DNA of 64,000 nt. Origin: the human T2T-CHM13v2.0 reference genome, Homo sapiens. Of the stretch, positions 1 through 64,000 are shown piece by piece. The position numbers and the translations under genes are program-made. The DNA lies in NCBI RefSeq assembly GCF_009914755.1, contig NC_060927.1, one strand, 5' to 3'. How positions within the stretch are numbered: the first letter of the stretch is position 1; every line of letters begins with the position of its first letter. A model generated the notes under the pieces. The model had not been told where the DNA came from, did not search any database, and saw only the letters and a list, made by a program, of their open reading frames with translations.

Positions 1-1418
1 ACACCTGTGTTGGCAGATGAAGCTAGGTCTGGAGTTTTATGCCTACCTACCTCCTCCACCAGGCACCACCATGCAGTCAGCAAACTGCACGAGTGCCTAT
101 GACTCTGGTAAAACTTATACACATAGACTTAATATGATGGCAGAGAGAATTAAGAAACATGAGGCCAACTTTAGTGGGGAGAATGATGGAAAGCAAAGTA
201 TTGTATGCTTTTGTCTTATGATTTTCTTAACAGGAGACCTTGATGAAGGACTGGTATCTGCCTTCTGATTCCAGTTAAAACTGCCTACCACTGTTCTGCC
301 TTCAACTCCCTTTCCAGAAAGCCCCTCTGTCATTACTTTTCCAAACCCTCTTAAGGACCCTCTACCAAGAGCTTAGAACAGGAAAGGGTTTACGCAAAGA
401 TGTGCACAGTGCATTACTATTCCTAAAGTAATGTGCATTAAATAGAGACCAAAAACATTTAAACATTAAGTAATCAGTTTTGTCTGTTATCTGTTCTATC
501 TCCAATGCCTAGACCAATGTCCGATACACAGTGGAGCTCTTAATATATTGATTATATCGCTAGACTTTCATTCACTCGGGAATAGACAATTATACCAAGA
601 AGGTCCCTTATCTTCAAGATTCCACGCATCAAGTTTAGAAAAGTCACCAAAAGTTTGTTTTCTCCTACGCACTTCATACACCAGAGGTCTCCGCACTCAG
701 AAAATACCATCACCACAAATACTACTGTAATAGTATTTAAGTATATAATAGTATATTAATACTATTATTATAGTATTATACATATTACTAAACACTATTA
801 TATCATTATTAATTAAATATGCATATTATTAGTTAAGTATAGTAGTACTGATTAAACTTCCATTGCACATCATGAAATATTGGTCCAATGACAAATATTC
901 TATAAGCCAAATATTTTATATAAAGGTGTGCAGCCTCCTACACTGTATTTCAGTACTTGATGGACTACATACAAATGAAAAAAATTGGTGGCACTACTGT
1001 ATTTAAAATCTATACTTTTGTAATTTTACATGTGGGTTGTCCTAACAGTGGTGTATTATTTAATAATAGTTGAACATATCATCCTCCTCCAAGGATCTCG
1101 AAGCACCTGCAGTAAGTAAGGAATAGCTCCCTTCATACCTCTGCCAAGGTAGGTATGTTGTAAGCATTATTTCTACCATACCAAGATCACACATGAGTCA
1201 GTGGCAGGGCTGGCACTACTCCCTCATGACACTTCAGTTCACAGGTCTAACCATTAGAGTACTGCCTATACATTAATTCATTCCTTTCTTCATTCATAAT
1301 ATTAATTTGATGCAGTTTGCTAGGCACTAAGGATCAACTCCTTATTTCCTACTGAACTCACATTATATGAACATTACGATTTGTAAAATAAATAAATAAA
1401 GTAAAATAAAATAATTCT

Positions 1419-1712
1419 GGTCTGGGCATGGTGGCTCATGCCTGTAATCCCAGCACTTTGGGAGTCTCAGGTGGGAGGATCGCTTGAGCCCAGGAGTTTG
1501 AGACCAGCCCAGGCAACATAGGGAGCCCTTATCTCTACAAAAAATAAAAAATTAGCGCGGCGTGGTGGCGCACCTCTGGTCCTACCTACTGGAAAGGCTG
1601 AGGTGGGAGGATCGCCTGAGCCTGGGAGATAGAGGCCGCCATGAGCCCTGACCACCCCACAGCACTCCAGCCTGATCAACCAAACAGACTTGTCTCAAGA
1701 GAAAAAAAAAAA
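1419..1712 (+). mobile_element. Alu SINE (old, AluJ-like)
   Basis: GGTCTGGGCATGGTGGCTCATGCCTGTAATCCCAGCACTTTGGGAG start, dimeric body, GGATCGCTTGAGCCCAGGAG J-type motif, A tail. Confidence 0.9.
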
Positions 1713-1863
1713 TCTGATAAAAATTTTAAATTCACAACAGAGATTTTTCTGTACCTGGTGATTAATCCTAATTGTTTTATAGTAACTAACATACCTATCA
1801 GTGAGCCAAATGTATACTAAGGAAATGACTGAAATACAGAATTTTAAAGATATATGCTCTTAC

Positions 1864-2269
<406 letters not shown>

Positions 2270-2749
2270 CTAATTAGAAGTTTCCGCTGGGTATTATTGT
2301 TGAGTTGGTATAAGATGTTCAACACCATGAAAAGATGAATGTAACAGCTTCCTCATGGACTGATTTTTTTTTCAGTTCATCTGTCCTTTTAAGTAATCTG
2401 GCTGTTTGTACCCTGACTTTAACTGAATTCACAATTATTCCTCTTGCCAAACCATGCTTCCAGACTTGACTGTATAAATTAAATTTCATGCACGCATATG
2501 TGAGCCGTGTGTACTGCCTGTTAAACTAAGTAATATAAACAAATTGAAGGCACATTTGAATGACCTTTGAATTCCGTGTTAGAGTAGTTTTTAAACAGTT
2601 ATCTACTGGGCAAAGTGTAAGAGACAACCATTTACAGAGGTTATTTTCAGTGTGCTTCTTGAAAGCCCATTTGCTCATAGAATTCAGCCTCCTAATCATG
2701 CAAGTTGCATTTTGTATGGTTTTCTTCTCTGGCTCCCCACCCTCTTAGA

Positions 2750-4030
2750 ATAGTTCTGACGCCCCCACCGGCGACCACCTGGAAGGGGCTGATCCACCCC
2801 CACCTCCCTCTGCGAAGCGCGGAGCGGCTGCGGCCACCCGGCCAGAGCCAGCGCTGCGCTGCGCTGCGCTGCGTGACTGGCTGCATTTCTCAGCCCCGAC
2901 GGCTGTGGTTACTCAAACTGATCTCATCGCAGGTCGTCACGACACGCGCTTCCCCTCGCCTGCACGCGGCGTGGCGTGAGAGGGGCCCTGGCAGCCGGCG
3001 CGCCCACCCCTGATCCTTCGAGGCCCACGATGAAGCCCATCCTACTTGCAATAACGGCCCCGTTCTCATTCTTCAAAAGACGGCTCCCAGACGTCAACAA
3101 AGAATCTAACCTACACAGCGCCGGCCCTCGCTCCTTTCAGCCTCAGCGAGCGCTGCCCTTCATTGCCCCCCAGCGCACTTCTGGACACTGCGCCGGGTCG
3201 CCGGGGTCAGCCGCCCGGCCACGAAAGTCGCCCCCAGCGTGCCCCAGGCGTCAGTGCACGCCGGGCTCCCGGCTCCAGGCAGGCGGGGTGAGGCAGCTCC
3301 GCGAAGGCCACTCGCTGGCGACCCCTTCCCGGGTCTCCTAGCCCTGGCCGGGCTGCCCCCGCGCCCGCCCCCGCCCTCGAAATCCAGGCAGTGCGGGAGG
3401 CCGCCTTGCTGCTCTCTCCGCCCGCACAGGGCCGCCCGACGGAGCGGGCAGGGAGCAGGCGCCAAGGAGGCCGAGAGGGGCCCAGGGGCGAGGTCGACTC
3501 CCAGCCCGCTGTCCCCTTATCCCACGTTTCGCAGCCTGAGGTGTTTGCTGTATATCGGGAACTGACACTTTTCGGCGTTAAAATGAGGGCGTCACCTGCT
3601 CGAACTAAAGTCGGTGGAGGGCGTCTGGAGCCGGGCGGAATCTGGGATGCCTCGCCGGATTACGCGGCGGGGTCGGCACGCGAGGCAGGCTCCGGGCGCA
3701 CCAGGAAGCCCGAGCGTGCACTAAAGCGGCGGAAGCAGGCAGCGGGGGCGGGGCCGGCGGGCTGCAGGCACGCAGGCGGCGCGGCGGCCTGGGGTTGCGT
3801 GACCTGCCGGGCTGCGGTCGCACGCACTTCGTGCTTCAGGCGGCCGTCGCCGGGCGGGAGGTGCAGGTGCTGGAGGGCGGCGCCCGGCTTCTACTTTCAA
3901 AACACCGCCGGGGAGGGCAGTCACGCTATATTTCTGGGACAGGGAGTGAGTTCACCGGGGGAGGACACAGCGTCCCCTTGTTATCACAACGTGGGTAACA
4001 TTCGGTAATAAAACGCGCTCGGACAGGATG
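2750..4030. promoter_or_regulatory. CpG island; probable promoter of a minus-strand lncRNA
   Basis: Abrupt GC- and CpG-rich block in AT-rich surroundings, GC boxes (GGGGCGGGG at ~3745; CCCGCCCC at ~3364), (GCGCT)n at 2851-2873. Confidence 0.88.
3596..3790 (-). ncRNA. LINC00886: Candidate first exon of a divergent lncRNA (LINC00886 by recalled locus position upstream of LEKR1)
   Basis: Minus-strand donor CAG|GTGACG at 3596/3595 inside the CpG island; identity and TSS come from recall of the 3q25 locus, not from the sequence. Confidence 0.45.
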
Positions 4031-6653
4031 TATTAAACGAATTGGGAACCGGAGCTGCTCTTTCCATAAGCAATCAAGCTGGGGAAACTTTACAAGGAAA
4101 GCTTTAAATTGCGATGCATGGCGCAGGAGTGTGGTTCGTGTGACATGCTTACAGAGAAAGGAACCAGAGCAAGGACGGTGGCTTTGGGACGAAATTTCTG
4201 TCCGCTCTGCACAAAGACTAATTACAGAGTCGTGATTTGGGGCATGCTCTCATTCCTCCCGGAAGCTTTCTTTGCAGTGTTTTATTTTAAAATCAGAGGT
4301 GGTTGATCTCCCTGGCATACGAACATGAGAGACCTCATTTATATGGTGACTCAAAAGCCCCAAGGACATAAAAAAGGTGCCACGTTTTAAGACACCAGAA
4401 TCTAAGTTCCTTCTCAAGATCATGTGAGCAAAAAGTGTTTTGCCCGCACAGATATCTATTTACATAATTAAAATGTTTGTAGATTTGCAGATAAATCAAG
4501 TTTAGAGGACAAAACAAAAAATGTTACCACGATAGTTTTTAACACAAGAGCACCCCAGTCAACTGAAAGCTTGGGAAATTCCACATTAGTTTATTTTCTA
4601 TGTACTTAAACTTTGATTTGGTGAATCTATGCTCTCTTATTTCCCTATTATGACTCTTAGGCCTATAGTGCCTAGTTACACACACATTTGTTTTTGTGAT
4701 ACATGTAACATTATAGGAAAGGGGGGATTCTCTAGGGTTAGAATAGACACAATAAACTCCTAGGAAGCTTTCTCAAAAATACATATTCTCATCTCAGCTT
4801 ACCATATGTGGGAAAAGGCAGCAAGATTCACTGTTTAATTTTAAAATGTTCTACCAGCTGACTGATTCTCACGTGGGATTTTTTTTTTTTTCCTGGTCTG
4901 CCCAGCACGCTTAATTTCTTCTGGGACAGAACTGCCTACCCTTCCTGCCTGGATTGTGCTTCTGCCTTTACTCTTCTAGAATGTAGTTAGAAAGGGAGGT
5001 GTCATTGTGTGTGGCCTTGCCTACTTGGTCCCCACACTTGGTCGAGAGGCATATACCTGACTCAAGGTAAGCCAATGACAAACAGCACTTGACTCCTCCT
5101 GGCCTTAGTAATTTGGTTAAAGAGATTGCATATCATCCAAGTTGTGCCAAAGAAAGTCATTTCCTGGCAATTTTCTAACAGGAGGGTGGGCATAGATGCC
5201 TTCTCCCCAGTTCCTTTTGGTGACAAAATTGGACCGTCAGCCACCACTGCTCTGCCATGTGCAGAGACTGCCAACAATAAAAGAAAATGGAACCAACTTT
5301 CATTAAGTGGTAGATTCTAAGGGCTGAGCCTTTTTATGGCTTTTGCAAATTCCACATTGCATATCTGAGGTTCTCAAAGCAATACTGGCTCCTGCTTTCC
5401 TGAAACTTGATTGTTTACCTCTTCTGATTCTATGAGAAGAGATATGTATTTATAGAAATAATAAAATATACATTTAGAATGCTGTTTAGAATATTACGGT
5501 TTTTTTTTTTTTGTAGTTATAACACAATTTTTAACTTGCTTTTTGTCACAGAACAATCTATTGGGACATTCAACCACATCAGCAAAGAACCACATCATCA
5601 TTTCTAACAGCTGCACACTGTTGTTCGAGTAAATCAATGTATTTCACATTTTAGTATTTCCTGTTTTAAAACATTATAAGACTGTGGTGAACACTGAATA
5701 TATGTGCTAATAAGAAAGAATTTTCCTAAAGCTTCCAGCAAACGTCTCTTGGAACTTCTAGTCATAATTGGATCATAGACGCATTCCTGATTTAATCACT
5801 GGTAAAGGGGAAGGTGCTAACAGAATTGATCTAATCTGAACTCACTTCTGGACTTGGGCTGATTCATGCATGCTTGGGGGTAGGACAGGGGGAGGGCAGT
5901 ACAGAGGTCTGAATTCCTGAACAAAAGGAAGAAGGAGGATCATGTGTCAACTGTAATAGTTTTGAACATTTTAAGGGGTTTAAAACATAATAAATGTTCT
6001 AATTTTTCACCCCAACAGCAGTGTTTAAGATTGCTAATTGCTCTACATCATTGCAAACCAGGGCTACTATACTTATTTTAATATTTTTCATGTGGTTGAT
6101 AGATCTCATAAAATGCTTGATATTTGATATCAGTAGTCCCTAAGAAAATATCTTTAAGATGATTTGGAACTCATTTAATGGCATTAAAAACACTATCAAT
6201 GGAGGTAGAACAAAATGACAGAAAAATTTTTATACTTTGTTTCCTGTAAATTCAGTAGCTACTTAAAATAATAGGTACAGAAACATTAACTTCATCTTTA
6301 CAAAGGGAGAATGAAATCACTTTTACCAATCGCTTATCGAAACAAATGTGAGTTGGAATCTTAGATTCTTCATTAGAATCCTATGAAAATCTCAGAAATG
6401 AAGCAATAATTTCACTAAACAAGCAAATAATAAACTACAAAAGTTGTTTTTAAGTGCATAAGGCAGTTACCAATTTTCAGTCTTTGAACTTATTAGCATT
6501 TATTAAGTGCTTATTATGGGCCATTTATTGGATGCTGAGTTTAATAAAAGGAACTTGGTTAATTTACATTACAGAATAAGAGCTATCAGTACCACATTTT
6601 TAGCATCAAATTCATTACAAGAGTGTTAAGTTAATGCCATTAGAGCTTTATTC

Positions 6654-6819
6654 TTTTTTTTTTTTTTTAATTGAGACAGAGTCTCACTCTGTTGCCCAGG
6701 CTGGAGTACAGTGGTGCAAACTCGGCTCACTGCCAATCTCCGCCTCCAGGTTCAAGTGATTCTCCTGCCTCAGCCTCCGGAGTAGCTGGGATTACAGGCA
6801 CGAGCCACTGTGCCTGGCC
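6654..6819 (-). mobile_element. Monomer-length Alu (right-arm body with a left-arm-type 5' end)
   Basis: polyT, GAGACAGAGTCTCACTCTG...GGGATTACAGGCACGAGCCACTGTGCCTGGCC; TATTCTTTTT on both sides. Confidence 0.85.
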
Positions 6820-7871
6820 TATTCTTTTTGTTTTTAAAAATATATTCATGTAATAAATACTAAGTTGTATTTGGCACATAGTACAGTTTCGGATAAAAAG
6901 CTCTTATCAGTGGTGAACTTGCCACAGGAAATACATTTATAATAATCAAAGGTTTCGCTGTAGTGGTTGACTAACTGTTAATATTTGAGGATATTTATCA
7001 TTTAAAGGCCTGACTTGTCTCACTGGAAATTTTGTTCAATAATCATATTCTCAGGGCTAAAAAGAATTCAGCACACAATTTATTCCTGCACAGATGACAA
7101 AGCATTTGAACTAAAGAGAAATGCTATTTAAACATTGTGACATTTATTTTATTAGGTACTCAAGTTTACACTGTACATATAATGGATTTAAAAAGATACA
7201 GAGCTTAAACCCACAAATAGTATTTTGTGGTCTAAACCACCTCCAGACTAGAGTTATTTGTGGTTCAAAATATGCAAAGCAGCTATTTAAAGCAGTTTAA
7301 AACTTTAAATGTTAATAATGTTAATAGCAGTTTTAACAAACATGAAATGTTATTAAGAAAGAAAATCCAATCCACATCTTGGTGGGAACAAAATGTGTTG
7401 GGGTAAGTAAAACAAAGCAAGTGGTCCCTTGTAGCTGACCATTTTTGAAAACTGGAAGTGACTTCAGAAAAGTCATGAAGACAGTAAGTGTGAGACAAAG
7501 TTAGGTTTACAGAATTAAATACTTTTTGGATATTTACATGTTACTAATCCACTATAGGCTGATGTCCCCTGGGTACTGGCTGGCTGGCAGAGTCAACTAA
7601 CACTGTATGTGAGGCCCAAGTGCTTCCTCTTATATTTGGTCCAAGTACACTTCTGTATTCACATTAGGCCATGCCCTCAGCCATTTCCATTATTTGTGTG
7701 AAAATAGACCATAAGCAGGATCTGACTTATGTTTGGAAGGGTTCTCAGTTGGATGAGACATTGTGTATGAAGTGCCTGGCAAATAGAAAGAGCCCAATAA
7801 GTACTAGCTTTTCAAAAATGTTAGGTTTTTTTCTTTTGTGCACTTGTGTTGGATGGAACCCAGAAATATTA

Positions 7872-9950
<2,079 letters not shown>

Positions 9951-10705
9951 CTTGGATAGAGTTCCTACATTTTTATCAGAATTGCAGGCAACATACCTCT
10001 TCTACATGCTTTTCATGGTGGGGGAGGAGGAAACAAAGGAGGGAGCATAAAACTACTTTTTGAAGTGAAGAACGACATTTCCCTGCTGGATACATATTTT
10101 ATGTAAATTCACAACAGTAACAAAAGCACAGACACTGTGTCCTCATAAACCAACACAAAGTTCTGCAGACCATGTGGAAAGCCCTAGGTTAGTCGCTTTA
10201 GAGCGTCTCTATTCCAAAAACTGAGAGCATTTCCTTCCCCAGGGATCACTGACAATACGGGGTTGGGAGCGGGGAATAAAGGGTCATAAAAAGAAGTTAA
10301 CAGCAGCTTAATTTGGCTATTACTGGATAATTTTTAAAAGTCGAAGTAAAAAGTGAAAATTAGCTCAATTAAAAACTAATGGGGTAACCCAAAACTTTAT
10401 TTAATATGCCCAATGATGGGATTATTTTAAATTGTACTTCAATTCTAGTATGGACAGTAATGGGGTGGGAAGACAGAGGGAGGGCAAGTGAGAAACCTGA
10501 AAAGGGAGAGACCAAGACAAAACACCAACATAGGGCACAGGATTCGTGGCTTTTTTTTTTTTCTTAAACCTATTTTGTAACATCTTGTCACAACACTTCC
10601 TTTGCACTATCTTCTTTCAGGAATAACACTTTTTGCTGCTACGCTTTAAAAAATGTCATTCATCACAACTTAACTCTTATCCTTTGAAATTCTTACTGGG
10701 GTCTA

Positions 10706-11190
<485 letters not shown>

Positions 11191-11690
11191 GTCTAAGGGA
11201 AATTTACAGTGGAAAGGAAATTGGTCTCAAAGGCAATATGCAGACAAATAAACACAGATGAAATTAAACCAAGGAGTGAACTGCAGCCTTTGAGCTGGAT
11301 TTTCTCCCATCCTTAAAGTGTTGCCTTTCCTTATCCTATAAACAAAGTACTCAATAAAGAAAACTAGCCTCAGAACAGAGTGATCTTGCATTAGGTGTGC
11401 AAATTCCTGTCCCAGATAGGTACCAGTTTTGGTGCCCTGTATCTAAACTTCCATTATCACAAAATGAGAGCAGTCCTACCCTCACTATCTCTCAGATAAA
11501 TATGACGAGGATGAATAGCTCTGAAAGTTATTTGGGCTTCTCATAAGCATGTTATACTTGACCACTTGGTTGACTGTCCTCTAGGCCTCTTAATCCTTTC
11601 TTCTTTGAGGGAGTGGAAACAGATAATCAAGGGTAGGCATTGGGGCAAAAATATCAGTCAGGTTAAATGTACAAGATACATCTACTAGAC

Positions 11691-12006
11691 TTTTTTTTTT
11701 TTTTTTTTTTTTTTTTGAGACTGAGTCTTGCTCTGTCGCCCAGGCTGGAGTGCAGTGGCATTATCTCGGCTCAGGGTAAGCTCTGCCTCCCAGGTTCACG
11801 CCATTCTCCTGCCTCAGCCTCCCGAGTAGCCCAAGTAGCTGGGACTACAGGCGCCCGCCACCACGCCCGGCTACTTTTTTGTATTTTTAGTAGAGACGGG
11901 GTTTCACCGTGTTAGCCAGGATGATCTCGATCTCCTGACCTTGTGATCTGCCCGCCTTGGCCTCCCAAAGTGCTGGAATTACAGGCCCGAGCCACCGCGC
12001 CCAGCC
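11691..12006 (-). mobile_element. Alu SINE (AluY-like)
   Basis: Long polyT, Y-type body; TSD ACATCTACTAGACTTTT on both sides. Confidence 0.93.
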
Positions 12007-12879
12007 ACATCTACTAGACTTTTTAGTGCCAAGGAACAAGGCACTAGTGTTCAGTACTTCCTGGTGTCATTAATTAGTAGTTATCAATAAGCAGTTTGGT
12101 GTACCGATACTGCTCTGCGTCATTTAATCACTTCTCTAAATCTATAGGTTCAATTAATTTTCTTTGTATTTACTTAATCTTATTTTATTCAATAGCAAAC
12201 CAGTCTCTTTGCCTGCTACAGAGCCATCGATGTTTTCTTTGGTTCTTGGAAGAACTGTACTTCGACCTTATATAATCCTCAGAAAGGCAAGATCTGGACT
12301 ACGAATGAGTCACCTGCTAATTACACCAATGGCTGCTCCTGCCTTGACCAGTCACAGAGTATCACCCTATCTCGGTATGCTGCTCTGCTTGTCGCGTAGT
12401 AGGTCAATAAATACTTGTTTTATGAATGAATGTATGAACAAAGGGAAGTTAGTCACGTGTAAGGGTGGGTAGCCTGCGATAAATAAAGTGTAGACTAGGA
12501 GGTCTCAAAATACTTTTTGAACTAAGCCCTTAATCTTCACTACTTTGGACTAGAATGGAAATGTCACCAACGCCTTCCCAATTAATTTGTCCTGGCTGTA
12601 ATGACTGAAACCAGAACTTCCCTTTACACCCATGACCTCTACAGGCATCTCTTTTTCCTCTGCTCAAGAACAGTAACTGCTCACTGCTGTGTCTACCACA
12701 TAGGCCCCAGAGCAAGGGGTGATAGGTAGGGCTATAGGCTCCCGACTCCCGACTCCCGGCAGTGCCTCTCTCCAACCCCCCACGAGGCTGGGACAGCTCC
12801 CTCCATCTCAGCAGTCGCTACCAAGCACCCGACCCACTCTCGCCCACCTCATCCCTCGATCCCCTTCCCTCCCTCTCAC

Positions 12880-13400
12880 AGCATTCCGCGTAAGACTAGC
12901 CCAGCCTTCCGAGCCCCACCACCAGTTTTCCCACTTCCGCCCGGCGCGTGAGACCCTGGGCGGTGCAGGGGAGCGTTGACGACAGACGTGGGCCGTGACG
13001 TCGCCGCGCCCTGACGTCCAGCCGACTGGCGGCGCGGTCGCCCGGGAGACCGGGAAAGCCGTTTCACACCCGTCCTAGTCGAAGTCGAGGTGAGGGACGA
13101 TGGCTTTCCTCAGCCTGGGATGACCCGGTCCTCCAAATGCAGTTCCGGAGTGGAGGCGTGCTCGCACCCGGGGAGAGAGCCAGAAAGCTGAGCCGCGGCG
13201 CCCCAGCGAGAGCACGAGGCCCCGGGTCTGGACTCCGCCACCACGCTCCTCTGCGGCCCCTTCCTGGTGTCTGCCAGCCCGCGGGGCCCAGGCGCGGTCC
13301 GCCTTCCTCCCAGCCCCGGGGAACGCGCGGCTCTGCTTCCTCACCCCCGCACCCTCCTCCTCCTCCTCTTCCGGCCACTGCAGGTCCAGGGGGAACGGGG
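12880..13400 (+). promoter_or_regulatory. LEKR1: CpG-island promoter and non-coding first-exon region of LEKR1
   Basis: CpG-rich block ~3 kb upstream of the first coding exon; CRE-like TGACGTC at 12996 and 13012; candidate donors GAG|GTGAGG (13089/13090) and AAC|GTGAGT (13593/13594). Confidence 0.8.
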
Positions 13401-13819
13401 TTAGAAAGGGACAGATTTGAAAGCCATTCCAGCAGTTTTGTCTGGCCTTGCGGTTGGTTTCTGTGTGGAAGAGCCTGCCGCTTCAGGAAAGTCTTAGGAT
13501 GTGAACTTCCGCCTTCACCTGCCCCTGACCTGCTCGTTGTGGGTGATTCACGCCATGGGAATGGTTCTTTACGTAAGGGCTTGAAAGCTGAACGTGAGTT
13601 AATGGCCTGACGTGACACTAGTGTGAGAAACGGAATTGGAAACGAACAAGGACGTGTCTGCATTTTAAAAAATGTCTTTTCGGTGATCTTGTTAGAGAGG
13701 AGGTTCACAAACACCCACGTAGCTGCAGCCACTTATCACTGCACCTCTTGCCAAAGTGCGGTCCACATACGTGCAATGAGAAAGGATTAAAGGGACTTGT
13801 TTGATAACACACGCAAAAC

Positions 13820-14430
13820 TATGTAAGACTAAATTTAAAAAATTACAGATTTTCCCTGTTGCCAAAAGGGAAAGACCCTTCTTTTTTCTTGAGAAACTTA
13901 GTATTTGTGAATGCTTCCTCTATTTAATATGTATGCAAATGTTTTTAAAGACCTAGGAATGCTTTTCTTGAGGACCTGGAAGCCATTTCTTTAAAATGTA
14001 AACATCAAGGAAGATAGGGCCCCAGTCTCCTTGTCACTTTGGGAGTTTAACCTAGGTGCGTTATTCCTAATTGTAAACACCTGTTTCGTTATGGAGCTGT
14101 GCATTACTTAGGAGGAAAGCCGTTAGCTAACACAGGTGGTTACCCCAATTACCAGATGAATTAAAGAGGAAATATAAAAGAATGTATAGAACACTATGTT
14201 AAGCCCTCTTACATGAGGACACGTTACCAGTTTCCTTGAGAATGTGTAATGGATTGTGTCTCCTTGGCTGTATAAAAGAGGGATTTCCTTCTCTCTTTGT
14301 AACCTCATTAGCAGATTAGCCGTGATGTGCATCAAAGTCTAGTTGAATGCCTAATAAAATTGTTGTCTTTCTGCATTGTGGAGCATTTTCTGGGTTGGCA
14401 GGACTTTTAATTTTTAGTTTCCCCCCGATA
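13820..14430 (+). mobile_element. Probable old ERV LTR remnant (family not assigned)
   Basis: TG start, TATAAAAG at ~14271 then AATAAA at ~14353, LTR-like length and layout. Confidence 0.45.
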
Positions 14431-16058
14431 ATCAGAACCTGCCAATTCCTCCCCTTCTTATGCTAAGGCCATAAAGTTGGAATAGATTCACAGACAATGA
14501 AGGCACTACACAAAAACTGTTCTACTGGTGCTTTGTTTATACTGTCATTTAGATCCGTGCTCTCAGATAACTTTATGGGTGAAATTTTAAAAGGATGTTT
14601 AGATGGTAATTTTTTGGAAAATTCTCCCAATAGAGTTGAAGTTACTATTTCATTTTACTGATGGCAAATCCACCATTAAATGACAGAAATGAGAATAATG
14701 AGCCTTCTGGGCTCTTGCCACATGATTATGACAATCTGCCAAACATCAGATTATGTTTGGGCTTATGTTGACATGGTTAATGGTACCTCCATTGCAGACC
14801 TCAGTTAACTTTACCACACATGTCATATTATGTTTTATGTGGGAAGACATAAAGCTCATTAGTTTTTGGTTTTAAACAGCAACTCACTGAAATGAGTCTT
14901 TGTGCTAACACAGGGAACAAGGAATCTTCTCTTCCACTAGTGGTTGCACCATTTACAAAGATAATGCCACTATAGGACTTTTTGACAACTACGGTTTCCC
15001 TGCTACCTTGCTGTATGGCCGGGGTTGCTCTCTCTGATAGAGTACTTTGCTTCTCCAGTCTCTTGTCAAAATCCTGCCCTGATTGAATACAAGCAACCTC
15101 AGGAAGCCTTCACTAACTCCCACCTCTCATCTGAAACATAAGATCTTTTCCTTTCTTGAACTCTTAGACTGCTCTTGTCTATAACTCATGGTCCTCAGGC
15201 CTTCTTCCCTGCTATGGAATTGTGCCTGTATCATCTGACTCTGCTGCCACTGCCCTCGCCCTTCTCCTGACTTCTTAGATATGTATAAACAGCCCTTACT
15301 CGTGAGGGAAGGATTTAAAAAAAAAAACAAAAAACCCAAAGTGCTCCTCCATTTATCCTCTGGTTTTATGAAAGTAGTGACTGACCTTTATATTGAATGG
15401 CTTTTATTAGAAAAAGAAAATCTGTTAAAAGTAAAATATCTGCATAAAATTATATAAATGTCCATCTTAGATAAAATTGGCACTTGGCTTCTTATTTTTT
15501 GATCACTCTTCTGTTCAGTGTTTGCATATCATATTTAATATGGTATCTCTAAATGCTCTTTTTCTGTATTTCATCATTTAATCCAGCATTCATGCCACAA
15601 TTGCTTTTTTCATCGGCTAAAATACTATATTTTCATACTTTTTCTAGCAGCATTTCAGAAAAATATTTGATTTTTAAAATACACTGAAATGTGTATTTAA
15701 AATTTTAGTCATTATGTATTTGAAAAACAATTAGTAGTAAATCACAACAGAAATTATTAGACTATAAAGTTCTAACAAAAGAGAAAATATTCTTTCTAAC
15801 TTAGCAGTCTCTATAGTTCTCTCCTGTTCTATTGGCCCAATAACTAACGGAGAAAACCCTAACTGTACCTTCTAACATTGAGCTGATGAAATAAGCATCT
15901 GTTGAAACAGTTATCACCATTCATCCCCAAATACTTCTAGGAGTTTATAAAGCATCTTAATTTGAATGTTCTCTACATTATTTCTGTTCTGACTGTTGCC
16001 ATCAATGTTCTTAGATTTCCTTTGGCTTCAAAGCTCTCTCACCATATTTTGGGAAGTT

Positions 16059-16106
16059 ATGGATCATCACATTCCCATGCATGCGTTGCCTGAAGAAATC
16101 CAAAAG
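16059..16106 (+). CDS. LEKR1: LEKR1 first coding exon (exon 16015-16106; MDHHIPMHALPEEIQK)
   Basis: Acceptor ttcttag at 16014, ATG at 16059, donor AAG|GTATGA at 16106/16107; phase 0 joins in frame to the 39502 exon; recognised LEKR1 N-terminus. Confidence 0.92.
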
Positions 16107-16491
16107 GTATGATATATTGTGTTGCTACAGCCTAACAGTGGGAACATGTAGCAGTTACATAATTCTAAAACCTAGAGGAGTGAATTCATTAATTTTGGTC
16201 ATAGGATCTGAATGAATTGGTGGAGTGGGAGAGGGAATAATTATTATCATAATGAGCAGAATTGTAGAATTCAATTCAGTATGAAGAATTTTGCTGCTAT
16301 GGAAGAAGACATATATCTAATTCCAGTACAGTATTTGACCAGGTGGTTGTGGAGCCCTAGTGAAAAGCAGGCATCAGAAACGTCCATGTGTGTTTTAATG
16401 GGGCTGGATTTCTAAGCCTCTATTATGGTTTGACCAACATTAATTCTCAGTACTTACTGTGTGCCAAGCACTGTTTTAAGCCCCTTTTATG

Positions 16492-17670
16492 CAGATGACC
16501 CTTGAACAACATGGAACTAAATTGTGTAGGTCCACTTATATGTGGGTTTTTAAAATAAATATATTGGAAAATGTTTTGAAGATTTGGAATGGTTTGAAAA
16601 AACTCACAGGCGAACCAAGTAGCCTAGAAATATTGAAAAAATTAAGAAAAAGGCATGTCATGAATGCATAAAATGTATGTAGACACTAGTCTATTTTGTC
16701 ATTTACTACCCTAAAATATGCACAAATCTATTATAAAAAGGTAAAATTTATCAAAACTTATGCACACAGACACTTAAGAAACTACATGGTGCTATTTGCA
16801 GTCAAGAGATGTAAAAAAACATAACGAAGAAGTATTAAATTGTAACTACGTAAAATTAACTGTAATATATACTATACAAATGTAATAATTTTGTAGCTAC
16901 CTCCTGTTGCTTTTGCAGTGAGCTCAGGCGTTGTGATTATCTCCTTAAAACACTGTGTGATAATCATGGCCATGTGAGCAGTTCTTCCCTTCAGGAAAAA
17001 GTGATCTTGAAGTTCTTGTGTATTTTTCATCATGTTTAGTGCAATTTCATAAGCTTTGGATAACAACAAAGGACACATTTAGCATGCCACTACCTGATGC
17101 TGGAAGTACTTTCAAGAAGCAGAGAAAAGTCATGACATTACAAAGAAAAAGTTGAATTGCTTGATGTGTACTGTAGAATGTGGTGTGCAGCTGTGGTTGC
17201 CCACTATTTCAAGATAAATGAATCCAGTGTAAGGACCATTAGATATGTATATATAAAGGAAATTTATGATGTTGTAGCTACAGCTATGCCAACAGGTGCA
17301 AAAACCATGTACTTTTTGCAAAATCTCTTATAATGAAAGCATAGTTTTTATGTGGGTGCAGAATTGTTATAAGAAAGGCATACCTGTAGACTCTAATATG
17401 ATTCAAGAAAAAACAAAGTCATTCCACAGAGTGAGCAGAGAGTGGTGAAAAGTCTCGGAGAGAAAAAAAAATCATTATATGGCAACTTAAAAGGTGAAAG
17501 ATCTAAAGCTGGATAATTTAATGCCAGCAAAGGATGGTTTGGTAATTTTTGAAAGAGGTTTGGCATAAAAAAGAAAAAGTCAAGATAACAGGGGAAGCAT
17601 CTTTTGCTGACCAAGATGCAGCAGACAAGTTCCCAGATGTCATTAAGAAAATCATTAAGAAGAAAGGGGG
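16492..17670 (+). mobile_element. Tigger2 (pogo-like DNA transposon), left part
   Basis: TIR CAGATGACCCTTGAACAAC; decayed transposase pieces (e.g. KITGEASFADQDAADKFPDVIKKII). Confidence 0.88.
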
Positions 17671-18214
17671 TTTTTGGTTTCTTTTTTATTGTTTTTGTAT
17701 TTGTTTGTTTTGTTTTTTTGCAGTAAAGAAAGTTTAATTGATATGAGGCCACTGTGGCATGTGGCAGATGGAGTTATTACTCAAATCAATCTCCGAAAAT
17801 TTGCAGGGTAGGGATTTTCAAGGATAGTTTGGCAGGCGGTGGGGCTAGGGTATGGGAGCTGCTGATTGATTGGGGATGCAGTCATAGGGGTGTAGAAAAT
17901 GGTCCATGTGTGAAGACGGAGAGTCCAAGTGGGGCATCAGTCATTAGAAATACAAAAGCCTGAAAAAACATCTCAAAAGGCCAATTGTAGGTTCTACAAT
18001 AGTGATGTTAATTACAGGAATAATTAGGGAAGTTGCAAATCCATTGGAATAATGGCTCCTAGTCATTTACACCTACATATTAGCAGAATGCAGACCCCTC
18101 TAATTCTCTTAACCTTTTGGCTTTTATTAGTTTTACAAAGATGGCTTAGTTTAAGGGATATTATTTAAACTATAAAGTTCTCCCAAAGTTAGATTGGCCC
18201 ATACCCAGAAATTG

Positions 18215-18567
18215 TGTATTAGTTTGTTCTCATGCTGTTAATAAAGACATACCTGAGACTGGGTAATTTATAAAGGAAAGAGGTTTAATTGGCTCACAGT
18301 TCCACATGGCTGGGGAGGCCTCACAATCATGGCTGAAGAACAAGGGATGTCTTACATGATGGCAGGCAACACAGAACTTGTGCAGGGGCGCTCCTCTTTA
18401 TAAAACCATCAGATCTTGTGAGACTTATTCACTATCATGAGAAGAGCATGATAAAGGTTCACCCTCATGATTCAATTATCTCCCACCAGGTCCCCCTCAC
18501 GATGTGGGAATTGTGAGAGCTACAATTCAAGATGAGATTTGGGTGGGGGCACAGCCAAACCATATCA
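18215..18567 (-). mobile_element. THE1-type MaLR solo LTR nested in the LTR8 U3
   Basis: TGTATTAGT..AATAAAGACATACCTGAGACTGGGTAATTTATAAAGG..CACAGCCAAACCATATCA. Confidence 0.9.
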
Positions 18568-21500
18568 AATGACCAAGGGCAGTTTGGAGGTTAAAGGCAA
18601 GACTGAATTTGGTTAGGTCAGAATTTTCTCACTGTTACAATTTTTGCAAAGACAGTTTTAATCCCCCTCCTTTGGGTTTCATCATACCTTATTTTTAATC
18701 TGTGTGTTATGGAAATGGAAAAAGGCCTACAGCCACTGTAACTTCTTCCTGCTCACAGGGGCAGATTTGGAGTGGGAGTTGCCCTCAGGGTAAGAGGAGT
18801 GAAACTGTCTTGTAATTGTTGGTATGTATTCATGTGTGCCAGGTTGAGATCCCAAGGTCTGCATAAGAAAACATTGGTGCTCTTATCCACAGCTTTCACA
18901 CAGCACTTAAGTGAACAGGTGGACTATAAGACAAATAATGAGCCCCAACATAAGGAGAGAAAGTCCTCACTTCAGGAATCCCTGTAGAACTGACCTGAAG
19001 CCTTAAGGGATACAGGTGAATGACCCCAAGAATCAATCAGATATGGGGTCATTAGCAGAGACTCAAACATAGTGGATAAGGCTGGAATCTAATAACAGTT
19101 GTACTATAGTTTTTTTCTGAAACAATTTTTCTCTCTCCAGTTCCCCATTTCTACCAAACACAAATCATAGTAGGACCAATTTATTTGCAAAATAAGTTCC
19201 AGTCCCATTATATTTGGCCTGGTTATTTGCATAAAATGCAGCAAGAATAGTTATTTGCCAAATAGGTTCTTTTTCTAAAAATAATTGGCTTTGCTGGAAT
19301 TTATTTCATAAGGAATCTCAGATTAGACCTTTTAAAAGTCTCTAGCCCAGCCAAGGATTCATCTGTGCCTGCACATACCTGTATGAATTGGGTGAATTTC
19401 TCTCTTCTTGAGGTCCCACAATAACTTGGGATTCCTGGGTCTGTCAGAAAGTGACATTCTTTATTTACTACGGGTTAGGAGCCCTGTAAAGGACAAGGTA
19501 TGAGACCAGTATTTCCAAGGGGCTGTTATCAGCTCTGTAAGTCAACCTCAGTTACTCAAAGCAGCCTGAAACCATGCCATTTCCAGTCAAAGCCTTGGTA
19601 AAATAATCAGTGTCTCCAGTTGTGTCCTGTTGCAAAAAACAAAGCAAAACAAAAAACATTCTTATTGAACTTATGCAAAAAACTATATTGCCATATGCTA
19701 AGAAGACTCATAATTAGTTTCAAAATTCTGGAGAAATCACGTAGAGAGAAAGAAATATGCTCCAAAGTTTGCAGATAGAAATATGCTTCATTCAATTGTT
19801 AAAAGCTATAAACAGCTCAAAAGGAAAGTTGTTATGTGTTTTGACCCTGAAAAACAAAAAGGATCAGAAACATTTCAAACAAATAGTCATAGAAAGATTA
19901 TTTCATTATTCTCTTAGTTCAGTCCATACAGTTAATTCCTGTTCTGTTTGATATTCATGAACACTTCAGCTCTTCCTGAGAGTCCTAGAAGTTTCTCCCT
20001 CTATATTAATGGCACAATCTTTAAAGATATCAGAAATCTGCATTCAAGAGCACCTGTTAGAGTTCCATAGCTGATTATAAAATCACCTTTTGAAAAGGAT
20101 CAAAGTAAAAATAACTGTGGATGACAAGAGGCTTAAACAGCTATGGTTTAAGACTCAATTAACAAGGAAATTTGGTTATTTTTGTGGCATACAATTTAAT
20201 ATAACAATTATTATTACTGATAACATACACTAAGTCATATTGAAATTATAGGAATCTTGCACAATTCTGGAACACATACCAATAACACTTTCATATAAAT
20301 ACAGCCCAAAGAAAGCCAAATACCAATTCATACTTGACAGTGCTCACTCTATGATGTCAACATGCCAAATAAGCCAGATGTCTCTTTTGGACTTCAGGGG
20401 ACCTAATATTGAAAAAATTAATGAAATCAAAAGGACTGAATTTAGAACTTGAAATTTTGATTTTGGAAGGTTTGTCAAATATCAAAGGTTTAGAATACTT
20501 ACTGTTATAAAATAGTATCATTGGTTATTCATTTAGCAGAAGTGATAACTCAAAAATTTCAAAAGGCAAAAACCTAAACAGCATACCCAATAAAGGTAGC
20601 ATGTGGCTACCTGAATCTCTCTTTCCCCTTTTTTCCTTTTTTTTTTTTTGCAGTTTACTTAAAAGGCAAAAACATTTCATTGTGGCTCAGTATTACAAAA
20701 AAACTTTGTTCAAAAGAGGAAAACCAAATTTTACCTTTTTATTAATGTACTATTAATGTTAGGCCCAATTTTTTAATAAAACCTTATAAACAAATCTATA
20801 CAGTCTTAATCAGTTTGACCATAAGGTAAGATTTTCCTAAACATCCCCCCATAACTTTTTATAATTTATTACAGGGCAGACCCCCATAACTTTTTATAAT
20901 TTATTAAAGAGCAGATCAATGTTCTAAGAAAACCATTATTCTGACACATGGGTCCAGATTCTGGCCTTGTAACAGTGTGCTTTTTATTTTAATGTTTTAA
21001 TTTATAGAAAAACTAAATAATCCCGTTCAACTTTTGGCTACATTGCTCACACCCACAGAGCTTCCTTTACAAGATCAATGTATTATAAATCTTTTACAAC
21101 TTGCTTAAACCTTCAGTATTGTCATATCTTTTTGGGACAATCCTCAAAAATCTCCAAACTCAACGTGATTACTTTCCTTTGAACAAAAGCCATATTTCCA
21201 AGACAAAAACACATTCTACTTCCTTTATATAACTTGTATATAAACTTTCTCTAGTAGTCTCAATGTTAATATGTTAACTCTTAGTCACTTTTATTTCTGG
21301 TTAGGAACCTGGTAAGTAAGTAATTTTAACCATGTATCAGATTGCAGAGCCTAGGACAAGAACAGAGCTTTAGACAGTGTCTGACTCTTCCTAGCCTAGT
21401 CAGAGGACAGGGCTAACTCCATATGTCCCCAGATCTTACCTAAAATCTAATGACTGAAGAATAGACAAGTCAATTTTCAAAAATATCATAGAAGTAGTTT

Positions 21501-22590
21501 ATAACCTTAAAACGTATAGCAAAGACAGAATTCAGTCTGCCTACTGTAGACCAAATGTCTAAATTTTGAAGATGTTTTTATTTTACCAATAATCTTTAAA
21601 ACTATACTTAACAAAGATTTCTAAAGTCATCTACACTAAAAGGCATTAAATTTTCTATTTTTCTGACAAAATATTTTATTTTAGGGCTCATTCTTCCCTA
21701 AACCAGTTAATTAGAGTTCTTTATGTAAACATCCCACACACAACACATATAATTACATGGAAGGAAATGGATCTGGTAGTTGTAAGATTTTTTTGTTTGC
21801 CAGTTTTTAAGTTTCTATTTCCTATTTTAGACTATCAGTTTCTTGATTACCTATTCCCTGCCCTAAACAATTGTCAGCTAGGCAACTCTAAATTTGCATT
21901 TCTAAAGGGACAGCTCCTAGGTGAAACAGGATAGAGAACTTATATTTTAAAAGCACAGAGCTGAGACATTAAGCCAAAACATTGTATGATAATAGTTTCT
22001 AATATACACAGGCAGGCACCCTTACCAATGGGGGTTTTCTTAAATATGTAAATTTCTAAATTGGATTTGTGGCTTCAGGGTGGAGCCCTTCAAGGAACAG
22101 GGCCAAGAAAGCGTGCAGCTTCCAGGGCCTGACAGGCAGAGCTGTAAGATAGAACAGATCCCCAAAAATCAAGGGCTCCGTTTTTACGCCTAATCCTGGG
22201 TCCCCCAAAAGAGAAACGCTATAGGACGAGATAGTGATTTTATGGTGTATCTCATTGCAAGGACATTTTTCACTGAGGCTACTGGGCAACCCAAAGCCAA
22301 TCAGCTCAATCTGTAATCAGTCCATTCCCCAATCCATACTTTCCGGGTCCCCAAGAACATGGTTTTCTTATTCGGTGTGCAAAGAACCAAGTATCACCCT
22401 GTAGTAACTCAATTGTAAGCATCTGCCATTAGCCATCCCTAAGAGTATATCTCTTACCTAGCTATTACACACCAAGGCTAAAAGTTCTCTCGTAAAGCCT
22501 CTCTCATAAAGCGATTCCTTCCTCCCTTCCTTCCTTCCTTCCTTCCTCGCTCCCTCCCTCTCTCCCTCCCCCCAAGTCTTGCTCTGTCTC

Positions 22591-22903
<313 letters not shown>

Positions 22904-25714
22904 AAAGCAAAGTAATTTCTGATATCCTCAAAAGTTAAAAAGGTCGGATAATGTAATGCAAAACAGAGCAGAGTCATAAATTTTGAGAAGGATTTGTTTA
23001 CTTACAATTTTGTGGGTTTCATGAGGAAAACAGGTTTTTCCCTAAATGGGGCCCGTGGTACCTCCTCTGTTTCTCCTAAGGAATCCCAGGCTGGCAAAAA
23101 GAAGTAAATGGAGAAACAATTCAGCCAACCAAGAAGAAAAAAAAAGCTTTTTCTCAAAAAAAACAAGATCCAAGAAGAGAAAAGGCATAAAGACCTTTAA
23201 AATATATGTATAGTGTAAATATCAACTTTTAGTTAAGCCAACTTTTAACCATAGAGCTTCGTTAAAGAAATCCTTTTAAATCTTTTATTACTATACTCTA
23301 GCCAGGACAAACAGCCTCTGGCTTTTAAGCTTTTTTCCCCCTCAAAGGTCTCCTCCTAAGTGAAACCAGTAAGTCTTATCTAAGATTATGACTTATCGAT
23401 GGATGCATGAGGTGTCTCCAAAGAGACAGCAAGCATTTTTACAATATGTAGAATAGCCCCTGAGGTAGCTCAGAGAAAAGAAAATTCAAGACAGGAAATC
23501 AGAAGCTGTCCATGGAGAAGAAAAGAATCAATAAATGGCAAAAGTCCCACAAGTATCCAACCAGAAAGGACTCATTCCCAAAGCCAGCAATTGAGCCCAG
23601 ACTGCTACTATAAAAGGGTAGTCTTAGCTACTGAGCTACAGCATGGGGCAGCTGCCATTAGTCTTCCAGGAAGGAGTCTGGGGCAGTCATTTTCAAGCTT
23701 GTAAAGGATTGTAACTGCTCAAGAGAATTTTCTGAAGCTAGTTAGGACATTATTCATCCTTTTTAAAAACTTTAATTATGGAGAATAAAAGATTTCTAAA
23801 ATTCCTTTTAAAAAAAATGGTATACTCAGTTTCAGTAGTGACTTAATCTGAGTCTTTTACAAGCCCAGATGTTAATGTTCCAGGATTTTATCATATAAGC
23901 AAGAGGTATTCTTAGAGAGGGGATAGAGGAGATATCTCCATCGTCCCCAAGAATTCACTCTCTGTAATGGGCTTAAGATAACAAAAGATGACAAGAGCCC
24001 TGTAGAAATGGGATCTTTTAAGACAAGACTCACCCAAAGGCATGACACATTTGGGATGAAGAGTGTGCTGACTCATCTCAGACACCCGGTCCTCTCATAC
24101 TGACATGAACTGAAAAATTCCTGCCCTTTGGATGGTGGAGACTGAGAGTGTACCTCCACATGGTCAACAGAGTCAAGCTCCCAAGGACGTAAAACAAGAT
24201 GAGAAGGAAATCTCGTCCAGTTTTTGTTTCAGGGACCTGCAGCAAAGTTTGTAACTGACCAGCCCACAGGGCCAGCTTGAGCATTGGGCTTATAGGGATC
24301 CTAGGCCCTTGTTCTATCCTACGGTGCCCCTCTCCATGACAGAAGACACATAAAGATAAAAACTGAGAGGAAAGGAGTGAAACAATGTGAATATTCATAG
24401 CACAAAGTGCACTAGATTTGCTACAGCCTCAGACTAATCACACAAATCCTTTTTCCCATTAATCAGACTTTGCAAAGGAGACAGTGATTTTTACCATCAG
24501 TTTGCGCAGAAAGAGGCCAGAAGCCTGGCTGGTAGGAAATTCTTACCCTTTTGCCGGCATGCTAGCTTTCCAGGTTCCTTATCTCTCAGCAGCTTTGGTG
24601 ATGCTGCTTGCTGTACCATAGCTGTGGGGGCCATGCTGCATTACAAAAGAAAATCATCTCTTTCTGTTTCATGGAATCATAGTCAAAAACCTCATTTTGC
24701 AAGATGTAGCCAGGCTACATGGGGGAACCAAAATGACGTTTTTTATTCCAGGCAGAGGAAAATACACATGACAAAACACAGACACCAGTCACCCCGCTTA
24801 GCATCCAAGTATTGACCTGGCAAGGCTTAAACTTGCCTCTGTTGGCCCGTGTTGTCTTTGATCCACTCAAAGTGGGGTGGGGTGTTCTCCAACCAGGAGT
24901 TTCAACAGGTGATCTTTAAGCAACATGGAAGAGTGGATAGTCACCCTGAGTTAGACCTGTTGAACTTTGTTCATGGCTCACAGAATGTGACCAACCAGAC
25001 AAACTAGTACAGTCTCCTGGACTTTCATCAGCAATTCTTTCAGGGAATTCTCTCCATATATACAAATACGCACAATGAGATAAAGACAAACAAAAAGGCC
25101 TTCCAAACCAGGATTCCTAACCAAAAATTTCCAGGAGTAATTCTTCTGAACTAACCTCTTATTCTCTAACTGGGGAGACATCTCCCCAAACCCAGAGTCT
25201 TCCTACTATTTTGGGAGAGCCAGCTAATACCCCCAAAGGAGCCAAACCAAGACACTTGAAGGAGCAGAACCAAGAACCCCAGTGGAGCCAAACCAACTGG
25301 GAGAAGGAAGAAGGTTCTGACTGTGCTTAGAATACTCAGCAGACCAGTTTAAAGATGTCTTTCTAGGAAGGATGTCTTTCTCCACTGCAATTAGGCCCAA
25401 GCACTGTGGGTCAGCAGGGCCTCACTGGGCAAGGACAGCACCAGACATGGCCTTCAGTTCCAGAGAAATAAGCAGCTGCCAGAGCTCACCTCCAATTCCA
25501 ACATACTGGTGGGGGGCTGACAAACTGCAGGCAGGCACCCACAAAGGCAGATCCCAGACAGACCCCCAAACTTATAATAGCCCGATGGGTTCTTCCTCCC
25601 ACACAGATGAAATCAAGCCACTGAGACCAAGCCATTGCAGTAGAGAAAGAGTTTAATGGAAACGAGGATGGCCATGCCACAGAGGAGATGGAGTTATTAC
25701 TCAAATCAATCTCC

Positions 25715-27033
25715 TAAACAGGTTTTTAACACAAACAAAAGTGCCCTATTCTGGAAAAAAAAAGGACACAAAATGCATTAGTAAGGAGGAGACGTGAGCA
25801 CCAGGATTTAAGGAAGGAAGGGATAGGCCAAATCTGTTGTTTTGTGCAAATGTAGTCAGGTTTATGATCAGGACTGCCCTTATCTATAAAACTGCTAATC
25901 TCTAGCCTTGATGGGAAAAGATAAACATCAGGTGTTAGTCTTTTGGTTGTACAACACAAAGGCTTGGACAAGGAGATTGCTTTTTCTAGACTGAGTCCAT
26001 CAATGCTTTGTCTCTGAAGTCAGGAAGTACCTCAACAGTAGTCTATGGAAAGGACTGTCAATGCTATGGAAGAGAACCCTGACAGAACATTACCAAAACC
26101 TTGAAAGATTACACCATTGAAGATGCCATCATTCTTATAGAAAAAGCTGTGAAAGTCATCAGGCCTGGAACAAGAAATTCCTTCTAGAGAAAACTGTCCA
26201 GACGTTGTGCATGACTTCAAAGGATTTACAATGGAGCCAATAAAGGAAATTATAAAAGAGATTGTGGATATGGCAAAAAAGGTCAGAGGGTGAAGGGTTT
26301 CAAGATACTAATCTTGGAGAAATTCAGGAGCTAACAGACATCACACAAGAGGAATTAGCAGAGGACAACTTGGAGATGATTTTTTTTTCTGAATCAGTGC
26401 AGACAATGAGAAAGAAGACATAGTAGAGGCAGTGCTAGAAAACAAATTGATGCTAGATAATATGGCAGAAGGGTTTCAATTATTCGAGACTGCTTCTCAC
26501 TTCTTTTACAACATGAACCTTCCTATGATATGGGCGCTGAAACTAAAGCAAACGTTGGAAGAAGGATTGGCACTATATAGAAACATTTTTAGAGAAATGA
26601 AAAAGCAAAAAAGTTCGACAGAAGTTATGACATATTTCCTCAAAGTTACTCCAAGCGTGCCTGTCTTTTTTGCCTCCCCTTCCACTTTCTCCACCTGTGT
26701 CATCCCTGAGACAGCAACACCAACCCCTCCTCTTCCTCTTCCTCCTCAGCCTGCTCAATGTGAACATGAGGATGAAGACATTTTTGATGATCCACTTAAT
26801 GAAGATTAAATATATTTCCTCTTTCTTATGATGATTTTCTTAACATTTTCTTTTCTCTAGCTTACTTTATAAAATATGCATTAATTGAATGTTTATATTA
26901 TCAGCAAGGCTTCCTGTCAACAGTAGGCTATTAGTAGTTAAGTTTTTGGGGAGTCAGAAGTTGTACATGGATTTTCAACTATGTGGAGGGGAGGTTCACA
27001 CCCCTAATGTCCATGTTGTTCAAAGGTCAACTA
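25715..27033 (+). mobile_element. Tigger2, right part
   Basis: Transposase sequence resumes (AACAGGTTTTTAA..GTGCCCTATTCTGG); ORF 26432-26809 is a C-terminal remnant; right TIR GTTGTTCAAAGGTCAAC followed by TA. Confidence 0.88.
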
Positions 27034-28595
27034 TATATCAACTCATTTAATCTAATTAACACGCAGTTCTTTAGTTTTTATGCTGTTCTCTTCCCTGTTA
27101 GTTCACATCTGTACCCAGGACAAGGCATTTTCCCCATATTTAGCTTGCAATCCATACATTGTTAATAGTATATTTTTAAAAATCTCTTTGAAAAAGATTG
27201 ACTTAAATTGTGAGTTATAACCTCAAACTTTATCATCAATCTTTCGGGTTTTTCAGTAAATCTAGTTAACTCTTAATTAACAACTAATCTGTTACATTTT
27301 GATTAAAATTTGCAGTCAGCTCTCAGATATGCTTTTGTCCATTGTGCATGTACCTTTGGGCTGCCTGTTAGCATTAACCATGCCATCGATTTAACTTGAT
27401 GCTTACTGTTGCTGCCTGCCCTTCAGATTTATGTAAACTGTAACCCAGCAGGAACAGGAAGAGAAGTCCATTTACATTTACCATAAAAGACCTTTTAAAT
27501 CATTACATTCAATTATCTTCACCTTTTAAGTTAGGTGTAAAAGAGTAAGCACAGAGAGGGTTCAGCTATACTTGTACTCACCTGAGAAATGGTGCTTATA
27601 TATATTTGAAGACATGAAATATCCTTCCTCTTGCCCTGAACTAAGTCCCTTTCTTGTACTAGCCTAGGTATGGTGGAAAATAAAAGAAACAAAGCAAAGC
27701 AAACAAAATCTACACGAATCAATAGCTGCACTTCAGACCCTAATCACCTCTCAGGCAGAGGATGTACAATGACATGATAAAAAATAGCTCTAGAAGACAG
27801 TGTGTGATTTAGTGCCATGTAAGATAGTATCTGCTGTGAGAATGAAGAAGGCAGAAAGAGGAATCCCTGCATGGTGGGATGGCCAGAGGGGGAACTTTAT
27901 GCTGGTGGTGAAACTGGAGTTGCCTCTTGAAGGCCTAGTATTTCCACAGGCAGCGGGTAAGGCATCCTAGGCCAAAGGAACAGAAGCTTTCTGGTGAGAA
28001 AAGCTGGCCAAGTTAGAGAATGTTTAACAACTTCAGTGTTTTGAAAATATAAAATATGTATTTATTTTTATAAGGTTTTTATGAGAGTTATAGAGGGTTT
28101 TCTCTCATGTTTGAGATACTTTACAAGTAAATTGTTTAAAAAATACTAAAACCAAGCATTTCATAAATCTGCAGATAAGAGTCTAAAGCAAGAATGGCAG
28201 GCAGCCATCCAGGCAGTACAGAGAAGTGGGGACACCAAAAGAGGCTCAGCTGCCTAAGGTCCTAGACAAGTGTGCTAGTCGTAGACTTGGTCATATAAAG
28301 TGCAGCTTTGCACTTTTTCAGACCTAAGTTAGATGCATTTATACAACAAGTATTTATTATGCCTATTATGTGCCAGTCCCTGTTTGGGGTGCTTGATTTT
28401 AAAGTAGCCAGAATATGTATATACATCCCAAAGCCTATGACAGTACCGTCTTTTAGAATAAATGTGTTACATAACTTCTTACCTATATTTGATTTATCTA
28501 GATTGTCTGTAATTTCACTTAATTTCCTAGTGACTGGGCAGTGTATTTAATCAGCTGCGTGTGTTATTCTATACAGAATAATATTAGAGAGAGAG

Positions 28596-28903
28596 ATCGG
28601 GGTCCCCAAACCCCTGGCCGCTGACTAGTACCACTCACACAGCCCGAGGTGAGTGGCAAGCCAGTGAGCATTACCGTCTGAGCTCTGCCTCCTGTCAGAT
28701 CAGCAGCAGCATTAGATTCTCATAGGAGCAGGAACTGCACATGCAAGGGTTCTAGGTTGTGTGCTGCTTATGAGAATCTAACTAATGCCTGATGATCCGA
28801 GGTGGAACAATTTCATCCCAAAATCATCCCCATCCCCCCAGTCCATGGGAAAATTGTCTTCCACAAAATCAGTCTCTGGTGCCAAAAAAATTGGGGACTG
28901 CTG
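28596..28903. mobile_element. MER1B-like hAT/Charlie MITE
   Basis: GGGGTCCCCAA...TTGGGGACTGCTG termini; GCCTCCTGTCAGATCAGCAGCAGCATTAGATTCTCATAGGAGC core. Confidence 0.85.
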
Positions 28904-30556
28904 ATTAGATATATAGCTTATAGTGGTAACAGGAGCCATTTAGATTAGAACCATTTCATTTTAATGTGAAGAAACAAAGACTTTTTTTCATAATAGCTTG
29001 GAAATGGCTCTATTTCTCTATTGAAGAAAAAAGGACCTGAGATGTGTGGATCAGTGTGCAGTGACAGGTCTTTCAAAGGCTTTTTTTTTTCTTTCTTGTT
29101 CTGTTAACTTTTTATGTTACTTTTTATGCTGGCTTCTCTTTCTAGAGAAGTCCCTGCTGTTTCCTTTTTTTTCTGTGTGTAGGCAAGGAAGGTGAGTGTA
29201 GAAATCAGGGAAGAGAAGGTGAGAGCCTTTCCTATTTATTTCTTTGTGTATTTTTGCTATGTGATATGGAAACAGATGGCTGGTAAATTAGAATTTGAAA
29301 ATGACTATGCCACACTGTACTATTAATGCCAAAATGAGTAGTAGTAGAAAAAGGAGAGTTACAAAAAATGTAAAGGTGGTAGGGGAGATGGCTACCAAAG
29401 AAAAAGTGTAGAGAAGAACTATGATGATAAAAAGCTACAGTTAGAGAATCCATTGCCTGATTAGAAGGCTAAGATTGTTAAAGCATTTTCCCCTGGTCTC
29501 ATCTCCTCAGGGAATTTTAGGGAAGAAGGAATAAGATAATCTTTGACTCTCATGTCCAGGTCTTTTTCCTTTTTTATCACAGTTTCTGACTGAGCATAGT
29601 ATACTTGTCAGACTTCCATCTTCTTAAGTGGCAGAAAATGTAAAAGCGGCCCATGGGCTAGACAGCAAAATCACATTTGGCTCCTTTTTCTACTGCTGCA
29701 CTCTACAGGTTAATTCTGTATGTATTTAGATCATATCTCTAAATCTGTTCTCTCTCCAGGCTGAGCTGACTCCTACCTGTCCCTGACCTCGGATAACCAG
29801 CAGACTTACTAGCATTTTCATCAAGTATTCTGAAAGCAGAATATACTTGAAATTATAGTACTGTTCTAGGTTTAGGATTTTATTGCCACAATTTAAGACT
29901 AAAACAACACTTACAGATCAGCAAAGTAATACTGTAATTGTATATCTCTTCCCCTCATGAATGTCAATCCATTTTAGAGACATATGGACTCCTCTTTTTA
30001 GAAAAGAGCAATGAATAATTTTCCTTTTGCTGTTTTTGCTTGGGGACATATGTGGAAATCAAAACAACAGCAACAAACTAGTGGAAAAATCAGTTAGTTT
30101 GCAGAAAGTGGAACTGATCTTTTGTTTTTTTAAAATGGTGACAAAATGAACACTTGTAATAGGATTTTAACTTCAGGAAATCTTTATTACCACAGGACAC
30201 AAAAGTAAAAAAAAAGAGACCAGAGTTGTTTATTTTGCAAAACAGAAGTAGCGATACAAGGGCTAGAGAGCGCACTGTTCTCTCAGGGATAACAATCCCT
30301 TTCCCCAGCAGTAACAGCTCATTTTGTCCTGTTTCAGTAAAGTAATTTTAGTACTTTGGAACTTTGAAATTTATCCAGAATAACAGTTTTATATTTCCAA
30401 GCACAGATGGTCATTGCCAGAAAAAATAAACTTAATTTCCAGGTTATTTTGGGCCACTGTGGCTAGGTTCAGATTTTTTGTTGAGTTGAAGTGGAAGAAA
30501 AGGAAAAAGAAAGTGGTCATACAAATGTTAGACCTAGCATCCTGGGAAAGTTGTGA

Positions 30557-30576
30557 TGTGTGTGTGTGTGTGTGTG
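30557..30576. repeat. (TG)n microsatellite
   Basis: Direct reading. Confidence 0.85.
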
Positions 30577-30989
30577 GACGTTTATGTGTGATGTGTTTTT
30601 AAGCAATTGTAGTTTTATTAAAACCTTATGACAAAGGGAATAGGAAGCTGTATAATTTTTGGAGAGACTATTCACTTATTTTTGTGACCCAAGGTAGTTC
30701 ATTAGAAAAAGCATTTTCTTCAAAATATTATTATGAATCTTGAAAAATCTGAATTTGCCAATTTGTAGTCAAAAATACTTTTGCCAACTGACCATAGAAG
30801 GTCATTGAGTTTACTAAGGTGAGGATTCCCAGTGGAAAAATAGGTATTGGAGGAAATATACTTTGGAAGTATATATAGATAGACATAGGCATATCATTTA
30901 TAATTTACATAGGGTAAAGCCAACATTTCTGATATTGCTCAATAACATGTCTTTATGGATGAATCTCTGGTATTTTAGTCCCAGATTGA

Positions 30990-33215
30990 TTTTTTTCTAT
31001 TTTTATTATTTTAAAATTAAACTTCTTATTTTGAGATAATTGTAGATTCACATGCAAGGTAAGAAATAACACCAAGAAATCCCACTTATTCGTCATCTAG
31101 CTTCCTGCAGTGGTAACATCTGGCAAAACTAAAGTACAGTGTCATAACCAGGATATTGACAATTGATACAGTCAAGATACAGAACACTTTCATCACAACA
31201 AGGATTTTTCATGTTGTCCTTTTATCACCACATTCACCTTAACTTCCCCAATCTCTTCCCTACTCCCAGTCCATGGCCCTGGCAACCATTGGTCTGGTCT
31301 CCAATAATTTTATGTCAGGAATGTTATATAAATGGAATCATGTAGTGTGTAATATTTTGGGATTAGCTTTTTTCAATCTGTAATTTTCTGGAGTTTCATT
31401 AGGTTGTGTGTATCAATAGTTTATTCCTTTTTATTGCTGAGTAGTATTCCATGGTATGAATGTACCAGTTTGTTTAACCATTTACCTACTCATTGAAGGG
31501 AATCTAGGTTTTTTTCCACTTTTCAGCTGCTTTACATATAAAGCTGCTATAAACATTCATTTATGTGAACATACATTTTCATTTTCCTGGGATAAATGGC
31601 CAAGAGTTCAATTGCTATGTTATATAGTAACTACAGGTTTTTTTTTTTTTTTTTTAAAGACACTACTAAACTGTTTTCCAGAGTGGGTATACCATTTTAC
31701 ATTTTTTACCTGCAGTATATGAGTGATCCAGTTTCTCCACATCTTTACCAGCATTTGATGTTGTCAGTGATGTGTAGTGAGTGATATCTCATTGTGGTTT
31801 TAATTTGCATTTTCCTAATGGCTAATGAAATGATGTTGAATATCTTTTCATGTGCTTATTTGGCATCTGAATATCCTCTTATGTGAAAGGTCTCTTCAAG
31901 TCTTTTTGTTCATTTTCTAATTAGACTTTTTTTTTCTGCTGAATTTTGGAAATTCTTTATATAATCTAGGTACTAGTAAGATACGTGGTTTTCAAATATT
32001 TTCTCCTGGTCTGTAGCTTGTCTTTTAATCCTCTTTGCAAGGTCTTTTACAGATCAGAAGTTTTTAAATTTGATGAAATTCAGGTTATCAGATTTTCCAT
32101 TTATGAATCATGCTTTTGGTATTAAATATGAGGTCTTTTCCAGTTTAGATCCTGAAGATTTTCTCCTATTATTTTCCTAAAAATATTTCTTCTAATATTT
32201 TCTACTTTTATATTTTATATTTTTGTCCCTACTTGTAGAATATGTGAGGTTTAGGTTGAGGTTCCTTTTTAAAAAAAAAAAAATGTATGGATATCCAATT
32301 GTACCAGCACCATTTGTTGAAAAGGCTATCTTTCTTTCATTGAACTGCTTTTGTACCTTTGTCAAAAATCAGTTTGGCATATTTATGGAGGTCGTTTTCT
32401 GTTCTGTTCCATTGATCTATGTGTCCTTCCTTCTGCCAATATCATACAGTCTTGATTACTATAGCAATACAGTGTGTCTTGAAATCAGGTAGTGATTCCC
32501 CCCACTTTATTCTTCTTTTTCAGCATTATTTTAGCTATTCTAATTCCTTTGGCTTTACATACAAATTTGAGAATAACTCTTTCTATATATAAAATATCTT
32601 GCTGAGATTTTGATAGAAATTGGATTATACCAATTTAGGGAGAATTGATATCTTTACTATTTTGAGTCTTCCAAACATAAACATAGTATCTCTCTCCGTT
32701 TATTTAGATCTTCAATATATTTCATCAGCATTTTGTAGTTTTCAGCATACGAATCTTGTACATATTTTGTTATATCTACACCTGAGTATTTAATTTTTTG
32801 GAGCAGTTGTAAATATATATATATGTATGTATTGTATTTTCAATTTCAGTGTTCAGGTGCTCACTGGGTATATATATAAATGCAGTTGATTGTTCTGTTT
32901 GTATCTTGAAACATGCAACCTTGCTGAACTTACTAGTTCTAGTTTTATTGTCGATTTCTTGGGATTTTCTATGTAGATAATTATGCCATCTCAATTAAGG
33001 AGAGTTTTATTTTTTCCTTCTAATATGTATGCCTTTTATTTCCCCTTCTTGCATTGTTGCTCTGGCTAGATATTCTAGCACTATATTGAATAAGTGCAGT
33101 GAGGGTGGATATCCTTGCCATTTTCCCAACCTTAGGGGGAAAAACACTGAGTCTTTTACTACTAATTATAATAAAGCTGTAGGGTTTTTTTTTTTGTAAG
33201 TGCCCTTTACTAAAT
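30990..33215 (-). mobile_element. Old L1M (L1MB/L1MC-like) 3' fragment
   Basis: Antisense L1 3'UTR and ORF2 motifs (ATATCTCATTGTGGTTTTAATTTGCATTT; CAGCACCATTTGTTGAAAAG). Confidence 0.85.
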
Positions 33216-33469
33216 TGATTTTTAAATTTGTAAATAAGCAGGTTAACTTAATGATGAGGAAGGGTCCTAATGGCTTTATGAAGTAGTCAGGTGGTCTGTT
33301 TGACTAATGAGCTTGAAGTATATATTGCCCTATCTCAAAAACTTTCTCCTAATCTGAATGATATTTACTAAACACTCATTGTTTTTGAGTAAGGGCATCT
33401 TACTGAATGGAAAACCTCTTAGAAGGATTAGTATTTCATACTGCTATCACTCTTATCTACAAAGAATAG

Positions 33470-33898
<429 letters not shown>

Positions 33899-35624
33899 TA
33901 GTTTTCCTAGTTGAAGCACAGACAGGAACTCTGGAAAGGATCTGAAGCCTAATTTAACCTTTTTAAAACATTTACATTATTTTTATATTAAATAACTATA
34001 ATTTTAAAAGTATGAACACTGCATTTGAGAAGTTTGTTTCATAGTTTATTTTCAAATGGTTCTACATTTGTTTAATATATTGCATTTGTTAATGTCTCCT
34101 CCAAAGTGCATCTTGTAGAACACCAGAACATCCTGTTAATGATAGGCCTTTTGTCAAGAATGACAGCATGTCATTATTTTACTTTCAAAACGAGAGGATG
34201 ATATAATACCAAGTTATAAGAATGAAGCACAAATTATATTTCACAAAAAGCAGATAACTTACTTCATTTGGGAACATAATTACAGTATTTCATATCTTCT
34301 CAAGTTTCACAAAAATGCCCTAAGTAATTAGCTCATATAGGCACTAATAATTTGAAAGGGTTATTACATTTTTTTCTATAGCAGTTTTGGTTACAGAACA
34401 TTATTTACAATTTAATAGCATTGAAAACTTTTGTGCAATGTATTTATTTAACATTGCTTACTTAATGATTCAGGTAAAGTCAGAAGACCACTCTTGTGGA
34501 CCTATTATTTTAAAATCACATTGTCTTGTTTTCTACATCATAATGAATATCATGTTTTCTCTTTCCTTGCTGAACTTCTAGAAAACCTATTCTCTAAAAT
34601 GTATTGCTTCACATAAAATACATTTCAGCCTTTTCTCCCTTGACTGCTATGATGAAATAACATTCTAATAGCTTTCACAATGTGAAGTTTATAGCATTTC
34701 TGTTTTATTCATCAGGCTGCAAATCTACTCCACCCATCAAGAGTTTTCTTTAGAATAAAGATAGGACACTTTGCCAGGAGCAGGGCAAGAACTGCAATTA
34801 ATAGGCAAGGATTAATGATGAAAGTGACTTACAGTAAGCAACAATTTTCAAATTGAGAAGAAGAAACTAAAATGCAAGATGGGCAAAAATTTTAAGAAAA
34901 TATCCATCTGTTCCTAATTAGTTCAGATTTATTGACATGGATGAATTATATTTCTGAGGGCTGATAGTGTCTTTGCATAGGATTGCAGAGCCACTCTTGG
35001 TTATGTCTGAAGACATGCAGAGAGTAATAGGATAATGCACAAATGCCATTTCATGTATACAGTGCCCATAAATTACAACCAATGAACTTAATTTCAATCC
35101 TAGACAAGATTTAGAATATATTATGAAAGGGTGATTTGTGAGGATATATTAGACAAAACATAACCCTTGGGCCAATTTTATGTTCACTGAGAGCAAGCAT
35201 GTAGGCTTTGCCATTTCATTTTATGTAGGATTACTAGATCCAGGAACCATATTAGGCATAGAATATATGGACTTTATGAAAACATTTGACAAAGTTTGTC
35301 ATAATATTCCTGAAGACAGTATAAAATAAATATAGGCTGGTAACAAAGATAATTGGATAATTTAATGATCAGATTAAGAGTTGTACCTGAAATATGCTGA
35401 ATAATAGAACAGTATCAACCAATGTGATATGACATGCTGTGGAGTTCTGTCCTCAACTTAGTCAATTCAGCATTTTAAAATCAGAGAGTGAGATACATAA
35501 AATGACTTATAAGGATCAACTTTGCAAAAGACATAAAGCTTAGAATTTCCTGGATACCAGTGGCAGTAACTAAGGTAATAACCAAAGGCAATAACTATGT
35601 CTAAGACATATATATCTATGTTAT

Positions 35625-36970
<1,346 letters not shown>

Positions 36971-39501
36971 TAAGATATATATTTTTATATATTTTATATA
37001 TTTGTATATATTTACATTTACATCTGTAGTTCTGTACTTGGATCTGAAAAGCCAAATGCTCACATAATAGAATGGAAAGTATTGGTCGCAAGGAATATGG
37101 AGCTTAAGGGAGAAAAGAGAAAATAGTAGAGGAAGATTGGGCATGAATTCCAAATGGCAAGTAGGGAAGCCACAACTCAAGAGGGTCTGAAGTGAGGAAC
37201 TGGAAGAGTTTGGGGTATAAGACAGTGGCTGGTTCCTTATTTTCTCTCTCTTTCTGGAGCTACAGTGTCCTCATCTCAGCTTCTGTCTCTGTGTCTACTC
37301 ATTCATGTCTCAGAATTTTAGTTATGTTAGTTACTTTGTATCTTGTGCATGACATTTTCTGTCTTATGGCTGTGCCAAAGGTGACCTAAGTGCCTGAATC
37401 TTCAACAATTACACGCCCAGTTGGCTCATACCAGCTTGGGCTTGGTTCTTCTGGGTCTGATGTCCAATCCTGGTTCACCAGTCAGCCATGGCTAGGGTAG
37501 ATAGGTGGAGGGAGTCTTAGTCACATTGCCAAACATAGCAGCCAGGGCTGCTATGGATTCTCTAAAATGGAAACATAGATAGAAAGGAAATAATTGGTAT
37601 ATTCAGTATAATGAGACGTTGGTTTGCACTGCAGTATTTTTAAAATCAGGGGTTTTATTTAACATAAAGCCAGTTATAGTATATAAAAGCAAAATATAAT
37701 TGCTAAAAATATTAAAGACCAATCAGATCTAAGGTTGCATTAGAACGTATTACAATGATATTAGTAATGAGATATTAGAATGAGAGAAGTTTGAGTCTTC
37801 TCTCATTCTGTTTTAGTGAGACCAGCCACACTAAACTATTGCATCTGGGCACCATACTTTGAAACACATGTAGAACACTGGAAAAAATTTAGAGAAATCT
37901 AGAATGAGGAAGAAATTCAGCTGAAGAAATTGTAAGTGTTGACCTAGAGAAGAGAAGACATGGAGTGTTCCTGATAGCTGTCTTCAAATATTAGAAAGAC
38001 CTTCATGTGAAAGGGGCCTGGGGATGTCCCACATGGTTTCTAAGAGGACTGGAACTGGTGCACACTTCAGGGAGGCGGATTTGTGATGAGCCTAAGAAAG
38101 GATTTCCTGAGAGACACAACTGGCAGAAGATGGAACAGAATGCTTTAAAAAGTAGTTTCCCATCATTTGGGATGTTAAAATAAAGGATAGGCAACAACAT
38201 ATTTAAGTTGAAGTAGATTAATGGAATTGAATCCATCTAGAGCTTGAACCAGATTATCTTTATGATTACTTTTATAAATCTATACATTTTATATAGTGGC
38301 AAGTAGTTGATATAATCATTAATCTATATCCCATAATACTGTATTATGGTTTTTAATTTAAAATTTTTACTATTAAAGTTTAAAGGAGCCAAATTTTACT
38401 TTATAAAAATGTGTTTTTTTTTCTTCCAGTTGACATTTGTGTAATGACATTGGTAGGCAGATATGGTGGCATTACTATTAGTTACAGCAACAGTTTCTAT
38501 AGTTTCAAGGGAGGTTACTTTAAGAGTAAATCTTGGATAATCCAAGAGTTAATTTCAAATTTAGTGCCCTGGAGCAAGCATTTTATGAAGCCATCTCTTA
38601 TCCTTTATGAATAGGAAAACAAGCAGAGGCTACTGAGAAATATTTATACCTGAAACAGAAAAAAGAACTATCTCCCTTCTGACTTGGCTAAAATTTCATT
38701 TTTCACTGGCCCTATGCTGGCCAAAAGTCACACAACACTTTATCTGAAGGAAGGAAGAGGATCTATCCAATATACATGTGATAGATAAATATAATACAGA
38801 TGGTTAAAGGCACAGGTGCTGGTTTTAAATAGACCTGAGTTTTAATCCCAGCTTCTCCGCATATCAGCTGGTTATTTAACTTCAGTAGTCTCAGTTTTTT
38901 AAAAAAAGTCTGTAAAATGGGTATAACCGTACCTACTAAGAACTGATTTGGGGAGAAGAGATTAGGTTCAAAGTATTTTTCCTATTTGTAGATTTATGAC
39001 AGAATGTTAAATTTCTGTAAAAATCATAAAATGCTGAAACTGAACAGAAACAGAATTCATTTGGTGAAATGTCATAATTTTACAGATGAGGAAAATAAGA
39101 TCTGAAAAAGCCAGGAGAACAGAGCAGTTTGCAATTAAAGAACAGTGATTTCCTCCCACTTCGTGGAAAATTCATCTTAAAACCGGAATTATAAAGATTA
39201 TAAATTTTTCACTATTTTTGGTTTTATTTTATGGAAAATATTTCAAGAGTAAATTTTTCTTAGAGATACCATGGAGAAACAATTGCTCTGAAAGATCTTT
39301 TTCTAATCCCAAGATTTTGTGTCAGACTCAATATGCCAGTTTAAAATTTTTTATACAAGTGTTAGCAATGTCGTAATTATTGCTCCAAGGCATAGTATAC
39401 TATGTATTTACTTCATTCAACCAGCATGGCTACAATATCTTCAGTTGAACTTGTTTTTTCAGAATTAAAAAAATTTGGTAAGTGTATGTTCTGTTTCCTA
39501 G

Positions 39502-39783
<282 letters not shown>

Positions 39784-40762
39784 TGAATGTTTTTCTAAAA
39801 TTTCTCTACATCAGGTATAGTTTATACTTTAATGCATTTGTTTCTTAATTATATTAATAATTACTAAATATAATTATTATAGTTTGCTTTCTTTTGAGGC
39901 ATATATTTACTATCTGAAAAATTAGAAACCAATTAATTTAGTAACCACCAGCTGAGACATTCAAATTTTTTTCCCAGGTATATATATCTTACGTTTTATT
40001 ATTAGGAAAATTTATCTATCAAAAATCAGATTAATTTTGGTAGTTTTTCATACATTTATTTTTAAATGGCTTTGGATTTTTAGATTTGTAGAATAAGGCT
40101 TTCATGTTTTGAAAAAGATGCCAAGACGTTCAAATTAGTGTGTGATTTTAAATTATTGGAATTGGAAATAAATTAAAGAATGGGTTTCTAATTTTGTAGA
40201 ATCTAATCAGCAATCTAGCCTGCCTAAAGACACTTCAGTGAGCCTACACAGGAGAGTTTTTGCTGGTGTTTTATAGTTTTTCCTATGAATGAAAATTTCT
40301 TGATTTAAAGTATTGACAGTTGATGTTAAGAGACCTTGAGTTAATGAATTTAATGAATAAATTTAATGAATAACATGTCTGTGTAGTGGAAACTTGCTTA
40401 AGTCTCTTTGGATTAAATACTTTTATTAAATTTTGTTACAGAATTTTATATAAAAATATATAATTGTATTAAATGCCAGTTGAGCCAGATATTTCTTAGT
40501 TTTTTACCAAAAAAAAGTTGTTATAGTTTATTTAATTTCACATCTGAATAATAAAGTATTTTATGATATTTTCATGGAAAAGCTTAAAAATTTGAAGTAT
40601 TATTTACAATTTTTAATTTGGAGGGGTTTTACCTGTCAGGGATTCTTTTGTTTGGTGTATTCACACCTTACTTTCTTTAATAAAATGTATTATACATGTA
40701 AGACATAAACACATGAAGTAAAAGAAGTATAGAGAATAAATAATAAGGCAAGAAAGTCTTTG

Positions 40763-41586
<824 letters not shown>

Positions 41587-44210
41587 TTATTTTCTTAATA
41601 TATGTAGTTTATATCTTTATCTTTTAATAGACTAGTTTTAACATTAGCAGTATATCAAACATATTGTTGTGCTGCTGACATTTGCCACTTAACTATATAT
41701 ATTGGAAATTGTTCCATGTTAATGTATGTAGATCTACCTTGTTCTTAACTACACCAACATTTTTGTTACCAAGAATATGCTATAATTTACTTAATCAATT
41801 TTCTTTTCAACATTTATATTATTTCCAATTTTTGTTATTACATGTAGTATTTGTATTTATGTTCTTGTGAACATATGTTGTTCCAAAGGATAAATTTCTA
41901 GAAGTGGAACTACTGAAAGAAAGCAAATGCCAGTTTAAAATTTTGATGGGTATTATACCAAGTAGTCCCTTGAGAAATTAGCATTAACTTACATTTGGCC
42001 AATAGTTGATGAAGTGACCACTTTCCTACATTTTGTTAATATTAGGTTTTTCTTAATTTTTTTCAATCTCTTGAGTGAAAAATGTTACCTCGTGGTTATT
42101 TAATTAGTATTTGTTTTTTGCCAATGAAGCTGAACATTTGTTTGTGTATTAGACATTTATATTGATTACCTATACACATATATTGACCATGTTATTGGGT
42201 TATTTGCTTATTTTTGTTTATTTGTAGGTGCTTTTAATATAATATTGGCATTATACTGTGTTTATATATGTTGTTAATATTTTCTCATGGTTGCTTGTCC
42301 TTTCACTTCATTGTATTTTTTTGCTGTATCTTTTAAAAATTTTAATAATATCCTGTGCCAGGTTCTGGTTGGTTAAGAGTTTTGTGTCAAGTTCTTTTAG
42401 TTGCAAACAATGGAAACTTATCTGACACGAACCTAAACACAAAAGAGAATTTATTGGAAGAGTATGAGGTGATAGCTCATTGAAAGAAAGGAAAAACTCA
42501 AGAACCCTGGCTTTGGAAATGGACTAGAAACAGAGCTTGTTCAGGGATCTGGGAAATCTGGGGTAAATTCACTCAACTTTTTTTTCCTTGCATCATTCCC
42601 TTCAAGATTCAAATCCCAGAAGAGTCTCACTGGCTTTACTTCTTTTATGTGACCACCCTCCAATTCCACCCCCTTAGCCTGATGAAGGGGGGAACCTTGA
42701 TTGATAGGTCTATGAAGACTTCATACAATGAAAGCAAAGGTATTCACTAAAGAGAAGTTAGAGTACTGTTATCAGAAGAAGAGGGAATAGACTCACGCAA
42801 GTAGAAACAACAACATATGTTTAAAACTTATAGTATTAGAATTAGCTTTTTAATCTATTTAGTATTAATTTTGTGTATAATTTGAGGTAGATTTCCAATT
42901 TCATGTTTGTTGTTTCTCAGATGTCTGGCTGTTGGCCCAATATCACTTATTAAATTCTTCATCCTCTCTCCCTTGACTTGAAATGCCACCTATTAATTTT
43001 TCTTCTAGCGTATTTCTGGACGGTCTGTTTTGTGTTATTGATTTATTGTCTATCATTGAGTCAGGGCCACACTTTTAACTACTTTAGCTTTATAATATGT
43101 TTTTGATATTTTGTAGGACAAGTGTTTGGTTTGCCTTTCAGGTTACCCTGGCTTTTTAGTATATTTTCTTTTCTGGACGAACTCTAGAATCAGCTTGTCC
43201 GATTCCATAAAACATGCTGTGTTATGATTTAGACTGGGATTGCATTTACTTTCTAGAGCAGTTATATTATCTCGATAATTGACATCTTTATAATCTTAAG
43301 GCTTCTTATCCAGGAACATGGATTCCCCATTTATTCAGATGTTCTTTAAATCCTTCAATACAATTTTATAATTTTTAAATACATCGTGTATTAGTTTAAT
43401 CCTTGGACATATTTTTGTTGCTTTTGGGAAAGATGTCTTTTTATTACATTTTTTTGAATGCTATTTATTTCTGTAGCTAGCTTCCTCATTGAATTCTTTT
43501 ATTAGTTGTTTGAATTTTTTAATTTTCTTGAATATTTGTTATATATGTTTATAACACACACATACCTGTAAAACAGTCACATCATATGCAAATAGTGCCT
43601 GTCATCTTTTTATTTCCAATAGTTATACCCTTTTCCTCCTTTTTCTTGTCTTATTAAATTAGATTGGACCTGTAGAACAGTGTTGAATAATAAACTTGTA
43701 GAATGCATCTTTATATTTATTTCTAATGTAATGCAATCCTGCCTAGTATGTTTCTGTTTTTAAAAGGACATCTGCTATAGGTTTCTTAAAGATACCTTTT
43801 ATCAATTTAAGGAATTCTTCCTTTTATTTCTAGTTCTTTAAGTTTATTTAAAATCAGATGACTATTGAATTTTAATAAATGCTTTTCTATCTTCTATTGA
43901 GATGATCATATGATTTGTTTTCCTTTAATCTGTTAATATAGTAAATCATACTAATGGATTTTCTAATATGAAGCTAAACTTACATTTTTGATAGAAAGCC
44001 ATTTTGATCATGTTACGTATTTCAGGGTTCCCAAAGTCTCATGTATTTGCTTGCCTTCTTCATGATTCTTGCCACTGCTATAAGTACTCTGCACTATTCT
44101 ATTTTTCTGTGAATTATCCCTTAAATATATGTATTTCTATGCATATAGTAAGTGGAAAAACACTTATCACTTGCCATAAATAGAAGATTTAAAAAATAAG
44201 TATATAGCTA

Positions 44211-44405
44211 CAGGTTGAGTAACTTTTATCTTTGGATAAAAGCATTGGATAAAAGTACTTTGGTCCAGAAGTGTTTTGGATTTTGAAATATTTTCAAAAT
44301 ACATACCAGTTGAGCATCTAATCTGAAAATCCAAAATGTGAAATGCACTAATGAATGTTTCCTTTGAAAATTATGTTGACACTCAAGAAGTTTTGGATTT
44401 TGGAT
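44211..44405. mobile_element. Tigger4/MER46-like DNA transposon fragment
   Basis: TA-CAGGTTGAGTA start; AATCTGAAAATCCAAAAT..GAAATGC core. Confidence 0.65.
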
Positions 44406-45124
44406 AATTTCTTTATTAAAATCAAAGTGTTTTGTTTCTGTAACACTAACAAAATTGCCCATGCTAATGGTGATATGTGAAATAGTTTATGAAGAGCATT
44501 GTTCTTTTGAAATAATGCTGCTAATATTTTACATAGCTATTTGCGTCTGTGTTCACAGGTGAGGTTGGCCTATAGTTTTCTTGTGGCATACAGACTAGGT
44601 TATACTTATCTTTTCTAATAAGTTAAGAAGGCTTTTGGCTTTGGTGTGCACCAGACATCTTAAATAGCACATGAATTTTTTGTTCTTTGAAGATTTGGTA
44701 GATCTTCATTAAAAATGTATTTTGTAGGGGGAGGGTTGGTTGAATTTTGATGACCTATTATGTTTCCTCTGTAATTATTGGTTTACTTATGGATTTTTTA
44801 CCTCTTTTTGAGTCAGTTTTGGAAGTGTTTTCTTGGAAAATCAAGCATTTCACTTGCATTTCAAATTTCTGGATGTTTAGTATTATAGAGTATCCTCTTA
44901 TTTAGAAGCTTTCCTCTGTATCTGTTATGACTCCATTTCTCTTTCCTTGAGTAGTTTATTTGCGTTTGATTGAGAAAGAGACAAGAAAGAGAGTGAAGGA
45001 CAGAGAGAGAGAGAGCTTTTTTTCCTAGGAAAATAAACAAATTTGTCTATTTTGGCCTTTTTAAAGAACCAGATTTTTGTTTAAATTAATCAAATATGTT
45101 CCTTTTTAAAATTTATATTTATCA

Positions 45125-45425
<301 letters not shown>

Positions 45426-48400
45426 ATCTGTTTTCTATCCTTTCTTTAATGTTTAGTTTTCTTTCTACTTACTTGAGTTGAAGTCTTTGGTTAATTTATT
45501 TTCAGTCTCTTTTTCTAATAAATAAATTTAAAGCTATTAAGTTTTCCTGTGGCAACAGTCTTTGGCAACAACAAACTTTTTGATAATAGTATTTTATTTT
45601 CATTTACTTCTAAATAAGATGAAGTTTAGTTTTTATTTGCTTTTTAATCCAAGAAATACTTGGAGGAATGTTTTTAAATTTCTAAATGGATAGGTTGTTT
45701 TTTGACTATCCTTTTATCTATGTCTATTTTTATTCCAGGTTGAAGAGAATATAACCTATTTGGGAGACCGTATTAAGAGTTTAATAAACAATAAGTTTTG
45801 GAAATATTCTGTAGTTACTCAAAAGTGTACATAGTCTCCTTTTAATGGATATAACTTTGTAATAGATCCATTAAATTACACTGGTTAATTGCAGTATTCA
45901 AATTACATATATTTGTACTTAGTTTTGTCAGTTTCACTTGAAAAATGATAAGGGAATATTGAAGTCCTTCAAAATGAATATGGATTTATCAGTTTCTGTC
46001 TATGTCAAAATTAAGTTCATGGGGGTATATAAAACCATCTTTTTAGATTTTATATGTTTTGCTGATATAGAATATCCTTCTTGACCTTAAATTTTTCTAA
46101 CACTGGATTAAAAAAATTATAGTTTGTATCTTTACACTTCACAACGTTTTATACTGACTTTTTAACAAATTAATAAACTTTATTTTTTAGAGCAGTTTTA
46201 AGTTCACAGCAAAATTGAGTGGATCAGAAAGTTTTCATATAACACAGTCCCCACACTCACACAGCCTCCTCTTCACACCACAATGATACATTTGTTATAG
46301 TTGATAAAGCTACATTGACACATCATCATCATCCCAAATATATAGTTTACATTACGTTTTACTCTTGGTATTATACATTCTAAGGGGTTTGACAAATGTA
46401 TAAAGACATTATCCACCATTGCAGAATACAGAATAGTTTCATTAATACAGAATAGTTTCATTCATACAGAACAGTTTCACTACCCTAAAAATACTCTGTG
46501 TTCTACTTATGCATCCTCCTTCCCCGTTAACACTTAGCAACCACTGATCTATACTGTTGGTGTTTGGCTGGAGTACGGCAAGTACTGCCAAGAATACTTT
46601 CTGTCATTCAGTCGCCCTTCCCCTACTCAGCTAGGTGGATTAAATTTTTCTTGGAGCTCTTTTTTGTCTATGGCTGTTGGTGGTTCTGGGTTGGAGACTT
46701 CGACAGCACCTTGTCTGGGATATATGAGAGTCAATAAGAAAACTCATGGATTTTATTGCCTTGGTATTTATCAAGTCCGAAGGTCCCTAGGCCATCTGCC
46801 TTCTTTCCACTTTTCAGAGTCTTTCTATGCTGCTTATGTTATGTTCGGGGTGTTTCAGTTGTAAGGAGGATCTGGGAACAATGGGACTACTCCATCTTGG
46901 TGGAAATCTTGGGTTGGTTTTTTAGTCAAATTAAATATTATTTTGAGTAACTTAGAATATTTCTAAAGAAGGTAATTGGTTAAATTCTCACAAATATCAG
47001 TAGATTACAGAAGTCAGTAGTTACACAATAAAATGCATCTCTAAGTGGCTGTTAAACATTTCCTCTTCAGTTTCTCCTCCGCTTATGCCAAATTGAGACT
47101 GTCATGTGGAGAGTTAATCCACAGTAATGTAGGCTTGTTTATGAGGGACAGCACTTAAGAGTTCGGTTGGCAATTATCTCATGTTAGGTGAGCCAGATAA
47201 GTCAGTTTAGAGCAGTCAGCCCAAGGATAGGGCTACCTAAGGTAGGTACCAAAGGTCCAGAGATCCAGACTGAGTCTACAGTTTGAGACCAAATTAATGC
47301 AGAGAGTGTGTCTGAATTTACAAATGGAGAGAATTGGAGGAAATAAGTGTACCTGGCTGGAGTAGAGGGTGATGGGGCAAACAAGGCAGCTTTTGTTAGT
47401 CATTTTCCTTCCTTGCTAAACCTACCTACCTCCAACCTAGACTGGCTGGATCAGTTAGGAATACAATCTATAGTAAGTGGCTTAAATGGACAAAGGTTTA
47501 TTTCTTGAAGGAAGAAGAAAGGGTATGGGCAGCTTAGTGATGTCACCAGGAACTCAATCCCTTTCTATCTCTCATTCTGTCTTGCTCAGTAAGTAGGCTT
47601 TTAGCCTTATACTGGTCTTATGATTTCATCATGGCTTCTGTATCACCAGATATCATGTTTAATTTCTAGGCAGGAATATGAAGGGGGAAGCAGTCAGGGG
47701 AAATGCTTATATTAGGAGATCAAAAACTTTTTCAGAAAGTTTCACCTTATGTGCTATTGGTCATGACTGCAGAGGAGTCTGAGGCATTGGCTGCAGGGTG
47801 TTGGCTTGTTGCTTCCTGAAACAATATCAGGTACTGTTGTAAGGAAGAAAAGGAAACAGACACTATCAGGGCCTGCCTCACTGGGCCATTAGATTTTTCT
47901 CCAGAGTATAATGTGTATGCTTAATTTCATTCACTGAGAGGAAGAAAAATAGTATCTTGAGAAAATAAATACATCAACAACTCCCTTTATAAAAGGTCTT
48001 ATCTTTTATACATGTCTCATCCAGGCTTCTGCTTTTTGTACTTTTGCAGCACTTTTTGGTGTTTATGGAAGTAGTGTAAAGGGCATTTATGCTAAAAATG
48101 ATTGGGACAACTTAATTTTGAATAATCAAGATTTGATAGAACAAAGAACTGATGCAGAACTGTAGTTCTTATGGGATGGGGCCTACTTCCTAGGGAACTA
48201 TTTTCAATCTCTGGGGCCTTTTCAATCCCTCACATCTCTCTTGAGATTCTGATTTGCCCATTTTGGGGTGTGGTAAGAATTCCTACAGTAAAATGAGGAC
48301 TGTTACTGATGGAAGTCTGCTTGGGCATAGGAACATGGGAAAGGCAGGGAAAAAACGTTGAGTACCATTGTGGAAAAACATTCATTTTCAGGCCATTGAA

Positions 48401-50849
48401 AAATGGCTCCAGTAGACACAGGGCCATTAAAAAATAATTTTAAATCTAGAAGTTCATATCACTTTTTTTGTCTAGATGTGTAAGTATGAATTTATTACAT
48501 TGATGTTTGTGCTATGCATTACTTGAACTTTGAGGAACCTAAACAAGCTTATTTATAACATGTAGATCTAAGATCAGCTAATCTTTTTATTATCTTTTCA
48601 TTTTTCTCCCACACCAACACTAGATTGTGCTCCAGACCAAAGTCCTTAGGTATAGAACATACTATTTTCTTTTATTTCTTCTCTCCATGAACATGTGCAA
48701 ACAGTAAATAGAAGTTGACAGGGGTTTTTACTATCAGTATAAATAATGTTTACCTGGGTTTCCTTGTTACTAAAACTGGCAAGGTTAAAGAGATTGATAC
48801 TTATTTAACAATATTGATAGACCTATGTATATGTGTATATCTTTTATTACCAGCATAACTTTGAAAGCCCTTCGTGTATAATTATGATGTTGCTGTAGCA
48901 ACATGGTTACCAAAATAAGGTACATTTTTTTTCTGCTTTGTCTTTTTAAGGCATTCTTTTTCTCCCAAAGCTTTTTAATCAGCAGTTTCAGGCCCAGCCA
49001 CTTATTATTTTTTCTATTCACCTTTCCACTTTGAATTTCCCTTGCTTAAAATTAGTTACTTATTATTATAACAAATAAAATAATTTTTATTGGCATAAAC
49101 ATAGTGGGAATTATAAGAATGAATTCGAAGGGAGGCAGTGTATGATGTGGTATAGAGTACAGGCTCTGCTAATACCTAATGCTATGACTTTGCCCCTTAA
49201 TCTTTCTGTGCTTTGGTTTCATCATCTGTAAAATGGACGGAGAAAGAGCTGCTTCACAGGGATGATACACACATTACTCATTGCTTGGTAGGAATTCAGT
49301 TACCTTTCACTTCCCTCACCTTCCTTTTTCCTTTTTCTATGTTTGTTAACTAAGGTTAGTAGCATACTGTTTCTCCCTATAAACATTGTCACTTTCATAC
49401 CTAACTTGGATATCTAAATATTGACTAATTTCACAAAGGAAGTTCTTGAGTCTAGGAAATATCCTAATCTCAGCTCTCCCACAATTAATTCCAATTTAAT
49501 TGGTGTTTTAACCAAAGTCTAGCCCAGCTTTGGTTAAGTTCGCAGCCGGTGGAGTTCCACTCAGTGGAGTAGAGATTTTATGGAAAGCATAACTGTAGAA
49601 CTTAATTATTACTTTTATTTATTATATCCCCTTTCTTTGCAGAAAGGATATGCAGTGATTTAAAAGGGCATAATAAAATTATCAACATAGGAGGGAAAAG
49701 GGAGGGAGACGTTGGACAAAAAACAAGAATTTGAATATGTCGACCTCAAGGGTCAAAAGTTAAGTTTGGCTTTCCAGCAAATCCTTTTACCTGAGCTCCA
49801 GGGATTTTCATACTCATAGCCTTTTTGTAGGAGTAGGAATAAGGCAGGGGTTGGGGAGGTGGGTTTTTTGTTTGCTTATTTAAGCAAGGCTGACTTTAAC
49901 ATTGGAAGAAATCCCCAGGAAGTCTAAGCGAGATAATTCAGTAGAGTAATTAGGCTCTGGTGAGAACTTCTACTATCTATGTATCTGAAGCCAGTCCTAA
50001 TAGGCAATAGGTGGCCACCCCGTCTAATGCTGGACTCCATGCTGCTCTTCATCAAGGAGGCAGCAAAATTATTTTAAAGAATGCACCTCTGGCTTGTCTT
50101 TCAGTTAGCTTTTCTCTTGACCCTCATCCCTCCACCCATCTCCTTACTGCCTCACTTACCATAACGCCTGAACAAACAAGTCAGATCATGTTATTTTAGC
50201 TTAAGAACAGGTTAATTTTTATTTGTTGCAGGTTTGAATTAATGCACCTTCACAAAAGTGGACAATTTGAATTTTTCTCAGATTCTTTACATATTATTTA
50301 CATATTTATAACTGGGAACAGCTTTCAAATTGGAGAAAAATGAATTAACTCATTGACTAAAGTATGATCCACAACTCTTATATCCATTTTACAGATGGCT
50401 AAGCAAACACAAAGAGATTAAATAATGATGCTCACACAGCTGATCAAATTCTTTATCTTTCTCTTTTATATGATATCACTATTCAGGTTAGTTGAAGAAA
50501 CCAAACAAATACAGCTATGGTAAGTTATGGTAGAGTGAAGAGACTGTCATTGGAGGCACCTATTTTAAAAGGACAAGGCACACCAAATCTTGAGCCTTGT
50601 CTTCTTGGACTGAAGAAACCCAGTTGTACAAAAAGCCATCCAGTGTTAGCAACTCAACCAGGGTTGGTTGAGTTGACAGAACTGTTAGGGAAGCTATCCC
50701 TAGAAACATTGTGAAGAACTCAGCAAGAAATCTTCATGTGTTATTTGCCACATTTTAAACTAAAGTGAAGATGTAGTGAGATGGAAAATTATTTTAATCA
50801 ACTAAAGTGGCTCCACATTTGAAGTCACTAATTTAGACATCCCATTCTT

Positions 50850-52850
50850 TGTGTACTTCTCATTGTCCAACTTGATCAGTTTCATTGCGTCCTGAAGTCT
50901 GCTGATGCCTCTACCTTCTCTCTTTCTTTTTCTGTTGTCACTTTCTTTCTTATCCAGCTTAGATGCCATGTTTGTTATGTCAGTCATCCTTTGACAGTAT
51001 CTTCAAGTCCCATTTACATTATCCTTCCATCGTATCAGCTGGAAAAACTCCTAATGTGGATGACTCCAGTTAACCACACTCTTCATACAAGTACCCTGGC
51101 TGCCAGGAATCTGGCAGTGCCTATTATTTCCTCGTTTTATGGTATTTTCATCTTTTCTTTCTCTACAAACTCCTTCTTTTCCAACAGTATTTCCTCAGGA
51201 CTCCAAATAAACAAATGAAATCTTCACTTAAACTGAGGCATCTTCCAGATACTTTCTTAGCTCCCCCTTTTCTTGCCATTCTTACTGAATAAATTACCTG
51301 GACTTACTGCTTTCATTTTCTCACATGCATATATCCCTCAGTTCACTGTAATTTGGTTTCATTCATCAACATTTCAAAAAAAGTTCTAATTCAGATCATC
51401 ATTTATTTCCATGTTACTAAATCCAAAAAGTATGCTAGTTATTTGTCTTTCTTGACTTCTTAATAGCATTTGACACAGTATTTTACCCCTTTTATCTAAA
51501 ACACTCTTATTTCATATCATATTCTCATTTTTTATGTGGCCTTTCATGATACCTATTGCTTTTTATTGTCCTTTTTTGGCCTCTCCACTTCCTCCTGCTA
51601 TGTAAATACTGGAGACTTCCAGGGACCTGTCCACAGCTCTCTTCCATTTTTATTCTACATTCTCTCTTCAGTTTCCAGTTGCTTTTATTCAGCCCTGAAG
51701 CTTTAGTTACCCTCTCTTGAGGTAGGCTTCTGAATCACCACTTGCACTTCTAACATTTCTTGTGAGCCCCAGACTAATCTCTTCAGCTCTCTTTTTAACA
51801 TCTTCACCTGGCTGTATCACAAGCTTTAATGTGTCCCCAAGTGAACTGTTTATCCTCTTTCTACTTGTGTTCTACCTGCTACTCTTGTGTTCCTAACTTT
51901 AGCATATGTTACCCCCATCATCACTCTGCAGCATTAAGGTAGTGTTGAGGCTGGGTTTTGAATCAGATTGCCTGGATTTGAATCCTGGCTGCACCAGTTA
52001 TTAGTAGCTTGGACTTGGGCAAATTACTTAAATGCCCTTTGCCTCAGTTTTCTAGTCTGTAAAACGGGAATACTAATACTACCTTTGTCATGGAGTTACT
52101 CTGAGTATTAAATGGGGGTGTGTGAGATTTGTATCTTATATAGATTTAATAAAACATATGAATGGCTTATATAATGTAATTATGATTATCATCCATCCTG
52201 AGCATTATCTTTGATTCTTCCCATATCACCTTCCTCTTAAATATTTCTTGAATCTGTCCATATGTTTATCAATTCATTCAACCACGATGCTAGTCCATTC
52301 TTTGTTTGCACATCTACAGTCATCCCTCTATCATCTCCCTGTTGCCCATTTTCAATTCATTCTTTATTCTGCAACCTGGTGGTTGTGTCAGAATGCATAT
52401 TTGATCATTGTATCTGTCATAGGTTCATGTTTTCTTTAGAATAAGGCTCAAAATCTTCTCTATGGTCTGAGAGTCTGGGTGACCTCTCACCCTTGGTTAT
52501 CCCTCGAGCCTCACTCTCTTTCAGTCACCTTACACTTTTTTTCCTGTTTTCTAAGAGATTATCTACTTCTTTTTGCTACCTCTTTCTGCTAAGAGATTAT
52601 ATACCTCTTTTTTCAGGGTTTAGCTGAGATGCCAGATCATCAGGAAGACATTTGCTGACCTCTAATGGGGTTCCCATGAACATCCTTTGTTTTCCCTTTT
52701 ATAATGCTCCTTAAATACAATTATTTGTTTAATGTTTGCATTCCTGGCTAAGTTCCATGAAAACCAGTCTGATTCTTTGCTTTATCTATTTCTATCACCT
52801 AACAGTGTCTGGCACATAGTAATGCTCTCAAAATATTTGTTGAATTAATT
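50850..52850 (+). mobile_element. L2 LINE remnant with nested MIR (~51930-52130)
   Basis: Pyrimidine-rich L2-like body ending CACCTAACAGTGTCTGGCACATAGTA..AAATATTTGTTGAATTAAT; MIR core GCCTCAGTTTTCTAGTCTGTAAAACGGG. Confidence 0.65.
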
Positions 52851-53428
52851 CATTTATGAGCAGATATGAAAAACGTATGCTTGCTATGTTTGAGGAATTC
52901 TCCTTTGTCTGATATTTGTAGGCAGAAGAGCTTAACTTTCTCTCTAGATGCTGGAAAGGCCAGACACTTACTTTCTAAACCTACCTTGAAATTAAGGATG
53001 ACTTTCTGTGAAGGTTCTGTTCAATGAGATGTGAGTGAAAATCTGCTGGGGGGTTCTGGGAAATTTTGCACCACCTCTTTCCTTTGTTTCTTCCTTTTTC
53101 CTCTTCCTCCCCAAAATGCAGAGGACAGGCTGGAGGCAGATTGGTCTTCTTGCAATGGTGAGATTACTGTGAGGATGAGCATGACATTTTAAGAAAGACA
53201 GAAGAATTCTTAGTCGTTGATGATATCTTGGTGTCCTTGTCCCCACCCTGAAATGCCTCTCTCCAGACCTCTTACTATGTGAAAATAATTAACCACTATA
53301 TCGTTAATATACTATAGTCTGGTTTCTGTTATATGTAGCCAAATGCAATCCCTGATAGGTGCATGTAGTGCTTACATAACTTATTTGGTACCTATTGATA
53401 TGATGTTTTATGATTGTAAATCAGTGGG

Positions 53429-53516
53429 CAGATGGCTGGATGGCTGGCTGGCTGGATGGATGGGTAGGTGGATGGGTGGATGGATAGATGGGTGAGTAGG
53501 TAGATGGATGGATGGA
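53429..53516. repeat. Degenerate (GGAT)n microsatellite
   Basis: Direct reading. Confidence 0.85.
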
Positions 53517-54149
53517 CAGCAACCAGTAGATTATAAACTACTGGAAAAGAGAGACCGTATTTTATATTTTTTGTATTCCCCTTCCCCACACCCAACTCTA
53601 TGCACCCTGCATACTGTCCTTCATATAGTAAATGCCCAACAAGTGTTTCTTGATGATGATGTTGATTGAGGTTTGAAAAGGATATTTCCTTAAGAAGGGC
53701 TCTGAGTTACAGGTTTCATTTGGATTCTAAAAATGAAATCTCCTAAGAGAGAAGCCTCTGGACTTAATTTAAAGAGATACATAAACATTTGGGTCAATAT
53801 TTGCTGTATCTCTGGTAATTTAGAAAATGAAATACTTTATAAAAGTCAGAATAAAGGATGTATCTTGGCAAATGGCCTTGCCAATGATGTTCAAAACAAA
53901 AGAACCATTATTAAATGAAAGGATGTCAAGTAGTATAATTCTCTGCTGAGATAGCTTATTATAAGTAAGACGACTATAAAATTTGTAGTCCAAATTGGAA
54001 ACTTTTTGAGTAAAAGGAGGTGCTATCAGTAATTATTCTTGAACAATAAACTCAATCTGGAACTGTCCTAGGACTTATGATTAATTTTAAGAAAATAACT
54101 CATTTCTATATGTCAAAAAAGTCTACAATTTTGATATAGATTTGAGTCA

Positions 54150-54187
54150 TTAGGTTGGTGCAAAAGTAACTGAGGTTTTTGCCAATA
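54150..54187. mobile_element. Half MADE1 (Hsmar1 mariner TIR)
   Basis: TTAGGTTGGTGCAAAAGTAACTGAGGTTTTTGCCA matches the Hsmar1/MADE1 TIR. Confidence 0.8.
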
Positions 54188-55319
54188 GTATGAAACTCTC
54201 TGAGGCCATTCCCTTTTCAGTATTTTGTACATGTTTTTCCCCCTGGCCAAAATAAACTACCCATTTGATTTTTCTCTTTGTGGTTAAATTATTTTTATAC
54301 TTCAAGATTCTTCTTTTTTATATTGTTACCTCCGGTTACTCCAGTCCACAATAATCTCTTTTTGATATTGGATAGCACTTATATTTTTAAACATGCAGCA
54401 AATAGGTATATACTGTCTTATTTTGTATTTTGTGTGTGTGTTTGTGTTCTTAAGTCTCAGCTTTTAAATATGTCACTATCTTTCAGAATAGAAACTATAT
54501 CTTTATCTGCCCTTGTATTACCCACAGGATCTTGCATAATGGTAGGTGCATCGTAGGTGTTAAATAATATGCTGAGTTATTGAGATATGTGAGATAAGTC
54601 ATGAAGCCAAGATTTTTATACTATATTTCATTTTTATTTTACCACTGTACATAACATAGGAATATTTATATACCTACTGGAAGGTACTGAGCTTATGTGT
54701 TGTTGTATATTGTAAATGATTTCCATGTCAAGAAAGGAGAAATGGCAACAGTGTAGCTCTTGCTGATACCTCTGTTTTCCATTAACAATAATGCATGTAT
54801 GCCTATAGATGACTGTCTGCCATGAATTGCATCATTTATACTGGCTTTTAATATGCCTCCCGGCATTTCAGGTTCTGTTCTCAGCAGGCAACCTTACTCA
54901 CACTGAATTCTCTAATATTTCTACTCAGATAAATGCTTAGAGAACTGTGAAAGGCATTTCTTCCTTTGCATCTATGTGGTTTCACGTAGTTGGAAAGCGG
55001 TTTCTTCAAATATAATTTAAAATATGAATCATAATAATTTCCTAGAATGTATATTCCATTTTTCTATTAACGGATGTGAATTTTTCTGTATTGAGTTTTG
55101 TCACCTATATATGATTACTCCCGGGCTTTGTCACTGTCTGCCCTCAGAAGATGAGGAATGTATCTTACCTACTGCCAGAGAACAGGCACCCTGTGGAATG
55201 CCTGTGCCTGAGCTCACAAAGAGAAGCAAAGAAACAGGTAGAGGAAAAATGAAAAATTACTAATACTTTCCTTACACAAATTGGGGGTAGAGTGTGACAA
55301 GGAAGCAGGGAAGAAGGGA

Positions 55320-58300
55320 GAAGAGATGCATAGAATGTGTAATGATCAAGTCACGGTATTTGTGGTATCCATCACCTTGAGTTTTTATAATTTCTATAAA
55401 TTTATAATTTCTAAGTTGGGAATATTTCAAATTATCTCTTCTAGCTACTTTAAATATATAATACATTGTTATTAACTAGAGTCGCCTAACTCTGCTATCA
55501 AACATTGAAACTTATACCTTCTATCTAATGTATGTTTGTACCCATTTACCAGCCTCTTTTCATTCCCCCTCCCACCATACAGCATTCTCAGCCTCTGGTA
55601 TCTATCAGTTTTCTCTCTACTTCCATGAGATCGACTTTTTTTGCTACCTTCTGCATATAAGTAAGAACATGCAGCATTTAACTTTCTGTTCCTGGTTTAT
55701 TTCACTTAACATAATGACCTCCAGTTCCATCCATGTTGCTGCAAATGGCATGATTTCATTCTTTTTTATGTCTGAATAGTATTTCATTGTGTATGTATAT
55801 CACACATTTTCTTTATCCATTCTTCCATTGATGGACAGTTAGGTTGATTCCATATCTTTGCTATTATGAGTAATTCTCCAATAAACATTCAAGTACAAGT
55901 ATCCCTTTGATATACTGATTTCTTTTCCTTTGGATAAATGTCCTGTAGTGGGATTGCTAGATTGTATGGCAGTACTGTTTTTAGTGTTTTGAGAAATCTC
56001 CATACTGTTTTCTATAGTGGCTGTACTAATTTACATTCCTATCAACAATGTATAAGGGCTCCCTTTTCTCTGCATCCTCACCAGCATCTGTTATTATTTT
56101 CTCTTTTTAATAAAGTAGCTGTTCTAACTGGGGTAAGATGATATCTCGTGGTTTTGGTTGGTATTTCCCTGGTGATTAGTAGTGATGAACATTTTTTCAT
56201 ATACCTGTTATCTATTTGTATGTCTTCCTTAGAAAAATGCCTTTGCATGTCCTTTGCCCACTTTTTAATTGAATTATTTGGTTTTTTACTGCTAAGGGTT
56301 TTTTTTTCTAATTTCTTGTATATTGTGGATATTACTCCCTTGTCAGACAAATGGATTGCAGGTATTTTCTCCCATTCAGCAAATTGTCTCTTCATTCTGT
56401 TGATTGTTTCCTTTGCTGTGCAGAGGCTTGTTAGTTTAATATAGTCCCATTTGTCTATTTCTGTTTTTGTTTTCTGTGCTTTTGAGGTCTTAGCTATAAA
56501 GTCTCTGCCTAGATCAATGTCCTGAATTATTTTACCTATGTTTTCTCATGGTAGTTTTATAGTTTGGGGTCTTACACTTAAGTCTTTAGTCCATCCTGAG
56601 TTGATTTCTGTATATGGTGAGAGAGGGGTCCAATTTCATTCTCCTGGATGTGGATACCCAATTTTCCCGGTACCATTTATTGAAGAGGGTGTCCTTTTCC
56701 CAGTATGTGTTCTTGGTGCCTTTGTTGAAAATCCTCTGGCTGGAAATATGTCAGTTTATTTCTGGATTTTCTATGCTGTTCTCTTGGTCTATGTGTCTGT
56801 TTTTATGCCAATTGCATGTTGTTTTAATTACTGTAGCCTTGTAATATATTTTGAAGTCAGATGGTGTGGTGCTTCCAGCTTTGTTCTTTTTGCTCAGGAT
56901 TGCTTTGGCTTTTTGAACTCCCTTGGTTCCACGCAAATTTTAAGATTTTTTTCTATCTCTGTGAAAAATGACATTGATATTTGAAAGGGACTGCATTGAA
57001 TCTGTAGATTGCTTTGGTCATTGCTATGGTCATTTTAATGATACTAATTTTTCTTATTCATGAGCATACAATGTCTTTTCATTTCTTTTTGTCGTCTTTA
57101 TTTCATCAGTGTTTTGTTCACCTTGTAAAGGTTTTTCACCTCCTTGGTTAAATTTATTTTTAGGTATTTTTTGGAGCTATTGTAAACAGAATTGGCTTCT
57201 TGATTTCTTTTTCAGCTAATCCATTATTGGTATATAGAAACATTACTGATTTTTGTATGTTAATTTATGTCCTGCAATTTAACTATTTTTATCAGATCTA
57301 AGAGTTTTTTTCATAGAGTCTTTAGGTTTTTCTAGATATTTATATCATCAGCAAAGAGGACAATTTGACTCTTTTCCCAATTTGAATGCCTTTTATTCCT
57401 TTCTCTTGCCTGATGCTCTGGCTAGGATATACAGTACTGAGTGGAATAGGAGTAGTGAAAGTGTGTATCCTTGTCTTATTCCACTTCTTAGGGGAAAGGC
57501 TTTCAGCTCTTCCCCATTCAGAATGATGTTAGCTGTGAGTTTGTCATATATGGCCTTTATGTTGAGATATGTTCCTTCTATGCCTAGTTGGTTGAGTTTT
57601 TATCATGAAGGGACATTGAACTTTATCAAATACTTTTTCTGCATTAATTGAGATAATCATATGTTTTATGTCCTTCATTCTTTTTTTTATTATTATTATT
57701 ATACTTTAAGTTTTAGGGTACATGTGCACAATGTGCAGGTTAGTTACATATGTATACATGTGCCATGCTGGTGTGCTGCACCCACTAACACGTCATCTGG
57801 CATTAGGTATATATCCCAATGCTATCTCTCCCCCCTCCCCCCAACCCACAACAGTCCCCAGAGTGTGATGTTCCCCTTCTTGTGTCCATGTGTTCTCATT
57901 GTTCAATTCCCATCTATGAGTGAGAATATGCGGTGTTTGGTTTTTTGTTCTTGCGATAGTTTACTGAGAATGATGATTTCCAATTTCATCCATGTCCCTA
58001 CAAAGGACATGAACTCATCATTTTTTATGGCTGCATAGTATTCCATAGTGTATATGTGCCACATTTTCTTAATCCAGTCTATCATTGTTGGACATTTGGC
58101 TTTGTTCCAAGTCTTTGCTATTCTGAATAATGCCGCAATAAACATACGCGTGCATGTGTCTTTATAGCAGCATGATTTATAGTCCTTTGGGTATATACCC
58201 AGTAATGGGATGGCTGGGTCAAATGGTATTTCTAGTTCTAGATCCCTGAGGAGTCGCCACACTGACTTCCACAGTGGTTGAACTAGTTTACAGTCCCACC

Positions 58301-61030
58301 AACAGTGTAAAAGTGTTCCTATTTCTCCACATCCTCTCCAGCACCTGTTGTTTCCTGACTTTTTAATGATTGCCATTCTAACTGGTGTGAGATGGTATCT
58401 CATTGTCGTTTTGATTTGCATTTCTCTGATGGCCAGTCCTTCATTCTTTTGATGTGATATATCACATTTATTGATTTGTGTATGTTGAACCATCCTTGCA
58501 TCCCTGGGATAAATTCCATTTGATTATGATGTATTTTTTTGATGTGTGGTTGGATTTGGTTTGCTACTATTTTGTTGAGAATTTTTGCATTTATGTTCAT
58601 CAGGGATATTGGCTTATAATTTTATTTTTAGTTGTGTCCTTGTCTGGCTGTTTTTTTTATCAGGGTAATGTTGGTCTCATAGAATGAGGCAGGGAGAATT
58701 CCCTCCTCTTCAGTTTTTGAGAATATAGTTTGAGAGTATTGGTATTAGTTCTTCTTTGAAAGTTAGGAATAGTTCAGCAGTGAAACTGTCTGGTCCTGGA
58801 CTTGTCTTTGTTGGCAGACTTTTTTTTTTTTACAGATTTAGTCTCATTGCTTATTATTGGTCTGTTCAGATTTTCCATTTCTTCCTAATTCAATTTTGGG
58901 AGGTTGTATGTGTTCTGAAATTTTTTCATTCCCTCTAGGTGTTCTAGTTTGTTGGTGTTTATAGTTGTTTATATTAGTCTTTTGTGTTTCTGTGGTATCA
59001 GTTGTAACATCTTCTTTTTCATACCTGATTTTATTTATCTGAGTTTTCTCATACTCTGTTTTGGATTAGTCTAGCAAGTGGTTTGTCAATTTTGTTTATC
59101 TTGTCAAAATAAACTTTTCATTTCATTGATCCTTTTTATTTTATTTTATTTTTGTAGTCTCTATTTTGTTGAGTTCTGCTCCAATCTTTACTATTTCATT
59201 CCTTCTACTTATTTGGGATTTGGTTTGCTCTTGCTTTTCTAGTTCTTTCAGATGTATAGCTAGATTATCGATTTGAAATCTGTCTATTGTTTGATATAGG
59301 TGTTTATTGCTAAAAGCTTCCCTCTTAGCACTGCTTTTGCTAAATTCCATAGGTTTTTGGAATGTTGTATTTCAAATTTTGTTTGTTTCAAAGAAGTTTT
59401 TTATTTCCTCCTTAATTTTTTCTTTAACCCAAAGTTGTTCAGGAGCATGTTGTTTAATTTCCATGTATTTGTATAGTTTCCAAAGTTCCCCTTGTTGTTG
59501 ATTTTTAGTTTTATTACATTGTGGTTTGAGATGATACTTGATATAATTTTGATTTTTAAAAATTTATTGAGAATTATTTTGTGTCTTAACATATAGTCTA
59601 TCCTGGAGAATATTCTATGTGCTGGTGAGAAGAATGTGTATTCTATAGCTGTTAGAGGAAATGTTCTGTATATATCTGTTAGGTCCCTTTAGTTTAATGT
59701 ACAGCTTAAATATAATGGTTTTTTGTTAATTTTCTGTTTCATGCTGAAAGTAGGGTGTTGAAGTCCTCAGTAATTAACATATTGGAGTCTGTCTCACCTT
59801 TTCAATCTAAAATTTGCTTTATATACCTGGGTGCTCTGGTGTTGGTTTAGAATTGTTATATGCTGTTGATGAATTGATCCCTTTATCATTATATAATGAC
59901 CTTTTTTGTGTCTTTTTACTGTTTTTGACTTAAAGTCTGTTTTATCTGATATAAGTATAGCTACTCCTGTTCACTTTTGGTTTCCCTTTGCATGGAATAT
60001 CTTTTTGCATCTCTTTCTTTTCATTCTATATGTCTTTACAGGTGAGATGATTTTCTGGTAAGCAGCATATAATTGTGTCATGTTATTTTAATCCATTCAG
60101 CCAGTCCATATTTTTTAAAGGGAACATTTACTCTGTTTATATTCAAAGTTATTATTGATATGCAAAGGCATATTCTTGTCATTGATTTCTGGTTGGTTTG
60201 TATATCCTTTGTTCCCCTCTTTCTCCCTTCTTGTTTATCACTGCGGTTTGGTGATATTCTGTAATAATCTTTGAGTTTGTATCTCTTCTTCATTTGTGTG
60301 TTTGCTCTACCAGTGGTTTTTATATTTTGTGTGTGTTTTCATGGTGGTATTTATTGTCCTTTTAATTCTGGGTGTAGGACTTCCTTAAGCATTTCTTGTA
60401 GAACCAATCTAGTGGTGATGAATTCCCTCAGCTTTTGCATGTCTGGAAAAGACTTTATTTCTCCTACATTTATGAAAGATAACATTACTAGATGCAGTAT
60501 CCTTACTATATTAGTTAGGAGATTTTTTCTTTCAGTACTTTTAGAATATCATCCCATTCTTTCCTGGCCCATAAAGTTTCTGCTGAGAAATCTGCTATTA
60601 GTTTGATGGGGATTCCTTTAAGTGATTAGACACTTTTCTGTTGCTATTTTTAGAATATTCTCTTAGTCTTTGACTTTGACAGTTTAACTATAATGTGCTA
60701 TGGTGAAGACCTTTTTGAATTTATCTATTTGGAGATCTTTGAGCCTCCTGTTTCTGGAAGTCTAAATCTCTTGCTAGACTTGGGAAGTGTTCATCTGTTA
60801 TTTTGTTAAATAGGTTTTCTAATCCATTCATTTTCTGTTGCCTTCTCGTCTACTTGATCTACTCTATTATTTAAGCTTTCAAATATATTTTGCATTTCAT
60901 TCAATGAATTCTTCAGTTCCAGAATTTCTGTTTTGTTCTTTTTTACAATATCTTTCTCTTTGGTAAAATTGTAATTTGTATCTCAAATTGTTTTTCTGAT
61001 TTCTTGGTATTGTCTTTCAGTATTCTCTTT
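55320..61030 (-). mobile_element. L1MA-like LINE (3'UTR, ORF2, part of ORF1), decayed
   Basis: Several minus-strand ORF2-like peptides ([13 protein letters not shown]; [13 protein letters not shown]; [17 protein letters not shown]). Confidence 0.88.
57684..58435 (-). mobile_element. Young 5'-truncated L1PA nested in the older L1
   Basis: Intact ORF2 C-terminus ([19 protein letters not shown]...[10 protein letters not shown]); TSD GTCCTTCATTCTTT at 57670-57683 and 58436-58449. Confidence 0.92.
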
Positions 61031-61255
61031 TTTTAAAAAAAGGATATCTATTTTCATTAGAATTATATTATTGCTAAATGATTGTACATTTGTTTCATAT
61101 GCTTATCAGTCATTTGCAGTTTGCTTTTTCATATACTACCTCTGACCATTTTTATTTGGGGGAGGCTTTTTAATAAACTAGTAGTTCTCCTTATAAAATA
61201 AAGCTATAATTTTTAACATGTGTTGCAGACATTTTCCCTTGGCTTGTTATATGTG

Positions 61256-64000
<2,745 letters not shown>

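What the first reader, a model, noticed from the sequence alone, without database searches (positions are those of the whole stretch)
17669..25729. Full-length LTR8/MER4-type retroviral RNA apparently inserted by L1 machinery (processed ERV retrocopy)
Seen in the sequence: on the minus strand the element starts abruptly at 25714 in R (GGAGATTGATTTGAG...). In the other LTR copy this position lies ~25 nt past a TATA-like TTGAAAA. It continues through U5 (ends ~25573), a tRNA-Pro-like PBS (TGGGGGTCTGTCTGGGAT), ~7 kb of internal sequence, a PPT, U3 (from 18660) and R. It stops ~13 nt after an ATTAAA signal (17738-17733) and runs into a ~49-nt degenerate poly(A). The 5' LTR lacks U3 and the 3' LTR lacks U5. 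A 29-nt R block is identical at both ends (17766-17794 and 25686-25714). The right flank reads CAGGTTTTT|AA, a canonical L1 endonuclease site, and GGTTTTT recurs on the left flank. Established: this R-to-R plus poly(A) layout is the signature of L1-mediated processed ERV copies, well known for HERV-W. Inference: this is such an event in a non-autonomous MER4-group family, where I do not know it to be well described. Caveats: the left TSD is only partial, and the two R copies diverge in their middle.
Basis: partly seen in the sequence, partly recalled or inferred. Interest (0 to 1): 0.8.

Follow-up and report, generated by a model that had tools for sequence, protein, structure and literature searches.

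The report
L1-made retrocopy of a non-coding ERV
This 8-kb stretch is a dead, non-coding endogenous retrovirus that was copied into the genome from its RNA by the LINE-1 machinery instead of by retroviral integration, a known route that here turns up repeatedly in a family for which I found no published account.

Summary
On the minus strand the element runs R (25714-25636), U5, a PBS (25568-25551), about 6.9 kb of internal sequence, a PPT, U3, R (17794-17719), then a 43-nt tail that is 77% A. Full LTRs elsewhere in the genome carry U3-R-U5 without a break. The insert sits inside an interspersed repeat: six of six paralogues read straight across the site and lack the A tract. The 5' flank gives a canonical TT|AAAA LINE-1 (L1) nick site 14 nt upstream of R. 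Only 7 nt of the expected target-site duplication survive on the 3' side.

The interpretation, an L1-made processed ERV retrocopy, is supported. It is also recurrent. Seven of 18 classifiable 3' ends that carry this internal sequence stop at the same R position and continue into poly(A). A second full-length R-to-R copy and one 5'-truncated copy have clear duplications; two further truncated copies have weaker ones. In contrast, 0 of 39 LTR-selected copies end in poly(A).

No Pfam domain was found in the internal region. The LTR8/MER4 name could not be tested. L1-copied ERVs are known for HERV-W, HERV-H and one HML-2 locus, so this is a new member of a known kind and of moderate interest.

The parts
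25715..25727 (-). 5' copy of the target-site duplication (AAAAACCTGTTTA, possibly plus the G at 25714). It is preceded by TT at 25729-25728, which gives a TT|AAAA L1 endonuclease site.
   Evidence: Sequence. The flanking repeat's paralogues L078 and L079 read AAAAACC.GTTTAGGCAGATAT across this point.
25636..25714 (-). 5' R (79 nt). The element starts here and there is no U3 upstream.
   Evidence: The upstream flank aligns to the host repeat's paralogues to within 0-2 nt of 25715.
25569..25635 (-). U5
   Evidence: It aligns to the U5 of seven full LTR copies.
25551..25568 (-). Primer-binding site TGGGGGTCTGTCTGGGAT. Its likeness to a tRNA-Pro site is recalled, not tested.
18674..25550 (-). Internal region with no recognisable gag, pol or env. 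It is colinear with the internal parts of other copies and carries a later Alu at about 22903-22593.
   Evidence: No credible Pfam family, and none retroviral, in 75 ORF pieces (two chance-level hits below cut-off) and none in three X-read frames. Colinearity. Alu.
18662..18673 (-). Polypurine tract AAAGGAGGGGGA
17795..18660 (-). U3 of the 3' LTR. It is interrupted by a 355-nt secondary insertion at 18567-18213; the THE1/MaLR-like name for that insertion is recalled.
   Evidence: Other copies join the two U3 halves without the insert. Coordinates.
17719..17794 (-). 3' R (76 nt) with ATTAAA at 17738-17733. It ends in CA and there is no U5.
17676..17718 (-). Degenerate poly(A) tail (43 nt, 77% A)
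   Evidence: It is absent from six of six paralogous empty sites.
17669..17675 (-). Remnant (AAAAACC) of the 3' copy of the target-site duplication
16900..17668 (+). Host repeat into which the element inserted. It continues at 25728-25960. It is a pogo/Tigger-like DNA transposon fossil.
   Evidence: 449 first-look candidates at about 80-83% identity. Weak HTH_Tnp_Tc5 hits in two + strand frames, E 4.5e-4 and 2.4e-3, both below the curated cut-off.

Best explanation
The element is a processed retrocopy. A full-length, unspliced, polyadenylated transcript of a non-coding class-I (ERV1-type) endogenous retrovirus was reverse-transcribed at a nicked target by the LINE-1 machinery (target-primed reverse transcription).

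The transcript started at the U3/R border of the source's 5' LTR. It was cleaved and polyadenylated at the R/U5 border of the 3' LTR. The copy went into a Tigger-like DNA transposon in what is now LEKR1 intron 2, antisense to the gene. It therefore has no promoter (U3) at its 5' end.

Shown here: the R-to-R-plus-tail anatomy, the clean insertion into a continuous repeat, the TT|AAAA site, and recurrence of the same ends elsewhere.

Inferred: that L1 was the enzyme; that the 3' duplication later lost about 14-15 nt; and the age, tens of millions of years.
For: **Ends**
- The 5' end lies at the R start and the 3' end at the R end. Full LTRs elsewhere are U3-R-U5.
- In a sample of 39 LTR copies, 37 run from the same CA straight into U5. 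The focal stop is therefore the R/U5 border.
- The TATA-like box starts 27 nt upstream of the R start. ATTAAA lies 14 nt upstream of the tail.

**Insertion site**
- Six of six paralogues of the flanking repeat are continuous across the site and have no A tract.
- The 5' flank ends in AAAAACCTGTTTA preceded by TT. AAAAACC recurs right after the tail.

**Recurrence**
- Of 24 distinct loci picked by the 3' internal sequence, 7 end in R plus poly(A), 11 keep U5 and 6 are unclear.
- C7:86.75M is a second full-length R-to-R copy with a tail and a duplication of about 19 nt.
- CX:76.89M is 5'-truncated with a 16/18 duplication.
- C8:131.63M and C7:125.79M are 5'-truncated with shorter duplications that start with AAAA.

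**Contrast with proviral copies**
- The proviral copy at C3:40.57M has two full LTRs and a 4-bp AATA duplication.
Against: - **Focal duplication is weak.** Only 7 nt match. A score test gave 7 for the focal pair, against a mean of 6.85 and a maximum of 13 for mismatched pairs. Relative to the paralogues, about 14-15 nt are missing on the 3' side, so a later deletion or an untidy insertion has to be assumed.
- **Only some duplications are convincing.** Two of five duplications clearly beat the controls and a third scores 9. None was found for C12:68.92M.
- **Rare among LTR copies overall.** In the LTR-selected sample, 0 of 39 copies end in poly(A), so processed copies are rare among all LTR-bearing loci.
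- **One early candidate failed.** CX:54.50M first looked like an R-start copy. It has an L1 tail abutting its 5' LTR and keeps U5 at its 3' end, so it is not processed.
- **No orthologous empty site could be examined.**
Confidence: 0.88

Rival explanations
1. It is an ordinary provirus, integrated by retroviral integrase. It later lost U3 from its 5' LTR and U5 from its 3' LTR through two separate deletions, with an unrelated A-rich tract lying next to it.
For: Old elements do collect deletions. One look-alike, CX:54.50M, owes its U3-less 5' end to an L1 insertion. The focal duplication is weak.
Against: - Both breaks fall on the U3/R and R/U5 borders.
- The host repeat resumes within a few bases on each side, and the A tract is absent from six of six paralogues.
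- There is no 4-bp duplication of the kind seen at the proviral copy C3:40.57M.
- The same two breakpoints recur at independent loci.
Confidence: 0.03
2. It is a processed RNA copy, but it was not made by a standard endonuclease-dependent L1 event. It could be an endonuclease-independent insertion at a DNA break, or an event with a small target deletion and no true duplication.
For: Read against the paralogues, the 3' flank resumes about 7 nt beyond the 5' junction point, with only AAAAACC in between. That pattern also fits a small target-site deletion in which the AAAAACC belongs to the tail.
Against: - A canonical TT|AAAA lies 14 nt upstream of the 5' junction, and the same 7-mer follows the tail.
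- Other copies of the family have ordinary 12-19-nt duplications that begin with AAAA.
Confidence: 0.07
3. The copy was made by a retroviral or other non-L1 reverse transcriptase that primed on the poly(A) tail. It was then joined to the genome without integrase.
For: Nothing here identifies the enzyme directly. The family also spread as normal proviruses, so a retroviral enzyme supplied in trans was available.
Against: The AAAA-initiated duplications, the TT|AAAA-type sites and the frequent 5' truncation are the established marks of L1 target-primed reverse transcription. Retroviral replication primes from the PBS and rebuilds full LTRs.
Confidence: 0.02

Closest known systems
HERV-W processed pseudogenes (Pavlicek et al. 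2002; Grandi et al. 2016, PMC5016936, passages read)
   Same: The layout is R-U5 at the 5' end, U3-R at the 3' end, a poly(A) tail, L1-type target sites and frequent 5' truncation. Processed copies coexist with normal proviruses and solo LTRs of the same family.
   Different: - This is a different family, with no recognisable gag, pol or env, and an older one: LTR-LTR identity in proviral copies is 77-79%.
- I found far fewer processed copies, about ten.
- They are rare among all LTR-bearing loci (0 of 39).
Single L1-made HERV-K(HML-2) retrocopy at 2q32.1, and spliced HERV-H retrocopies (Schmitt et al. 2013, PMC3590776, passages read; Goodchild et al. 1995, seen only as a citation)
   Same: These are ERV transcripts outside HERV-W that were copied by L1, with a short tail and a duplication of about 13 nt.
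   Different: Those are betaretrovirus-like or HERV-H elements, reported as isolated or spliced copies. Here the copy is the unspliced full-length RNA of a non-coding family, and the event recurs.
SVA elements (SINE-R part) - recalled
   Same: A retroviral 3' end (env-U3-R) that stops at the LTR poly(A) site is spread by L1 in trans.
   Different: SVA is a composite element that became an L1-dependent family in its own right, with thousands of copies. Nothing here suggests that processed copies were themselves sources.
LTR8 / HUERS-P1 and MER4-int as listed in Repbase (Kojima 2018, PMC5753468, table passages read)
   Same: - LTR length: about 655 nt here without the insert, against 691 bp quoted for LTR8 in PMC6862598.
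- A Pro-type PBS (recalled).
- Old age.
- An LTR8-MER4I junction is recorded inside the Harlequin recombinant.
   Different: Membership was not testable because no repeat library was at hand. The published LTR8 primer matches the R of a related LTR subfamily in my loci, not the focal LTR itself.

Membership tests
L1-mediated processed ERV retrocopy (HERV-W type) | The 5' LTR lacks U3 and starts at the transcription start (R). | tested here: met
   Alignments to seven full LTRs begin at 25714 or within 10 nt of it. The host repeat aligns to within 0-2 nt of 25715.
L1-mediated processed ERV retrocopy (HERV-W type) | The 3' LTR lacks U5 and ends at the poly(A) site downstream of the signal. | tested here: met
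   R ends at CA 17719, 14 nt after ATTAAA. 37 of 39 other LTRs continue from that CA into U5.
L1-mediated processed ERV retrocopy (HERV-W type) | A poly(A) tail belongs to the insert. | tested here: met
   A 43-nt tail, 77% A, absent from six of six paralogous empty sites.
L1-mediated processed ERV retrocopy (HERV-W type) | A target-site duplication of about 7-20 bp. | tested here: inconclusive
   Only AAAAACC is shared. About 14-15 nt of the expected 3' copy and adjacent flank are missing. The focal score is no better than the mismatched controls.
L1-mediated processed ERV retrocopy (HERV-W type) | An L1 endonuclease-type site (TT|AAAA) at the start of the duplication. | tested here: met
   GTGTT|AAAAACC at 25729-25721. 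The same motif is present in the paralogues.
L1-mediated processed ERV retrocopy (HERV-W type) | The copy is colinear with the genomic RNA (PBS, internal region, PPT). | tested here: met
Integrase-made provirus | Two complete U3-R-U5 LTRs and a 4-bp duplication. | tested here: not met
   Neither LTR is complete. The family's proviral mode is seen at C3:40.57M, with full LTRs and an AATA duplication.
LTR8 / LTR8A / LTR8B (Repbase, Dfam) | The LTR aligns to the family consensus. | not testable with these tools
   No repeat library was available. Indirect support only: the LTR length fits, and a published LTR8 primer matches a sister LTR subfamily in 13 places at 3-5 mismatches, where about 1 is expected by my own estimate (PMC6862598).
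MER4-int versus HUERS-P1-int | The internal region aligns to one of the two consensus sequences. | not testable with these tools
   No library was available. Kojima 2018 pairs LTR8 with HUERS-P1 and MER4I with the MER4 LTRs, but records LTR8-MER4I inside Harlequin.
Non-autonomous ERV | No recognisable gag, pro, pol or env. | tested here: met
   No retroviral Pfam family at E up to 0.1: two chance-level, non-retroviral hits below cut-off among 75 ORF pieces, and none in three frames read with X at stops. Heavy decay could hide remnants.
tRNA-Pro-primed ERV1 | The PBS is complementary to the 3' end of tRNA-Pro. | not tested
   The likeness, 14 of 18 to the MLV-type Pro PBS, is recalled and was not compared with a tRNA gene here.

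The most novel reading that the evidence does not exclude
This old, non-coding LTR8-like ERV1 family is a further human ERV family that L1 copied repeatedly, not just once. I found about ten independent processed copies, and they make up roughly 40% of the classifiable copies that still carry the 3' internal region. The same RNA therefore spread by two routes: retroviral enzymes supplied in trans, and L1. [quoted passage not shown] The shared ends of the processed copies also mark the family's transcription start and poly(A) site to the nucleotide.
Probability: 0.55. Interest if true: 0.55.

Novelty: new member of a known kind. Interest (0 to 1): 0.45.

Why it matters
**For annotation.** The locus is a promoterless retrocopy, not a provirus. 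LTR-based dating, LTR promoter predictions and counts of "full-length proviruses" should not be applied to it.

**For ERV biology.** Two reviews describe HERV-W as the sole HERV group mobilised by L1 (PMC5537654) or the only family commonly copied by LINEs (PMC3758188). A second family with repeated L1 copying, and a non-coding one at that, would show this route is less exceptional. It would also give a natural set of RNA-end markers (transcription start and poly(A) site) for an old LTR family.

**Limits.** L1 is known to copy any polyadenylated RNA, so a single such copy is not surprising.

Tried and rejected
- **Pfam, internal region.** Neither 75 ORF pieces nor three X-read frames gave a retroviral domain. 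One search failed because of stop codons.
- **Pfam, flanks.** The minus-strand flanks gave nothing. The + strand left flank gave weak Tc5-type hits.
- **CX:54.50M (L011/L069).** I first counted it as a processed copy and then dropped it. Its 3' LTR keeps U5, and an L1 tail abuts its 5' LTR.
- **Weak candidates.** C6:68.56M (L018) and C10:81.82M (L021) stay unclear or only probable. C11:25.28M (L034) has an R-start 5' end, but its 3' end was not reached.
- **Missing 5' ends.** The 5' ends of three R-plus-poly(A) copies (C6:93.41M, C8:80.73M, C8:8.21M) were not found.
- **No duplication for C12:68.92M**.
- **Duplication score test.** It separated two pairs clearly and one modestly from the controls, out of five pairs.
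- **LTR-selected sample.** It gave 0 of 39 poly(A) ends.
- **Similarity to the focal copy.** Processed copies are 72-87% identical to it and proviral copies 74-81%, so nothing points to one special source lineage. No tree was built.
- **Sources I could not use.** Pavlicek 2002 is not held, so I do not know whether it mentions other families.
- **Literature searches.** Five searches found no account of processed LTR8 / MER4 / HUERS-P1 copies.
Full report
**What is there**

Read on the minus strand, the element begins at 25714 with GGAGATTGATTTGAG. Its parts, with coordinates fixed by exact matching, are:

| Part | Coordinates | Note |
|---|---|---|
| 5' R | 25714-25636 | 79 nt |
| U5 | 25635-25569 | |
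| PBS | 25568-25551 | TGGGGGTCTGTCTGGGAT |
| Internal region | 25550-18674 | about 6.9 kb |
| PPT | 18673-18662 | |
| U3 | about 18660-17795 | carries a secondary insert |
| 3' R | 17794-17719 | 76 nt |
| Tail | 17718-17676 | 43 nt, 77% A |

The first 29 nt of the two R copies are identical. The middle of R differs by scattered changes and short indels. ATTAAA lies at 17738-17733, and R ends in CA 14 nt later. The small corrections are that U5 ends near 25569 and that the tail proper is 43 nt.

**Are the ends the U3/R and R/U5 borders?**

A search of the window's own genome with R-U5 found many LTR copies (566 first-look candidates, 40 scored). I aligned seven of them, each with flanks, to both focal LTRs. 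The 3' LTR aligns up to its R end. The 5' LTR aligns from 25714 on (four of seven start exactly there, the others within 10 nt) and runs about 65 nt further into U5. Full LTRs are therefore U3-R-U5; the focal 5' LTR lacks U3 and the 3' LTR lacks U5.

In a second sample, chosen by the last 116 nt of U3 plus R, 37 of 39 copies continue from the same CA into a conserved U5. The other two are interrupted by other repeats. A TATA-like box (TTGAAAA here, TATAAAA in some copies) starts 27 nt upstream of the R start.

**The insertion site**

The 246 nt upstream of 25714 belong to an interspersed repeat (449 first-look candidates, about 80-83% identity). I fetched 141 nt across the matching point from six paralogues. 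All six are continuous there and none has an A tract.

Two of them (L078, L079) read AAAAACC.GTTTAGGCAGATAT followed by the sequence that forms the focal 3' flank. The focal 5' flank ends in GTGTT|AAAAACCTGTTTA(G). That is a canonical L1 nick site (TT|AAAA) 14 nt upstream of R.

After the tail the focal 3' flank reads AAAAACC and then jumps to CCCTTTCTTCTTAATG. The first 7 nt of the expected duplication are there, but about 14-15 nt (the rest of the duplication plus about 7 nt of flank) are missing.

A simple local-alignment score gave 7 for the focal flank pair. Mismatched flank pairs gave a mean of 6.85 and a maximum of 13. So the focal duplication has no statistical weight of its own; its support is positional. 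The left flank carries weak Tc5-type transposase hits on the + strand (E 4.5e-4 and 2.4e-3, below the cut-off).

**The internal region**

None of 75 stop-to-stop pieces of 30 aa or more matched a retroviral Pfam family; two pieces gave chance-level, unrelated hits (E 0.018 and 0.07, below cut-off). None of the three frames read with X at stops matched any Pfam family at E up to 0.1. The region is a repeat in its own right:
- The leader next to the PBS gave 33 first-look candidates.
- The last 440 nt before U3 gave 67.
- Other copies are colinear with the focal one.

Two later insertions are present. One is an Alu at about 22903-22593, in the element's orientation. The other is a 355-nt LTR-like insert in U3 (18567-18213) that other copies lack; its THE1/MaLR name is recalled. 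The element is thus a full-length, unspliced copy of a non-coding family.

**Recurrence: 3' ends**

The 29 loci returned for the 3' internal query reduce to 24 distinct ones. One pair overlaps, and I took five chr15 loci to be duplicates because of their matching hit geometry. At the R end:

| Class | Count | Loci |
|---|---|---|
| Stop at the same position and run into poly(A) | 7 | C6:93.41M, CX:76.89M, C7:125.79M, C12:68.92M, C8:131.63M, C8:80.73M, C8:8.21M |
| Keep U5 | 11 | |
| Could not be classified | 6 | |

**Recurrence: 5' ends**

Among 16 distinct loci that carry the PBS-proximal leader:
- 11 have U3.
- 2 start at R with unrelated sequence upstream (C7:86.75M, C11:25.28M).
- 1 probably does (C10:81.82M).
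- 2 abut L1 fragments.

**Other copies in detail**
- **C7:86.75M:** a second full-length copy, with R at both ends, a degenerate tail and a duplication of about 19 nt (score 11).
- **CX:76.89M:** 5'-truncated, with a 16/18 duplication (score 14).
- **C8:131.63M and C7:125.79M:** 5'-truncated, with shorter duplications that start with AAAA (scores 9 and 8; the latter is not above the controls).
- **C12:68.92M:** no duplication found.
- **CX:54.50M:** first looked like an R-start copy, but it keeps U5 at its 3' end and has an L1 tail against its 5' LTR. I dropped it.

**The proviral mode**

Copies at C13:39.52M, C3:40.57M and C2:36.63M have two full LTRs that are 77-79% identical. The C3 copy has a 4-bp AATA duplication. 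Those values point to an age of tens of millions of years; I did not compute a distance-based age.

**How common are processed copies?**

About ten independent loci show processed ends. They are a large share of the copies that keep the 3' internal part (7 of 18 classifiable). They are rare among all LTR-bearing loci (0 of 39), most of which are presumably solo LTRs. Their identity to the focal copy (72-87%) overlaps that of the proviral copies (74-81%). Nothing therefore points to one special source.

**Mechanism**

The anatomy is that of a polyadenylated genomic RNA, copied from its tail at a TT|AAAA nick and often incompletely. This is the established signature of L1 target-primed reverse transcription. 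The enzyme itself is inferred. The main open point at the focal locus is the decayed 3' duplication. A small target rearrangement or an endonuclease-independent event remains possible (about 7%). Two independent deletions in a provirus are very unlikely, given the exact borders, the tail, the clean host repeat and the recurrence.

**What is known**
- Grandi and Tramontano 2017 (abstract read) call HERV-W the sole HERV group specifically mobilised by L1.
- Magiorkinis et al. [quoted passage not shown]
- Schmitt et al. 2013 (passages read) report one HML-2 L1 retrocopy and cite earlier HERV-H and HERV-W cases.
- Vargiu et al. 2016 (passages read) did not separate processed copies from proviruses.
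- Kojima 2018 (table passages read) pairs LTR8 with HUERS-P1 and MER4I with the MER4 LTRs, and records an LTR8-MER4I junction in Harlequin.

Five full-text searches found nothing on processed LTR8, MER4 or HUERS-P1 copies. Pavlicek 2002 is not held, so I could not check whether it lists other families.

The family name stays a lead. The LTR length fits the 691 bp quoted for LTR8 (PMC6862598). That paper's LTR8 primer matches the R of a sister LTR subfamily in 13 places at 3-5 mismatches. Neither point is a test.

**Verdict**

It is a new member of a known kind, with a family-level pattern worth a proper census. Interest is moderate.

Noticed in passing
window 18213-18567 (minus strand): A 355-nt LTR-like insert sits inside the U3 of the 3' LTR. 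Other copies of the family lack it. It looks like a THE1/MaLR solo LTR, but that name is recalled. NCBI masks 18211-18452.
   Followed up: partly
window about 22515-22903 (minus strand): An Alu in the element's own orientation has a long pure poly(A), followed by a GA-rich simple repeat. Alus in other copies sit at other positions, so this one is a later insertion.
   Followed up: partly
window about 19075-20575: A 1.5-kb block of the internal region is shared with many more loci than the rest of the element. About 21 of the 40 scored loci match mainly this block. The whole 3.84-kb query drew 3613 first-look candidates. This suggests a module shared with a more abundant related family.
   Followed up: no
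window 16900-17668 and 25728-25960: The host repeat of the insertion is a common interspersed repeat. Its + strand carries weak Tc5-type transposase DNA-binding hits, which suggests a pogo/Tigger-like DNA transposon fossil in LEKR1 intron 2.
   Followed up: partly
L069 (G000:C23:54491700-54501650): A mosaic copy. Its 5' R-U5 is of the focal LTR type and abuts the tail of an L1. Its 3' LTR is of a sister subfamily (R contains AATAAAACTCC) and keeps U5.
   Followed up: partly
L055, L056, L059, L062, L066 (G000:C15:21.7-22.25M): Five copies with near-identical hit geometry lie within 0.55 Mb on chr15. They are probably one insertion spread by segmental duplication.
   Followed up: no
L015 (C23:91.04M) and L016 (C24:5.39M): An X/Y pair of the same proviral copy, with identical hit coordinates.
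   Followed up: no
L063/L068 (G000:C8:8.209-8.213M): The end of the internal region plus the start of U3 occurs twice, about 1.2 kb apart, ahead of an R-plus-poly(A) end. This is an internal duplication or a nested copy.
   Followed up: no
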